A stretch of 64,000 bases of DNA from an uncultured delta proteobacterium. GTDB lineage: Bacteria > Desulfobacterota > Desulfomonilia > UBA1062. Positions 1-64,000 of the stretch are shown one piece after another. Each line of letters starts with the position of its first letter. The first letter of the stretch is position 1. The notes beneath the pieces were generated by a model. That model saw only the letters and a program-made list of their open reading frames with translations, was not told the DNA's origin and searched no databases. The stretch covers positions 352,001-416,000 of the forward strand of contig CAWCTR010000014.1 of assembly GCA_963798485.1 (NCBI GenBank), read 5' to 3'. The position numbers and the translations under genes were made by a program.

Positions 1-563
1 TGATCGGTTCAAATCTGAAATACATCTATAGGGAAAGTATTGAGAATGAGTATAGCGTATCTGATATAACCACTCATGATTTCAAAAGCCGTTTTAGGGA
101 TGATCTTCAGAGTGGCAGCGGGGTATTGCTCGATCTGGGTATCATATATAAAATCCAGAGTTCCCAAGAGGGAGGCCCGCAGGAACCACTTCAGGTGGGG
201 ATGAGCGTAAACAACCTCATAGGAAACAAACTCGGTAATGCCGCAGACCTTGACCCGCATGTAGACCTCGGTGTTTCCAAACGGATCGGTGATTTAACCC
301 TTGCAGCCGATTATGTAGATATATTTGGTCAGTTCCCAGGAGACTATGACGTTGCCAAAAGAATCCATCTTGGTCTTGAATATTCCCTTACCAAGATCAT
401 CAGACTGAGAGGCGGGGTAAATCAGGGTTATATGACCTATGGTGTTGGAGTAGAAGAAAAAAATATTCAATTTGATGTACTTTCCTATGCAGAAGAGGTC
501 GGGACCCATTCAGGGCAGCAAGGAGACAGACGTTATATGCTCCGATTAGGGGTTGGATTCTGA
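1..563 (+). CDS. Outer-membrane beta-barrel protein (TraF_2/DUF5723-like), 5' end outside window
   Basis: Frame 3 is open from position 3; amphipathic strands (IHLGLEY, LRGGVNQGY) and C-terminal Phe. Confidence 0.6.
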   Translation, partial: IGSNLKYIYRESIENEYSVSDITTHDFKSRFRDDLQSGSGVLLDLGIIYKIQSSQEGGPQEPLQVGMSVNNLIGNKLGNAADLDPHVDLGVSKRIGDLTLAADYVDIFGQFPGDYDVAKRIHLGLEYSLTKIIRLRGGVNQGYMTYGVGVEEKNIQFDVLSYAEEVGTHSGQQGDRRYMLRLGVGF

Positions 564-1205
564 CAATCCACAAAGTCTTCAAAATCCTCTCACACGAGGT
601 GATCAAATTAAAGGAGCCCATAGTCGGCAGGGTTGCTCGCGGTCATGACCCCTTCAAGGTACTCGTTTCCACCATGCTATCGCTGAGGACTAAGGACATA
701 ACGACCGATCATGCATTTGAAAGGTTGTCAGCCCTTGCTTCAACCCCTGATGCGATATCAGTCCTGCCGCTGAGAAACCATAGAGCACGCTATCTACCCT
801 GTGGGTTTTTATAAAACAAAGGCAAAAAGCATCAAGGAGACTTCAAAGATCATCGTTGAAAAGCATAATGGTAAAGTCCCACAAGACCTTGACGAGCTCC
901 TGAAACTCCCCGGTGTCGGGAGAAAGACGGCAAACCTGGTTATTATCCTCGGCTTCGACAAAATGGGGATCTGTGTAGATACGCATGTCCACAGGATTAC
1001 GAACCGCTGGGGATATCTTTCAACCCGGACACCGGATGAAACGGAGATGAAGCTACGGGAGATCCTTCCCAAAAAATACTGGAAGGAGATTAATAACTAC
1101 CTTGTACCGTATGGGCAGCACATATGCCTCCCTGTGAGCCCTTTGTGTTCACAATGTAAGATTTTTTCATACTGTAAACGTCTTGGCGTTAAGACATCAA
1201 GGTAG
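560..1205 (+). pseudogene. nth: Endonuclease III with a +1 frameshift near 773 (possibly a sequencing error)
   Basis: ORFs 599-814 (DPFKVLVSTMLS) and 801-1205 (LPGVGRKTA HhH, VDTHV, C-x6-C-x2-C-x5-C) join if one A at ~773 is removed. Confidence 0.85.
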
Positions 1206-1336
1206 AGAATATGCATCCGGCAAATAGTGCTTTGGTGGAGGACTTGAACGGATCAGGTTTTTACGCTTCTTAAATGCAGAGTCGGGGTTTATTGACGCAC
1301 CAGGTAAGGTATGTTACTGAATCCTTTATTGTGAAA

Positions 1337-2041
1337 ATGCCGATACGGGTAGCCCTATCCATTCTGTGGAAGTCTTTATTTATCCAGGCTGCCTGGAATT
1401 TCAAAGGTATGCAGAACATCGGGTTTACTCATGCAATTCTTCCGGGGCTTAAACACATCATCCCGGGGAAAATACCTGATGCCGTTAAACGCTACATTCC
1501 CTTCTTCAACACACAACCCTATATGGCCCCTACTGCAATTGGTGTCTTTCTCCACCTTTATGAACAAGGCAATGAAGAGTTGATAGAAAAAATAAGGCCC
1601 TCGTTGACCGGGTCCCTTGCGGCCATCGGCGACACATTTTTCTGGACAACCCTGAAACCGCTCCTGGCACTGTTGCTGCTGATTTCCGCCTTAGCAGACC
1701 AGCTTTGGGGATTATTCATCGCCCTTGTTCTCTTCAATTCAGTTCATCTCTGGACTATGACATGGGGGTTTTTTTTAGGATACCTGAAAGGCCCTCAAGG
1801 CGCACTATCTTTGGGACACATGCTCTCTGTCGACTTTTCTAAAAATATCTCCCTTCTGATCCCCTTTCTATCCGGTGTTATTCTCTGCCTTGTCCCTCAC
1901 CGGATCGGCATCGACCATGGTTTTGTTGCAGGACTCTTCATTTTCGTCACAAGTATAGTCCTCATAAAACTGCGCGTGAACATATTCTGGTTAGTATATG
2001 GAGTATTTACACTATCCATGTTATGGGCTATGCTACGATGA
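1337..2041 (+). CDS. PTS mannose/fructose/sorbose family IID component
   Basis: QAAWNFKGMQ, FFNTQPY, LAAIGDTFFW motifs; start uncertain. Confidence 0.85.
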   Translation: MPIRVALSILWKSLFIQAAWNFKGMQNIGFTHAILPGLKHIIPGKIPDAVKRYIPFFNTQPYMAPTAIGVFLHLYEQGNEELIEKIRPSLTGSLAAIGDTFFWTTLKPLLALLLLISALADQLWGLFIALVLFNSVHLWTMTWGFFLGYLKGPQGALSLGHMLSVDFSKNISLLIPFLSGVILCLVPHRIGIDHGFVAGLFIFVTSIVLIKLRVNIFWLVYGVFTLSMLWAMLR

Positions 2042-2304
2042 AAGAAGCGCATGTCATTATTGTGAATAAGCTTGGTATGCATGCCCGATCAGCCGCATTA
2101 TTCTCCAAGCAGGCATCTAGGTTCACCTCAAAGATTGAGGTGATAAAAGATCAAATGAAGGTGAATGGAAAGAGTATTATGGAGTTGCTCACTATTGCTG
2201 CAGTAAAAGGAGCCAAAATCATCATCCGCACGGATGGCACCGATGAAGAGGACGCTATCAATTCGCTTGTATCCTTGGTGAAAGACGGGTTCGGGGAGCG
2301 GTAA
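2038..2304 (+). CDS. ptsH: Phosphocarrier protein HPr
   Basis: GMHARSAA (His15) and NGKSIM (Ser46). Confidence 0.95.
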   Translation: MKEAHVIIVNKLGMHARSAALFSKQASRFTSKIEVIKDQMKVNGKSIMELLTIAAVKGAKIIIRTDGTDEEDAINSLVSLVKDGFGER

Positions 2305-4073
2305 TGTCCCAGCAACAGGTCCATATCCTTCACGGTGTTCCAGCCTCAGCCGGCATTGCCATCGGGCAGGCAGTCATTATTGATACAAAAAAAATAGAAC
2401 GGTATCCCAAACTGCGCGTCTCGGAAGACCGTGTCGAAGACGAGCTCAAGCGTTTCGATGATGCCATGGTCCTCTCTCAAAAACAGATCGGCGAGGCCAT
2501 TCGCACCCTTGAGTCACATAATGTAATTAAGGAGCATTCTCTTATCCTCGAAACCCATCTCCTTATGATGAAAGATCCGGCCCTCATAGACCGGGTGAAA
2601 CAGCTCATAACGGAAGACTACATCAATGCCGAATGGGCCTTGAAAATTGCGATTCAAGAGATCGAGCAGGCCTTTGAAGCCATTGATGACGAGTACATCA
2701 AAAGCAGGGTAACGGATACGACCTTTGTCAGTGAACGTTTGCTGCGCAACCTCATAGGCAAGCAAACAAGCGGATTTCACCTGTTTGACAACAGCATCAT
2801 AGTGGCACACGACCTTTCGCCTGCAGATACGGCCATGCTCAATAAGAACAAGGTGCTGGGTTTTGCAACCGATGTCGGTGGCCTTACCTCTCACACGGCC
2901 ATCATCGCCCACTCACTTGAGATACCTGCAGTTGTAGGTCTCGAGAATGTATCTTCTCGTATCAATCCCGGCGATAATCTTATACTCGACGGTATCTCGG
3001 GGGTTGTCATTGTCAACCCTTCCGAATCACAAATACACGAATATCAGAACAGGGCCAGGTCCTACCTGAGCCTTGAGCTCAAACTCAAGGAAAAAGCCAA
3101 GGAACCCGCCATCACCAAGGATGGTAAGTATATAAAAGTCAAAGGCAACCTTGAGTTCAAGGAAGAGGTAAAGACAGTCCTTGATCACGGCGCCGAGGGA
3201 ATCGGACTCTACCGGACGGAATTCTTATATCTCATCCGCAAGGAGATCCCCACGGAGGAGGACCATTTTGAGGCATATAAGACGGTTGTGGAAACGGTCT
3301 CCCCCTTCAACACCATCATCCGCACCTTAGATCTTGGCGGAGATAAATTCTATGCCGGCTTGAGCAGGACGATCAGCGAGAGAAACCCTGTCATGGGGTT
3401 GCGTGCCATCAGGCTATGCCTCAAGGAGGTAGACATCTTTAAGACACAACTGAGAGGCATTCTCCGGGCCAGTCACTACGGCAATACCTCCATCATGTTT
3501 CCCATGATCTCGGGTATGGAGGAACTCGCCAAGGCCAAGGATATTCTTGAAGAGACAAAACTGACGCTCAAAAAAGACGGCATACCCTTTGACGAAAATA
3601 TCCGGGTAGGTATTATGATCGAAGTCCCCTCCGCAGCGGTCATTGCGGATACCCTTGCAAAGGAGGTGGACTTCTTCAGCCTCGGCACCAATGATCTCAT
3701 CCAGTACTCTATCGCTATTGACAGAGGCAACGAATATGTAAACTACCTCTATGAACCCCTGCATCCAGGTGTCCTGCGACTTATCCAATTCACGGTTGAT
3801 GCGGCGCATAACGACGGTATCCCGGTATCCATGTGCGGTGAGATGGCAGGCCGCGAGATCTATACCCCAATCCTCTTAGGGATGGGGATTGATTCCCTGT
3901 CAACAAATGCCTTTGCGATTTCTCACGTAAAAGAGATGGCCAGAAAACTCAGCATTGAAAAGTGCAAGGGCATTGTGAGCCATATTTTTGAGATGAAAAC
4001 CGCTGCAGAGATTTATGAATTCATGAGTAAAGAGATCATGGAAAATGCCCACGATATATTTGAGCTTGCCTGA
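2304..4073 (+). CDS. ptsI: PEP-protein phosphotransferase (PTS enzyme I)
   Basis: GGLTSHTAI phospho-His, GLYRTEFLY, GTNDLIQY. Confidence 0.95.
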   Translation: MSQQQVHILHGVPASAGIAIGQAVIIDTKKIERYPKLRVSEDRVEDELKRFDDAMVLSQKQIGEAIRTLESHNVIKEHSLILETHLLMMKDPALIDRVKQLITEDYINAEWALKIAIQEIEQAFEAIDDEYIKSRVTDTTFVSERLLRNLIGKQTSGFHLFDNSIIVAHDLSPADTAMLNKNKVLGFATDVGGLTSHTAIIAHSLEIPAVVGLENVSSRINPGDNLILDGISGVVIVNPSESQIHEYQNRARSYLSLELKLKEKAKEPAITKDGKYIKVKGNLEFKEEVKTVLDHGAEGIGLYRTEFLYLIRKEIPTEEDHFEAYKTVVETVSPFNTIIRTLDLGGDKFYAGLSRTISERNPVMGLRAIRLCLKEVDIFKTQLRGILRASHYGNTSIMFPMISGMEELAKAKDILEETKLTLKKDGIPFDENIRVGIMIEVPSAAVIADTLAKEVDFFSLGTNDLIQYSIAIDRGNEYVNYLYEPLHPGVLRLIQFTVDAAHNDGIPVSMCGEMAGREIYTPILLGMGIDSLSTNAFAISHVKEMARKLSIEKCKGIVSHIFEMKTAAEIYEFMSKEIMENAHDIFELA

Positions 4074-4110
4074 AATCCCTTTGACGAGACTAAAAATGGG
4101 GCATTAATCC

Positions 4111-4575
4111 ATGAAAGACCCTGAAGCCCAAAAAAACCTTTGCCTTAATAAGGCAGCCAGACACTCTTATGAGATACTTGAGACAATCGAGGTAGGCATC
4201 GTGCTCAGCGGCCCCGAGGTAAAATCACTCAGGAACGGCGGGGGAAACATAAAGGACAGTTATGCTCAGGTTAAGAACGCTGAGGTCTTTCTGAATAATT
4301 TCCATATAAGCCCGTATGCCCAGGCATCGAATATTCATTATGATCCCACGTGGCCGAGAAAGCTTCTTTTACACAGACGGGAGATCTTAAGGCTGAGCGG
4401 AAAGGTTAAAGAAAAAGGGCTCACCCTGGTTCCGTTAAGGCTCTATCTCAAAGGCAACCGCATTAAGGTGGAGTTGGGTCTTGCCAAGGGCCGGCGCGCC
4501 CAAAGCAAGAAGGATGTCATAAAGGAAAGGGATATCCAGCGGGAGACGGCAAGAGAGGTGAAATCATGGAGATAA
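4111..4575 (+). CDS. smpB: SsrA-binding protein
   Basis: GIVLSGPEVKSLR, RKLLLHRREI, GLTLVPL. Confidence 0.95.
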   Translation: MKDPEAQKNLCLNKAARHSYEILETIEVGIVLSGPEVKSLRNGGGNIKDSYAQVKNAEVFLNNFHISPYAQASNIHYDPTWPRKLLLHRREILRLSGKVKEKGLTLVPLRLYLKGNRIKVELGLAKGRRAQSKKDVIKERDIQRETAREVKSWR

Positions 4576-5960
4576 AGATCAGTGATATTGATTGTGAGCG
4601 GTTACTCAAACGATCTCTCGCCAAAGGCGGAGACTTTGCAGAACTCTATGTTGAACAGAAAAAAGGCACATCCATCATCTGTGAGGCACGCAAGATCGAG
4701 AAGTTCCTTATCACCGACGAGTCCGGGATAGCCCTGAGGGTTGTCATGGGTGAGAGGTCTGCGTATGCCTACACAAATGATCCATCTTCGCTTGATGAGC
4801 TTGCCGATACTGTGGCATCGGCTGTGAAGTCAGGAAGCTTCTCCGGTGCCGTCGTACTCACGAAAAGACCTTCAACCTCGAGCGTCATCATGGATATTGA
4901 TCCTGTAAAGGTGGATCCCAAGGAAAAGATAGCACTTGTTCAAAAGGCGGAAGAAGCCGCCTGGGGAATGGACAGCTCCGTGGTGCAGGTCAAGGTAATG
5001 TATGGCGATGGATCACGGAGTGTCTTCATTGCAAACTCAAATGGATTCATTGCAGAAGACTCTCGCGACACCATTATTTTTGTTGTCCAGGGGATCGTGG
5101 CCAGGGATTCGCTCATGGAGACCGGCTATGAGCCCATCGGAGGAACGCGTGGATTCGAGTTGTTCAAAGAGATCCCCCCTGAAGAGATTGCCAAAAGGGC
5201 CATTTGCAGGGCATTAAACACCATAAAAGCAAGACGTGCACCGGCCGGTACCATGCCCGTAGTAGTCTCCAGCGATGCCGGGGGCACAATGGTGCACGAG
5301 GCCATCGGCCACGGTTTGGAGGCCGATCTTGCCGGCGAAGGACTGTCGGTCTATTCCGGCAAGATAGGTATGCAAGTTGCGTCATCCGCCATCACGGTCA
5401 TCGATGACGGTACTATCAAAGGACTGAGAGGCAGTATGGGCTGTGATGATGAAGGAAATCCCACCAAACGGACGGTCCTGGTGGGAAACGGCATCCTTAA
5501 GGGGTTCATGACCGACCTTATCACTGCCCAGAAACTCGGCCTGCCCCTCACTGGTAATGCAAGACGTGAATCCTACCGCCATAGACCCATCCCGCGCATG
5601 ACCAACACGATAATCCAGCCGGGAACTTTAAACCCTGAGGAGATCATCAAGAAGGTCCAAACCGGCATATTCGTGAAAAAGATGGGCGGCGGACAGGTAA
5701 ACACCGTGACAGGCGACTTCGTCTTTAATGTCTCCGAGGGTTACCTCATAGAAAAAGGTTCTGTGGGCGAACCCATCCGGGGGGCGACACTCATAGGGAA
5801 CGGCCCCAAGATACTGAATTCGATTGAACTGGTAGGGAACGATCTTGGTTTTGGAATCGGCACGTGCGGAAAAGACGGACAAGGAGTGCCTATCGCCGAT
5901 GCACAACCTACCCTGCTGATTCCTGAGATAACCGTTGGAGGTGAAATCCGCAATGAATAG
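4566..5960 (+). CDS. tldD: TldD metalloprotease
   Basis: HEAIGHGLEAD, PRMTNT, CGKDGQ. Confidence 0.93.
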   Translation: MEIKISDIDCERLLKRSLAKGGDFAELYVEQKKGTSIICEARKIEKFLITDESGIALRVVMGERSAYAYTNDPSSLDELADTVASAVKSGSFSGAVVLTKRPSTSSVIMDIDPVKVDPKEKIALVQKAEEAAWGMDSSVVQVKVMYGDGSRSVFIANSNGFIAEDSRDTIIFVVQGIVARDSLMETGYEPIGGTRGFELFKEIPPEEIAKRAICRALNTIKARRAPAGTMPVVVSSDAGGTMVHEAIGHGLEADLAGEGLSVYSGKIGMQVASSAITVIDDGTIKGLRGSMGCDDEGNPTKRTVLVGNGILKGFMTDLITAQKLGLPLTGNARRESYRHRPIPRMTNTIIQPGTLNPEEIIKKVQTGIFVKKMGGGQVNTVTGDFVFNVSEGYLIEKGSVGEPIRGATLIGNGPKILNSIELVGNDLGFGIGTCGKDGQGVPIADAQPTLLIPEITVGGEIRNE

Positions 5961-6834
5961 GACAAATACACTGCAAATTGTAGCAGCCCTTTGGGGCTTA
6001 TTCGTTCTCCAAGGGTGCGCGTTTGTCTCGTTGGATCTTGGAAGCCTTATGCAGACTCAACCCTTTGAAGAACGGGTCCTGAAAGAAGGCTCAAAAGACA
6101 AGATCCTCGTAATAGAGGTGCTCGGCATCATCACCACAACAAGTGTGAGAGACAGCTTCTTCCCCAGCCAGGGGACACTTGAGAGGATCGACGGGGTCCT
6201 TGAGATGGCAGGTGAGGACAAGGCTATCAAGGGCATCCTTCTAAAGATCGATTCGCCCGGAGGGGGTGTGACGGCTTCGGATCTGGTGTTCAGAGAGATA
6301 AAGGACTTCAAGGAGGCCCATAAGATTCCTGTTGTAGCCTGTATAACAGGCCAGGGCACCTCAGGTGCTTATATGGTGGCTTTATCGGCTGATCGTATCG
6401 TCGCATTGCCCTCTTCTGTGGTGGGTAATATAGGCGTGTTGATGCCTTCTGTCAGTCTGGGAGGCCTTATGGACAAGCTTGGCATTAAGAACCAGACGCT
6501 GACCTCGGGAAAGCTCAAGGACTCGGGCACCATACTGCGGGATATGAACAAAGAGGATAAAGCCATCCTGGAGGGGATAGTAACGGAATTCAGCCGGGAT
6601 TTTATTGCTAAGGTGAAGGCCGTAAGGCCGGTGAAACCTGAAGATCTTTCTGTAATAGAAGATGGCCGGGTCATGAGTGCCTCAACAGGCATGAAATTAA
6701 AACTCATCGACCAGGTCGGATACTACGAAGATGCCATGAAAACCATGGAATCCCTCTCAAAAACAAAGGAACCAACCGTGGTCGTATACCGGAGAAAAGG
6801 AGAGAATAAGGGCGGGTTCTATTCATGGCCGTAA
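5953..6834 (+). CDS. sppA: Signal peptide peptidase SppA (S49), lipoprotein
   Basis: IDSPGGG, SGAY, GNIGV motifs; LQGC lipobox. Confidence 0.9.
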   Translation: MNRTNTLQIVAALWGLFVLQGCAFVSLDLGSLMQTQPFEERVLKEGSKDKILVIEVLGIITTTSVRDSFFPSQGTLERIDGVLEMAGEDKAIKGILLKIDSPGGGVTASDLVFREIKDFKEAHKIPVVACITGQGTSGAYMVALSADRIVALPSSVVGNIGVLMPSVSLGGLMDKLGIKNQTLTSGKLKDSGTILRDMNKEDKAILEGIVTEFSRDFIAKVKAVRPVKPEDLSVIEDGRVMSASTGMKLKLIDQVGYYEDAMKTMESLSKTKEPTVVVYRRKGENKGGFYSWP

Positions 6835-6872
6835 AACTCAATTGCATTCTCCATTAGGGAGTCAGGGAATAC

Positions 6873-8177
6873 ATGACCATTATACCAAGCGGCGGCATAG
6901 AGATAAGCAGATCAGGCCAGATGAAGGCATATCTCGGGTCTTGTGTCGGTGTGGCAATCCTTGATTCAAAGCGCCATATCGGCGGCATGATCCATATCCT
7001 GCTGCCTGAACCGCTTGGCGATATCCCTGAAAACCAGCTCACTTATTATGCAAGCACAGGTGTCCCTCTTTTCCTTGATTCACTGGACAAGGCTGGAGCC
7101 GTAAAAAAGAACCTTTCTGCCTTTATCTCCGGTGGCGCGCTCATTGATCCCAGCTCTCACCAGGAGCTCGCCCTTAACATCGGCGGACGAACCCTGGAGA
7201 TAACGCTCAAGATTCTCAAAGAAAACGGCATCCCCATTAAATTGCTCGAGGCAAGCGGAACAATAGGGTTTTGTATCATGCTTGACGTGGACAAGGCTGT
7301 CTGCTCCATAGAACCTATCCTCCAGGATACTCGCAAAAAAGGCCCCCAACCGAGCACTATGCCGGCACTTGCTGAAATAGGCAGAACCATCGAAGACCTC
7401 CAGCCGATACCCCAGATCGCACTGGGCATTGCAAGCATGATCTCGGACGAAATGACCGACATCGCCACGATCGCCTCTGAGATTCGTAAAGACCAGGTGA
7501 TGGCAGCAGAAGTACTTAAGCTGTGCAACTCCTCTTATATGGGGATGCAAAGGAAGATCGAGACCATCGATGAGGCTATAACAATTCTCGGCAGCAAGAC
7601 CCTGCTCCGGTTGATCATCACGGCCCAGGCGGATAAGCTCTTAAGTTGCTCAGAAAAGGGTTACTCATTGATGCGTGGAGGTCTGTTCTACCATGCCTTG
7701 GCAACCGCACTGCTCAGCGAGAAGCTCTCGCGGGTCCACGGCAAGATAAGGCCTGATCTTGCATACACGGCAGGATTGCTCCATGATATTGGGAAGGTCG
7801 TGCTTGATCAGTACATGGCTAAGGTTCAGCCGCTCTTCTATCGAATTCTGGGCGCCCACAGAGAAGACTCAAGCATACTTGAGCAGAAGATATTCGGTAT
7901 AGACCACAATCTTGCAGGTCTCCACCTTGCTGAAAGTTGGAAGCTGCCGGAAGTAATCAAGGATGTGATCTTGTTCCATCACAAGCCGGACAAGGCAACA
8001 AATAACAGTGATCTGGTCCACCTCGTCTACATTGCCGACGCAATAGCACAAAAGTTTTTCCCGGGATTTGAGATTGAACACCTAGACACCACTCCCTTCC
8101 AAAACAGTCTGAACCTTCTCTCAATTACACCTGATATGATCGAAGAGTCACTCGGTGTGCTGGCGGATATCTTTTAG
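6873..8177 (+). CDS. CheD-like deamidase fused to an HDOD domain
   Basis: N-terminal LGSCV and GGMIHILLP; C-terminal LKLCNSS and AGLLHDIGK. Confidence 0.85.
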   Translation: MTIIPSGGIEISRSGQMKAYLGSCVGVAILDSKRHIGGMIHILLPEPLGDIPENQLTYYASTGVPLFLDSLDKAGAVKKNLSAFISGGALIDPSSHQELALNIGGRTLEITLKILKENGIPIKLLEASGTIGFCIMLDVDKAVCSIEPILQDTRKKGPQPSTMPALAEIGRTIEDLQPIPQIALGIASMISDEMTDIATIASEIRKDQVMAAEVLKLCNSSYMGMQRKIETIDEAITILGSKTLLRLIITAQADKLLSCSEKGYSLMRGGLFYHALATALLSEKLSRVHGKIRPDLAYTAGLLHDIGKVVLDQYMAKVQPLFYRILGAHREDSSILEQKIFGIDHNLAGLHLAESWKLPEVIKDVILFHHKPDKATNNSDLVHLVYIADAIAQKFFPGFEIEHLDTTPFQNSLNLLSITPDMIEESLGVLADIF

Positions 8178-8199
8178 CAGCAAGTAATAAAGATGAGTT

Positions 8200-8460
8200 T
8201 TATGACCTGGTCTTTGCCTTCTGAACCAACTCCAGAAGCTGCATGACCTTCGGTTTGACAGGGGCGGTGATGGATTCCATCTCTTCAGGTGAGAGGATTT
8301 CGTTCAGAAAGGCTGCAATATCTATACGCTCATGCCAGCAATCAAGGATCTTACGGCATGGAAGATCCGATCCGGGCGCCATGCAATAGGTGAAAGAGAC
8401 CAGGTGCCCCAGCATGGCACAACGGATAGTCAACTCGTCATATATGGATCGGCTCACCAT
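8200..8460 (-). CDS. Small Cys-rich conserved hypothetical protein; integration target, N-terminus supplied by the element
   Basis: RCAMLGH...YC...PCRKILDCW; contains the attL repeat at 8395-8421. Confidence 0.75.
   Translation of the reverse strand: MVSRSIYDELTIRCAMLGHLVSFTYCMAPGSDLPCRKILDCWHERIDIAAFLNEILSPEEMESITAPVKPKVMQLLELVQKAKTRS
8395..8421. repeat. attL core AGAGACCAGGTGCCCCAGCATGGCACA
   Basis: Identical to 20206-20232; GTGCC-7 bp-GGCAC dyad. Confidence 0.92.
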
Positions 8461-8541
8461 CGTAGTTTCCAGGAGTTACAAAATATCACTGTGTAAAGCA
8501 TGGGGTATTTTTGCACTCAAAAGACAATTTTGCAAGGAAAT

Positions 8542-8562
8542 TTACCCCACGGTGTTACCCCA
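8542..8562 (+). repeat. Putative arm-type integrase sites (TTACCCCA x2)
   Basis: Same pair with the same 13-bp period at 20160-20180. Confidence 0.65.
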
Positions 8563-8793
8563 AAATAATCTAAAGAAATCCTATGGCAGTATAGGATTCG
8601 AATTATCGCTTGCTAGCATCAGGCCTCATTTTCAGGGCTGTCCGTGAATGATCCGTGAATATGAGGGATATGAACGAGATCTAAAGGTTTCAAAAGAAGA
8701 TCAACGGTCGATCATCTCAAGATGAAAGTGTTGATTAATCGCAGAGATCAATGGTTTTGCCGAAACTTACCCACTGCCCATTTTTAATGATCT

Positions 8794-10023
8794 TTGACAT
8801 CAGAGTATATTTCTTTTAATACTATAGTAATTACCATTTTGAAACAGCAGCATGGCATGGAATTGCCCCACCACTCTGGAAAATTAATTGAAAAGAGGCA
8901 TCCTATGGGCCGAAAGAAAATAAAGAGCGTGACGAGAAGGGAGTTCATCGTCAAAAAAGAGGATGCTATAAGAATCCCACTGAATGGGACAAGAGACTAT
9001 AATCTGGATTTACTAAAAGCTCTCTGTATAAGTCTTGTTCTTCTCTGGCATATTCAGCCCATCAGAATTTATACGTCTAGCAAGTCTTTTATAAGTATAT
9101 TATTTCAATTTATATTAAATACCTTTAACTCGCAAATAACACTAACAGCTGTGCCTCTATTTTATATTGTATCAATATATTTATTTTTTACAAATGGTAA
9201 GAAGGGAATGCACTATTTTAAATATAGATTGTTAAGAGTATCCACCATTTTCATATTTTGGACTGTTATTCAGTATATTATTTACTTTGTCACGACAAAG
9301 CATTTTTTGGGATATATTCCAGATATAAGCTGGGTTAACTGGGTTCGAAGCCTTTTGTTAGGTGGTCCTGATTTGATTTTTGTTGGCGGTTCCGTTTTTT
9401 ACTTCCTTTTAAATATGGTTTGGTTGACATGTTTTGCATTCTTCTATGGATGGAAAGGTGAGGTGAGGATTTGGATTACTATCAGTTATATGATGATTGT
9501 TTTTTTCATCATATACTTTGAAATAATGAATATTAGTGGATTCATTATCCCATACTGGAGAATTGATAATTTTATTATTTATGTACCCATCGTCTATTTA
9601 TTATTTCATAAACCAACCTTGATCCAGTTTAAGTATATATTTTTAATATTGTTTATCATTAGTAGTATTCAAGATATATTTATAACTAAATTAAATTTAA
9701 CTAACTTTATGTATGCTCGAATACCAATAGTATTTGGAGCAATATCAATTTATAGTTTCATACGTAAGAATAAATTCAGTAAAAATAAATTCGTGATGTT
9801 CTTATCAAAATATTCACTTGGTATTTTTGCAACTCACAAGTTTTGTTGGCTATATGTTGGCATCATGTTCTCGGGCATCTTCAATATTAATCCTTTCGAT
9901 TTAAAAAACTCGGGTTTTCTGTTAGGCCAATTCTGGCTAATAACAGGTTTTGTTACGATTATGCTTACTATGCTATCTACATATCTTCTGGGGATGACAC
10001 CCTTGAGAAGGTTCATATCATGA
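8794..10023 (+). CDS. Acyltransferase-3 (OafA-like) membrane protein
   Basis: RDYNLDLLKALCISLVLLWH, AVPLFY, SKYSLGIFATH; multiple TM helices; true start probably downstream. Confidence 0.8.
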   Translation: MTSEYISFNTIVITILKQQHGMELPHHSGKLIEKRHPMGRKKIKSVTRREFIVKKEDAIRIPLNGTRDYNLDLLKALCISLVLLWHIQPIRIYTSSKSFISILFQFILNTFNSQITLTAVPLFYIVSIYLFFTNGKKGMHYFKYRLLRVSTIFIFWTVIQYIIYFVTTKHFLGYIPDISWVNWVRSLLLGGPDLIFVGGSVFYFLLNMVWLTCFAFFYGWKGEVRIWITISYMMIVFFIIYFEIMNISGFIIPYWRIDNFIIYVPIVYLLFHKPTLIQFKYIFLILFIISSIQDIFITKLNLTNFMYARIPIVFGAISIYSFIRKNKFSKNKFVMFLSKYSLGIFATHKFCWLYVGIMFSGIFNINPFDLKNSGFLLGQFWLITGFVTIMLTMLSTYLLGMTPLRRFIS

Positions 10024-10113
10024 TAATATAATGAAGATTGTATCGAAGTATATCTTGGTTAACTGGGATTGTGTATGAATTATATGTAAGAATAGATAAT
10101 ATACTTATAGGAG

Positions 10114-12159
10114 TTGATGCTATTGGCTCGTGTAAAAGGTTCAGCACAAAGAAAAATGGCTGTTGCAAAATCAAAGCAGGCTGTTTCAGGTGATGTCTCA
10201 GATTACAGGCTGAAATTCCTTAGAAAACATTCTGTTACCATTATCTGCGTGTTCTTAACTGTTGCCCTTTGCTCTGTATATTTGCAGGTTAAAGACTACC
10301 AGTTCATAAACCTTGATGATGGCAAATATATTACAGAGAACAGGCATGTTCTTTCCGGATTGAACCTGGAAAATATCAAATGGGCATTCATCAGTGTATA
10401 CGCAGGCAACTGGCATCCTCTCACATGGATATCACATATGATGGATATGGATATATTTGGGATGAAGCCAGGTATGCATCACCTTACTAACGTATTATTC
10501 CATGTGTTGAACTCTATACTACTCTTCATAGTTCTTAACCAGATGACAGGGACATTATGGAGGAGCGCTGCGGTGGCAGCTCTTTTTGCCCTTCACCCTC
10601 TGCATGTGGAGTCGGTTGCCTGGATCGCAGAACGCAAGGATGTACTAAGTACCTTTTTCTGGATGCTCACCATGCTAGCCTATCACAGATACGTAGTAAG
10701 CCGCACAATTTCGAAATATCTCTTCATGATCCTGTTCTTTAGCCTGGGACTTATGGCTAAACCCATGCTGGTAACACTCCCCTTTGTACTGCTGTTACTG
10801 GACTTCTGGCCACTGAAAAGAGAAGAGCTTACCCTTACTAATAATGTTCCCCAGAATGCACTCTCGTGGTGGTCGAATATAAAGCCAAGAGGTATTCTCC
10901 GGTTGATTCTGGAAAAGGTTCCACTCCTGATTATGGCCTTAGCTGCCAGTGGGGCAACTTTCTATGCACAGTCAGTGGAAGGAGCAGTAAACTCTCTGGA
11001 ACAAATGAACTTTGCATTGAGGGTTCAAAATGCAATCATCTCCTATGTTGCATATCTCTGGAAGATGGTCTGGCCACTCGACCTTTCAGTGTTCTACCCA
11101 TATCCAGAACAATTCAGCATATTGGCGGTTGTTATGTGCCTTTTGTTACTCATTGTTATCACCTTGATTGTTGTGATGTCTGCGAGGAGCTTACCTTACC
11201 TTGTAACTGGCTGGTTCTGGTACCTTGGAACTCTAGTGCCGGTAATAGGGATCATTAAGGTGGGCGCTCAGTCCATGGCTGACCGGTACACATATATACC
11301 ACTAATAGGGATATTTGTCATGATTGCCTGGGGTATACACGAATTGCTCGACAAATGGCAATTCAAGAAGATAGTTCTTGCTACATTAACAGGGTTAGTC
11401 ATTCCAATTCTTATAGTATGTTCCTGGATACAAGTAGGATATTGGAAGAATAGTATTACACTTTTTGAGCATACCACCGAGGTAACAGCAAATAATTCTA
11501 GGGCTCACCTTAATCTAGCAGGGGCCTTAATAGATAAAGGTGATTTTGACAGCGCTATAATACATTGCAATGAAGCTTTAAGGATTAATCCTCATGATTA
11601 TGTAGCGCATGGTACCCTAGCAAAAGCCCTGTTAGATAAAGGTGATCTTGAAAGCGCTATGATACATTGCAATGAAGCTTTAAGGGAAAATTCTAATGAC
11701 GCATATAGTTATAATATTATGGGTTTAATTTTAAAAAGAAAAGGTGATATATCAAAAGCGATCACTAATTATTCTAAGGCTATACAGATAAACCCAACCT
11801 ACGTTGATGCTTACAATAATCTGGGTGTAGCCATGATTGACCAGGGGAAAAATGGAGAGGCGCTCAAACAATTCTCAGAGATACTTGAGATAGCACCAGG
11901 ATATCTTCTTGCATATATTCACATGGGCGTGTGTTTAAATAATCTGGGCAGAGTAAATGAAGCTATTCAATCGTATCAGAAAGCGATCCAGATTAAAGCT
12001 GACTCCTTAGAAGCTCATTACGATCTCGCTATCGCCCTCCTGTCACAAGGGAAAAAAGATGAAGCGATTGATCAATTCAAGTTGGTGTTGAGTATAGACC
12101 CAGGGAATATACAGACCCAGAAAATTTTATCCCTGTTATTATCAAGCAGGAATAAATAA
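10114..12159 (+). CDS. TMTC-like GT-C glycosyltransferase with C-terminal TPRs (copy A)
   Basis: FINLDD, WHPLTW, LFALHPLHVESVAWIAERKD, DRYTY; TPR array. Confidence 0.85.
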   Translation: MMLLARVKGSAQRKMAVAKSKQAVSGDVSDYRLKFLRKHSVTIICVFLTVALCSVYLQVKDYQFINLDDGKYITENRHVLSGLNLENIKWAFISVYAGNWHPLTWISHMMDMDIFGMKPGMHHLTNVLFHVLNSILLFIVLNQMTGTLWRSAAVAALFALHPLHVESVAWIAERKDVLSTFFWMLTMLAYHRYVVSRTISKYLFMILFFSLGLMAKPMLVTLPFVLLLLDFWPLKREELTLTNNVPQNALSWWSNIKPRGILRLILEKVPLLIMALAASGATFYAQSVEGAVNSLEQMNFALRVQNAIISYVAYLWKMVWPLDLSVFYPYPEQFSILAVVMCLLLLIVITLIVVMSARSLPYLVTGWFWYLGTLVPVIGIIKVGAQSMADRYTYIPLIGIFVMIAWGIHELLDKWQFKKIVLATLTGLVIPILIVCSWIQVGYWKNSITLFEHTTEVTANNSRAHLNLAGALIDKGDFDSAIIHCNEALRINPHDYVAHGTLAKALLDKGDLESAMIHCNEALRENSNDAYSYNIMGLILKRKGDISKAITNYSKAIQINPTYVDAYNNLGVAMIDQGKNGEALKQFSEILEIAPGYLLAYIHMGVCLNNLGRVNEAIQSYQKAIQIKADSLEAHYDLAIALLSQGKKDEAIDQFKLVLSIDPGNIQTQKILSLLLSSRNK

Positions 12160-12328
12160 ATCTAAAACCAAGATCTCCCAATTATGAACCTATTATCAAT
12201 TTATGTTCAACCCATTTATGAACAACTTTGCTAAAATTCCCGATGCTTGCTATTGTATCAAAGTATATCTTGGTTAACTGGGATTGTGTATGAATTATAT
12301 GTAAGAATAGATAATATACTTATAGGAG

Positions 12329-14389
12329 TTGATGCTATTGGCTCATGTAAAAGGTTCAGCACAAAGAAAAATGGCTGTTGCAAAATCAAAGCAGGCTGTT
12401 TCAGGTGATGTCTCAGATTACAGGCTGAAATTCCTTAGAAAACATTCTGTTACCATTATCTGCGTGCTCTTAACTGTTGCCCTTTGCTCTGTATATTTGC
12501 AGGTTAAAGACCACCAGTTCATAAACTTTGATGATTTCCGATATGTTACGGAGAATAGCCATGTTCTTTCCGGATTGAACCTGGAAAATATCAAATGGGC
12601 TTTCAGTTTTTCTAATCAGGAAGTCTACTATTGGCATCCCCTTACATGGATCTCGCATATGGCTGATATTCAACTATGGGGAGTTAACTCAGGCAAACAT
12701 CATCTTTCCAATCTTTTCATCCACATTATCAATACATTAATTTTGTTTTTTACATTGAGGAAAATGACGGGGGATCTCTGGAAAAGTGCCTTTGTCGCTG
12801 CGCTCTTTGCTCTTCATCCTATCAATGTAGATACTGTTGCATGGGTTGCAGAGAGAAAAAATCTATTGAGCACATCCTTCTGGTTTCTTGTTATGCTTAC
12901 TTACTGTCTCTATGTAAAGCGGCCTTCACTTTTCCGGTACATGTTTGTAGCTATCAGTTTCATCATGGGTCTTCTTGCCAAACCCATGCTTGTCACATTA
13001 CCCTTTGTATTGCTTTTATTAGACTATTGGCCACTCAAACGTATTTCAATTCCTACAGGGTATTCAGAAGGATCTACTTGTGTTCATGATTATCCCTTGC
13101 AAAAGCTTATTAACATATTAAAATCAAGAGTATTTTATGAAAAAATTCCTTTAATCCTCATCGCCTTCATATCAATCCATATTTCTACGTTGTCGCTAAA
13201 AATAGATAGAAATATCATCTCAACTAAACAAGTCCCAATGGATCTCAGGATTAGTAATGCTTTGGTCTCATATATTAAATATATCCAAAAAATTGTTTGG
13301 CCACATGACCTGGCTATATATTATCCTTTTCCTGCAAGCATCCCAACCTGGCAAATCGCAGGTTCGGTTATCATAATAGTATCCATCAGTGTAGCTGTTC
13401 TAAGAGCTTACAGAAGTCATCCTTTTCTTTTTGTGGGTTGGTCATGGTATCTCGGTACCCTTGTTCCGGTAAGTGGATTATATCAAGCAGGGCTATGGCC
13501 TGCTATGGCTGACCGATGGGCCTATATACCTTCGATAGGGATATTCATCATTATTGCCTGGGGTCTACCTGAATTGCTCGATAAATGGCAATTCAAGAAG
13601 ATAGCTCTTGCTACCCTAACAGGGATAGTCATTCCAATTCTTATAGTGTGTTCATGGATGCAAGTAGGCTATTGGAAGAATACTATTACACTCTTTGAGC
13701 ATGCCACCAAAGTAACAGAAAATAATGCTTTGGCTAACACTGATCTAGGAGCGGCCTTAATGGATAAAGGTGATCTTGACAGCGCTATAATACATTTCAA
13801 TGAAGCATTAAGGATAAAGCCTCATGATTATCTAGCACGTATTGACCTAGCAAAAGCCCTGTTAGATAAAGGTGATCTTGACAGCGCTATGATACATTGC
13901 AATGAAGCAATAAAGGATAATCCAAATTACGCATATAATTATAATGTTATGGGTCTAATTTTAAAAAGAAAAGGTGAGATGTTAAAAGCAGTCTACTATT
14001 ATTCTAAGGCTATACAATTAGAATCTAATTATTTTAATGCGTACAATAATCTTGGTGTTGCTTATGTAGATCTGCATAGATTTAATGATGCAATCAGACA
14101 GTTCTCCAAGGTCATCGAACTAGATCCTAAAAATGATGTTGCATTTGTACACTTGGGGGTTTGTTTAATTTATCAGGGCAGACTAAATGAAGCCATACAG
14201 CAATTTCACAAAGCACTTCAAATTAATCCCAATTCCTTAGAAGCACACTATAATCTCGGAATTGCTCTCATGTCACAAGGGAAGAAAGATGAAGCGATTG
14301 ATCAATTTAAGTTGGTATTGATTATAGACCCAGGGAATATACAGGCCCAGAAGATTTTATCCATGTTATTGTCAAGCAGGAATAAATAA
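12329..14389 (+). CDS. TMTC-like GT-C glycosyltransferase with C-terminal TPRs (copy B)
   Basis: FINFDD, WHPLTW, LFALHPINVDTVAWVAERKN, DRWAY; TPR array. Confidence 0.85.
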   Translation: MMLLAHVKGSAQRKMAVAKSKQAVSGDVSDYRLKFLRKHSVTIICVLLTVALCSVYLQVKDHQFINFDDFRYVTENSHVLSGLNLENIKWAFSFSNQEVYYWHPLTWISHMADIQLWGVNSGKHHLSNLFIHIINTLILFFTLRKMTGDLWKSAFVAALFALHPINVDTVAWVAERKNLLSTSFWFLVMLTYCLYVKRPSLFRYMFVAISFIMGLLAKPMLVTLPFVLLLLDYWPLKRISIPTGYSEGSTCVHDYPLQKLINILKSRVFYEKIPLILIAFISIHISTLSLKIDRNIISTKQVPMDLRISNALVSYIKYIQKIVWPHDLAIYYPFPASIPTWQIAGSVIIIVSISVAVLRAYRSHPFLFVGWSWYLGTLVPVSGLYQAGLWPAMADRWAYIPSIGIFIIIAWGLPELLDKWQFKKIALATLTGIVIPILIVCSWMQVGYWKNTITLFEHATKVTENNALANTDLGAALMDKGDLDSAIIHFNEALRIKPHDYLARIDLAKALLDKGDLDSAMIHCNEAIKDNPNYAYNYNVMGLILKRKGEMLKAVYYYSKAIQLESNYFNAYNNLGVAYVDLHRFNDAIRQFSKVIELDPKNDVAFVHLGVCLIYQGRLNEAIQQFHKALQINPNSLEAHYNLGIALMSQGKKDEAIDQFKLVLIIDPGNIQAQKILSMLLSSRNK

Positions 14390-15182
14390 GTCTAAAACCA
14401 AGATCTACCAATTATGAAACAATCCTTAATTTTTGAGCTCATTTCGTATACTTATAGTAGCCCAAAACCTATTAAAAATACCTTATAAAAAGTGAAGCTT
14501 TCGTGTCAAGTGCAACGCTCTGGTATGAAGTGATAAGCTTCGTTTGTTTCAAACCAAGATCATCGGTTTTAGGGCATTTCGAAGGCGCCAATTTATTGCA
14601 GAGATCAACGTAAATTAATATTGACACAGGTTACTATATATAGTATGGACCTTTCAGATATGCACTAAATGTGACTTACAAAACAATAAGATCAGATTAA
14701 AAATGAGTGAGCAAATAAAAAGAGCTAAATAAATTGATGAATGCCAACAGGCAAAAAATAATATAAAAGCTCGCTAATAATAAGCTCACAAACAAAACTT
14801 CACTGATCGCCAAATAATTCAATAACTCAATTCAAAAAGCATATCCCATAACTTAAAGACGGCCCACGTCTTTGCTAGGCACAATTCCTAGCCTCTAAAA
14901 TACCTGAGAGTGCTTTAAGGCATTAGAGAAGTTACAACTTCCCTTCAGTGTGTCTAAGGCCCTCTCTGATCAAAAGGATAGGGATATGACACTTAAATTA
15001 CTTTTCCAGAATACTGAACAGCCCTTGAATGAAGATGAAGGGGTGCACAGCCCTGAGCGAAGCCCGGGGCAAGTAGGGGAGTCCGAGAATGGGCCCGTAA
15101 GGAGCTCGTCGGAGGACTTCCCTACTTGCCCCTCCACCCCCGAGCGAAAAGCGACCCAGTGGGGGGAGCGTATGAGCGAGAG

Positions 15183-15210
15183 GGGGGGGCAAATGACTAA
15201 CAGCCCCCCC
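15183..15210 (+). other. Putative nick-site (dso/oriT) hairpin GGGGGGGC-AAATGACTAACA-GCCCCCCC
   Basis: 8-bp GC stem with CTAA in the loop, at the 5' end of rep, as in pT181/MOBT origins. Confidence 0.7.
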
Positions 15211-15820
15211 GATAACGTGAAAATAGAAGATTATAAAATCCTGTCTTCAGGTATTGATACTCTTTATTTAGCAATCTATGTTGATTGGTTAATCAATATA
15301 TTCGATTACTTAGATCAATTAAAAGAGAAGGCAAAGAATTCCGACCATGAAGTAGAAGGAATATTCAAACTAGAAGACGGTTCAAAGGAATGGAAATTCA
15401 ATATCAAGCCCTTTGGAAGCAAAGGTTACTCATGGATCTTAACTTCAAATGATTATGCTCTTAAAATAGGTGACTGGTCAGAGGTACGTTCAAGACCTAG
15501 CATAATGGTCGAGATAAGGTCAGAGACACTTTTAAGAATGGGTCCTGAAAATGCTGTTCTTTGGATATTAGAGCTCATTTCAGGAATCGGAACAAAAATA
15601 ATATCCGTCAAACCAAGCCGTGTTGATTTCTATGTGGACATGCTTGTCCCAGCAGAAATGTTTTCAGATGAAATAATGGATTATGCAGTCACCAAGGCAA
15701 GAGAATATGACATCCATAAAAAAAGTTGCACATTCACGGGGGTTACCATAGGCAGGGGTAAGATTATTGCCAGAATTTATGATAAGGGTCTTGAAGTACT
15801 AACCAAATCTAAAAAATTAT

Positions 15821-17131
15821 GGTTCATCCCACTAAAGCGTACCTGGACTCATGCAGGGCATAGATTTTGAGTTTGAAGAATTCCCTATCTCTGAACCCAT
15901 AAGCCTGTTTTTGAAGGGTCTTAATCTTGTTATTTGTGCCCTCCAAGGGACCTGTAGATATGGGGTAATCATAATAAGCGAGGATCCCTCGACGATGCAT
16001 TTGAAGCATTCCTGCGAAACGCACAAGCATCCTGATTCCTGATGAGAAAGCCTTTTCAGTCCAGTCATCGAGGCAACTGGCAGCTTCTTCCTTACTTGGT
16101 TGTTTCCAGATCAACCGGAGATACTCCTTCATGTAGTAGGCCAGGGCGAGGGGCTCGTTGAGTTTCAGGGCTTCTTCCAGGTGCTCCTTTTCTTTGCGTC
16201 TGGAGTCCAGGCGTTCAGAATTCTTCAGCAGGAGCCATCGGGTGCCTCTGAGAACCTTCTTCTGAAGAGGCCCCGTTGCTTCATTATACAGATCTCTTCT
16301 CAAATCAGACAGCTTCTCGTTATACATCTTGATGACATGGAAATGATCAAACACGATCTCAGCATCCGGATGATTCTCAAGCACCGCTGCTATGTATGAT
16401 GGAGACATGTCAATCGCTATGGCTTTAAGTTTCACCTTGTGCCTCTTTATCCTATTCCAGAATGGATCCAGTGCATCTGCTCCTCGTCCATCACCCACAT
16501 GCACAACTGCACCAGTCTTCAGATCAAGTACCACCGTGAGGTACTTATGATGCTTCCCAATCGAGATCTCATCAATGGCTATGAGATCAAGCTTCCTGAT
16601 ATCAGGGCGACGAAACCGCCTCTCAAGATTGCGCTTCTGGATATCCTTCACCAGGCCCCAGCTCACCCCGAGATGTCTGGCAACATCCAGCATGGTCATG
16701 TATCGCGACAACTCCAGAACATACCGCTCGAATGCCCTGGTATACGTCCTCCGTTCATCTGCAAATCCAATGCTTACCTGCCTGAGCGCACCGCATTCCT
16801 CGCATTCCACCCGCTGTACAGGCAGTTCAATCACCACAGGCTTCCGCCCTATTGGCACACACCGGAAACTCCTCAGAAGAGATCCTTTCTTCGTCACTCG
16901 ATCAGAATAACAACAAGGACACATCATCTTACGCCGCTCCTGGCTCAATCTGAACACTATCTTGCCACCAGAATATTCCGTGTGTACATGCTGATACCCA
17001 ATGATTCCAAATCCGTGATACAATACACTCGTGGACATGCCATAACCCCTTCCTGTTTTCTTTCGTCAGATTCAGAAAGGCAGGTATGTCCACTCCTTTC
17101 AACTTAAAAGTACGCTTCCGTGTGAAGAACC
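15821..17131 (-). mobile_element. ISL3-family IS, copy 1
   Basis: Imperfect IRs GGTTCATCCCACTAAAGCGTAC / GGTTCTTCACACGGAAGCGTAC; flanked by AAAATTAT. Confidence 0.95.
15824..17038 (-). CDS. ISL3 transposase
   Basis: CPCC...CEEC zinc finger, IAIDE, DMS, FDHFHV, EGTNNKIK. Confidence 0.95.
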   Translation of the reverse strand: MSTSVLYHGFGIIGYQHVHTEYSGGKIVFRLSQERRKMMCPCCYSDRVTKKGSLLRSFRCVPIGRKPVVIELPVQRVECEECGALRQVSIGFADERRTYTRAFERYVLELSRYMTMLDVARHLGVSWGLVKDIQKRNLERRFRRPDIRKLDLIAIDEISIGKHHKYLTVVLDLKTGAVVHVGDGRGADALDPFWNRIKRHKVKLKAIAIDMSPSYIAAVLENHPDAEIVFDHFHVIKMYNEKLSDLRRDLYNEATGPLQKKVLRGTRWLLLKNSERLDSRRKEKEHLEEALKLNEPLALAYYMKEYLRLIWKQPSKEEAASCLDDWTEKAFSSGIRMLVRFAGMLQMHRRGILAYYDYPISTGPLEGTNNKIKTLQKQAYGFRDREFFKLKIYALHESRYALVG

Positions 17132-17139
17132 AAAATTAT

Positions 17140-18450
17140 GGTTCATCCCACTAAAGCGTACCTGGACTCATGCAGGGCATAGATTTTGAGTTTGAAGAAT
17201 TCCCTATCTCTGAACCCATAAGCCTGTTTTTGAAGGGTCTTAATCTTGTTATTTGTGCCCTCCAAGGGACCTGTAGATATGGGGTAATCATAATAAGCGA
17301 GGATCCCTCGACGATGCATTTGAAGCATTCCTGCGAAACGCACAAGCATCCTGATTCCTGATGAGAAAGCCTTTTCAGTCCAGTCATCGAGGCAACTGGC
17401 AGCTTCTTCCTTACTTGGTTGTTTCCAGATCAACCGGAGATACTCCTTCATGTAGTAGGCCAGGGCGAGGGGCTCGTTGAGTTTCAGGGCTTCTTCCAGG
17501 TGCTCCTTTTCTTTGCGTCTGGAGTCCAGGCGTTCAGAATTCTTCAGCAGGAGCCATCGGGTGCCTCTGAGAACCTTCTTCTGAAGAGGCCCCGTTGCTT
17601 CATTATACAGATCTCTTCTCAAATCAGACAGCTTCTCGTTATACATCTTGATGACATGGAAATGATCAAACACGATCTCAGCATCCGGATGATTCTCAAG
17701 CACCGCTGCTATGTATGATGGAGACATGTCAATCGCTATGGCTTTAAGTTTCACCTTGTGCCTCTTTATCCTATTCCAGAATGGATCCAGTGCATCTGCT
17801 CCTCGTCCATCACCCACATGCACAACTGCACCAGTCTTCAGATCAAGTACCACCGTGAGGTACTTATGATGCTTCCCAATCGAGATCTCATCAATGGCTA
17901 TGAGATCAAGCTTCCTGATATCAGGGCGACGAAACCGCCTCTCAAGATTGCGCTTCTGGATATCCTTCACCAGGCCCCAGCTCACCCCGAGATGTCTGGC
18001 AACATCCAGCATGGTCATGTATCGCGACAACTCCAGAACATACCGCTCGAATGCCCTGGTATACGTCCTCCGTTCATCTGCAAATCCAATGCTTACCTGC
18101 CTGAGCGCACCGCATTCCTCGCATTCCACCCGCTGTACAGGCAGTTCAATCACCACAGGCTTCCGCCCTATTGGCACACACCGGAAACTCCTCAGAAGAG
18201 ATCCTTTCTTCGTCACTCGATCAGAATAACAACAAGGACACATCATCTTACGCCGCTCCTGGCTCAATCTGAACACTATCTTGCCACCAGAATATTCCGT
18301 GTGTACATGCTGATACCCAATGATTCCAAATCCGTGATACAATACACTCGTGGACATGCCATAACCCCTTCCTGTTTTCTTTCGTCAGATTCAGAAAGGC
18401 AGGTATGTCCACTCCTTTCAACTTAAAAGTACGCTTCCGTGTGAAGAACC
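17140..18450 (-). mobile_element. ISL3-family IS, copy 2 (tandem, apparently identical)
   Basis: Same IRs and ORF; AAAATTAT at 17132-17139 and 18451-18458. Confidence 0.93.
17143..18357 (-). CDS. ISL3 transposase
   Basis: Protein identical to 15824-17038. Confidence 0.95.
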   Translation of the reverse strand: MSTSVLYHGFGIIGYQHVHTEYSGGKIVFRLSQERRKMMCPCCYSDRVTKKGSLLRSFRCVPIGRKPVVIELPVQRVECEECGALRQVSIGFADERRTYTRAFERYVLELSRYMTMLDVARHLGVSWGLVKDIQKRNLERRFRRPDIRKLDLIAIDEISIGKHHKYLTVVLDLKTGAVVHVGDGRGADALDPFWNRIKRHKVKLKAIAIDMSPSYIAAVLENHPDAEIVFDHFHVIKMYNEKLSDLRRDLYNEATGPLQKKVLRGTRWLLLKNSERLDSRRKEKEHLEEALKLNEPLALAYYMKEYLRLIWKQPSKEEAASCLDDWTEKAFSSGIRMLVRFAGMLQMHRRGILAYYDYPISTGPLEGTNNKIKTLQKQAYGFRDREFFKLKIYALHESRYALVG

Positions 18451-19040
18451 AAAATTATACATGTTTGATATATGGGGGATTGAACAAATTCCCCCTGGCA
18501 TGAAAATAATCAGGATAGAATTTCAACTCAGACGTGAAGCGATCAAATCCCTTCTAATAGATCAAGTAATCGACCTTTTTGAATTCGAAAATAATGTGTG
18601 GGTGTATTTAACTGATTGGCTTAAGTTCCAGGATAGACCGGGAGAACATCATACCCAAAGAACTACCCTTGAGTGGTGGAAGAAGGTTCAGAACGGTTAT
18701 AAGGACTGCCAAGGAGCTAACCCTGCCATACGTACTGAAACTGTTAGAATAGACAAAAGAAGGCTTTCTTTGCAAGCGTTAGGCATTCTCACGTCTCTTC
18801 ACGCAGCGGTATTAGAAGAAAACGGTGCTGAAGAAAATCATAAAGTTGAATTAGTGGAGAGTGTTAGCGTCTACATAAAAGAACTCAGTAGTGTCACCAA
18901 GAGTATGGATGAAATAAACAATAAAATTAAGAGAAAGCGACCTAAGTATCATCGAACGAGGGAAACGAAATGACCTTCTTGTCATCCCTCTCATCCAAGC
19001 GTATTATATTCTCTCAGAATTTAGGGATAAGGGTGGGCAT

Positions 19041-19355
19041 ATGACATGCCTTACCCCTGCCACCGTTTCAGAAATGCTTAACATGTCGATCAGATGGGTT
19101 TATCTTCATGCTTCTGAGCTTGGGGCATCTCGGATTGGTGGAACATGGATATTCACACAGGAGGGCCTTGACAATGCCTTACAAAGAGCGAGGGGGATGG
19201 AGAGGGACAGTCAAGATAAATGGAACCAGGAAGCAAGCGTGGTTCACATCAAAGAGGGAAGCCATAGAATGGGAAAGCGAAACAAGAAAAGAATTGAAAA
19301 GCCAGAAGCCCCGGACCACCACGGGCTTACTCAATTTGTCCGTGGCCTTTCTTAA
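19041..19355 (+). CDS. Excisionase-like HTH protein
   Basis: LTPATVSEMLNMSIRWVY...RIGGTWIF pattern; sits just upstream of the integrase. Confidence 0.65.
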   Translation: MTCLTPATVSEMLNMSIRWVYLHASELGASRIGGTWIFTQEGLDNALQRARGMERDSQDKWNQEASVVHIKEGSHRMGKRNKKRIEKPEAPDHHGLTQFVRGLS

Positions 19356-20190
19356 CTACATGGAACGATATTCTAAATCCACCTACTCTCATAAAAAAAC
19401 ATTATGCAAAAGACTCCTGGCTGCATGGGGAGACATAGACATCCTTGCCATTACGCCTAAGATGTGCCTGACCTATCTTGATTCTCGAACCGTGGTATCA
19501 GGCAATGCAGCCAACGAAGACCTTCATGATTTGAAGTCGATGTTCTCACATTTTCGAAAGTTCCACGGTATAAACCACAACCCCCTGCTCTATATTGAGC
19601 CATACGCTCACAATGTCACCCCACCCTACGTTCCGCCGAGAGAAGACCTGTTAAAGCTATTACTCGTAACTACAGGGCAAGACAGAGTAATGCTTGATGT
19701 CTTTAGGTTCACTGCTGCTCGGAGATCGGAAGTGCTACGGCTGACATGGGATGATATTCTTTTTGATCAGAGAAGCATAAGGCTAAAGACTCAGAAAAAC
19801 CGAAAGAGCCAGTGGAAAGCCTACTATGTGCCGATAAGTGAGGCCTTGTATCAATCACTGCAATGGCAATGGAAGAACCGGGACAAAGACAGCCCATATG
19901 TATTCACTCACGATGGAAAGCCTTATTCTCGCCGTGAGGATTGGTTACCTAAACTATGTGAGAAAACCAAAATCAAACCCTTCGGCTTTCATTCGTTCAG
20001 GAGAGCATTTGCAACCGGAATCATGAACACCGGCAAGGCATCGCTGAAGGATGTTTCCTTGCTCCTTGGTCATTCCTCAGTGAGGAACACAGAGCTTTAT
20101 CTTAGATCAATCAATCCGAATCTTCCTGGCTTGGTGGAGCTACTGAACGAAGAGGCAATTTACCCCAAGGACTTACCCCAAGAATTATAA
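19174..20190 (+). CDS. Tyrosine recombinase/integrase
   Basis: TAARRSE, HSFRR, LGHS, TELY catalytic motifs; AGGAGG SD before ATG 19174. Confidence 0.93.
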   Translation: MPYKERGGWRGTVKINGTRKQAWFTSKREAIEWESETRKELKSQKPRTTTGLLNLSVAFLNYMERYSKSTYSHKKTLCKRLLAAWGDIDILAITPKMCLTYLDSRTVVSGNAANEDLHDLKSMFSHFRKFHGINHNPLLYIEPYAHNVTPPYVPPREDLLKLLLVTTGQDRVMLDVFRFTAARRSEVLRLTWDDILFDQRSIRLKTQKNRKSQWKAYYVPISEALYQSLQWQWKNRDKDSPYVFTHDGKPYSRREDWLPKLCEKTKIKPFGFHSFRRAFATGIMNTGKASLKDVSLLLGHSSVRNTELYLRSINPNLPGLVELLNEEAIYPKDLPQEL

Positions 20191-20277
20191 CTCTATGATC
20201 TTATTAGAGACCAGGTGCCCCAGCATGGCACACCTGGCCGTATAGTCATCATAACGCGACTTCGTATTTCTTACCAT
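20185..20277 (-). pseudogene. Orphaned native 5' end of the small Cys-rich gene ([24 protein letters not shown]...)
   Basis: ATG overlaps the trpB2 stop region; reads in frame through attR, then stops after 6 element-derived codons. Confidence 0.8.
20206..20232. repeat. attR core
   Basis: Identical to 8395-8421. Confidence 0.92.
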
Positions 20278-21653
20278 TTCCCTGTCTTCGATATCTTGGG
20301 CTTAGGCAGCCCGTTCAAAGACCTGATAGATCTCTGGAGGTCTTCTTCAGGCAGCGGGAAGTCTATAAGCTTGCCCTCCATATAGCTCTCGTAGCCTTTG
20401 AGGTCCATGAGTCCATGCCCGCTCCAGTTAAAGAGGATGACCTTCTCCTTGCCCTCTTCTCTGGCCTTATTCGCCTCATCTATCACTGCCGCAATGGCAT
20501 GCGACGTCTCAGGCGCCGGGATAAACCCTTCGGTCCTGGCCCACAACATTGCACTCTCGTAACACTTGAGCTGGTTCACGGCCCGAGGTGTTATGAGCCC
20601 CTCAACAGCGGCAGCGCTTACCAGGGGCGCCATCCCGTGATAACGCAACCCCCCGGCATGGATCGGGGGCGAGACGAATTCATGTCCCAGGGAGTACATG
20701 GGCAGCAGCGGGGTCATCTTGGCAACATCACCGTGGTCATAGGCAAAAGGCGCCCGTGTCAAGGTAGGACAGGACGACGGTTCCACCGGGATAATGTCGA
20801 TCTGGGCACCGTTGATCTTGTCCAGTACAAAGGGGAATGCGATGCCGGCAAAATTGCTCCCGCCGCCGGCACATGCGATGACTATATCCACCTTTTTCTC
20901 ATTGATCTTTTCAAGCTGTTTCTTGGCTTCGAGCCCAATAATGGTCTGATGAAGCATTACATGGTTCAGTACGCTCCCAAGGGAATATCGCGTCTTCCCG
21001 GTCGGGTCGCTGACTGCCGCCTCAACGGCCTCGCTGATGGCTATGCCGAGGCTGCCCGGCGTATCCGGGTCCTTGGCCAGGATATCACGGCCCGCCTGTG
21101 TCTGGGTGGATGGGCTCGCTATGCATTCAGCACCCCATACGTTCATCATGAGCTTCCGGAAAGGCTTCTGCTCGAAACTGATCCGGACCATGAACACCTT
21201 GCATTCCAGTCCGATGAGGGCGCAGGCATAGGATAGTGCGCTTCCCCATTGCCCGGCGCCGGTTTCGGTGCAGATCTTTTCGATTCCGAACTGTTTATTA
21301 TACCAGGCCTGGGGTATGGCGGTATTCGGTTTGTGACTGCCGGCGGGAGAAACACCTTCATTCTTATAATAGATCTTGGCCGGTGTCTTGAGAGCCTTTT
21401 CAAGATAAACCGCTCTGTGGAGCGGGGACGGTCTCCACTGATACAGGAGTTCGAGAATTCCCTCAGGGATGTCTATCCAACGCTTCTGGCTCACTTCCTG
21501 CTCAATAAGATTCATGGGAAAAACAGGTGTAAGTGCCTCCGGCGTTACAGGGTTACCGTCGGGACCGAGCGGCGGCAGCATCGGTGTCGGCAAGTCAGCC
21601 GCCAGGTTATACCATTGTCTTGGGATTTCATCTTCTCGCAGAAAAACTTTCAT
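20271..21653 (-). CDS. trpB2: TrpB2-type tryptophan synthase beta-like PLP enzyme
   Basis: [26 protein letters not shown]. Confidence 0.93.
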
Positions 21654-21914
21654 GCACAATCCTCCCTATTATTCTTTTATCACCATCACTAATTTCACTT
21701 TAAGCCCTATCAGTATCTGCCATGTATTGATGCAAGCAGAAAGATAACCGGCTTAAATGTTTCTATTTATAGAAACCTATCTCGATAGATAAGTCAAGAA
21801 AGTTTTTACGTTCCGGTTAAACCGAGCACCTTGGATATCTTGCCTAAAGTAACTGAACTATTTAATCCTTATAATCAGCGATAGCGATTCGGATAGTTAT
21901 TGGATAATTTTATG

Positions 21915-22493
21915 CTATTCTTTTTCTTCTGCGTCCGCGCTCACGCGCTTATTAAAGGTATTCATGGCTTTTGTCACCTCGCCCTCGAGGCAAAGCTCAA
22001 CCGCCTCGGTTGCCTTGTGGATCTGCTCCTGCACCGTGTCGTAGTCCTCTTTCGCAAACCTCCCCAGTACATAGTCGCTGGGGTCCCATTCCAAAGGCGG
22101 CCTGCCGATGCCGAAGCGGACGCGGAGGAATTCACCGGTGGACAGTGCTCCCTTTATGGAAATAAGTCCCTTGTGGCCCCCGGTGCCGCCCCCTGTCTTC
22201 ACGCGCACCTGGCCTAAGGGGATGTCCATATCGTCGTGGATCACGATGAGGTCTTCCGACTTGACGTAAAGGGGGTTCAGCGGCGCTCCGCTCAGGTTCA
22301 TGAAGGTCTGGGGCTGGCAGAGCATGGCCTCTATGCCTGCCACCTTGCCCGTGCCGAAGATGACATCCGCCTTTTTCTTCTTCATGGGTATGCCCCACTT
22401 CCTGGCAAGGAGGTCCACCACCATGAAGCCGACATTGTGCCGCGTCAGCTCATAGCGCCTGCCCGGGTTGCCGAGACCGTATATTACTTTCAT
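21915..22493 (-). CDS. pth: Peptidyl-tRNA hydrolase
   Basis: GLGNPG, TRHNVG, HDDMD, GGHKG. Confidence 0.95.
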   Translation of the reverse strand: MKVIYGLGNPGRRYELTRHNVGFMVVDLLARKWGIPMKKKKADVIFGTGKVAGIEAMLCQPQTFMNLSGAPLNPLYVKSEDLIVIHDDMDIPLGQVRVKTGGGTGGHKGLISIKGALSTGEFLRVRFGIGRPPLEWDPSDYVLGRFAKEDYDTVQEQIHKATEAVELCLEGEVTKAMNTFNKRVSADAEEKE

Positions 22494-22609
22494 CCCTGCA
22501 CCACTATCCCCCAGAGATTTATGACTCTTATATCTCCTGTATTGAACCACATTCTCTACAGAATATCATTGCCAAGATGTAAATTCACCTGAATTTATTC
22601 AAGCCCGCT

Positions 22610-22638
22610 TTGCCTGCATAGGGTGAACATGCTATCAT
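22610..22638 (+). promoter_or_regulatory. Sigma70 promoter for uvrC (TTGCCT-17-TATCAT, extended -10)
   Basis: TGcTATCAT lies 7 nt before the ATG; no SD. Confidence 0.5.
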
Positions 22639-22645
22639 CTAAACC

Positions 22646-24406
22646 ATGGCGCTGACAGAAGAACTTATCAAGAGTTTGCCCAAGGCCACGGGCGTGTACA
22701 TCCTCAGGGACCCTTCGAGCAAGATCATCTACATCGGCAAGGCAAAAGATCTAAGGACCCGTCTGCGCTCCTACCTCAAAGGAGATGACCGGCTTCAGGT
22801 TGGCCGGATCGTGGATACTACGCAACAGATAGACTATATCCTCACCAACAACGAGGCCGAGGCCCTGCTGCTGGAAAACCAGCTCATCAAGACCCACAAG
22901 CCCCGGTACAACATCGACCTCAAGGATGACAAAACCTATGTCAGCATTAAGGTGACCACCAAGGACGAGTGGCCCTCCATCTTAATCACCCGCAAGGTGA
23001 CCTCCGACGGATCACGCTACTTCGGCCCCTACTCCTCGGCCCAGGCCACACGCAACACCCTTTCCGCCATCGGCCGTATCTTCCCCATCAGACGCTGCAA
23101 GGACACGGAGTTTGCCAACCGCACCAGGCCGTGCATCTATCACTCAATCGGCCTGTGTCTAGCGCCATGTGTCTACAAGTCCGTGAGAAAGGAATATGAC
23201 CAGGCCGTAGTCGACCTCGTAGCCTTTCTTGAGGGCAGGGACAAGGAACTGGAAAGGCACCTGCAGGGGCGCATGCTCAAGGAATCCGAAGAACTCAACT
23301 TTGAAAAGGCAGCCAAGATTAGGGACCAGATCGATGCCATCCGCATAACGCTGGTTCCCCAGGTGATAGTAGGCCAGGGACGCGGTGACACGAATGTGTT
23401 CGCCACATTCAGGTCCCGGAGCCATATCCAGGTGGCAGTGCTGCGGATTACCAGGGGCACACTCACGGACAGCCGCAATATCCTGGTAAAACAGGCGGCC
23501 GAAGAAGACCTCATGACCACCATTATGCTCCAGTTCTACCTGGCGGGTGGTAAGATCCCGGGGTACATCTTTACCGATACCCTGCCCCAGGATAGACGCA
23601 TGCTCCAAGAGGTGCTGGGCACCCTCAAAGGCAGCCTGGTGAAGATAATAAAGCCCTCCAGGGGAAAACCCATGCAGTGGATGGCCATGGCACAAAATAA
23701 CGCACGCACCCACGCGCGGGGCTCGGACACCTCGGCCTTAGAAGAGATTGCCAAGGCATTCCACCTGGGTTCCATCCCCTACCGGATGGAGTGCTACGAC
23801 ATATCCAACCTCCAAGGCGGGTCGGCAACAGGATCGCGCGTGGTGTTCATGGATGGCGAGCCGGACAAGACGCTGTACCGCCACTATCGTATCCGCACTG
23901 TTATTGGTCAGGACGACTTCGCCATGCTCAAGGAGGTCTTTGAGCGCAGGCTTATACGTGATGAGACCAGGCCCGACTTCATCGTGATAGACGGCGGCAA
24001 AGGCCAGTTGGGCGTGTTCCTGAAAGTGCTCGAAGACCTTGGTGTGCCTAAAATACCGCTTGTGTCCATGGCAAAGGCCCACGGTTCAAAGATTGACCGG
24101 TTCTTCCTGCCCGGCAGGAAAGATGCCATTCGCCTGCCAGAGCGGAGCGAGGGTTTACGGACCCTGCAGCGGCTCAGGGATGAGGCGCACCGCTTTGCCG
24201 TGAAATACCACCGCCAGCTGCGCTCCAAACAGTCTTCATCTGTGTTTGAAAATATCCCGGGTATTGGTCCGGAAAAGGCCAGAACCCTTCTCAAACACAC
24301 CTCGCATATTTCAGACCCTTCAATGATTTCGCCTGCAGACCTTCAAGGCATTAAAGGTTTGAGCAGAAAAGATATTGAGAATATCATATCTTTTTTCAAA
24401 AAATAG
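22646..24406 (+). CDS. uvrC: Excinuclease ABC subunit C
   Basis: GVY...IYIGKAK GIY-YIG, ECYDIS, DGGKGQ, RDEAHRFA. Confidence 0.95.
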   Translation: MALTEELIKSLPKATGVYILRDPSSKIIYIGKAKDLRTRLRSYLKGDDRLQVGRIVDTTQQIDYILTNNEAEALLLENQLIKTHKPRYNIDLKDDKTYVSIKVTTKDEWPSILITRKVTSDGSRYFGPYSSAQATRNTLSAIGRIFPIRRCKDTEFANRTRPCIYHSIGLCLAPCVYKSVRKEYDQAVVDLVAFLEGRDKELERHLQGRMLKESEELNFEKAAKIRDQIDAIRITLVPQVIVGQGRGDTNVFATFRSRSHIQVAVLRITRGTLTDSRNILVKQAAEEDLMTTIMLQFYLAGGKIPGYIFTDTLPQDRRMLQEVLGTLKGSLVKIIKPSRGKPMQWMAMAQNNARTHARGSDTSALEEIAKAFHLGSIPYRMECYDISNLQGGSATGSRVVFMDGEPDKTLYRHYRIRTVIGQDDFAMLKEVFERRLIRDETRPDFIVIDGGKGQLGVFLKVLEDLGVPKIPLVSMAKAHGSKIDRFFLPGRKDAIRLPERSEGLRTLQRLRDEAHRFAVKYHRQLRSKQSSSVFENIPGIGPEKARTLLKHTSHISDPSMISPADLQGIKGLSRKDIENIISFFKK

Positions 24407-24430
24407 GGGTGCCTCAAGGGACAACATATT

Positions 24431-24588
24431 TTGTAGGTTGGGTTGAGGGACGAGACCTAACACACCCGGCGGAATATATTGCAAACTGGTTGAATCAAGC
24501 CACCTATAGGTTTGCCAGGAATTTGATTTTTTATGGTATCATGATGCAATCGGTATAGTTGGGTTTCGTCCCTCAACCCAACCTACAA
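24431..24588. repeat. GTAG-type REP inverted doublet
   Basis: TTGTAGGTTGGGTTGAGGGACGAGACCTAAC and near-perfect reverse complement at 24558-24588. Confidence 0.8.
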
Positions 24589-24666
24589 CTACAACTTTCC
24601 TTTTTCGGAAAGGATGAATAAACTCCTGTCTTCCCATTTCCAAAGTGCTGTTCTATATACAGCGTC

Positions 24667-27144
24667 ATGACTGACATTGATAAGGACTCACCTTTTATAT
24701 TTACCGGAAAGTACGGGCCGCTGCTGAGGCCTTTCATCAAGAGCATCTTCTCACCCATCAACCTCCCGGAGCTCTACAAGGAATCCATCACCTCGCTCGC
24801 CGGGCAGGGCCACATCGTGTTCGCTCATGGCTCAAAAAGCGCCATTGACGCCCTGTTGCTCAACTTCAGGCTCAAGCGGGACGGCCTGCCCTACCCTGAC
24901 CTTATCTTCGGGCGCTCCTTCCCGTTGTTCCAGCCCGCAACTAAGGCCTTTCGGCGCCTGCCGGGCAAGCTTGCAGGTTCATCCCCGTTCGATAACGGAT
25001 TCTACAGGACATTTATGGAGGGCCAGTACAACGCATCCCTGATCTTTCTTGACAGCGAGCAGTCAAAAAGATTGCCTGATCCGATCCTTGAACTCCTCAA
25101 GACCCAGCGTGAGACAGACACACCCATTTTCCTCGTGCCCCAACGCATTGTCTACCAGCGCGCCCCGCTCAAGCTCAAGGACCCCTCGGACGAAGAACAG
25201 ATGAGGGTCACGGGCTTCAGAAAGTTCATAACCCTTTTCAGGGGGCGGGAACACGGTTTCGTAGAGCATGGTGAGCCCATCAACCTGAAAGATGAGCTCA
25301 AGCGGGCCCAGACCGGGCGTAAATTCTTTGAGGAGATTGCCGTGGAGATTCGGGGAGAACTTCTCCACAGGCTGGCAGTGTTGGGCAGCAATATCTCAGG
25401 CGCACCCATCAGAGAACGGTCTTTCCTTATCGAGAAGACTATGCGCGACCCCATGCTCCAATCCTTTCTGAAATCATTCTCCACTGAATCAGGAAACTCC
25501 GTGAAAGAACTCGAAGACTCTGTGGGCCGAAACCTCGACCAGATCGCCGCAGACTTGACCCCTGCCGCCATCAATTTCATGGCAAATTCGCTTAACTGGA
25601 TCTTCAATAATATATTCGACGGCATCGATAATGACCCCAAGGGCATGCAGGCAGTCAAAGATATCGCCAGGAAAGGCTCACTCGTATACGTACCCTGCCA
25701 CAAGAGCCATATCGACTACCTCATCCTGTCTTACTGGCTGTACGAGAACTGGATGAGCGTTCCCCTCATCGCAGCCGGCATCAACCTCGCCTTCTTCCCC
25801 ATAGGGACCCTGCTCAGGAAAGGCGGCGCCTTTTTCATGAAGCGCACCTTCAAGGACAATCCCGTCTATGCCCAGACGTTCAGCGCCTATGTAAGGACCC
25901 TGCTGGGCGAACGCATTCCCCTGGAGTTCTTCATCGAAGGAACCAGGAGCCGCTCCGGCAAGCTCATGCTCCCCAAAAAGGGGCTCTTATCCATGATCAT
26001 CCAGGGCTGGGAGTCCGGGGTGAGCAGGGACGTTATCTTCGTGCCGGTCTATGTGGGTTATGACACGGTAGTGGAGGAGAACTCGCATATCAGGGAGATG
26101 AAAGGCGCAGCCAAACAGAAGGAGAACTTCTGGCAGCTCCTCAAGGCCGGTTCAATCCTGAAGAACCGTTATGGCAAGGTGTATATCCGCTTTGCAAAGC
26201 CCATCTCACTCAATGAATATATGGTGCAAAGGTCTGCCTATTCTGAAATGGATTCCGAGCAGAAGGAAGGCGTAAATGACAACGTGGCGGATGAGATCAT
26301 CCAGGCCATCTACGAGCAGACCGTTGCCACCCCTTTTGCCGTCATGTCGTGCGTACTCATGAGCACTGCCTCGTCCCTGGAAGAGGTTGCACTGAAAAAG
26401 GGCTTCCATATCTATCTGGATTATCTCAAGCACCTCGGGTGCAACCTCAGCGCATCCCTTGCCAAAGAGGAGGAGGCGTTCCGGGATGCCCTTACCATTA
26501 TAAAGGTTAAAGGGCTTATCACCATCGACGAGGCTGCAGGCGAGTCTGAATCAAACCTCATAACCGTCGACAGTGAAGACCGGATACACCTTGAGTATTA
26601 TAAGAACACCATCCTCAATTTTTTTGTCCCGGCATCGCTCGTTTCAAGCGTGCTCCTAAAGAATCCTCACGGAATTGCCGACAAGGCATTTCAAGAACAG
26701 GTCAGAAACCTGGCAGCTCTCCTGGAGAACGAGTTTATTCTCAACGGACAGAGCGTGGATAAGGCACTACAGTTCATGACCCAAACAGGGATTGTTACGA
26801 CTACGAAAGGGATGTATGCCGGAAGCGCCGGGACCACTGATACCCTCAAAATGTACGCCGGACTCATCGAGAACTACCTGGAATCCTATCTCTGCGTGGC
26901 CAGGAACCTCGAAAAGGTCAAGGGCGTGAGCAATAAGGACATCCTGAAGGCAATCAACCGACATGCCACCAGAATGTTCAAGATGGGGGAGATCAAGCGG
27001 TTCGAGTCCTTGTGCCTTCCGGTGTATAAAGGGGCATTGGATACGTTTAGGGCAAAAGGACTCATCGATGATAAGAACCGCATCAAAGATGAGCGTCCCA
27101 TCAAGGAGCTTGTTCATGAGATCGAGGGATATCTGGAAGTATAG
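24667..27144 (+). CDS. plsB: Glycerol-3-phosphate acyltransferase (PlsB-like)
   Basis: HKSHIDY, GAFFMKR, FFIEGTRSRSGK. Confidence 0.88.
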   Translation: MTDIDKDSPFIFTGKYGPLLRPFIKSIFSPINLPELYKESITSLAGQGHIVFAHGSKSAIDALLLNFRLKRDGLPYPDLIFGRSFPLFQPATKAFRRLPGKLAGSSPFDNGFYRTFMEGQYNASLIFLDSEQSKRLPDPILELLKTQRETDTPIFLVPQRIVYQRAPLKLKDPSDEEQMRVTGFRKFITLFRGREHGFVEHGEPINLKDELKRAQTGRKFFEEIAVEIRGELLHRLAVLGSNISGAPIRERSFLIEKTMRDPMLQSFLKSFSTESGNSVKELEDSVGRNLDQIAADLTPAAINFMANSLNWIFNNIFDGIDNDPKGMQAVKDIARKGSLVYVPCHKSHIDYLILSYWLYENWMSVPLIAAGINLAFFPIGTLLRKGGAFFMKRTFKDNPVYAQTFSAYVRTLLGERIPLEFFIEGTRSRSGKLMLPKKGLLSMIIQGWESGVSRDVIFVPVYVGYDTVVEENSHIREMKGAAKQKENFWQLLKAGSILKNRYGKVYIRFAKPISLNEYMVQRSAYSEMDSEQKEGVNDNVADEIIQAIYEQTVATPFAVMSCVLMSTASSLEEVALKKGFHIYLDYLKHLGCNLSASLAKEEEAFRDALTIIKVKGLITIDEAAGESESNLITVDSEDRIHLEYYKNTILNFFVPASLVSSVLLKNPHGIADKAFQEQVRNLAALLENEFILNGQSVDKALQFMTQTGIVTTTKGMYAGSAGTTDTLKMYAGLIENYLESYLCVARNLEKVKGVSNKDILKAINRHATRMFKMGEIKRFESLCLPVYKGALDTFRAKGLIDDKNRIKDERPIKELVHEIEGYLEV

Positions 27145-27754
27145 CCATCATGTCTTCACCATCGCCATTATTGTCCTTCTTTCGGGTTGCGCACACTATC
27201 AGCGTCCCGGCGTGGGGTATGTAGAGACCGGTACAGCCTCGTGGTATGGCCAGGATTTCCAAGGCAAGCCCACGGCTTCAGGCGAGCCCTACAACATGTA
27301 CGGGATAACTGCGGCCCATAAGACCATACCGCTCGGGAGCACGGTGCGCGTAACGAACCTTGCGAACGGACACCAGGTCATCGTCCCCATCAACGACCGA
27401 GGCCCGTTTGTGGGAGACAGGATCATCGATATGTCATACGGCGCTGCCAAAGAGCTCGAAATGGTGGATTGCGGGCTTGCAAAGGTTCGGGTCGAGGTGG
27501 TCGAGATGCCCAGGTATTATTCCGGCGGCAGATACACCCTGCAGTTCGGATCGTTTGCCGAGAAGGACAATGCCCGCAAGCTCTCCGGCATGCTCGATGC
27601 CAGGGGTTACACCGCAAACATCGAGGAGGCCAAGGTCTATGGCAATATCGTATACCGCGTGCGGTTCGGTGCATTCACCTCGCTCGACCTTGCCAAGTCT
27701 TTTGAGCAAAAATGCACCTCACAAGGGCTCACGTGCTTTGTGGTGGGGTTGTGA
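27116..27754 (+). CDS. rlpA: Septal ring lytic transglycosylase RlpA with SPOR domain
   Basis: LSGC lipobox, ASWYG, AAHKT, INDRGPF, C-terminal SPOR. Confidence 0.9.
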   Translation: MRSRDIWKYSHHVFTIAIIVLLSGCAHYQRPGVGYVETGTASWYGQDFQGKPTASGEPYNMYGITAAHKTIPLGSTVRVTNLANGHQVIVPINDRGPFVGDRIIDMSYGAAKELEMVDCGLAKVRVEVVEMPRYYSGGRYTLQFGSFAEKDNARKLSGMLDARGYTANIEEAKVYGNIVYRVRFGAFTSLDLAKSFEQKCTSQGLTCFVVGL

Positions 27755-28222
27755 GATAAAACTCTTCCACCACAGGATCAAAAGAAAATGGGTAATACCC
27801 ATGCTTTGATCAATATAAAATAAGAGATTATATTTCATGATCTATTCTTGATCAGCTGCAAGAGCTACTAATGATTTGACGATGATATCATCAGTATAAT
27901 CAAAGCGTTGATACTGGCACCCATTAAAAGGCCCCTGTCAACAAAAACATAGTTCACCGTCGCACTTTTTTTTGCAGGTCTAACGTACAGCCAGCTAGGA
28001 CCATTCCAATGACTCCCTTTCTGCGCCCTATTTTTCACGATACTCAGGTGACGGATAATGATCCGCACCAGGCACCCATCCGGCTTTAGACTGTACACTG
28101 AGAGGATGAAATCAGAAGAGTAGCCCTCTCCACCTGTACGTCCCTGACAGCATCTGCTGTCCCAGAAAAATATCGGTTCCTTGTCATGTTCAATTGTAAG
28201 TGACACGATAAAAGGCTCTTCC

Positions 28223-28372
28223 GGCCACACCATACAGACTCATGGCAAAGGCAGATCTGAATCATAGCAACTTCCCCGCTGGATTCTTGTTTATATGAGA
28301 GGGGTAAACGGCGGAGCAACCACGAAAAGGGTTCTTAGCCACCAGAATCACTGTCTCGCCGTTTTCCCCTGC
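28223..28372 (-). ncRNA. Putative bridge/seekRNA region
   Basis: 14-bp stem 28300-28313/28357-28370 enclosing short matches to the target; donor match at 28260-28265. Confidence 0.55.
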
Positions 28373-29398
28373 TCAGCAAAAGAGCAGCTCTTCCTTGAAT
28401 TCAACCCCATCCCTGAGGATATAATAGCAGGCCCTGGCCAGCTTACTTGCTATGGTCTTGACCGCTACCATCTTGTGAGTCTTCGAAGCCTTCCTCTTGT
28501 AGTAGCCGGAGATCTTGGGGGATTGCCTCATTGAGAGATACGCCGCCTCGATAAATGCCCAGGCCAGATACCGGTTCCCATTCTTTACATTGCCTTTGCC
28601 CTTGCTCTTCCCATTGGATAACCTGCCGGTAGGGACACACCGGCAATACGAAGAGAAGTTACCCACTGATGAAAATCGTGAGATGTCCCCCACCTCCAGC
28701 ATGATCGTCATGGCTAGGATATCACCGATCCCGGGAACCATGTGCAGCTTCTCAAAAGCATCTCTTATCTTCACTTCTCTCTTGACCGTCTTCTCGATAT
28801 TCCTGATGTTCTTCCCGAGAAAGGTTATGGTCTCAAGGCTCGTTGTCCCAAGGAGCACGAGGTGTTCTTCCTTCAGTATCTGCTGAATGTCTTCTGCCTT
28901 GACCTTCCTCAAGGCATTCGCACTCATGTGCACGCCAGTGTTTCGCTCGATCATCGACTGAAGCGAGATGATATGGGCTGTCCTTTGCTTTACCAGGAAG
29001 GATCTCTTCCTCAGCAGGTCCCGAACCGGTCGCTCTTCCTTGGGATAAATATATCCTTCGGGGAGGATCCCAAGAGACAGCATCTGCGCCAGCCAGAACG
29101 CATCGTGCCTGTCATCAGCGTACTTGAGTCCTTTGTACTGTTGTATTGCTGCAGGATTGGCCAGATGCACACAGTCATATCCAGCCTCATTCAACCCATC
29201 TACTAACCAATACCAATTAAAAGTGCTCTCGACAGCTATCCCCCTGATCTCCTCACGGTAAGGGGCCAGGGTCCAGACAACCTCGTCCAGGTTATTCCTT
29301 ACCCGCTTCTCGAAAACTCGCTTCATTGTCCCTTTCTCGATCAGTCCGATGTAAGTGTTCCCTGAATGTAGATCCAACCCGGCATGCAGCTCTCTCAT
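28373..29398 (-). CDS. IS110 DEDD transposase/recombinase
   Basis: GLDLHS, VEST, DRHDA, VPGIG, KNGNRYL. Confidence 0.95.
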   Translation of the reverse strand: MRELHAGLDLHSGNTYIGLIEKGTMKRVFEKRVRNNLDEVVWTLAPYREEIRGIAVESTFNWYWLVDGLNEAGYDCVHLANPAAIQQYKGLKYADDRHDAFWLAQMLSLGILPEGYIYPKEERPVRDLLRKRSFLVKQRTAHIISLQSMIERNTGVHMSANALRKVKAEDIQQILKEEHLVLLGTTSLETITFLGKNIRNIEKTVKREVKIRDAFEKLHMVPGIGDILAMTIMLEVGDISRFSSVGNFSSYCRCVPTGRLSNGKSKGKGNVKNGNRYLAWAFIEAAYLSMRQSPKISGYYKRKASKTHKMVAVKTIASKLARACYYILRDGVEFKEELLFC

Positions 29399-29577
29399 GA
29401 CACACCTCCTATTGACTTAGTACTTGTATTATAGCCGTGCGATGTTGGCGGAGGTGCCTTTTAGATGATTATCACGATATCAACGGTTTCTATCGATACG
29501 AGATGTTATACATATCGTTAATGAACTTTAATACGCTATGTCTGAAGTATAGATTAGATGGAGTGATTGGTGATATC

Positions 29578-30592
29578 TCATGGGCAGTCAGAGCATGCGA
29601 TCTCTGGCATCGGAATCGATTGGGTTCGTTTTAACTCATCTTCAAGTGGAAGATACATACGCAAGGTGAGAGAAAAGGGTCCTGAAGAAGGACATGGTAA
29701 CCAGTTATTATCATTAGTTGGCTTGTGAGGCGAAATTTTAATAATGAAAGATCCATCATTGCTCTTTGTTATAAGGGACCGATCACCTATACTGTAACGC
29801 TTTTCAATATTGGGCACTAAAAAGCTGTTTTTATCATACACAGTAAGACTCCAGAAACCGTCAATTCGTACTAGCGGTCGTCCATTAAAACGTATATCAT
29901 ATGAATGGCTTCCATCTAGCAGGCGCCCCATAGTATCAGTATATGCATTCCAGTATATTGCTTCCTCCGCCTGGTTCGCCGCTATCCCGATGCGTGCTAT
30001 GTAAGCACGAATGAGAGGTGGAGTGTAGCTCTGAGCAAGATCAAATCGGGTCATCCATGATCCATTCTTTACGGTTCCATTTCCTTTTTTGAGCAGCATA
30101 CCTAGGTGATAATCAGAGCGCCAGGTTCCCACGTTCCGCATGAAAGCCCAAACCAGGCTCGCGCCACCTTTCTGCCGGCCACCATCTGGGCAGTAAACAG
30201 GTTTCCCCCAGACTCTGTCCCGGACCCGATAAAGTAGCCCGGTTTCGATGACGTCTTTAACTTTTCGACAGCTCATCAGTGGTTCACTCTCGTTCGCCTT
30301 CCTGGTCCTCACCTGCCGAGGTCTTGCCTCGACTTTTCCTGAACCGCTCACCACCTGGGATCTTATCCCCACGCAGCGTCAGGCGGTTTGGGATCTGATC
30401 CTGTAACCCGATCCCGAGGGGCCTCCCCTCATCTCCCATGCAGCATGGCTGCTCCAATGTAGCCTTTGAAGACTACCTCTTCGCGCCTTCGTGGCGCACT
30501 TTATCGAAATAATCCAGCGATGGTGCCATGAGAGTCCATCCGGCAATAAAGGATACAACTATAACAGATGTAAAGATAATTGCTTTTTTCAT
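29578..30592 (-). pseudogene. Exported DUF1214-domain protein interrupted by an intron remnant (exons 30500-30592 and 29578-30111)
   Basis: Signal-peptide exon MKKAIIF...DYFDK joins in frame to YHLGM...; FWSLTVYD, NNWLP, LRMYLP. Confidence 0.8.
30112..30499 (-). mobile_element. Group II intron remnant (class D/RmInt1-like), domain I plus start of domain II only
   Basis: GTGCG 5' end; GGGATCGG...CAAACC, GTGGTGAGCG, GAACGAGAGTGAACC, GGCTTTCATGCGGAAC motifs; EBS1 matches IBS1. Confidence 0.85.
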
Positions 30593-30615
30593 GATCCCTC
30601 CAGACTTCTCTCCAC

Positions 30616-31176
30616 TTATTGATATAAATTACGTTGATATTCTTTCAAAAGAATAATTTTCATCCGGTCCTGAAGCTTGTGGACTCTGGGAAGGTCATCA
30701 TTCCCATCCACCAGTAACCTTGCCATCGCCCAAACCTTCTTGCCAGGAGATTTTAATACTGGTAATCCTCTCGCATCTCCGGCAAAATCCTTCCCGGCTA
30801 ATATTACCGTTACCGCTTTGTTGAGGCCATATTCTCGTGACCCAATATAGGCGAAAACATCTGTATTGTCCTTCATGAATTCTACACTCCAATATCGATC
30901 AGAAGGCGGCATGCTTATGATAAAAGGGCCTGAATCAATATCCACAGATGCAGCTGAGTAAAGAGTATCATTGTTTGGTCTTACGATCAGTCTTGATGTA
31001 TCATTTGCCAAATTTCTCTCATGAAGCCATCTGTTCATTCCGACTTCATGGGCAACCATTTCCCAAGTTCGGTTAAATTCCCTGCTCGGATATGAATATA
31101 TGGAAGCAACAAATCCTGCAGCATAGCTTAATATAACGATCAAACCCCAGAAAATAACTTTTTTCGTCATGGCCAT
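30616..31176 (-). CDS. DUF1254-domain protein
   Basis: IVRPNNDTLYS, RYWS, DVFAYIGSR; N-terminal TM helix. Confidence 0.85.
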   Translation of the reverse strand: MAMTKKVIFWGLIVILSYAAGFVASIYSYPSREFNRTWEMVAHEVGMNRWLHERNLANDTSRLIVRPNNDTLYSAASVDIDSGPFIISMPPSDRYWSVEFMKDNTDVFAYIGSREYGLNKAVTVILAGKDFAGDARGLPVLKSPGKKVWAMARLLVDGNDDLPRVHKLQDRMKIILLKEYQRNLYQ

Positions 31177-31683
31177 ATCCTCTTATTATGAAGCCTTTTG
31201 ATGAACCCTATAGTTATTTCATCACATCCCTCAATGTGAAAAATCAAAGATTCAAAGCAAGATTGGACATAAACAATATAATTACATATTTTTATAAGGT
31301 AAACTAGTTAATATTTACATGTGAGGACAACGAAAGACAGACTGCATAGAATATATCAGCTGGATATCTCAATAGGAGACACTTTGGTCCAATATCGTCG
31401 CTTTGCCCATAGTGTATAGTTCTGCGCTAAATGGGCGGTTTTCGGTTTTACAATGTCCCCAACCTGATGATCTTGGTTCGAAACCTATGCGGTAAGGCTA
31501 TCCCCATCTGAGCGTGATCCCTTTTCATTATATATGGACTCAGTCTATATCAAAGATTCCTCCATCTCTTCTTGAGCATAGCTTTGGATCTCATTCTTTG
31601 GTATGATTCATTGCGGTATTTGAATTACACCCTGATATATACAAAAAATACTAACGAAAACAGCCTTATGAGGAGGAAGTTAT

Positions 31684-32976
31684 ATGAGCGAGATACTTGA
31701 TGTTTTAGCACGGGAGATACTTGATTCCAGGGGAAATCCGACCGTTGAGGTAGACGTCTATCTGTCTACCGGCGACATGGGCAGGGCGGCAGTTCCCTCC
31801 GGTGCATCCACAGGGGCGAGTGAAGCGGTTGAACTGCGTGACGGAGACCCCAAAAGGTACAAAGGCAAAGGCACCACCAAGGCTGTAGAGAATGTAAATA
31901 AGAAGATCGCGCCTGCATTGGTAGGTTTGGATGTCCTGGACCAGGTGGGTATAGATAGCCTCCTGATCGAGTTGGATGAGACCGAGAACAAATCAAAGCT
32001 CGGGGCGAACGCAACCACCGGGGTGTCTGTGGCTGTAGCACGGGCGGCTGCAAACTTCTTCGGCCTGCCCCTCTACCGCTACCTCGGCGGTGCATTCGCC
32101 CGGGAAATTCCGGTGCCCCAGATGAACATCGTTAACGGCGGCAAGCATGCGGACAACAATGTGGACCTGCAGGAATTCATGGTAACGCCCATCGGCGCTC
32201 CGAACTTCCGCGAGGCCCTGCGCTATGCGGCAGAGACCTTCCACGCCTTACGTGAGATCCTTATCAAAAAAGATTACGCCACAGGTGTTGGTGACGAGGG
32301 CGGGTTTGCACCCAACCTCAAGAGTAATGCCGAGCCCTTTGAGCTCATCGTGCAGGCCATTGAGAAGGCCGGCTATAAACCCGGAGAGGATGTAGCCATC
32401 GCCCTCGATGCCGCTGCCAGCTCCTTTTATAAGGACGGTAAGTATATCCTTGCCTCCGAGAAGGACCCGGAAAGGACGGCTGAAGAGATGATCGATTTCT
32501 ATGAGGAACTCATCAAGAAATACCCCATCGTCTCCCTGGAAGACGGTCTCGACGAGGCCGACTGGGACGGCTGGAAAAAGCTCATGAAGCGCCTGGGCAA
32601 CAAGGTACAGATCGTGGGCGACGATATCTTCGTGACCAACCCCAAATTCCTTGCACGAGGCATAAAGGAAAAGGCCGCCAACTCCGTCCTTATCAAGGTC
32701 AACCAGATCGGCACCTTGACCGAGACCATGCAGACCGTCGAGATGGCCCGCAGGGCCGGGTTCACCACGGTCTTCTCCCACCGCTCCGGCGAGACCGAAG
32801 ACTCCTGGCTGGCGGACATTGCAGTCGGTTACAGCGGGGGCCAGCTCAAGACCGGCTCCACATCCCGTGGAGAGAGACTGGCCAAGTACAACCAGCTTAT
32901 GCGCATCGAGGAAGAGCTTGGGGCCTCGTCCGTGTTCCGCGGCAAGGATGCGCTGTACAGCATCAAGAAGATTTAA
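31684..32976 (+). CDS. eno: Enolase
   Basis: [26 protein letters not shown]. Confidence 0.98.
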
Positions 32977-32991
32977 TGGAGAGGAGGCACA

Positions 32992-34170
32992 ATGAGGGAA
33001 GTCGTCATCACGTCTGCGGTCAGGACACCCAACGGGAGCTTCGGAGGCTCATTGTCTCAGATGAGCCCGATAAAGTATGGGGCCATAGCCATTGAAGAGA
33101 CCATCAAACGCTCGGCAATAGAAAAAGAACAGGTGAATGAGGTCATCATGGGCATGGTACTGCCCTGCGGCCACGGCCAGAACCCCGGGAAACTCGCTGC
33201 AGTCCAGGCAGGCCTGCCCTGGGACGTGGGATGCATCACCGTCAACAAGGTGTGCGGGTCCGCCCTGAAGGCCATGATGCTCGCCGCCCAGGCCATCCGG
33301 ACCGGTGATGCCGATGTCGTTGTGGCAGGCGGCATGGAAAATATGAGCATGGCACCCTACTACCTGGACAAGGCCCGCTTCGGTTACCGCATGGGCACTG
33401 GTGCAATCCAGGACCATATGGTGCACGACGGACTGTGGGATGTGGTGAACGACTTTCACATGGGGATCTCCAACGAGCTCTGCTCGGAAAAGTACCACAT
33501 ATCCCGCGAGGACCAGGACCGTTATGCCGAGCGTTCATTCAGCCTGGCCATGAAGTCCATCAGGGAAGGGAAATTTGTTGATGAGATCGTGCCGGTAGCC
33601 GTTCCCCAGCGCAAGGGCGATCCGAAGATCTTCAGCGTTGACGAGTGCCCGCGCGATACCACCTATGAGCAGCTCAGCACAATGGCTCCGGCCTTCAAGA
33701 AGGGGGGCGTCACCACTGCGGGCAATGCATCCACCATATCGGACGGTGCTTCGGCAGTAGTGCTCATGGCAAAAGATAAAGCAAAAGAACTCGGTTGTGA
33801 GATCCTGGTTACTCTCGGCGCACAGGCCAGCGCAGGGCTCGACATGAAATACGTGCTCGTCGCCCCCATCCTTGCCATTCCCAAGGTATTGAAAAAAGAA
33901 GGGCTTGAACTCAAGGACGTTGACATCTTCGAGATCAACGAGGCCTTTGCCGGCTCGACGTTAGCGGTCATCCGGGAGCTCGGCCTCGATATGGACAAGG
34001 TGAACGTAAACGGCGGCAGCATCGCGCTCGGCCACCCCATCGGCTCCAGCGGCACCCGCGTGTTCACCACCTTGATCAATGAGATGAGACGCAAAGACAA
34101 GACAATCGGCCTGGCAACCCTCTGCCTGGGCGGCGGCGAGGCAGTGGCCCTCATCGTGAAGCGTGCATAA
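32992..34170 (+). CDS. atoB: Acetyl-CoA acetyltransferase (thiolase)
   Basis: NKVCGS, NEAFA, GHPIG, CLGGG. Confidence 0.93.
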   Translation: MREVVITSAVRTPNGSFGGSLSQMSPIKYGAIAIEETIKRSAIEKEQVNEVIMGMVLPCGHGQNPGKLAAVQAGLPWDVGCITVNKVCGSALKAMMLAAQAIRTGDADVVVAGGMENMSMAPYYLDKARFGYRMGTGAIQDHMVHDGLWDVVNDFHMGISNELCSEKYHISREDQDRYAERSFSLAMKSIREGKFVDEIVPVAVPQRKGDPKIFSVDECPRDTTYEQLSTMAPAFKKGGVTTAGNASTISDGASAVVLMAKDKAKELGCEILVTLGAQASAGLDMKYVLVAPILAIPKVLKKEGLELKDVDIFEINEAFAGSTLAVIRELGLDMDKVNVNGGSIALGHPIGSSGTRVFTTLINEMRRKDKTIGLATLCLGGGEAVALIVKRA

Positions 34171-34194
34171 GAGAAAAGACTAGGGAGCTTGAAA

Positions 34195-35046
34195 ATGGAG
34201 ATCAAGACCTTTGGAGTTATCGGTTCAGGCCAGATGGGTGGCGGCATTGCCCAGGTAGCGGCAGCAAGCGGGCTGAGCGTCATCATGAACGATATCAGTG
34301 AGCAGTTCGTGGCAGGAGGTATCAAGACCATCACCAAAAACCTGAACCGCCAGGTGGAAAAAGGGGCCCTGAAGGAAGCGGATTCCAAGCTCATCCTGGG
34401 CAGGATCAAGCCGAGCACCAGCCTCAAGGACATGGCAGGCGCCGATTTCATTGTGGAGGCTGCATCCGAGAGAGAAGATATCAAGTTTGCCATCTTCAGT
34501 GAGCTCGATGCCGTGTGCCCGCCCCATGCCATCTTGTCCAGCAACACCTCATCCATCCCCATCGGCAGGGTTGCATCCAAGACCAAGAGGCCGGAAAAGG
34601 TCATCGGCATGCACTTCATGAACCCGGTACCCGTGATGAAACTCTGCGAGATCATCCGAGGCATAGCCACCTCCGAGGAGACCTTCAAGGTGACACAAGA
34701 CCTGGCCCTGAAGTTCGGCAAGACCCCGGCTGAGGCCAATGACTATCCGGGCTTTATCAGTAACCGCATCCTCATGCCCATGATCAACGAGGCCGTGTAC
34801 TGCCTCTACCACTCTGTGGGCACCAAGGAGGCCATCGACACGGTCATGAAGCTGGGCATGAACCATCCCATGGGCCCCCTGGCCCTGGCTGACCTCGTCG
34901 GCCTGGACACCTGTCTTGCCATTATGGAGACCCTGTATAACGGCTTTTCCGATTCAAAGTACCGCCCCTGCCCTTTGCTGAAAAAATACGTCGAGGCGGG
35001 CTGGCTGGGAAGGAAGACTGGGAAAGGATTCTACGAGTATAAATAG
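34195..35046 (+). CDS. hbd: 3-hydroxybutyryl-CoA dehydrogenase
   Basis: GSGQMG, SNTSS, GMHFMNP, HPMGPL. Confidence 0.95.
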   Translation: MEIKTFGVIGSGQMGGGIAQVAAASGLSVIMNDISEQFVAGGIKTITKNLNRQVEKGALKEADSKLILGRIKPSTSLKDMAGADFIVEAASEREDIKFAIFSELDAVCPPHAILSSNTSSIPIGRVASKTKRPEKVIGMHFMNPVPVMKLCEIIRGIATSEETFKVTQDLALKFGKTPAEANDYPGFISNRILMPMINEAVYCLYHSVGTKEAIDTVMKLGMNHPMGPLALADLVGLDTCLAIMETLYNGFSDSKYRPCPLLKKYVEAGWLGRKTGKGFYEYK

Positions 35047-35056
35047 CATACATAGC

Positions 35057-35128
35057 TGTAGGAGCGCCTTCAGGCGCAAGGGGCAATTCGTGAAGATACG
35101 TTAATATCGCGGCTAAAGCCGCTCCTAC
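35057..35128. repeat. GTAG-type REP inverted doublet between convergent genes
   Basis: GTAGGAGCGCCTTCAGGCGC ... GCGGCTAAAGCCGCTCCTAC. Confidence 0.75.
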
Positions 35129-35138
35129 GGTGCCATCT

Positions 35139-35849
35139 TTAGGGCCGGTAAACCTCTATAAACTCCACATACGATGTTGCCTTTTCACCCGTGTTGTCCG
35201 AGTCGTTCATGATGCCTATGGTGGCGTGCCGGGGCGGCTTTTTCCCGAAGGTCTCTTCATAATCCCTGACGATGTTCACCTCTTCGTCAACCCATTGCCC
35301 CACCCGGCTACCGCCCTTCTCAAGAAAGATCATCTTGTTCCGGTCGGTATACGGGCTGGCAATGGACCTTTCGGAGAGCACCTTAGACGACCATACATAG
35401 TTGAGCGAGCCTGACGGGGGATACTCTCCATAGATGAGCCTGGCAGCACCGAATATGGCTCGGTCGATCGGCCCTGCCTTCTGCGGGTCATACTCGAAGG
35501 CGATATAGATCCTTATCGGGTAGTCATCACCCGATTTCACTGTGGGGTCGGCATTTCTGTAGACGTTCGATATCTTCCAGCGCCACCTGATATTCGGGTA
35601 CTCATAGACATCAAAAGACTTCTTATAGACCAACAGTGAGGCAGACGCATCACTCCTGGCCACGAGATAAGATTCGGAGCCGGTCTTTTCCATCCCATAA
35701 AAGGTATGTCTGGATATCTTGGGAAAGAACACTTCTTTCCAGGCAGACAGGTCTGTGAACCTTTCACGGAAGAGCACCTGATCGGCCCGGGAAACGGCAG
35801 GGTATGAAATCGTACCCATGATAAAGACAATTATGACAAGCCTTTTCAT
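35139..35849 (-). CDS. DUF3047-domain exported protein
   Basis: WRWKI, KSGDDYPIRIY, LNYVW, MNDSDNTG. Confidence 0.85.
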   Translation of the reverse strand: MKRLVIIVFIMGTISYPAVSRADQVLFRERFTDLSAWKEVFFPKISRHTFYGMEKTGSESYLVARSDASASLLVYKKSFDVYEYPNIRWRWKISNVYRNADPTVKSGDDYPIRIYIAFEYDPQKAGPIDRAIFGAARLIYGEYPPSGSLNYVWSSKVLSERSIASPYTDRNKMIFLEKGGSRVGQWVDEEVNIVRDYEETFGKKPPRHATIGIMNDSDNTGEKATSYVEFIEVYRP

Positions 35850-35856
35850 ACAGTTC

Positions 35857-37269
35857 TTACCGTAAATACTCTTGATCATCTAAAGACTTCTCCCTCTGCT
35901 CGGAATGACGAGTGCCTCCGTCCTTGAAGGTCTTCATCAGGTACCTGATCCAAATGCCAATGGACTTCTCCCTACTCCGGTACAGGACAGCAAGCTCTTC
36001 AGGCGGCATGCCCATGAAGAATCCTGCCATGGCGAGCTGGTTGACCACCCAGGTCCTGAAAAGGCCAATGGCCTGATAACGCCTTGAAGAGGTGGTGACC
36101 CTTGAGGGAAGTATCGCAATCCGGCCCATTTTTTTCATGGTTCGGATAAAGGCAACGTCTTCCATGATAGGGATTCCCGGAAAACCTCCTGCTTTATGAA
36201 AGTCCGCCCTCCTCACAAACAAGGCCTGGTCGCCGTAGGGCAGCCTGAAAAGCCCTGATCTTAGATTCGCGCCAAGGGCAATGAGCCTCATGGCAAGTGT
36301 ATCAGTATCAAAGCTCAGCCCGTATGCCCCTGCCGCTATGCACGGGTCGGCAAGTGCACGCCTGATGTCTTTATCGTAGTTATCCGGGAAAATGGTATCG
36401 GAATGAAGGAACAAGAGGATATCACCGGATGCTGCAAGCGCCCCTTCATTCATCTGTAAGGCCCTCCCCTTCCGGCTCATGACGATCCTGGCTCCCATAC
36501 ATGCCGAGATCTCCCTGGTGCGGTCATCGCTCCCCCCGTCAGCAAGGATCACCTCTACATTCTTTCCGGACAGCGCCTTCTTGATGGTATTCCCGATTAA
36601 TGCCTCTTCGTTGATTGCAGGTATGACGATTGAAATCATGGGTACCGACCCTGCACGTTTCATCTCTTCCCAGATGTGCAGATCGTCGGGCCGGTCCACG
36701 TCTGCGAGCGTTTCAAGCAGGGCCGTTTTCAAGCCGAGCCGCCCTATTGCACCAAGGGTGTGTTCCAGGACCTTGTCCGTACCCCAGGGTATGGATGAAA
36801 AGATCTCAGGCAGATCCCGCTTCAGCCCGATGAGGTAATAACCACCGTCAAGGGCGGGACCCACTACGCAATCATGCCCCTTAAGGGCCGCAAAGGCCTG
36901 GCTGAGGATGGTCCCGGTGATGCCGGGGCAGTCCGTACCTATGAGAACCACTGATTGGGCGCCATCCTGAAGCGCCTTGCGCAAGGAGGACCGCATTCGT
37001 TCTCCAAGGTCAGCGCCGACCTGACGGATATATACATACTCTTTCCCGAAGAGGGTTTGCATTTTTTGTTTTCCATTGCCTGCATAATGCACCTCAAGGG
37101 TGATTCCCTCGGTTGTTGTGAGTCTGTGTGCGGCCCCCAATGCATGCATGATCATTTCGCGCTGGAGATTTGCAGCCCCACGTTCGCCGATCACAGGGAC
37201 CAAACGCTTCTTGACGTTGCCTGGTTCAGGACAGCGGGTGAACAGGATGATCGTCTCTTGTCCTGCCAT
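35857..37269 (-). CDS. Fused TIGR04282 (DUF2064) and TIGR04283 (GT2) glycosyltransferase
   Basis: DLGERM, IGTDCP, GPALDGGYYLIG; then ISIVIPAINEE, FLHSD, PYGDQ, IMED. Confidence 0.85.
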   Translation of the reverse strand: MAGQETIILFTRCPEPGNVKKRLVPVIGERGAANLQREMIMHALGAAHRLTTTEGITLEVHYAGNGKQKMQTLFGKEYVYIRQVGADLGERMRSSLRKALQDGAQSVVLIGTDCPGITGTILSQAFAALKGHDCVVGPALDGGYYLIGLKRDLPEIFSSIPWGTDKVLEHTLGAIGRLGLKTALLETLADVDRPDDLHIWEEMKRAGSVPMISIVIPAINEEALIGNTIKKALSGKNVEVILADGGSDDRTREISACMGARIVMSRKGRALQMNEGALAASGDILLFLHSDTIFPDNYDKDIRRALADPCIAAGAYGLSFDTDTLAMRLIALGANLRSGLFRLPYGDQALFVRRADFHKAGGFPGIPIMEDVAFIRTMKKMGRIAILPSRVTTSSRRYQAIGLFRTWVVNQLAMAGFFMGMPPEELAVLYRSREKSIGIWIRYLMKTFKDGGTRHSEQREKSLDDQEYLR

Positions 37270-37272
37270 TCT

Positions 37273-37719
37273 TTATTGACCCGATGCCCCCACAAAGGCC
37301 TTCCTGATCTCCTCCATGCGTTTCCGGTTAACGCCAAGATCGGAATAGCCGAGCCGGGAGGCTGACCGGAAGTGGATGAGTTTGTTTGCATCGTCAAAAG
37401 AGAACTCCACATCGTCTACGAACCTGAAGATCAGGGAGGTAAACTCTGCATGGATGTAATCACCCTCATTGGTAATGATCTCTGATCTCTTCATGGATGA
37501 TATCACCTGTACAAGCCGCTTTTTTGCCTGCCCCTTTGTCCCGGTGTAACGGATCGGATCGATGCGGTGCTCCTCATCGGTATCCTGGGTTGAAACACAA
37601 TTAGGGCTTTTAGGGCATGGGGAAAGCCTCCCCTCCTTGATCCCGAGTGTAGCAGGCCTGGTACCGGAGCAGCATGACATGAACAGGCACAGCACTAGTG
37701 CACTACCGAGTTTCAACAT
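37273..37719 (-). CDS. DUF1499-domain protein
   Basis: CPKSPNCVS, FVDDVEF, RSASRLGYSDLGVNRKR. Confidence 0.9.
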   Translation of the reverse strand: MLKLGSALVLCLFMSCCSGTRPATLGIKEGRLSPCPKSPNCVSTQDTDEEHRIDPIRYTGTKGQAKKRLVQVISSMKRSEIITNEGDYIHAEFTSLIFRFVDDVEFSFDDANKLIHFRSASRLGYSDLGVNRKRMEEIRKAFVGASGQ

Positions 37720-37895
37720 AAATCCCCCCTTCTTAGGCTTTCGTTCTCTCCCATATATGTCATATAATAATTATTGTAATAGAGGGCGCAAGAATATATT
37801 GATACATGTCATCGAAAGAAACCCGGCACCTCAAGGGTGCCTCAGGTGAAGACACGGATGTTATAGAGAACAGGTAACAAGAGGAGGCTTGATAC

Positions 37896-39962
37896 ATGTC
37901 GATAAACTCGGAGCTTGACGAGCGCTGCATCAATACCATCCGTTTTCTTGCAGCAGACGCCATCCAGAAGGCCAACTCCGGTCACCCCGGATTGCCCATG
38001 GGCGCAGCGCCCATGGCTTATAAGCTGTGGACCGGACATATGAAACACAACCCTTCCAATCCCAAGTGGGTTGACAGGGACCGGTTCGTCCTCTCGGCAG
38101 GCCATGGGTCAACTTTGCTGTACGCACTGCTGCACCTTACAGGCTATGACCTGCCGCTCTCTGAACTCCAGAAGTTCCGCCAATGGGGCAGCAAGACGCC
38201 GGGGCACCCTGAAAGCCTCATTACACAAGGTGTTGAGATAACCACCGGCCCCCTGGGCCAGGGGATATCGAGCGCTGTCGGTATGGCAATGGCCGAGGCG
38301 CACCTGGCTTCACTCTATAACAAACCCGGCCATGCCATAATTGACCATTATACCTATGTGCTTGCAGGAGACGGCGACCTCATGGAGGGCATAACCTATG
38401 AGGCATGCTCGCTGGCAGGTCACCTGGGGCTCGGCAAGCTCATCGTTTTATACGACAGCAACCGGATCTCTCTTGCCGGATCTACCGAGTTGTGTTTTAC
38501 CGAAGACACGGAGAAACGCTTCGAGGCCGGCGGGTGGCACACCCAGCATGTCTACGACGGCAATGATCTCGCCGCGATCGACCTTGCACTACTGGCGGCA
38601 AAAGAGGAAAAGAACCAGCCTTCAATTATCATCGTGGACACGCTCATCGGCTTCGGTTCCCCGAACAAGCAGGGGTCTTACAAGGTGCACGGCTCTCCGC
38701 TTGGGGATGATGAACTCCGCCTGGCAAAAAAGGCCCTGGGCTGGAATGAATCCAGGCAGTTCTTTGTCCCGGATGATGTTCATGATCACTTCCTCAAGGC
38801 CAAAGAGCACGGCAAGGCTTATGAATCAGACTGGCAGCAGGCATTTTTCCGATACAGCAGGTCTTTCCCTGATCAGGCGGAAGAATTCAGAGGTAGGATG
38901 AGCGGAGAACTACCCAAGGCATGGGATACGGGGTTATCGGAGCTCTTCGGTGACAAGAAGGCCATGTCCACGAGAAAGGCAGGAGAGACAGTGCTCCAAC
39001 AGCTCGCCCGGAATATTCCCGCACTGGCCGGCGGCTCTGCCGACCTGAATCCATCCACGCTCACCTGGATAAAGGAATGCGGGGACTTTCAAAACCCCGG
39101 GCTCTGCAAGGACACCGTCCAGGGGTCTGTGGGCAAGTGCTGGGGTTATGATGGCAGGAACATCCACTTCGGGGTTCGCGAGCATGCGATGGCAGCTGTC
39201 ACCACCGGCATGGCGCTGCACGGCGGCTTGATCCCCTATGCATCCACGTTCCTCATGTTCAGTGACTACATGCGGCCTGCAATCCGCATTGCATGCCTGT
39301 CAGGGGTCCGGTGTCTCTATATCTTCACCCACGATAGCATCGGCGTCGGCGAGGATGGCCCCACCCACCAGCCCATAGAGCAGATCATGGGCCTCAGGGG
39401 AGTTCCGAACCTTACGGTGATCCGCCCGTCGGACGCCCAGGAGACCGTCCATGCATTCAAGACAGCCATCAACAGGATTGAAGGCCCAACAGCCTTGATC
39501 CTCACCCGGCAGGACGTGCCTGCCATTGACAGAAAAAAGTGTGCACAGGCAAAGGGGCTGGAACAAGGCGGGTACATCTTATGGGAATCCGCCAAGACGG
39601 TGCCTGATGTTATCCTCATTTCAACCGGCTCTGAGCTGAGCCTCGTCCTGGAAGCCGCATATGTCCTGTCAAATGATAAAATAAAGGTGCGTGTTGTTTC
39701 AATGCCCAGTTGGGAGATCTTTGAGGCGCAATGTCTGGAGTACCGCTTGAGTGTTCTCCCCCCTGAGGTCAAGGCCAGGGTGGCGGTGGAGGCAGGCTTG
39801 CGGCTTGGGTGGGAACACTATGTGGGACTCGAAGGAGTCATAATCGGTATGGACGGCTTCGGTGCAAGCGCCCCAGCCGGGGTCCTCTTTGAAAAGTTCG
39901 GCATCACCGCCCAAGCTGTCGCCCAAGCTGCACGCGCCCTGGTGAAGAAGAGAAAGAAATAA
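37896..39962 (+). CDS. tkt: Transketolase
   Basis: [24 protein letters not shown]. Confidence 0.97.
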
Positions 39963-39974
39963 AGGAGTCTGTTC

Positions 39975-41060
39975 ATGGGAAAACTGCATGATCTTGCCGG
40001 TCACGGCCAGGCCATCTGGTTCGACTATATCCAGCGCTCGCTGATCAGCTCGGGCGAGATGCAGAATCTCATCGACCAGGGTGTCCGGGGTGTAACCAGC
40101 AACCCTACTATCTTTGAGAAGGCCATCGCCGGGAGCAAAGATTACGATGATGCCTTAAGGAGGCTCGCAAAGAACGGGAGATCAACTCAAGAGATCTATG
40201 AGGAGCTCGTGCTTCGGGATATCCTGTTGACAGCAGATCTGTTTCTTCCCGTTTATGTAAGCACCCGCGGGCTCGATGGGTTCGTGAGCCTGGAAGTAAG
40301 CCCGAAACTGGCCTATGACACCGACAAGACGGTTCAGGAGGCGAAAAGGCTCTTCAATACCCTTGGTAAGCCCAATGTCATGATCAAGGTCCCTGCAACG
40401 GATGCCGGAATCCCGGCTGCCCAGGCGCTCATTGCCGGTGGGGTGAACGTGAATGTGACCCTGCTCTTCTCCATATCTCAATATGTCAAGGCAGCCGAAG
40501 CCTACCTCTCAGGGTTGGAAAAACACCTCTCAGCAGGCGGCGACATCTCTAAGATTGCATCCGTGGCCTCTTTCTTTGTAAGCCGTGTAGACACATCGGT
40601 TGATGCAGAGCTTGAAAAGCTCGGGAATAAAGATCTGATGGGAAAGGCTGCTATTGCAAACGCCAAGATTGCCTACGAACGTTTCAAGGGGATCTTTTCA
40701 GGAAAGCGATGGGAAAGGCTCGCCGGCAACGGTGCTCATGTGCAGCGGGTCTTGTGGGCAAGTACCGGGACCAAGAACCCTGGGTATTCCGACACCCTGT
40801 ATGTAGACAAGCTCATCGGCCCACACACGGTGAACACCCTGCCCCCTGCAACGTTAGGGATGTTCCTTGATCATGGGCGGGTATCCCCCACCCTTGAAAC
40901 CGGTCTTGAGCATGCGAAAGACCAGATCGATCAGCTCGCGAAACTTGGGTTGAACCTGGATGCCATAACAAAGAAACTCGAAGAAGATGGGGTGCGATCC
41001 TTTGCCTCGTCTTTTGAAGCGCTCATGAACAGTATCGATACGAAGCGTAAAGAGGTGTAG
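39975..41060 (+). CDS. tal: Transaldolase
   Basis: GVTSNPTIF, MIKVPAT, ASFFVSR. Confidence 0.95.
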   Translation: MGKLHDLAGHGQAIWFDYIQRSLISSGEMQNLIDQGVRGVTSNPTIFEKAIAGSKDYDDALRRLAKNGRSTQEIYEELVLRDILLTADLFLPVYVSTRGLDGFVSLEVSPKLAYDTDKTVQEAKRLFNTLGKPNVMIKVPATDAGIPAAQALIAGGVNVNVTLLFSISQYVKAAEAYLSGLEKHLSAGGDISKIASVASFFVSRVDTSVDAELEKLGNKDLMGKAAIANAKIAYERFKGIFSGKRWERLAGNGAHVQRVLWASTGTKNPGYSDTLYVDKLIGPHTVNTLPPATLGMFLDHGRVSPTLETGLEHAKDQIDQLAKLGLNLDAITKKLEEDGVRSFASSFEALMNSIDTKRKEV

Positions 41061-41065
41061 TAATT

Positions 41066-42775
41066 ATGGTAAAGATTGAAATGAGCCTCGGCCCTTACCG
41101 GGTTGCCGTGGAAGATGCCTTTAAGAAAATAGACAACAACAAGATAATCAAGCGGATCTGGGACATGGACCATACGGTCTGGAAGATGGAGCCAAAAGAG
41201 ATCACCAACAGACTCGGCTGGCTCAGAAGTCCCATGAACATGAGGCAAAGGGTCATGGAGCTGAAGACGTTTACCGATGAAGTGCGCTCTGAGCGTTATA
41301 CCCATGCACTTCTGTTGGGCATGGGCGGGTCATCTCTGGCCCCTGATATGCTGAGAAAGACCTTTGGCGTTCAAGACGGTTTCCTTGACCTCGCGGTGCT
41401 CGACAGCACCGATCCTGCCGCTGTTGCGGCTCATGCAGGAGCTGTTAATCCTGAAAAGCGCCTTTTCATCGTGTCTTCCAAATCAGGTACCACTGCCGAG
41501 GTGCTGTCCTTTTTTAAATATTTCTATAACCAGACCATACGTTCCGTAGGCAAAGACAAGGCAGGGGAGCATTTCATTGCCATCACGGACCCGGGGAGTC
41601 CTTTTAATGAGGTTGCCTCAAAGTTGAGGTTCCGCAAGGTCTTTGCCGGGGATACTACTATCGGCGGCCGTTTTTCTGCTTTATCCGTTTTCGGCCTTGT
41701 CCCGGGATCTCTCCTCGGTATGGATACGACACTGCTGCTGGAGCGTGCAATAGCCTCTGCTGAGGCCTGCGGACAAAACGATTGCTCGTGGTCAGGCCTC
41801 AATGACGGCTGTAAGCTGGGGGCGGCCCTGGGTGCCCTGGCCTGTGCAGGAAGAGACAAGCTGACCTTCTTCATTGCAGAAAAGGTTGCAAGTTTCGGCG
41901 ACTGGGCGGAGCAGCTCATTGCAGAGAGTACCGGTAAGGAAGGGAAAGGCATACTCCCGGTGATCGGCGAGCCCCCTGAGCGCCCCGAGTTGTACAGTAA
42001 TGACAGGGTCTTCATCTCCATGAAGCTCCCCGGTGATGATACCATTGAGCCTGAATTGGGCAGGCTCTCAGATGAAGGTCACCCCGTGATACGGGTCTTC
42101 CTGGATGACATTTATGACCTGGGCGGCCAATTCTTTCTCTGGGAGTTTGCCGTGGCCGTTATAGGCCATGTCCTTGGGATCAATCCCTATGACCAGCCTG
42201 ATGTCGAATCAGCCAAGGTGCTCTCACGCAAGGCCATGGACGAATACCGGCGCAACGGCCGCCTGAGCACCCAGGTCCCATCCCTTATCAACAAGGAAAT
42301 CTCTGTGTTTTCCGACTTACCTTCTTCGGACCTGCGCCGGGTGATGCAGGATTTTCTTCTCCCTGTACAAGAAGGCTCCTATATCTCTATCCAGGCTTAC
42401 CTAAACCCCGCCCGTGAGACTGAAAGGGCCTTACAGGCTTTCAGGCAGGGCCTCCTCGATAAATACCGTATCCCGACCACGCTGGGCTTCGGCCCTCGTT
42501 TTCTCCATTCCACCGGCCAGCTCCACAAAGGCGATGCCGGGAAAGGTCTCTTTATCCAGATAACCTGTGATGATGCGTTTGACCTGCCCATCCCCGACGA
42601 GGCAGGCTCAGAGCGTTCGTCCATGACCTTCGGCATCTTGAAGGCGGCCCAGGCCATGGGCGACGGGGAAGCCATCAAGGCTGCCGGCAGGCAACTCATC
42701 AGGTTTCATATCTCAGGGCCTGATATTACTGCGGCTATTAACCGGATAGCACAAGAGGTTCATAGCGCATCATAG
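41066..42775 (+). CDS. pgi: Glucose-6-phosphate isomerase (Tal/Pgi-type)
   Basis: GMGGS, SKSGTT, GGRFS, EQLIAESTGK, NPYDQPDVE. Confidence 0.9.
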   Translation: MVKIEMSLGPYRVAVEDAFKKIDNNKIIKRIWDMDHTVWKMEPKEITNRLGWLRSPMNMRQRVMELKTFTDEVRSERYTHALLLGMGGSSLAPDMLRKTFGVQDGFLDLAVLDSTDPAAVAAHAGAVNPEKRLFIVSSKSGTTAEVLSFFKYFYNQTIRSVGKDKAGEHFIAITDPGSPFNEVASKLRFRKVFAGDTTIGGRFSALSVFGLVPGSLLGMDTTLLLERAIASAEACGQNDCSWSGLNDGCKLGAALGALACAGRDKLTFFIAEKVASFGDWAEQLIAESTGKEGKGILPVIGEPPERPELYSNDRVFISMKLPGDDTIEPELGRLSDEGHPVIRVFLDDIYDLGGQFFLWEFAVAVIGHVLGINPYDQPDVESAKVLSRKAMDEYRRNGRLSTQVPSLINKEISVFSDLPSSDLRRVMQDFLLPVQEGSYISIQAYLNPARETERALQAFRQGLLDKYRIPTTLGFGPRFLHSTGQLHKGDAGKGLFIQITCDDAFDLPIPDEAGSERSSMTFGILKAAQAMGDGEAIKAAGRQLIRFHISGPDITAAINRIAQEVHSAS

Positions 42776-42817
42776 CTGCAACCGAAATGGAGAATGTGAT
42801 TACACAAAGGAGATCGC

Positions 42818-44296
42818 ATGGCTCGCTATGATTATGATCTCGGGATCATCGGCGGTGGTGCTGCAGGACTGACTGCAGCTGCAGGTGCTGCACAGTTCGG
42901 GGCAAAGACCATCCTCATGGAAAAGTCCGGTCGCCTCGGAGGGGACTGCCTGCACTTCGGCTGTGTGCCCTCCAAGACACTCATCCATACGGCATCCGTT
43001 TGGGCGCTGGCCCGCAGGTCTAAAGAGTTCGGCCTGCCCGGTTTGGCGTTGCCGACCGTAGACCTCGGCGCAGTCATGGACAGGGTAGCCGGGGTGATAG
43101 AGACTATTCAGCACCACGACTCGACTGAACGTTTCTGCTCGCTGGGTGCACTTGTCCGATTCGGTGAGGCGGTATTTGTGGATGATCATGTCGTGAACCT
43201 GGACGGTAAGGGCATCTCCGCCAAGAGCTGGATCATCGCAACAGGGTCTTCCCCTGCCCTGCCGTCGATTGATGGCCTGAACGATGTCCCTTACTGGACG
43301 AACGAGACCGTGTTTTCTCAGCGAACGCTCCCAGGGCGTCTTATCGTGCTCGGCGGCGGACCCATCGGATGCGAGATGGCCCAGTCATTCGCACGTCTCG
43401 GATCAAAGGTCACCATCATAGAGTTCCTGGATCAGATCCTTGGCGTTGAAGACGCCGATATGGCTCAAATCCTTAAAAATCAGCTCATGTCAGAAGGTGT
43501 GCTCATCCATACCGGCACCAAGGCCATACGGGTGGAAAAAAGAAACAAGGGCATCCTTCTCACCACCGGTCCTGCCCGGGGAGAGGGGCCTGAGCGAGTC
43601 ATCGAGGCTGACGCCCTGCTTGTTGCAGCAGGAAGGAAACCGAATGTGGATGGCCTCTCCCTGGAGGCGGCTGGGATTCATTACACGCCTAAAGGCATCC
43701 CGACAAATGACCGCCTGAAGACGAACATCCACCATATCTATGCCTGCGGGGATATAAACGGGGTAATGCCCTTCACCCATGTGGCAGGCTATGAAGGAGG
43801 TATTGCCCTTTCAAACGCAGTCCTGCGCCTCCCGCGCAGGGCCGATTACACTCGCGTCGGATGGTGTACCTATACCTCCCCGGAGATAGCGAGCATCGGA
43901 CTCAATGAGAAACGCGCTCAAGAGGAAGGCACCAGGTATAGCGTAATCGAAGAGCTTTTCAGCCAGAATGATCGGGCCCTCGCCGAGGGAGAGCCTAAGG
44001 GCAAGATCAAGCTGTTGCTGGACGGTGGTGGCAAGCTGCTGGGCGCTCAGGTCATCGGGGTTCATGCCGGAGAGCTCATACATGAATGGATCCTTGCCAG
44101 GAACGGCAAGGTAGGCCTATCAACCATGGCAGGAACTATTCACCTCTACCCGACATTATCCGAGATCTCCAAACGTGCTGCAGGAAATTACTTCGCCTCG
44201 AGGCTTTTCTCGGATAAGACCCGGTCTGTTCTCAGACTGCTCTTCAATCTTAAGGGGCGGGCGTGTACTGTGGATAATGATATGCCTGGAAAATAG
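42818..44296 (+). CDS. FAD-dependent pyridine nucleotide-disulfide oxidoreductase (LpdA/MerA-like)
   Basis: GGDCLHFGCVPSK, HLYPTLSE; lacks the MerA C-terminal Cys pair. Confidence 0.85.
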   Translation: MARYDYDLGIIGGGAAGLTAAAGAAQFGAKTILMEKSGRLGGDCLHFGCVPSKTLIHTASVWALARRSKEFGLPGLALPTVDLGAVMDRVAGVIETIQHHDSTERFCSLGALVRFGEAVFVDDHVVNLDGKGISAKSWIIATGSSPALPSIDGLNDVPYWTNETVFSQRTLPGRLIVLGGGPIGCEMAQSFARLGSKVTIIEFLDQILGVEDADMAQILKNQLMSEGVLIHTGTKAIRVEKRNKGILLTTGPARGEGPERVIEADALLVAAGRKPNVDGLSLEAAGIHYTPKGIPTNDRLKTNIHHIYACGDINGVMPFTHVAGYEGGIALSNAVLRLPRRADYTRVGWCTYTSPEIASIGLNEKRAQEEGTRYSVIEELFSQNDRALAEGEPKGKIKLLLDGGGKLLGAQVIGVHAGELIHEWILARNGKVGLSTMAGTIHLYPTLSEISKRAAGNYFASRLFSDKTRSVLRLLFNLKGRACTVDNDMPGK

Positions 44297-44302
44297 ACAC
44301 CA

Positions 44303-44824
44303 CTAAAACGACTTTATCTCCCAGATACCCTCATCGTTCTTTATAAAGATAAGATCACTCGAATAAGAATAGATCTTGTCTATCGGTATCTTGATCTTAT
44401 ATTCTGCACAATTTGCCCCTTTGACCCCGATGAACTTGATGTCTTCCATGTATTTAAGGACAGGGACGCGCTGTTCCGATGTAGCGGCAGACAGGAGCAT
44501 CTTGTGTATCACCCTCATATCCTTGTCGAAATAAGTAGAAGCTTTATCGATATCATCATTGGAAAGGGCCTTGACCATTCCCTGCCAGCGAGTCCTCAGC
44601 ATGGTATCGAGCTCTTCCAACTCATTGGTTGTCCACTTCTTGTTTGATTCGCGCAGCTTTATCTTCAGGGAGATAACCTTGTTCACCTGATCCTGAGAAA
44701 AGCCGGACAGTTGCATCTCTTCCACAAGCTGTATCTCATCATCAGTCAGCATTGTCTTGCAATGCGAAACGGTTGGGAGAAAAAACAAACCGATTAGCAG
44801 CGAACAGAAAATGAACGACCTCAT
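44303..44824 (-). CDS. Exported hypothetical protein
   Basis: GGAGG SD, signal peptide, NTF2-like C-terminal GIWEI. Confidence 0.6.
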   Translation of the reverse strand: MRSFIFCSLLIGLFFLPTVSHCKTMLTDDEIQLVEEMQLSGFSQDQVNKVISLKIKLRESNKKWTTNELEELDTMLRTRWQGMVKALSNDDIDKASTYFDKDMRVIHKMLLSAATSEQRVPVLKYMEDIKFIGVKGANCAEYKIKIPIDKIYSYSSDLIFIKNDEGIWEIKSF

Positions 44825-45082
44825 CGTAGTACCTCCATCAAATAACCAAGAGCGTTTCATAGTGTTACAAATATCTCAGCAGAATTAATACATTAAATAT
44901 ACTTTTACACCATATCGGGTGTCTTTCCAAGGGGGCATTTTCAGCAATTTATTCATTTTGGGTATATTACAGCCGATTGACTATAAAGCAAGTATGTGGT
45001 TAGATATATATGTAGCTATTTGTTTTGATGGTACATGACCTTTGTGCTCATGTTTTATTTAAATGTATGAGGAGGATCAGAA

Positions 45083-47050
45083 ATGAAGAGCTCTACTTTT
45101 GCTATGATATTGTTTTTTATCACTGTTGCATCTCCCGCATGTTTTGCCGGGGATAAGACCTACCGTATCGAGGTACTGCAGGTAACAAATATTGAACCCT
45201 ACCAGAAATCATATGAGGGTTTCCTCAAGGTACTCGAGAATAATGGCATCGCTCAGGGGAAGAACCTCACCATCAATCGTACCATCATCGACTTCGATAT
45301 AGAAAAGGCCGGTCTTTGGAAAAAGGTGGGGGTCCTCCTTCGGATAAGAAGCGAGGCATCAAGGATCGTGGGCGCTAAGCCCGATCTTGTCCTTACCATA
45401 GGCACACCCGCCACCAAGTATGCGAAAGAGAAAATAATCAGCGCGGGGATACCGCTTGTATTCACGGCAGTAGCAATCCCCGAGGCTGCAGGGTGTGAAT
45501 CCCTAACCCAGGCCGGCCCTGGTTTTACCGGAGCTACCCTGCACATGAATATGCAAGAGTCGCTGAAAAAGGTGAAGCTCGCCTTCCCCTCAATCAAGAT
45601 TATGGGGATTGTCCACAGTGATGATGAAAACGCGATTGCCCATGTTGAAGAGGCCCAGAAATATGCCGCTTCATTCGGGCTTACGTTTATCACAAAGGAG
45701 GTCGGAAAGAGCGAAAGCATCGTGGAGGCACTTGAGGAGCTTGCAGCCAAAGGGGCGCAGGCCTTCTGCGTACCGCTTGATACCTATTATGGTGTGCGGA
45801 ATTATGAGGCATGCCGGGCCCTCGAGATGTTTTCCAACAGGACCAAGCTCCCGGTCATCAGCTTTGCCCTCATGAGGGTCCCCGGGGCCATGATGTATGT
45901 GGGTTCAGATTTCCAAACCATCGGCGAGCTGTCTGCAGATCAGGCTGTCAAGATCCTCAAGGATGGGGCAAAACCCGAAAGCCTGCCTGTCCTCATGCAA
46001 CACGAGCCTAAAATCCTTGTGGATAAGAACCGCCTTACGGATTTCAACCTTCAGCTGCCGACAGATATTATGAATGCCGCACAGATCGTTGATTTTACCC
46101 GTGAGAAAATATTCCGGGTCGAGGTGCTCCAGGTGACTGATATTGAACCTTTTCAGAAATCATACGAGGGCTTTATTGAAGTACTGAAAAAGAACGGCCT
46201 TATAGAAGGTAAGAACCTCCTCATGAACAGGAAGATTATCGATTTTGATATGGAGAGTGCAGGCTTGTGGAACAAGGTAGCAGTTCTCATGAGGATCAGG
46301 TATGAAGCCTCTCGAATCGCTGAATTGAGGCCTGATCTCGTCCTTACCATCGGCACCCCTGCCACAAAGTATGCGAAAGGTACGATTATAGATGCCGGGA
46401 TTCCTGTTGTATTTACGGCAGTCGCCATTCCCGAGGCCGCAGGATGCAGGTCAAAAACCTTTGCAGGGCAAGGGTTCACCGGGTCAACACTCTATATGAA
46501 TATGCACCATGCCTTGAAGATCGTGAGGCTGGCCTTCCCGAATATAAAACGCGTGGGCATCATCTACAGCGACGACGAGAATGGTATTGCCCACATGGAA
46601 GAGGCAACACTATACGGTCCTGAGGATGCGGGGCTGACATTCATTTCCAGAGAAGTGGGCAAGAATGATTCAATCATACCTGCAGCCCAGGATCTCGAAA
46701 AGAGTGGTGTGGAGGCATTTGCCGTTCCTTTGGACACCTACTATGCATTACGGAAATATGAGGCGGCAAAGGGATTAATGAATTTTTCGCTAAAAACGAA
46801 GATCCCGATTTTCAGCTTCGCCCTGGTAAAAATGCCCGGTGCCATGATGTATGTAGGGTCGGATTTCACTACTATCGGAGAGCTTTCCGGGACTCAGGCA
46901 GTCAAGATTATTAAGGACGGGACAAGGCCTGAAAGCCTGCCCATTCTCAGACAGGAAGATCTTAGGATACTTGTCGATACGAATCAACTCAGAGAATTGC
47001 ACTATAAACTACCCCTGGAAATCCTCGAGATAGCCCATGATGTTGAATGA
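45083..47050 (+). CDS. Protein with two tandem ABC_sub_bind substrate-binding domains
   Basis: Internal duplication (IEVLQVTNIEP / VEVLQVTDIEP; PDLVLTIGTPAT x2); signal peptide. Confidence 0.85.
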   Translation: MKSSTFAMILFFITVASPACFAGDKTYRIEVLQVTNIEPYQKSYEGFLKVLENNGIAQGKNLTINRTIIDFDIEKAGLWKKVGVLLRIRSEASRIVGAKPDLVLTIGTPATKYAKEKIISAGIPLVFTAVAIPEAAGCESLTQAGPGFTGATLHMNMQESLKKVKLAFPSIKIMGIVHSDDENAIAHVEEAQKYAASFGLTFITKEVGKSESIVEALEELAAKGAQAFCVPLDTYYGVRNYEACRALEMFSNRTKLPVISFALMRVPGAMMYVGSDFQTIGELSADQAVKILKDGAKPESLPVLMQHEPKILVDKNRLTDFNLQLPTDIMNAAQIVDFTREKIFRVEVLQVTDIEPFQKSYEGFIEVLKKNGLIEGKNLLMNRKIIDFDMESAGLWNKVAVLMRIRYEASRIAELRPDLVLTIGTPATKYAKGTIIDAGIPVVFTAVAIPEAAGCRSKTFAGQGFTGSTLYMNMHHALKIVRLAFPNIKRVGIIYSDDENGIAHMEEATLYGPEDAGLTFISREVGKNDSIIPAAQDLEKSGVEAFAVPLDTYYALRKYEAAKGLMNFSLKTKIPIFSFALVKMPGAMMYVGSDFTTIGELSGTQAVKIIKDGTRPESLPILRQEDLRILVDTNQLRELHYKLPLEILEIAHDVE

Positions 47051-47108
47051 ACTCAATAATGTATTTATCACACAACCCGTTCACAACGGGTGAAGCAAGA
47101 AAAGGCCA

Positions 47109-47131
47109 AGGGGCAGGATATGCCTGCCCCT
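47109..47131 (-). terminator. Hairpin downstream of the cold-shock gene
   Basis: AGGGGCAGG-ATATG-CCTGCCCCT. Confidence 0.55.
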
Positions 47132-47140
47132 GTGAACTGC

Positions 47141-47341
47141 TTAGGATTTGCTGACGTTTGAAGCCTGGGGCCCCTTAGGTCCTGCAACAATGTCGAATGT
47201 TACACGCTGACCCTCTTCAAGGGATTTAAACCCTTCCCCATTGATCGATGAATGGTGCACGAAAACATCTTGTCCACCGTCTGCTGTGATGAAACCGAAT
47301 CCTTTTGAATCGTTAAACCATTTTACTGTTCCCTGTGCCAT
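47141..47341 (-). CDS. cspA: Cold-shock protein
   Basis: KWFN, KGFGFI, DVFVH. Confidence 0.95.
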
Positions 47342-47691
47342 TGATTACCTCTTAATCCAGATCCCAGTTCGGCAAAACCTTGGGTCTGTGTTTGTGTATT
47401 TCTGAAAACAGAATGTATCGTAAAAGAATTTTGCTTAGAGTGTATCCGAAGGTACCATTCGTAAGGCAAGATTCGAGTCAGATATATTCATATTTCAGAT
47501 ATGAAATGTTCATAAACGTGAAGCGGGACACTGTCAAGCACTAAATACCTTCATGAGAATTTTTCATTGATGTGCATGCCGTTTACCCATACCGAGCCAC
47601 CCTCTATCCAGGCCCTTGAAAAACATTTTATATTCCCTAACAAGTAAGCTACTATTACAATTATTGAGATCGGACTCCAGGGGAGACCATA

Positions 47692-48837
47692 ATGCCGTTA
47701 TTCCTGCTCGTCATCTTTGGCCTATATAGCGCCGTTCATGTCTATACCTTCTTAAAGATCAAGGCTGCCTTTCCTTTCGGGCTTGTTCCCGGCATCTTCC
47801 TGGGCGTCTTCATGGCTGTCATGACATGCGCCCCTATTCTTGTAAGGATACTGGAAAGGCATGGGTATGACCTTACGGCACGCCTTATGTCTTATATCGG
47901 GTATAGCTGGATGGGTATCCTCTTTATCTTTTTCTCGCTGTCTCTTCTGTTCGATCTCTATCGACTGTTCATATATACAGCCGGTCTCTTCTTACACAGG
48001 GATTTAGCAGCAATCATACCTCCGGCTGCAATCTCCTTTCTCACATTGACGTTTCTTGCCCTATGCATTGCCGTCTACGGCTACCACGATGCCCTGAATA
48101 TCCGTCCGGAGATGATAATCATCAGGACATCAAAGATCCCTGAAACGATTCACCGGCTGCGGATTGCCCAGATCTCAGATGTCCACCTCGGCATCATTGT
48201 CAGACAGGGACGTTTGCAAAGGATACTCAAGGTGCTCCATGAGGCGAACCCTGACATCCTCGTCTCGACGGGTGATCTTGTAGATTCTCAGATCGACAGC
48301 CTGTCAGGCCTTGCTGATACCATCAAGGAGATCCGGCCTCGATATGGGAAGTATGCCGTTACCGGCAATCACGAATTCTATGCAGGGCTCCCGCATGCCC
48401 TGGAAATAACAACAAAGGCCGGCTTTACTGTCTTAAGAAACGAGGCAGTCAGCGTCTCCGGACTCATCAATATTGCAGGTGTCGATGACCCCACCGGCAA
48501 ATATCTCGGCCTGTCAAGCGGTATACCGGAAGAGCAACTGCTTTCGCGGCTTCCGAGAGATACATTCACCCTGCTCCTCAAACATCAACCCATAATCCGT
48601 GAAGGCTCGCTTGGTCTGTTTGATCTTCAGCTCTCAGGGCATACCCACCAGGGACAGATCTTCCCCTTCAGGTACTTGGTGCAGATCTTCTTCTCCCATA
48701 TTGCCGGGTGGTACGATCTCCCGAAGGGGTCTCATCTATATGTCAGCCGTGGAACAGGGACCTGGGGACCCCCGATCCGCTTTCTCTCCTCACCTGAGGT
48801 CACGGTGATCGATCTCATCCATGAGAGTCAGTATTGA
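47692..48837 (+). CDS. Membrane-anchored metallophosphoesterase
   Basis: DVHLG, GDLVD, GNHE, GHTH. Confidence 0.9.
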   Translation: MPLFLLVIFGLYSAVHVYTFLKIKAAFPFGLVPGIFLGVFMAVMTCAPILVRILERHGYDLTARLMSYIGYSWMGILFIFFSLSLLFDLYRLFIYTAGLFLHRDLAAIIPPAAISFLTLTFLALCIAVYGYHDALNIRPEMIIIRTSKIPETIHRLRIAQISDVHLGIIVRQGRLQRILKVLHEANPDILVSTGDLVDSQIDSLSGLADTIKEIRPRYGKYAVTGNHEFYAGLPHALEITTKAGFTVLRNEAVSVSGLINIAGVDDPTGKYLGLSSGIPEEQLLSRLPRDTFTLLLKHQPIIREGSLGLFDLQLSGHTHQGQIFPFRYLVQIFFSHIAGWYDLPKGSHLYVSRGTGTWGPPIRFLSSPEVTVIDLIHESQY

Positions 48838-48903
48838 GTGGGGCCTTGTAAGTTTAATGACAAATCCTTATTATGAATTGATATCACATGATGGAGGTAT
48901 CTA

Positions 48904-49446
48904 ATGGCACGGGACTCAAGAGATACGAAGAAGAAAAAGGTTGTCGAGGTTCTCAACAACGCACGCTCCCTGGAGCTCAAGGCTATCTATCAATACATGA
49001 ATCAGCACTATAACCTGGACAACATGGATTATGGTGATCTGGCGTTGAAGGTCAAGCTCATTGCCATTGACGAGATGCGCCATGCCGAGATGTTCGCAGA
49101 GCGGATCAAGGAGCTCGACGGCGAACCTACTGCAGAACCGGCGGCTAAGATAGAGAAAGGGCAGAAGGTCGAGGTCATCTTCCCCTTTGATGCTGCGCTC
49201 GAGGACAATGCCATCGATACCTACAACCAGTTCGTGCTGGTATGCAGGGAGAACGGCGACAGCACAAGCATGAAACTCTTTGAGACCATCATCGATGAAG
49301 AGCAGATCCATTTCAATTACTTTGACAATGTCGGAGAACATATAACCAAGCTTGGCCCGGCATACCTTTCACAGATTGCCGGGACACCAGCCGACACCGC
49401 AACACCAGCGCAGGGCTTTATCGCGGCAAAAGGCGGCGCTGCATAA
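48904..49446 (+). CDS. bfr: Bacterioferritin
   Basis: ELKAIYQY, DEMRHAE, EEQIH ferroxidase ligands. Confidence 0.88.
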   Translation: MARDSRDTKKKKVVEVLNNARSLELKAIYQYMNQHYNLDNMDYGDLALKVKLIAIDEMRHAEMFAERIKELDGEPTAEPAAKIEKGQKVEVIFPFDAALEDNAIDTYNQFVLVCRENGDSTSMKLFETIIDEEQIHFNYFDNVGEHITKLGPAYLSQIAGTPADTATPAQGFIAAKGGAA

Positions 49447-49464
49447 AATAACTTTTAGAGATGA

Positions 49465-49490
49465 AGGGGCGCGTTTGCTGCGCCCTCTTT
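49465..49490 (+). terminator. Probable intrinsic terminator after bfr
   Basis: GGGCGC...GCGCCC stem followed by TCTTT. Confidence 0.45.
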
Positions 49491-49514
49491 CATCCATATC
49501 TTCCGAGGGAACGC

Positions 49515-49730
49515 ATGGGGCTGTTTAAACTCGATGCTCAGCTTCTTATCACTACTGCAGTTGTGTCTCTTGTGGCCACAGTTGCTATCGCCCTCATGAT
49601 TAATATGGTCCAGCCCGGATTAAACGTTTTCAAGGGCGGTATCGCCCTGTTCGTTTATATAGGCGTCTTCACAGCCAATCTCATCATTGAGGCTGCCCGT
49701 CAACGATCTGATAAAAAACAGGACCTGTAG
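49515..49730 (+). CDS. Small two-TM membrane protein
   Basis: GAGGGG SD; two hydrophobic segments. Confidence 0.55.
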   Translation: MGLFKLDAQLLITTAVVSLVATVAIALMINMVQPGLNVFKGGIALFVYIGVFTANLIIEAARQRSDKKQDL

Positions 49731-49801
49731 CAGGAACCTATTTTATATTATTATATCGTTAAATTAACCCATAAACCTCTTAAATTCTGCGATTTAATTC
49801 A

Positions 49802-49831
49802 TTGACAAAATGAATGGCAATTCATTATAAT
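49802..49831 (+). promoter_or_regulatory. Sigma70 promoter TTGACA-18-TATAAT with embedded TetR-type operator
   Basis: AATGAAT-GGCA-ATTCATT palindrome at 49809-49826. Confidence 0.75.
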
Positions 49832-49883
49832 GCTCGCGCTCTTAGGTAAGACTCCACTAAAAACCGTGAAGGAGAATTAAAAC

Positions 49884-51713
49884 ATGGCATCTAATTTCCT
49901 CTATTCAACCCGTGAACAGAAATTCATCCTGAAAGAATGGCTCGACATGTCAAGGGTCTTTGAGACCGGACGCTTCAAAGGCGGTTACAGCGTCGATGAC
50001 ATCGACTCCATCCTTGAAAACGCCATGAAGATCGCCAAAGAGGTCGTGGCCCCTACGAACGAAGACGGCGACACCAAGCATGCCGTATACACAGACGGCA
50101 AGGTCACTGTTCCAGAATCCTTTAAAAAGGCTTACTGGGCTGTCCAGGAAAACGGCCTGGGTTCAAGCAATGGCGACCATACCGATCCCAGCTCCATGCC
50201 GCTATGCGTGATGGGGGCTACCAATGAATACCTCGCAGCCGCAAATGCCGCATTAGGCCCTTATGCCATGGCTACCACCGGTTCAGCCGGCCTGATCAGG
50301 GATTTCGGCAGCGACAAGGTAAAGAATATATTCCTGCCCAAGATGTTCTGCGGCCAGTGGGCTGGTACCATGGACCTTACCGAGCCCAACAGCGGCTCGG
50401 ATGTCGGCGACATCTCGACCAAGGCCTTCCCCACCGAAGAGCCCGGCATATACAAGATCGTGGGCACCAAGTGCTTCATCACCGGCGGCGAGCAGGATAT
50501 CACCGAGAACATTATCCACCTGGCACTGGCCCGCATCGAGGGCTGCGTCCCCGGCACCAAGGGTATATCCCTGTTTGTGGTGCCCAAGTACTGGCCGACC
50601 GAAAACGGCGAGAAGGGCGATTTCAACGACGTGAACTGCGGCGGCATCGAGAACAAGATGGGCCTCAGGGGCTCGGCCACGGCAATCGTGAACTATGGCG
50701 AAGAAGGCAAGTGCCGCGGCTACCTGCTCGGTGACGCCCCGGTTGACGGACGAGGCCAGGGCATGGCCCAGATGTTCCAGATGATGAACGAAGAGCGCAC
50801 AGTAACCGGCCTGGCCGCAATGTCGGCGGCAACGGTAGCCTACAACAATGCATGCATGTATGCCGGCGGGCGCGTCCAGGGCCGGCAACTCACCAACCCC
50901 AAGGCCGGAAGGGTGCCCATCATCAACCATGAAGACCTGCGCCGCATGCTCATGTACCAAAAGTCCATCACCGAGGCATCCCGGGCCATGATCGCGTTTT
51001 CCTACTACGTCATGGACATCGCCGAGAACACGGCCGACGAGAACGAGCGCAAATGGGCCAAGGCCTATGTGGAGGTCAATATTCCCATCGTCAAGGCGTG
51101 GTGCTCGGACATGGCGTTCCTCTCCATCTCCGAGGCCATGCAGTGCTACGGCGGCTACGGGTTCTCCGAGGAATACCCCATTGCACAGCAACTCAGAGAC
51201 TGCCGGATTTACCCCATCTGGGAAGGCACCAACTACATCCAGTCTATGGACCTCATCGGCCGCAAGTGGATGATGGCCGGTGGCCAGGTCTTTGCCATGT
51301 GGCTCGGCGAGATCGAGAAATTCGTGGGTGCCAACAAGGACAATGCCGCACTCTGTACGCAGATCGGCCTGCTGGAAGAAGCGCTTACCACCTACAAGGA
51401 CATCCAGATGACCATGGCCGGATACCTGGGACAGGGCAAGTTCGGCATGATCGGCTTCTTTGCAACCCGCATCCTGCATGCCTCCGGTTATCTCTATGGG
51501 GCAAAACTCCTGTTGGAGCAGGCAGTAATCGCCCAGAAAAAGATCGATGAACTGGGCGATAAGCATTTCGACTATCCGTTCTATGCAGGGAAAGTTGCTT
51601 CAGCGAAGTTCTTCTGCCACAACATCCTGCCCACGGTTGGAACAATCCTTCGGGTCATCAAGGAAGGTGACAATTCCGTCATGGAAGTGCCCGAGGCAAC
51701 CTTTGCACTCTAG
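49884..51713 (+). CDS. Acyl-CoA dehydrogenase
   Basis: LTEPNSGSDV, MFQMMNEER, GGYGF, IWEGTN. Confidence 0.95.
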   Translation: MASNFLYSTREQKFILKEWLDMSRVFETGRFKGGYSVDDIDSILENAMKIAKEVVAPTNEDGDTKHAVYTDGKVTVPESFKKAYWAVQENGLGSSNGDHTDPSSMPLCVMGATNEYLAAANAALGPYAMATTGSAGLIRDFGSDKVKNIFLPKMFCGQWAGTMDLTEPNSGSDVGDISTKAFPTEEPGIYKIVGTKCFITGGEQDITENIIHLALARIEGCVPGTKGISLFVVPKYWPTENGEKGDFNDVNCGGIENKMGLRGSATAIVNYGEEGKCRGYLLGDAPVDGRGQGMAQMFQMMNEERTVTGLAAMSAATVAYNNACMYAGGRVQGRQLTNPKAGRVPIINHEDLRRMLMYQKSITEASRAMIAFSYYVMDIAENTADENERKWAKAYVEVNIPIVKAWCSDMAFLSISEAMQCYGGYGFSEEYPIAQQLRDCRIYPIWEGTNYIQSMDLIGRKWMMAGGQVFAMWLGEIEKFVGANKDNAALCTQIGLLEEALTTYKDIQMTMAGYLGQGKFGMIGFFATRILHASGYLYGAKLLLEQAVIAQKKIDELGDKHFDYPFYAGKVASAKFFCHNILPTVGTILRVIKEGDNSVMEVPEATFAL

Positions 51714-51742
51714 GCATGGCATACACCAATAAAAAGTAAAGA

Positions 51743-51772
51743 GGGACGGGGCAAACCCCGTCCCCTACTTTT
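51743..51772 (+). terminator. Intrinsic terminator
   Basis: GGGACGGG-GCAAA-CCCCGTCCC followed by a T tract. Confidence 0.7.
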
Positions 51773-51883
51773 ATAAATGGAAACATCCTCTTTCTTTATT
51801 ATTTATTTCGTATCATATAAGAATATTATGGATTGTTATGCCTTCTCACGTAAGAAAGGCAACTTTTGAGAAAGGAGTGATAA

Positions 51884-52528
51884 ATGAAAGACGGGTATTG
51901 GCTGGTTGGGTTTCAATATGAGTTGACCGGGAATCTGTATAGTCTGGGGAGGATACCCAAGTGCAAATCCGCGATGCTCAAACATGTTAAACCGGGTGAC
52001 AAGGTGCTCGTCGCCGGGGTGGGGCATGGAACGGAGGCTGTGGAGGCAAGCAAGCTGGGTGCTCATGTGACGGCTGTCGACCTGTCGGAGACCATGCTCA
52101 ATCAATTCCGCAAGCGCATCGCAAAGGAGAATCCCGGTAACGAGATCCGTGTTATCCATGACGACATCTTCAATATCAAGGATATCGGACAGTATGACAT
52201 GGTTATTGCGAACTTCTTCCTGAATGTCTTTTCCGAAACAAGGGTAGTCGAGGTAGCGAACCATCTTGGAACACTGGTTAAGCCTGGCGGATATTTTGTT
52301 GTGGGAGAATTCGTCCTGCCGGAGAAAACCGGATGGAAGGGAATCGTTCAGAGGCTTAACTGGTATTTTGCCATATCGTTCTACAGCGCAACCACCGAGG
52401 CAGTCTTCCATCCCGTGTGGAATTACGCTGGCCTTGTGGAAGGCTCAGGCTGCAAAATTCAGGAGATCGAATACTTCACAATATGCAACGTAAACCTGTA
52501 CTGGTCGATCTTGGGGAAAAAAAGCTGA
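51884..52528 (+). CDS. Class I SAM-dependent methyltransferase
   Basis: VLVAGVGHG, VDLS, LVKPGG. Confidence 0.85.
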   Translation: MKDGYWLVGFQYELTGNLYSLGRIPKCKSAMLKHVKPGDKVLVAGVGHGTEAVEASKLGAHVTAVDLSETMLNQFRKRIAKENPGNEIRVIHDDIFNIKDIGQYDMVIANFFLNVFSETRVVEVANHLGTLVKPGGYFVVGEFVLPEKTGWKGIVQRLNWYFAISFYSATTEAVFHPVWNYAGLVEGSGCKIQEIEYFTICNVNLYWSILGKKS

Positions 52529-52652
52529 CAAAAGATTGTTACTGCTTTTTAAGGAAACCCGCCCGGGTAGCAGCGTGTGGGTATATTGTCGGCCGCGGCT
52601 GCAAAGCACACATTCATGATGGAGGATTCGAGCAGGTTGCTCTAAGTTATAC

Positions 52653-53717
52653 TCACTTTGGTGCCCTCGATTCGAGATCCAGCAGGAACCTTTTCCGCCA
52701 TAGTCCTCCGCCATATCCTACCAGCTTACCATCCTTGCCGATAACGCGGTGGCATGGGATGATGATTGCAATCCTGTTGTCGCCGTTGGCCTGAGCAACA
52801 GCCCGGACAGCCTTGGGCTTGCCCAGCAATTCGGCCTGTTCCTGGTATGAACGGGTTTCACCGTAAGGGATAGTCTGTAGGGCCTTCCATACTTCCTGCT
52901 GGAAAGGTGTGCCCTGCATAGTCAGGGGAAGACTGAATTCCCTTCTCTTCCCGGCAAAGTACTCTTGAACCTGTTGATGAAGCGCTTCAAGCTGTCTGTT
53001 GGAGCCGGGGACCAATTCCGCACGCAGCATTCTTTTCAACCTCGATAACTGCTTCTCCAGCATCTTAGAGTCAATGAATTCCAGCAGACAGACCCCGGCA
53101 TCTGTGGCCCCTGCCAGCATGGGGCCCAATGGGGTAAGGATTCTTGTTATTGTAATGAGTTGATTATGCTTACTTGAATTAGGTGAAAACCCTGTGGTCT
53201 TTTTGAACGACTCGGTAAACCCACCCAGCGATTCAAAGCCGGATTCGAATGCCGCATCGATGACCTTCCCGCCATACTGAATCCTCCCGAACGCCTGGCC
53301 TATCCGTAATGTGCGCACATATGCCTGGAAGGTCATCCTGTGATGCTTCTGAAACCACCGCCGGGCACGGTTCGGATCGACGCCGCGTTGTTTTAGATCA
53401 TGATCTCTTAATCTGATCCCCGGGGTAGAATCGATCTCATCGAGAAGAGGCCTCAACCAGTCAGGAACCTCCCCTTTATAACCCAACGGGTTACATATCT
53501 TACAGGGCCGGTACCCGTTCATGAGGGCCTCTCGGGCCGACGGAAAGAATTCCACATTCTCCTGTCTCGGCTTCCGTGCAGTACAGGTTGCACGGCAGAA
53601 TATGCCGGTAGTCTTCACCCCGGCCACAAAGATGCCTTCAAAGGTGCTGTCTTTCTGCAGCAATGCATTATAGAGGGTCTCATCATCAGGCAAAGAATGT
53701 ATCATACCGTCTCCCAT
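52653..53717 (-). CDS. ada: Bifunctional Ada regulator / O6-methylguanine methyltransferase
   Basis: FCRATC...RPCKIC zinc site, AraC HTH, IPCHRV; start uncertain. Confidence 0.93.
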   Translation of the reverse strand: MGDGMIHSLPDDETLYNALLQKDSTFEGIFVAGVKTTGIFCRATCTARKPRQENVEFFPSAREALMNGYRPCKICNPLGYKGEVPDWLRPLLDEIDSTPGIRLRDHDLKQRGVDPNRARRWFQKHHRMTFQAYVRTLRIGQAFGRIQYGGKVIDAAFESGFESLGGFTESFKKTTGFSPNSSKHNQLITITRILTPLGPMLAGATDAGVCLLEFIDSKMLEKQLSRLKRMLRAELVPGSNRQLEALHQQVQEYFAGKRREFSLPLTMQGTPFQQEVWKALQTIPYGETRSYQEQAELLGKPKAVRAVAQANGDNRIAIIIPCHRVIGKDGKLVGYGGGLWRKRFLLDLESRAPK

Positions 53718-53895
53718 TGTTCGTGTTATCGGATTGGGCCGCTTACAAGCATCTTCCATAATTGTCTTCATAAATTAGTGTTTGAACAACAGGCAACCGG
53801 AAATTTAACAACCATTTTTCTGACATTCATACAAAAATAGAATATACTGGGGTGCGCCAAAGAAATTTGTTTCATGGGTATTATGAAAGGAAAGT

Positions 53896-54924
53896 ATGGG
53901 TTTTGAATATATTCAAGAGATACCAAGGCCTCGTGATATTCTTGCAGCCATGCCGCTTGACCGTCAACTCACCGATATAAAGAAAAAACAGGACCTGAAA
54001 ATAAAGACGGTTTTTACAAAGGAGAGCAGCAAGTTTCTGCTGATTATCGGCCCTTGTTCCGCCCATGATGAAACCGCGGTGTGTGACTACATCGGCCGCC
54101 TGGCAAGCGTCCAGGAAAAGGTGAAGGATCGGATCATCATCATTCCACGGATCTACACGAATAAGCCGCGCACCACCGGTGTCGGTTATAAGGGCATGGT
54201 GCATCAGCCAAACCCTCAGGAGAAACCGAACATGGCCGAAGGCATCAAGTCCATCCGTAAGATGCATATCAGGGCACTCCGCGAGTCGCACCTGCCTGCT
54301 GCCGACGAGATGCTCTACCCTGGAAACTACACCTACTTGGAGGACCTTTTAAGTTACGTGGCAGTCGGGGCCAGGTCGGTGGAGAACCAGGAACACCGGC
54401 TCACCTGCAGTGGCCTTGACGTCCCTGTGGGCATGAAGAATCCGACCTCCGGCGACGTTGAAGTGCTCCTGAATTCCATCCAGGCCTCACAGGCACCGCA
54501 CATTTTCATCTACAACAGGTGGGAAGTTAAGACATCGGGAAACCCCCTCACCCACGCCGTCCTGAGGGGTGCGGTAAATCACCACGGCCTGGCCGAGCCT
54601 AATTACCATTATGAAGATCTCTCCATTTTCGCCGAGACCTACCTCAAGCGCGGCCTCGTCAATCCAACGATCCTCGTGGATACGAACCACGCCAACTCCG
54701 ACAAGAGATTCGCCGAGCAGCCACGCATTGCCAGGGAGGTTATGCAGAGCAGGCAGCATTCCTTGATGCTCAAAGATATGATCCGAGGCTTGATGATTGA
54801 AAGTTTTATCGAGGAAGGATCTCAGTCACCAAAGGGGAACGTGTACGGTAAATCCATTACCGATCCATGCCTGGGATGGAAAGATTCGGAAAGACTTATC
54901 CTTGAGTTGGCAGAAATGGTTTGA
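53896..54924 (+). CDS. aroF: DAHP synthase, class I
   Basis: GPCS, KPRTT, VGARS, GMKN, SITDPC. Confidence 0.88.
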   Translation: MGFEYIQEIPRPRDILAAMPLDRQLTDIKKKQDLKIKTVFTKESSKFLLIIGPCSAHDETAVCDYIGRLASVQEKVKDRIIIIPRIYTNKPRTTGVGYKGMVHQPNPQEKPNMAEGIKSIRKMHIRALRESHLPAADEMLYPGNYTYLEDLLSYVAVGARSVENQEHRLTCSGLDVPVGMKNPTSGDVEVLLNSIQASQAPHIFIYNRWEVKTSGNPLTHAVLRGAVNHHGLAEPNYHYEDLSIFAETYLKRGLVNPTILVDTNHANSDKRFAEQPRIAREVMQSRQHSLMLKDMIRGLMIESFIEEGSQSPKGNVYGKSITDPCLGWKDSERLILELAEMV

Positions 54925-55024
54925 TTCTTCTTTACAGGTAAAACCTTGCAAGTAATCGAAAAAAGTCATAGGTGAATGGATAGTCTTTTACAACATCAGG
55001 CAAGGATTCAAAGGAGAGATACGA

Positions 55025-55942
55025 ATGAGTGTATTGGATGCAATAGGAAATACACCTCTCGTGGAGGTAAAAAATATCTGGGATTCCGCCAAGACAGGTG
55101 TGCGGATCATGGCCAAGCTTGAAGGCTCCAATCCGGGCGGCTCAGTCAAAGACCGGCCGGCGCTCTACATGCTCAAGGATGCCGTTGCTTCAGGGAAGCT
55201 GACACCCGGCAAGGTGATCCTCGAACCAACCTCCGGAAACACGGGCATAGGAATGGCAATGGTGGCGGCGGCCATGGGATTCAAGATCAAACTTACTATG
55301 CCCACCTGCGTAAGTACCGAACGCAGGGCCGTTCTCCAGGCCCTCGGGGCGGAACTCGAACTGACCCCCGGATGTGATAAAACCGACGGCGCCATCAACC
55401 GGGCGCATCATATACTGGATCGTGAAGGCGACCACTTCTTCATGCCCAACCAGTTTGATAACCCCCAGAACTTTCTGGCTCACTACCATACCACCGGGCC
55501 GGAAATCTATGAACAGACTCACGGCGAGGTCGATGCCTTTGTCGCCGGTATGGGCACAACCGGCACCCTTATGGGGTGCTCCATGTTCCTCAAGGAAAAG
55601 AAGCCACGGGTTACGATCATAGGTGTTGAACCTACGCTGGATCACCGCATCCAGGGCTTGAAGAACATGCAGGAGGCCATTGTGCCCAAGATATACGACC
55701 CGTCGCGGCTTGATCAGAAGATCGTCTGCTCCGATGAGGACTCGTTCGAGACGACACGAGACCTTTCCATTCAGGAAGGTTTATTTTGCGGTCTCAGTTC
55801 GGGAGCGGCCATGTGGGGTGCACTCCAGGTTGCGCGCGACCTTCCGCGCGGGTCGACCGTGGTGGTCATTTTCCCCGACCGGGGTGACCGTTACCTTTCC
55901 ACCGAGGTCTTCCGCTCTTTCTGTGCCCAGTGCCCGCCATGA
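55025..55942 (+). CDS. cysM: Cysteine synthase family PLP enzyme
   Basis: NPGGSVKDR, TSGNTG, GTTGT, DRGDRYLS. Confidence 0.85.
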   Translation: MSVLDAIGNTPLVEVKNIWDSAKTGVRIMAKLEGSNPGGSVKDRPALYMLKDAVASGKLTPGKVILEPTSGNTGIGMAMVAAAMGFKIKLTMPTCVSTERRAVLQALGAELELTPGCDKTDGAINRAHHILDREGDHFFMPNQFDNPQNFLAHYHTTGPEIYEQTHGEVDAFVAGMGTTGTLMGCSMFLKEKKPRVTIIGVEPTLDHRIQGLKNMQEAIVPKIYDPSRLDQKIVCSDEDSFETTRDLSIQEGLFCGLSSGAAMWGALQVARDLPRGSTVVVIFPDRGDRYLSTEVFRSFCAQCPP

Positions 55943-55975
55943 TCTAAGATTCTGATGTCCCCCTTTTCCCTATCA

Positions 55976-56662
55976 TCACGAAAACGCACTTAAGTAGCGA
56001 TAGACGGTCCAGTAGTGGGCAAAAGTCCCGAGCATGACAAAGACATGAAAGATCTCATGGAAGCCAAAACGTGGGATTGGGTTCGGCCTCTTCAGGGCAT
56101 AGATGATACCACCGATGGTGTAGAGCACGCCTCCTGCAAAAAGCCAGAAGAGTGCACCTGTCTGCAGGGTTCGAACCAGCGGGCCGATCCCTACAATGGC
56201 GATCCACCCCATGAGAATATACACCACGGACGTCAACCACCGGGGTGCATTTATCCAGAAGATTTTGAACACGATACCGAAAATGGCCACGGCCCAGACC
56301 GTCCCAAAGATGCTCCATCCCCAGGCACCCCGTAGCGGGATGAGACAGAAGGGCGTATAGGTTGCAGCTATAAGCACGAAGATCATCATGTGGTCGATCT
56401 TCCTGAGCTGGGCCGTTCCCTCACTCGAGAGCGGCAACCAGTGGTAGAGTGTGCTCGCCGTATAGAGAAGGATCATGCCGACACCAAAGACGCAGTATGT
56501 GGTGAGATGCCAGGGCTTAAGCGGATTGGACGCCTTGATGATGAGGGCAACAAGCCCTGCCACGGCAAGCAAGGCACCAATAAAGTGCGTGAGCCCGCTC
56601 ACCGGATCACGTAAGCCCTGAATCAACCGTGCAATGCCTTTGTCATTCTTCATGGATGCCAT
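55976..56662 (-). CDS. Hemolysin III/PAQR membrane protein
   Basis: STLYH, DHMMIF, YTPF, HEIFH. Confidence 0.9.
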   Translation of the reverse strand: MASMKNDKGIARLIQGLRDPVSGLTHFIGALLAVAGLVALIIKASNPLKPWHLTTYCVFGVGMILLYTASTLYHWLPLSSEGTAQLRKIDHMMIFVLIAATYTPFCLIPLRGAWGWSIFGTVWAVAIFGIVFKIFWINAPRWLTSVVYILMGWIAIVGIGPLVRTLQTGALFWLFAGGVLYTIGGIIYALKRPNPIPRFGFHEIFHVFVMLGTFAHYWTVYRYLSAFS

Positions 56663-56785
56663 CCCGCCTCATTTAATGCAAATAACTGAATAATATCATC
56701 TACCACGGATATGGGTACGGGCATGTGAAATAACTTCAAATGAAATGTAATTCTTTTGTTAAACCATTAGGTTGAAGCAATGTGA

Positions 56786-56814
56786 TTGACGATATCTGCA
56801 TACAGCTGTAGACT
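56786..56814 (+). promoter_or_regulatory. Sigma70 promoter TTGACG-17-TAGACT for the thi operon
   Basis: Canonical spacing directly before the riboswitch. Confidence 0.6.
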
Positions 56815-56821
56815 AAGATCA

Positions 56822-56897
56822 ATGTGGGGTGGTTCCATAAAGGGGCCTGAGATTATACCCGTTGAACCTGATCTGGGTAATGCCAGCGTAGGGAGTC
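56822..56897 (+). ncRNA. TPP riboswitch
   Basis: GGGGTG...CTGAGA..ATACCCGTTGAACCTGATCTGGGTAATGCCAGCGTAGGGA upstream of thiM. Confidence 0.95.
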
Positions 56898-56964
56898 AAT
56901 ATTAATAATCAGTCTCCCCAAAACCATCCCCTCATAATTTAAAAGAAATAAGGGGTGTGGATGT

Positions 56965-57756
56965 ATGGATGTGTATTCCTTTCTTGAAGCTGTCCGCGAG
57001 AAGAACCCTGTGGTTCACCATCTTACGAACTGGGTCACCATCTACGACTGCGCACAAGTGGTCAAATCATTCGGCGCCTCCCCGGTTATGGCACATGCCG
57101 CCGAAGAGGTTGCGGATATGACAGGCCTGGCATCGGCCCTGGTGCTGAACATCGGCACACTCACAACCGATTTCATCGAGAGCATGAAGATTGCAGCTCG
57201 TGCGGCAAATACCAGGAACATACCGGTGGTGCTGGATGTATGCGGTGCCGGTGCGACCCCCTTCAGGGACAGAAAATGCCTTGAACTGCTCGATGATGCG
57301 CACATCAGCATCATTAAAGGGAACAGTTCGGAAATCGCACGGATCGCGGGTCTGGACGTATGTACCAGGGGGGTTGACGCCGGGCATGTGGGGTCTGATC
57401 TAAAAGGGATTGCTGCAGAACTTGCCGCATTAAGGCAATGCACCGTGGTGATCACCGGCAAGGAGGATATCGTTGCAGATGCACAGAGCGCATATATTGT
57501 CCGCAACGGTGTCGACATGATGTCCCACGTGGTAGGCACCGGATGCATGGCTGCATCCGTCATCGGCACCTTTGTCGGTGCAACGCCTGACGACATAACA
57601 TCGGCTGCTGCCGCAGGTCTTTGCTGCTATGAAATCGCCTCGGAACTGGCAGTGAAAAGAGCCCTCGGGCCTGCCTCGTTCAAGCAATGCCTCCTCGATA
57701 CTATCTTTACTTTGACAAAAGATGACATTGTTTCCATGCAAAAGGTCGGGCAATGA
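56965..57756 (+). CDS. thiM: Hydroxyethylthiazole kinase
   Basis: HHLTNWV, GASPVMA, NIGT, GTGC. Confidence 0.93.
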   Translation: MDVYSFLEAVREKNPVVHHLTNWVTIYDCAQVVKSFGASPVMAHAAEEVADMTGLASALVLNIGTLTTDFIESMKIAARAANTRNIPVVLDVCGAGATPFRDRKCLELLDDAHISIIKGNSSEIARIAGLDVCTRGVDAGHVGSDLKGIAAELAALRQCTVVITGKEDIVADAQSAYIVRNGVDMMSHVVGTGCMAASVIGTFVGATPDDITSAAAAGLCCYEIASELAVKRALGPASFKQCLLDTIFTLTKDDIVSMQKVGQ

Positions 57757-58364
57757 GAGGTTATTACTTCATCACCGACCCTGGCTTGAGCGCCGCAGGT
57801 TTGAAGAGAGACGTGGAAATGGCCGTAGCCTGTAGCGTGGGAATCATACAGTACCGCAACAAAGAAGCAGCTATACGAACCCTCTATGACGAGGCCCTTC
57901 TTGTGAAGAACATCTGCATGGGAACCTCCACCCGGCTCATCATCAACGACCGTATCGATATCGCACTGGCTGTGGGTGCCGACGGTGTCCATATCGGCCA
58001 GGACGACATGCCTTATCACGTTGCCCGCAGGCTCCTGGGAAAGGATAAGATCATCGGGATGACCGTGCATACCCTTGAGGAGGCAAAGGCCGCCCAGGCC
58101 CTGGGTGCAGACTACCTGGGGGTGAGCCCCATCTTTCCTACCGCCACCAAGCTGGACGCAGGCAAACCTTATGGTGTAGAAGGATTGAGGGCGATCCGGC
58201 ATGCCTGCAGTACGCCCATTGTGGCCATCGGGGGCATAGACCTTTCGAACATTAGACTGGTCATCGAGGCAGGTGCGGATATGGCCTGCGCCATATCCGC
58301 CGTAGTGACAAAATCGGATATGACAGCAGAAATTCTTAAGTTCCAAAAGGAGTTCGGATTATGA
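57753..58364 (+). CDS. thiE: Thiamine-phosphate synthase
   Basis: QYRNK, IINDR, GVHIGQDD, AIGGI. Confidence 0.95.
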   Translation: MRGYYFITDPGLSAAGLKRDVEMAVACSVGIIQYRNKEAAIRTLYDEALLVKNICMGTSTRLIINDRIDIALAVGADGVHIGQDDMPYHVARRLLGKDKIIGMTVHTLEEAKAAQALGADYLGVSPIFPTATKLDAGKPYGVEGLRAIRHACSTPIVAIGGIDLSNIRLVIEAGADMACAISAVVTKSDMTAEILKFQKEFGL

Positions 58365-59632
58365 CACAGCTTGAATATGCAAAAAAAGGACAACTCTCTG
58401 AAGAGATAATCGCGGTAGCGGACCATGAGCCCTTGAGCGCAGAAGAGATTTGCGCGAATATCGCATCAGGCAATACCGTGATCCTCAAGAGCGCGCTCCA
58501 CGAGTGCATACCGGTGGCCATCGGCAAGGGCCTGAAGATAAAGATAAACGCCAATATCGGGACATCGGGCTTTAATGCCGACCCGGAACAGGAACTGGAA
58601 AAGCTCGCAGCATCAATAAAGTACGGCGCCGACACGGTCATGGACCTGTCCACAGGCGGTGATATTCATGCCATGCGGCGCATGATCATCAGTGCGTCAA
58701 AGGTCCCGGTGGGCACGGTGCCCGTGTATGAGGCCATCGTGCGCTGCCCGGATGTGGCCTTGCTTACCGAAGATGATTTCATGGATTCCATCCGGATGCA
58801 CATCGCCGACGGTGTTGACTTCATCACCGTACACTGCGGCGTAACCCGTAAATGCATCCCACTGCTCGAGTCCCGTATCATGGGCGTGGTATCTAGGGGC
58901 GGGAGTTTCCTCATCAAGTGGATGCTCCACCATAAAAAAGAGAACCCTCTCTATACCCGCTATGACGAGATCCTCGACATGGCGAAGGAGCATGATGTGG
59001 TTTTAAGCCTGGGTGACGGGCTTCGACCCGGCTGCCTTGCCGATGCCACGGACAAGGCCCAGATCAAAGAGCTCAAGACGCTTGGTGAACTGGCCGCCAG
59101 GGCACAGGAAAAAAATGTGCAGGCCATGATCGAAGGCCCGGGGCATGTACCCCTGCACATGATAAAAAAGAACATGGACCTGCAGAAAAAGTACTGCAAA
59201 GGCGCTCCGTTTTATGTGCTGGGCCCGCTGGTGACCGACTGCTCGCCCGGGTACGATCACCTCACCGGCGCCATCGGTGGGGCACTGGCGGCCTGTTACG
59301 GGGCTGACTTCCTTTGCTACCTCACCCCCAAAGAGCACCTTGGGCTGCCTGATCTGAACGACGTCATCGATGGGGTCATTGCATCCAAGATCGCTGCACA
59401 TGCAGCGGATATCGCACGCGGTATACCGGGCGCTCGGGACCGGGACGACGCCATGTCGAAGGCCCGGAGCAACCTTGACTGGGAGGGGATGTACGATATC
59501 TCGTTCAATCCGGAAAAGGCCCGTGCCATCAGGAAGGAGACAGGCAAGGATGGAGCTGAGGTCTGCACCATGTGCGGCGATTTCTGCTCGGCAAAGATCA
59601 ATAAGGAATGCAGGGGGCTTTACCACAAATGA
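58361..59632 (+). CDS. thiC: Phosphomethylpyrimidine synthase (short form)
   Basis: NANIGTS, SRGGS, EGPGH, CTMCGDFC. Confidence 0.92.
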   Translation: MTQLEYAKKGQLSEEIIAVADHEPLSAEEICANIASGNTVILKSALHECIPVAIGKGLKIKINANIGTSGFNADPEQELEKLAASIKYGADTVMDLSTGGDIHAMRRMIISASKVPVGTVPVYEAIVRCPDVALLTEDDFMDSIRMHIADGVDFITVHCGVTRKCIPLLESRIMGVVSRGGSFLIKWMLHHKKENPLYTRYDEILDMAKEHDVVLSLGDGLRPGCLADATDKAQIKELKTLGELAARAQEKNVQAMIEGPGHVPLHMIKKNMDLQKKYCKGAPFYVLGPLVTDCSPGYDHLTGAIGGALAACYGADFLCYLTPKEHLGLPDLNDVIDGVIASKIAAHAADIARGIPGARDRDDAMSKARSNLDWEGMYDISFNPEKARAIRKETGKDGAEVCTMCGDFCSAKINKECRGLYHK

Positions 59633-60594
59633 AGATATCCGAGATCGGTGGGGAATTCGCATTGATCAGGCGAGTCACCGGCATTTCGTATGATGACCCG
59701 GCCATTATCAAAGGGGTGGGAGATGATTGTGCAGTGCTGGAATATACCGCTGATAAATACCTCCTGGTAACTGTCGACATGATGGTGGAAAACGACCACT
59801 TCTCCCTTAACTGGCACACACCCGAGCAGGTAGGCAAAAAACTTATGGAGTCGAATGTGTCGGATATCATTGCCATGGGCGGGACACCGCGCTGGGCCTT
59901 TATATCGCTCGCATTGACACAGACTACCGATGTGGAGCTCATGGATGCATTCTATCGCGGCCTGTACGATTCGGCCAGGAAACACCATGTGGCCCTTGTG
60001 GGCGGCGATACCACCCACGGCCGTGACCTGGTGCTTAACCTGGCGCTTATCGGCGAGGTGGATAAGGGTTTTGTGCGCCTGCGTTCCCATGCCGTACCTG
60101 GCGACCTCATCTGCGTGACCGGCGATTTAGGAAGGAGCCAGGCGGGCCTGAAGCTCCTGTTAAACGGTAAAAGAGAAGGCTACCTCACTGGGTACCTGGA
60201 ACCGCAATGCAGGCTGGAATGGGAGGGCAAGGCCATTGCGCGACACGCCCATGCAATGATCGACGTAAGCGACGGGCTATCGAGCGAGGTGACGCACATC
60301 TGCGAGGAGAGCGGCACCGGTGCACGTATTGACTGGGAGAAGATCCCCCTTTCCAAGGATACCATCGATGCGGCACGGATACTATCCGGCGAACCCCATG
60401 AATACGCGCTGTACGGCGGCGAGGACTTTGAGCTGGTATTCACTATCCCCATGGGCAATATCCCTGCACTGCAAAAGGAATTTTCCGACTTCACCATTGT
60501 GGGCGAGATCCTGCCGAAAGAAAACGGGATCTCTATCATCAAGGATGGCGAGCAACAGGAAGTGAAAAAGGGATATGATCATTTTGCGGCCTAG
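59629..60594 (+). CDS. thiL: Thiamine-phosphate kinase
   Basis: GDDCA, SDIIAMGG, GGDT, DVSDGL, GGEDFEL. Confidence 0.93.
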   Translation: MKISEIGGEFALIRRVTGISYDDPAIIKGVGDDCAVLEYTADKYLLVTVDMMVENDHFSLNWHTPEQVGKKLMESNVSDIIAMGGTPRWAFISLALTQTTDVELMDAFYRGLYDSARKHHVALVGGDTTHGRDLVLNLALIGEVDKGFVRLRSHAVPGDLICVTGDLGRSQAGLKLLLNGKREGYLTGYLEPQCRLEWEGKAIARHAHAMIDVSDGLSSEVTHICEESGTGARIDWEKIPLSKDTIDAARILSGEPHEYALYGGEDFELVFTIPMGNIPALQKEFSDFTIVGEILPKENGISIIKDGEQQEVKKGYDHFAA

Positions 60595-60649
60595 ATACTT
60601 GGGGCTCAAGATATGTAATCATATAACCCGCTTGTGAAGTCCTAAAGTA

Positions 60650-61061
60650 TCACTCAGTGGGCTTAACACCTTGTTCCCCAATCCATGCAAGGACCCTGTC
60701 CTGTATCAGATCCCTGATCCGGCGGAATTTCATGAGCCTCTCTTCATTGGTCCCCACAAAGGCGGGAGGGTCTTCGAAATCCCAGGGGAGCCTCTGCCCT
60801 ACCCCCGGGAACACAGCAGGGCAGTTTGCATCTGCATGGCCGCACACCGTTACAAGGTATCCGAACAGGAGCTTGCCCATATATTCACTCAATGGTTTCG
60901 ATCGCTGCGTGCTCATGTCTATACCGATTTCTTCCATCACCTTCACGGTCAGGGGGTGTATGCCCTTGGGCTCAAGACCTGCGCTGTAGGCATCAAAACA
61001 TGCGACGCGTATTTTTTTAAAAAGGCTTCTGCCATCTGGCTCCGCGCTGAGTTCCCGGTAA
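60650..61061 (-). pseudogene. arsC: Thioredoxin-type arsenate reductase (LMWPc), 5'-truncated and frameshifted
   Basis: TGNSARSQMAE without the preceding catalytic Cys; frameshift near 61000; WDFEDP. Confidence 0.8.
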
Positions 61062-61463
61062 TGATGGTTTTCAACCCATCATACAAGATGATTGTTAGTT
61101 TTTTGTGAAGAGATGATTAATGAGCGTACAATATGTCCCCACGAATAAAGGCAGGAAATGTTCCATTATCTTGATCACAAGGTCACCCAGATATTTTTCG
61201 TCGGTACTTGTAAAGCCGCTTTATTCATCTCCAAGCAGTTTTGTAAGCTTCCTGCTGCTGGTAGTGATATGGGTTCCGTTGTTTGCAAGGCTGATGTTCG
61301 ATCGGAGAATAACCTATGACCGCAACCGAATTTTGACCCTAAAAATTTCACACAAAATTCATTGAACCTTAATAGAAAATTCACCTGACTGTGGGATTTA
61401 ATAAAGACCGACGAGGGCAGAGCATATTTATGTGAAAGCCTCGTTTGATTCAGAGTGGATGTT

Positions 61464-61622
61464 ATGCAGAGTGAAAACAAAGGGTCTGAAGAAAAGTACA
61501 AAAAGCTGATCGAACACCTGAAACGCCTTCAGGAGAAGAAATTCACCGGTTACATCAAGGTAAATTTTTCCCAGGGGAGTGTCGGCAGGATTGAACAGTT
61601 CGAAGAGGTTCTGAAGCATTAA
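61464..61622 (+). CDS. 52-aa basic protein (YezD/DUF2292-like)
   Basis: MQSENKGSEEKYKKLIEHLKRLQEKKFTGYIKVNFSQGSVGRIEQFEEVLKH; below the ORF-track cutoff. Confidence 0.6.
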   Translation: MQSENKGSEEKYKKLIEHLKRLQEKKFTGYIKVNFSQGSVGRIEQFEEVLKH

Positions 61623-61909
61623 GGGCATCGATCGAGATCTGAACCGTGTCTTCTCAGATTCGGCCTCTGCATGAACACTGCACCTTTTAGGATTATGCAT
61701 GTTCTTTGCCGGGCATGGTGGCATTTTTCTCAAGTCAAAGTCCCATGGGAATTAAGTCACCAGGATTCAACTAAGATCTGAGCTGTATGGGGCAGGAGTC
61801 ATCACCTCGTATGGCGGAGCTGTATGTCCAAGCAACCGACCCATGTAAATCATTGTGATGTCCACATGGAAAATACTACTAAGAATACTTCTTTAAAGGA
61901 GCGCGGCCC

Positions 61910-62932
61910 ATGTCTATGAAAAAAATCACCGTCCGACTGGTCTTTTCTCTGCTATTCTTAAGCCTTCTTGCAAGTTGCGGAGGTGGCGGCGGAAGCAGCA
62001 CGGCCTCACCCGAGGAAACAACAAATACGAGCCTCTATTTCCCAAATGCAATCCAGTATGAGGATGCCAATCAAGTGCTTAAAGAATCGGCAACCATGGA
62101 TGTTGTATTCAGCGATCAGAATTTTACCGTATCAACCGTCATGTATTCATATACCAACGGATCACCCGATACGAAAACGGTGATCGCAAAGAAAGATGTA
62201 GTCCTTGACTATACCGGTAACATCCTTTCCGATACCACTGACCTCTCTTCTCTCGGTTCCAGTTTACAGACCGTCGAATACACCTATGACAAAGATGCAT
62301 CCGGCAGTACCATCAAGCGCGCTTATGATGTTGACAGTACCGGCACAAGGACCTTGAGCAATTCGGAAAAAATCGATTACACAAGCGACGGCAAGATCTC
62401 GAAGCTTACCTCTTTCAACGGGGACATCAGCCAGCCTCCGGCAAGCTACACCACCTACACATATGACGCATCGGGCAACCTCATTGAAGAGGATATCGAT
62501 GCTGATGCCGATCCGGCAACGCCTCCGGAGAAGCATACCTACACTTACGACGATAAGGGGAACATGGCAAGCGAGGTGGTGGATGACTCCGGGAACAATA
62601 CGTATAATAAGTATGAATATTCCTATGATGACCATGGGAACAAGGTGCTGAAAAGCTGCTATTCTTGGAACGCCGAATATGAGGATTGGAACAAAAATCC
62701 TGACTGGACCGATGCCTGGTACTATGTATACAACACAGTAACCGGTCTGCCGGAGCGGGTGAACTACAACAAAGGGAGCGACACTACGATCGAGGAATAC
62801 ACTAACATCGCCTGGATGGAGTATTCGGCCCCGAGCAAGGCGTCAATCCTTCTGAAGCTCTCGCTTGACGACATCAGGGGGATGTTCCTATCCGCCCAAG
62901 GTGCACCGACAATCCCGGGAGTATCGAACTGA
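61910..62932 (+). CDS. Lipoprotein with YD/RHS-like repeats
   Basis: LASC lipobox, G-rich linker, repeated YTYDxxGN. Confidence 0.8.
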   Translation: MSMKKITVRLVFSLLFLSLLASCGGGGGSSTASPEETTNTSLYFPNAIQYEDANQVLKESATMDVVFSDQNFTVSTVMYSYTNGSPDTKTVIAKKDVVLDYTGNILSDTTDLSSLGSSLQTVEYTYDKDASGSTIKRAYDVDSTGTRTLSNSEKIDYTSDGKISKLTSFNGDISQPPASYTTYTYDASGNLIEEDIDADADPATPPEKHTYTYDDKGNMASEVVDDSGNNTYNKYEYSYDDHGNKVLKSCYSWNAEYEDWNKNPDWTDAWYYVYNTVTGLPERVNYNKGSDTTIEEYTNIAWMEYSAPSKASILLKLSLDDIRGMFLSAQGAPTIPGVSN

Positions 62933-63015
62933 TATCGTTTCAAACTCTATGACCGCTGCATCTTAACCCTCAGCACATACCGATCATATTTTTCCTCATT
63001 GAGTTGGAGAGTTTC

Positions 63016-63099
63016 ATGAAAAAAGCCCTTATCGCAGGCATCACCGGAAAGGATGGTCCCTCTATACCATCACGGACAGAGGACTGTCTTGCTCCGTGA
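63016..63099 (+). pseudogene. gmd: N-terminal stub of GDP-mannose 4,6-dehydratase
   Basis: MKKALIAGITGKDG resembles the Gmd start MKKALITGITGQDG; stops after 27 codons. Confidence 0.6.
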
Positions 63100-64000
63100 G
63101 AATATTGCTGATATCGCCGGGTATCGACAAGAGGTTCAGCGACATCTACCATGTCTACCGTTATATCGCCGAGCAAGGCCACCCTGTCACCGTCGTGTCG
63201 GTCAGACACGACCGACTGAAAACCGGCGGCGCGGAGCATTCTCCACTCTACGAGAGGGATGGAAATTTGACCATACACCGGATCTTCGAAGATTCCCGGG
63301 CAATGCGACAAACGGTTTATCTTCTGCGCAAGTTGCCTGAGATAAGAAACATTATCCATGAATTCAAGCCCGACATCGTTCTTTCCGACACCCCTTTCGC
63401 AACCAACCTGATCTGGCTCGGGCTCTTCCGGGCGTTGCGCTTACCGCTGGTCACCAGGGTTGAATTCTTTCACGCCAAACATCGTTCGCCCGGATTCGCG
63501 CGCGGTCAACGCCATCTGGAAAGGATCACGGGGGGGAAGAGGATATATGACACACTGTGTCTTCTTAATTGGAGAAGCGTCTGCTATCATTCAGCAGCAA
63601 TCATTTCATGCCATCACGGTGATCGTGACAGGCACGTTCCAAAGGTACACACCTGCTACATTCCGTGGCCGTCCGAAGTACCACCAGGAATACACATCAT
63701 GACCGACCGGACGCGCAAGGCGAAAAGGATCATTTTCATCGGGGCCCTCGATGAACATAAGCGCATCAAGATTTTTTTAAAGACAATGCCACTGATCTTT
63801 GCCCATACCCCGATCGAGGAGTTCTGGGTAGTTGGTTCGGGGAGGGATTTTCCGGTCATTCACGCGTTGGAGGCACAATACCCCGGAAGGATCATCCACC
63901 ATCCCTTCCTGGAGAGGGATCGGTGTCTTGCATTGATATCCGAGAGTCTCTTCGGCTATTCGCCTGCCAGGTGGGGAGCGTGGGGGTTCATCGGTGATTG
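63096..64000 (+). CDS. GT4-family (GT-B) glycosyltransferase, runs off the window end
   Basis: Open frame from GTG 63096: RILLISP...GHPVTVV, FKPDIV, IIFIGAL..HKR, VVGSG. Confidence 0.75.
   Translation, partial: MRILLISPGIDKRFSDIYHVYRYIAEQGHPVTVVSVRHDRLKTGGAEHSPLYERDGNLTIHRIFEDSRAMRQTVYLLRKLPEIRNIIHEFKPDIVLSDTPFATNLIWLGLFRALRLPLVTRVEFFHAKHRSPGFARGQRHLERITGGKRIYDTLCLLNWRSVCYHSAAIISCHHGDRDRHVPKVHTCYIPWPSEVPPGIHIMTDRTRKAKRIIFIGALDEHKRIKIFLKTMPLIFAHTPIEEFWVVGSGRDFPVIHALEAQYPGRIIHHPFLERDRCLALISESLFGYSPARWGAWGFIGD

Follow-up and report, generated by a model that had tools for sequence, protein, structure and literature searches.

What becomes of a protein gene, and of its link to the gene upstream, when an element integrates into its 5' coding end? 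The question is raised by a small, cysteine-rich gene behind trpB2 on the minus strand of the 64,000-nucleotide stretch of DNA that was analysed here (the window). The gene is split by 11,811 bp of low-GC DNA, and the original prediction for this locus held that the insertion replaces the N-terminus and the regulation of the gene.

The integrated element

The inserted segment is bracketed by a 27-bp identical direct repeat, with one copy at the junction that rebuilds the small gene (8395-8421) and the other at the junction that strands its native 5' end (20206-20232). These 27 bp are the first part of a wider direct repeat (family D7; 48 nt, 81% identity, 8395-8442 versus 20206-20253). The 27-mer occurs just twice in the whole 4.3-Mb genome, both times at an element junction, and by our own arithmetic a 27-mer would recur by chance within 15 kb with a probability of ~1e-8. 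GC content drops from ~0.50 to 0.30-0.44 over 8500-15500. A tyrosine integrase gene (19108-20190, plus strand; PF00589, E 5.7e-21; phrog_1 integrase, E 6.5e-46) ends 16 bp from the attR core, and its real start is likely ATG 19174 (MPYKERGGW...). Numbered from that start, R183, K208, H273, R276, H300 and Y309 are invariant in an alignment with five relatives; we take these to be the catalytic residues. Upstream of int, and overlapping it, lies a small HTH_17/excisionase-like gene whose true end is uncertain (19041-19355, plus strand; PF12728, E 5.7e-4, below cut-off; phrog_1840 excisionase, E 1.2e-4), and the same HTH-then-int order was seen in 6 of 10 sibling loci. Two TGGGGTAA repeats 13 bp apart lie in the arm far from int (8542-8562, minus strand; repeat family D19), and a second pair with the same strand and spacing lies in the int-proximal arm (20160-20180). 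The motif has eight matches in the window against 1.7 expected, a count reached by 0 of 100 shuffles, and the paired repeats are candidate arm-type integrase binding sites. With an integrase, att repeats and an empty site in relatives (below), the 11.8-kb segment is a site-specific integrative element of the tyrosine recombinase type.

Its contents are few: 11.8 kb accommodates just int, the xis-like gene, a Rep-like gene, three cargo genes and two insertion sequence (IS) copies. The cargo comprises an acyltransferase-3 family membrane protein (8794-10023, plus strand; PF01757, E 2.1e-07, scoring 30.8 bits where the cut-off is 31), whose gene has a very low GC content of 0.30-0.35, and two paralogous membrane proteins (10114-14389, as 10114-12159 and 12329-14389, plus strand; Pfam TPR families, PF13231). 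Both paralogues combine a PMT_2-like glycosyltransferase N-terminal part with C-terminal TPR repeats, and their genes are 78-96% identical in repeat families D2-D4. These predicted proteins suggest surface-glycan cargo. A homologue of rolling-circle-type replication initiators follows in two parts (5' part 14950-15812, 3' part 18459-18973, both plus strand), which are contiguous within an intact 397-aa homologue at one sibling locus, L044. This L044 protein resembles the "replication initiation factor" of a Bacillus plasmid (E 1e-31, with 30% identity at 80% coverage) and also a Thermus filamentous-phage gene II endonuclease. Pfam gave no match for the two pieces or for the intact protein, and the Rep (Rep_trans-like) assignment is one of similarity to annotated genes, not a curated family call. 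The gene is cut by two ISL3-family insertion sequences in direct tandem (15813-18458, minus strand; copies at 15821-17131 and 17140-18450; PF01610, E 1.4e-68). The copies are 1311 bp each and 100% identical (repeat family D1), with the 8-bp AAAATTAT before, between and after them, and no further full-length copy is present elsewhere in the genome. Because the Rep homologue is broken in this way, the element looks to be decaying.

Two familiar classes were considered for the element and rejected. An ICE was discounted because no relaxase, coupling protein or type IV secretion gene was found among the 10 proteins scanned against Pfam, eight of them element-encoded. A prophage was discounted because a PHROG scan of six proteins (five element-encoded plus the hybrid described below) returned an integrase, an excisionase and a weak endonuclease match, with no virion structural or packaging genes. 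The original prediction had suggested a search for integrase homologues at the same target. No copy was found there in 61 relatives, in the order's 52 genomes or in species-representative genomes, and the best integrase match in JGI metagenomes, 37% identical, was located at another site. Because no second integrase copy was found at this target, it is the variant N-termini alone that point to a family of elements using it.

Native and replacement 5' ends

As predicted, the att core lies inside the small gene on the minus strand, where the repeat forms codons 14-22. At the far junction this gene is rebuilt as a hybrid open reading frame of 86 aa (8200-8460, minus strand) with the N-terminus MVSRSIYDELTIRC; the element arm contributes codons 1-13 and the att core codons 14-22, and the remainder is host body. 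The hybrid retains every residue that is invariant in alignment A2 (C14, L17, G18, Y25, C26, P34, C35, C41, W42 and K71). No family match was obtained for the gene in Pfam, NCBIfam or PHROG. The unnamed 4-Cys domain family has 451 representatives (E <= 0.001) among 1.84 billion and is tightly linked to trpB2. In other proteins the domain occurs fused to NusB, nucleotidyltransferases and other enzymes, and the conserved part of these fusions starts at "RC", the same point where the att core begins. A search for relatives of the target gene on viral contigs found none.

The native 5' end is stranded beyond attR (20185-20277, minus strand). Its ATG at 20277 overlaps the stop codon (..AAATGGTAA..) of trpB2, which encodes a TrpB-like PLP enzyme (20271-21659, minus strand; NCBIfam TrpB-like PRK12391 / NF009057, E 7e-212), and opens a 30-codon reading frame of 24 native codons and six element codons before a stop. 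Because same-genus orthologues begin like the stranded fragment, with the N-terminus MVRKTKSPYDDYTARC, the pattern MVR(K/N)TKSPYDDYTARC and an ATG overlapping the trpB2 stop, ATG 20277 is, on this comparison, the native start. The two forms differ in length, at 88 and 86 aa, through the 24 versus 22 residues that precede the end of the core, and uninterrupted native-type relatives are indeed 88 aa long (e.g. P0002 and P0004-P0013).

Comparison with relatives also established the empty site. The small gene is present in 52 of the 61 genomes searched (this one, G000, included), and trpB2 lies directly upstream of the intact gene at 27 of the 29 loci fetched from other, related genomes. Of 27 relatives, 15 have a predicted start that overlaps the stop codon of trpB2 (RTGGTAR). 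Among 42 database homologues 20 have a native-type N-terminus, and that of P0002 almost matches the stranded fragment. Orthologues beginning MVSRSIY away from trpB2, which the original prediction had named as evidence against itself, were not what we found; same-genus orthologues start over the trpB2 stop.

In place of the native end, the element supplies its own in-frame start, an ATG at 8460 with 13 codons (MVSRSIYDELTIR; 8422-8460, minus strand), which leaves all 86 aa open and amounts to a 5'-end replacement. This arm is diverged from the native arm (20233-20277), and the acidic YD(D/E)...RC motif is kept in the element-supplied N-terminus, so that both ends read YD(D/E)xTxRC as had been predicted. 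In alignment A2 (36 sequences) the first invariant residue is C14, the first core codon, and the 13 swapped residues form the least conserved segment of the protein. The original prediction had taken the replacement to mean that the gene matters enough to be repaired, a reading that is not supported, given this low conservation and the possibility that an ancestor of the element simply picked up the arm from a host.

Since the upstream neighbour, the plus-strand acyltransferase gene, is divergent, any transcription of the hybrid must begin within 8461-8793. By eye, a candidate element promoter was noted at 8507-8535 (minus strand), with TTGCAA (8535-8530), a 17-nt spacer and TGc-AAAAAT (-10 at 8512-8507). 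It scores 8 of 12, under the scan threshold, and the consensus scan found no minus-strand promoter in 8000-9000; the block is nevertheless kept in the corresponding arms of two sister species, G007 and G011. Judged from the sequence, the element arm probably brings a promoter for the rebuilt gene, and we infer that the hybrid would be transcribed from this arm and functional. A search for RNA runs containing the locus gave none, which counts neither for nor against expression.

The hairpin at the integration site

The att core sits on a stem-loop that is conserved within the coding sequence and carries compensatory third-codon changes. The structure, encoded by T-R-C-P-M-L-G-H-L-V, has 11-14 pairs, with a 7-nt loop in the RNAalifold output, and RNAalifold recovered the same helix unaided with 11 pairs. 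Across 27 orthologues 88.5% of 243 cells were paired, against 31-51% when the partner was slid. Covariation was 0.164 versus 0.107, with 0 of 500 shuffles as high, in a test on related sequences, whose kinship can inflate shuffle-based measures. Changes on both sides were seen at four pairs, in nine cells, and the measures based on pair counts gave less support, being equalled or exceeded in 34 and 49 of 500 shuffles.

Integration leaves the hairpin with trpB2 and removes it from the rebuilt gene. The copy at attR is intact (20209-20239, minus strand; -24.5 kcal/mol, z -3.0) and compares with -30.3 (z -6.2) for the native locus of G014, whereas the hybrids of the window and G011 fold at only -12 (z +0.1) and -9 (z +1.3). 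The rebuilt gene thus has neither translational coupling to trpB2 nor the conserved stem-loop, and it is through these two losses that the predicted swap of regulation is upheld, by inference. No T-run follows the hairpin at attR, and it was not flagged as a terminator. Alignment of the hairpin with the tRNA-Glu genes of sibling loci gave scores at shuffle level, with no sequence similarity. Its dyad symmetry would make it a natural core site for a tyrosine recombinase, and its role may lie at the 3' end of the trpB2 transcript.

In G007 and G011 the gene is split at the same site as in the window and keeps an element-type start, with no integrase or element between trpB2 and the small gene. 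The fragment behind trpB2 has lost its frame and kept the hairpin (-24.3, z -6.1, and -26.4, z -4.9, respectively), which scores terminator-like in these genomes. Their small gene has the element-type arm (CGT-TGT), homologous to the window arm over ~95 bp upstream of the core (alignment A1). The element-type gene is intact in G011 and P0003. In G007 its start carries a 1-nt deletion, likely an assembly error because G007 trpB2 is frameshifted too. These genomes offer a natural experiment, with the element present in G000, a fixed cassette in G007 and G011, and the native arrangement in eight same-genus genomes.

Competing explanations and known systems

The explanation that we favour, and consider probable as a whole, is that an integrative element in the small gene replaced its 5' end with the frame preserved, uncoupled it from trpB2 and deprived it of the hairpin. 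The 11.8-kb element recombined through its 27-bp core into codons 14-22 of the 4-Cys gene. The native start and the complete hairpin remain attached to trpB2 as a 30-codon dead-end reading frame, and at the other junction the far arm provides 13 codons headed by a new ATG, together with a probable promoter. In this way the 4-Cys body stays open as an 86-aa protein, uncoupled from trpB2 and without the hairpin. By the precedent of dusA- and prfC-targeting elements, the arm may be captured host DNA, retained because it limited the cost of insertion.

The hybrid could instead be a silent by-product, with the small gene effectively off in this strain, the frame open as the insertion is recent and the arm similarity a record of an attP that arose when the element left an earlier host imprecisely. 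The empty promoter scan, the deletion in the G007 start and the weak conservation of the swapped residues would all fit. We nonetheless think this unlikely, as three diverged element-type N-termini (those of the window, G011/P0003 and P0014) all preserve the frame and the YD..RC motif, and the body keeps all 10 invariant residues. Expression of the rebuilt gene, moreover, was found in the tested precedents (PMC8409611). Codons 1-14 of G007 and G011 are separated by three synonymous changes, no replacement and one indel, tiny numbers in themselves, and two arms that share only ~60% of their sequence elsewhere both keep the -35/extended -10-like block.

The recombinational switch of the original prediction, in which excision and re-integration would toggle between an 88-aa form coupled to trpB2 and an 86-aa form under element control, was not borne out and now appears very improbable. 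An integrase with invariant catalytic-type positions, an excisionase-like gene, identical cores, arm repeats at both sides and a gene open in either state would suit it. No contig joining attL and attR across the element was found in any of four runs, however, at low depth; the Rep homologue is broken by the IS copies; and the element-type start is fixed in G007 and G011 with no integrase behind trpB2. In known regulatory-switch prophages (active lysogeny) the target is inactive while the prophage is integrated and restored by excision, whereas here the reading frame is open with the element in place, and we did not class the element with them. An assembly chimera, in which an element contig was misjoined into the trpB2 locus through the shared 27-mer, we regard as scarcely credible. 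It is true that the junctions come from a single metagenome-derived assembly (6.96% contamination) and that no contig built from reads spans either junction under the 31-nt rule, the sole one across attR extending 13 nt beyond the core. A misjoin would not yield two different in-frame 5' arms and a stranded native start, nor place the end of the integrase gene 16 bp from the core. Pieces of both host and element, among them 20056-20245, occur in runs X1 and X2 with 0-1 differences, and the sister genomes are split independently at the same nucleotide stretch.

Returning to 5'-end replacement by an integrated element, several known systems invite comparison. Integrases reportedly prefer tRNA stem-loops. 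As in tRNA-targeting islands and prophages, the core here lies on a conserved dyad stem-loop and the element carries a replacement gene end; the target here is the 5' end of a protein gene, and the rebuilt end is far from int, not adjoining it. Phage 21 and e14 at icd carry a diverged version of the gene end that they displace, and the protein gene stays functional, but there the 3' end is replaced and promoter and start are unchanged, whereas the window element replaces the 5' end.

Likenesses are also found among dusA elements (e.g. IMEVchUSA3; Farrugia et al., ref. 30 in PMC8409611), described there as using a tyrosine integrase to enter a conserved gene within its 5' coding end. By the same account their arm brings a new promoter and restores the frame through an N-terminus that is diverged but similar in length, and they also encode a small directionality factor. 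Insertion and frame restoration match what is seen here; the host is Thermodesulfobacteriota-type instead of Proteobacteria, the target gene is another one, and the swap has two further effects, loss of the coupling to trpB2 and loss of a conserved stem-loop. SXT/R391 ICEs likewise target a protein gene, integrating in the 5' end of prfC (Hochhut & Waldor 1999, cited in PMC2791158 and PMC8409611). SXT is a ~100-kb conjugative element, in contrast to the 11.8 kb here with no conjugation genes among the 10 open reading frames scanned against Pfam; family membership is defined in PMC2791158 by near-identical Int, and membership of the window element is very unlikely. The nearest integrase relatives found (30-38% identity) abut tRNA-Glu in four of the eight loci scanned (L038, L039, L040 and L044), and the element was not filed as a DusA-type or SXT/R391 member. 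The mechanism of 5'-end replacement is thus already known from dusA and prfC elements; what is new is the core on a conserved hairpin within a gene, the fate of that hairpin, the fixation in G007 and G011, and the 4-Cys fusions.

The spare start and promoter strategy is hereby extended from Proteobacteria (dusA, prfC) to an uncultured syntroph-type Thermodesulfobacteriota and a new target. A hairpin in coding sequence, conserved at the nucleotide level, would offer both constancy across hosts and dyad symmetry, a suggested reason for the choice of target, and there may be an RNA element at the end of trpB2. More tentatively, the site could be a conserved structured element that functionally belongs to the trpB2 3' end, as stabiliser or terminator, and overlaps the first 25 codons of the next gene; elements would recombine there, and the cassette of promoter, start and N-terminus would outlive them, permanently rewiring the two-gene unit. 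Comparison of G000, of G007 and G011, and of the native genomes could reveal the purpose of the two-gene coupling.

Element boundaries and the native state of the site

On the minus strand, trpB2 (20271-21659; NCBIfam TrpB-like PRK12391, E 7e-212) ends ...AAA TGG TAA, and its stop codon is overlapped by an ATG at 20277, from which the native frame of the small 4-Cys gene enters foreign sequence and stops after 6 further codons. About 11.8 kb from this stranded start, a hybrid ORF of 86 aa (8200-8460, minus strand) starts MVSRSIYDELTIRCAMLGHLVS and continues into the Cys-rich body. A 48-nt repeat is common to both places. Its first 27 nt, the core, are identical at attL, where the small gene is rebuilt (8395-8421), and at attR, where the native 5' end is stranded (20206-20232), with no third copy in the 4.3-Mb genome. 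The repeats enclose an acyltransferase-3 gene, two paralogous PMT_2/TPR membrane proteins, an IS-split gene, an HTH_17/excisionase-like gene and a tyrosine integrase whose gene ends 16 bp from the core; GC is 0.30-0.44 across 8500-15500 vs ~0.50 outside. In each of the two arms, the element sequences flanking the core, two TGGGGTAA repeats lie 13 bp apart, strand and spacing being alike in both. The window contains 8 copies against 1.7 expected, a count reached in 0 of 100 shuffles, and these repeats are plausible candidates for arm-type integrase sites. What the original prediction had observed, namely starts at 20277 and 8460 and an att core inside the small gene, was right in every detail. 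Downstream of the small gene, a CheD-like N-terminal domain is fused to an HDIG/HD domain (6873-8177, plus strand), the C-terminal part of which occupies the same position in the sister species G007.

The small gene was present in 52 of the 61 genomes searched, the source genome included. Relatives in which trpB2 directly abuts the intact gene, which the original prediction had asked for as the empty attB, were found: trpB2 was immediately upstream in 27 of the 29 loci retrieved from genomes other than the source. In 15 of these 27 trpB2-adjacent loci the trpB2 stop and the predicted start of the small gene overlap as RTGGTAR. Same-genus orthologs (G002 and G003) start MVRKTKSPYDDYTARCPMLGHLV, and not with MVSRSIY at a locus away from trpB2, the arrangement that would have spoken against the proposal; a start of the MVR/MVK type is seen in 20 of 42 database homologs, and one of these proteins, P0002, is nearly identical to the stranded fragment. 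The same-genus starts, the overlap and the homolog starts therefore identify 20277 as the native start and establish that an empty site exists. Homolog P0022 was dropped as a variant N-terminus, since it is probably native in type and only its start was called differently (compare the related genome G001).

A covarying hairpin at the core and its fate in sister species

In the orthologs, the sequence encoding T-R-C-P-M-L-G-H-L-V forms an inverted repeat. Across an alignment of 27 orthologs, standard pairs occupied 88.5% of 243 cells, and sliding the partner by 1-3 columns left only 31-51% paired. Covariation was 0.164 vs a shuffle mean of 0.107, with 0 of 500 shuffles as high and both-side changes in 4 pairs (9 cells); pair-count measures were weaker, 34 and 49 of 500 shuffles scoring as high. 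Compensation falls at third codon positions, pairing Arg with His, Cys with Gly, and Pro with Leu. The same helix was found independently by RNAalifold, with 11 pairs, a 7-nt loop and further compensatory pairs; Rfam gave 0 matches at E <= 1 for the native and attR loci. Tyrosine recombinases use dyad-symmetric, nucleotide-conserved sites.

The native locus of the related genome G014 folded at -30.3 kcal/mol (z -6.2) and the attR junction of the window, which joins the native 5' arm to the core, at -24.5 kcal/mol (z -3.0), as compared with -12 kcal/mol (z +0.1) for the rebuilt gene at attL and -9 kcal/mol (z +1.3) for the rebuilt gene of the sister species G011. These energies therefore indicate that integration leaves the hairpin with trpB2 and takes it from the rebuilt gene.

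Among small-gene bodies, those of the sister species G007 and G011 come nearest to the window's (87 and 83% identity, respectively), and in both species trpB2 is absent upstream. On the stranded side, a decayed native start follows trpB2, its frame stopping after 4 codons in G011 and after 10 in G007. The hairpin is nonetheless kept in both: that of G011 is a perfect 9-bp repeat and folds at -26.4 kcal/mol (z -4.9), and that of G007 folds at -24.3 kcal/mol (z -6.1). Having gained T-rich tails, these hairpins (L047:4255-4283, minus strand, and L046:304-334, plus strand) were flagged as intrinsic-terminator-like. Judged from these sequences, hairpin retention after coding loss is the best evidence for a probable nucleic-acid-level service to trpB2.

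On the rebuilt side, the G007 and G011 small gene starts MKKSPSPYDDLTARC, and its arm is homologous to that of the window's element for ~95 bp upstream of the core, a stretch that includes CGT-TGT (AGG-TG(C/T) in natives) and a TTGCAA...TGcAAAAAT block. G011 carries an intact small gene, and a G007-like database protein (P0003) is intact too; the 1-nt deletion in G007's own copy is likely an assembly error, since the trpB2 of that genome is also frameshifted. In both species (loci L046, G007:C4:38800-46700, and L047, G011:C42:1-5800), trpB2 and the small gene are separated, precisely at the att hairpin, by a block of ~7 kb that encodes a THUMP methyltransferase, a LepA-like GTPase, a radical-SAM gene, a pseudouridine synthase and CheX, with a BrnT-like toxin gene in G007 only. 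Its housekeeping genes match contigs C10 and C30 of the source genome at 82-91%. No integrase was found in the block in either species, and the idea that the site holds another element of a different kind was dropped, the block consisting of housekeeping genes plus the toxin gene. Among database homologs, P0014 (MSGRSKYDHLSTRC) has an N-terminus similar to that of the window on a G002-type body, and P0019 has an unrelated start and is missing the first Cys. We read this pattern as one site having been used repeatedly, with a lineage in which the element-type start cassette would have outlived the element.

The integrase and the condition of the element

The original prediction had proposed a search for integrase homologs at the same target; none was found with trpB2 or the small gene nearby. 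Among the 61 relatives, 6 genomes (G000, the source genome, included) matched at E <= 1e-20 with 32-40% identity, none near either gene, and in the whole order (52 genomes) only G000 itself matched at E <= 1e-60. Genome contigs gave 2 loci at 21% identity and metagenome contigs 14 loci (best 37 and 33%), with neither gene nearby in any. Positions R183, K208, H273, R276, H300 and Y309 are invariant among the integrase relatives, the nearest of which (30-38% identity) adjoin tRNA-Glu in 4 of 8 loci scanned. A resemblance of the hairpin to the tRNA-Glu targets of sibling integrases was rejected, alignment scores being 10-14 vs a shuffle mean of ~12.5. Two further same-clade integrases at 38-39% identity are present in the source genome (C4:155922-156971 and C22:36503-37576), the C22 copy with two internal stops. 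The HTH/excisionase-like ORF (19041-19355) overlaps the integrase ORF (19108-20190) by ~250 nt in a different frame, and both frames align over the overlap in sibling loci by tblastn.

The split gene (14950-15812 and 18459-18973) is a single gene in an intact homolog at locus L044. Similarity links this homolog to plasmid genes annotated 'replication initiation factor' (E 1e-31) and to the gene II endonuclease of Thermus filamentous phages, and by these matches the split gene is therefore assigned as a rolling-circle-type Rep. Two identical ISL3-family IS of 1311 bp each, in direct tandem (15813-18458), interrupt the split gene in the order AAAATTAT-IS-AAAATTAT-IS-AAAATTAT. No further full copy exists in the genome. 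The 8-bp AAAATTAT precedes, separates and follows the two IS, an arrangement consistent either with duplication of the IS together with its target or with a later insertion into the target duplication made by the first copy. Autonomous replication has probably been lost; excision may still be possible. Pfam and PHROG scans of the element found no conjugation or virion genes, and it is best described, from its predicted gene content, as a small integrative element or island with surface-glycan-modifying cargo. The PMT_2/TPR cargo genes (10037-14389) are a ~2.2-kb tandem duplication, 96% identical over the 5' 300 nt including the upstream leader and 78-86% identical in later parts.

The exchanged N-terminus, mechanism and precedents

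In an alignment of 36 full-length sequences, C14, L17, G18, Y25, C26, P34, C35, C41, W42 and K71 were invariant, and conservation was lowest across residues 1-13, where nothing recurs except a Y/F-D-(D/E) patch and R13. The core begins exactly at the C14 codon. A search for longer relatives placed the 4-Cys domain at the C-terminus of NusB (PF01029) in 39 of 46 hits, and also at the N-terminus of MobA-like and UDPGP-type nucleotidyltransferases and of an AAA ATPase; in all fusions the conserved part begins around 'RC', with an acidic patch before it. The domain pattern, RC..LG(H/G)..F.YC..PC....CW, spans 8200-8421 (minus strand) in the window, the fusion proteins being P0043-P0088. The low conservation of residues 1-13 and the start of the fused domains near 'RC' thus imply that only a short, tolerant N-terminal extension is exchanged, and the element-supplied N-terminus keeps the acidic YDEL..RC feature. 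These fusion partners hint at a regulatory, metal-binding or nucleic-acid-binding module.

The small protein had no match to a Pfam, NCBIfam or PHROG family, and a PDB profile search gave a best E of 1.4. An atlas search with homolog P0012 returned unnamed Thermodesulfobacteriota clusters only. The family had 451 representatives at E <= 0.001 among 1.84 billion, and of 56 pattern matches to the small-protein profile in viral contigs 0 were confirmed. Nothing on a small TrpB2-linked protein was found in the literature around TrpB2 and Syntrophaceae, a look too thin to claim its absence from print.

We consider it probable that classical Int-mediated integration occurred at the hairpin core, with the arm rebuilding the target's 5' end. 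On integration, trpB2 would keep its 3' hairpin, and the 4-Cys gene would lose translational coupling to trpB2 and become dependent on signals in 8461-8793, given that its upstream neighbour is transcribed divergently. That the hybrid might simply be silent is rather unlikely: a conserved promoter-like block, the frame and motif kept in three diverged arms, and experimentally tested precedents suggest that it is expressed from the arm. The original prediction was right about the native start at 20277, the empty site and the frame-keeping start swap; the regulated, reversible recombinational switch that it built on them is very improbable, as there is no support for regulation and the element appears to be in decay. 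An assembly chimera is the most remote of these explanations. Twenty DNA-type sequencing runs and no RNA run matched the window, and four of the DNA runs were compared with it over 7600-21800. Two of them, X1 and X2, held pieces matching with 0-1 differences (e.g. 8186-8415 and 20056-20245). Within the four, which are low-share runs (best share of words 0.23), no contig joined attL to attR or bridged either junction by the 31-nt rule, a result that weighs neither for nor against excision or expression.

Integration with reconstruction of the target's 5' end by the arm is the way in which dusA and prfC (SXT) elements also work, so the core event is already known in kind from other elements. PMC8409611 describes SXT as doing likewise in prfC, and PMC2791158 describes the prfC 5' target. 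The likeness is one of mode only, the relatives of the window's integrase being tRNA-Glu-associated, and the element is not filed as a member of either family. It differs from them in host phylum, target gene, the uncoupling of an operon, and a core that sits on a covarying intragenic hairpin. Worth following up are this hairpin, the start cassette fixed in the sister species, and the promiscuous 4-Cys domain.
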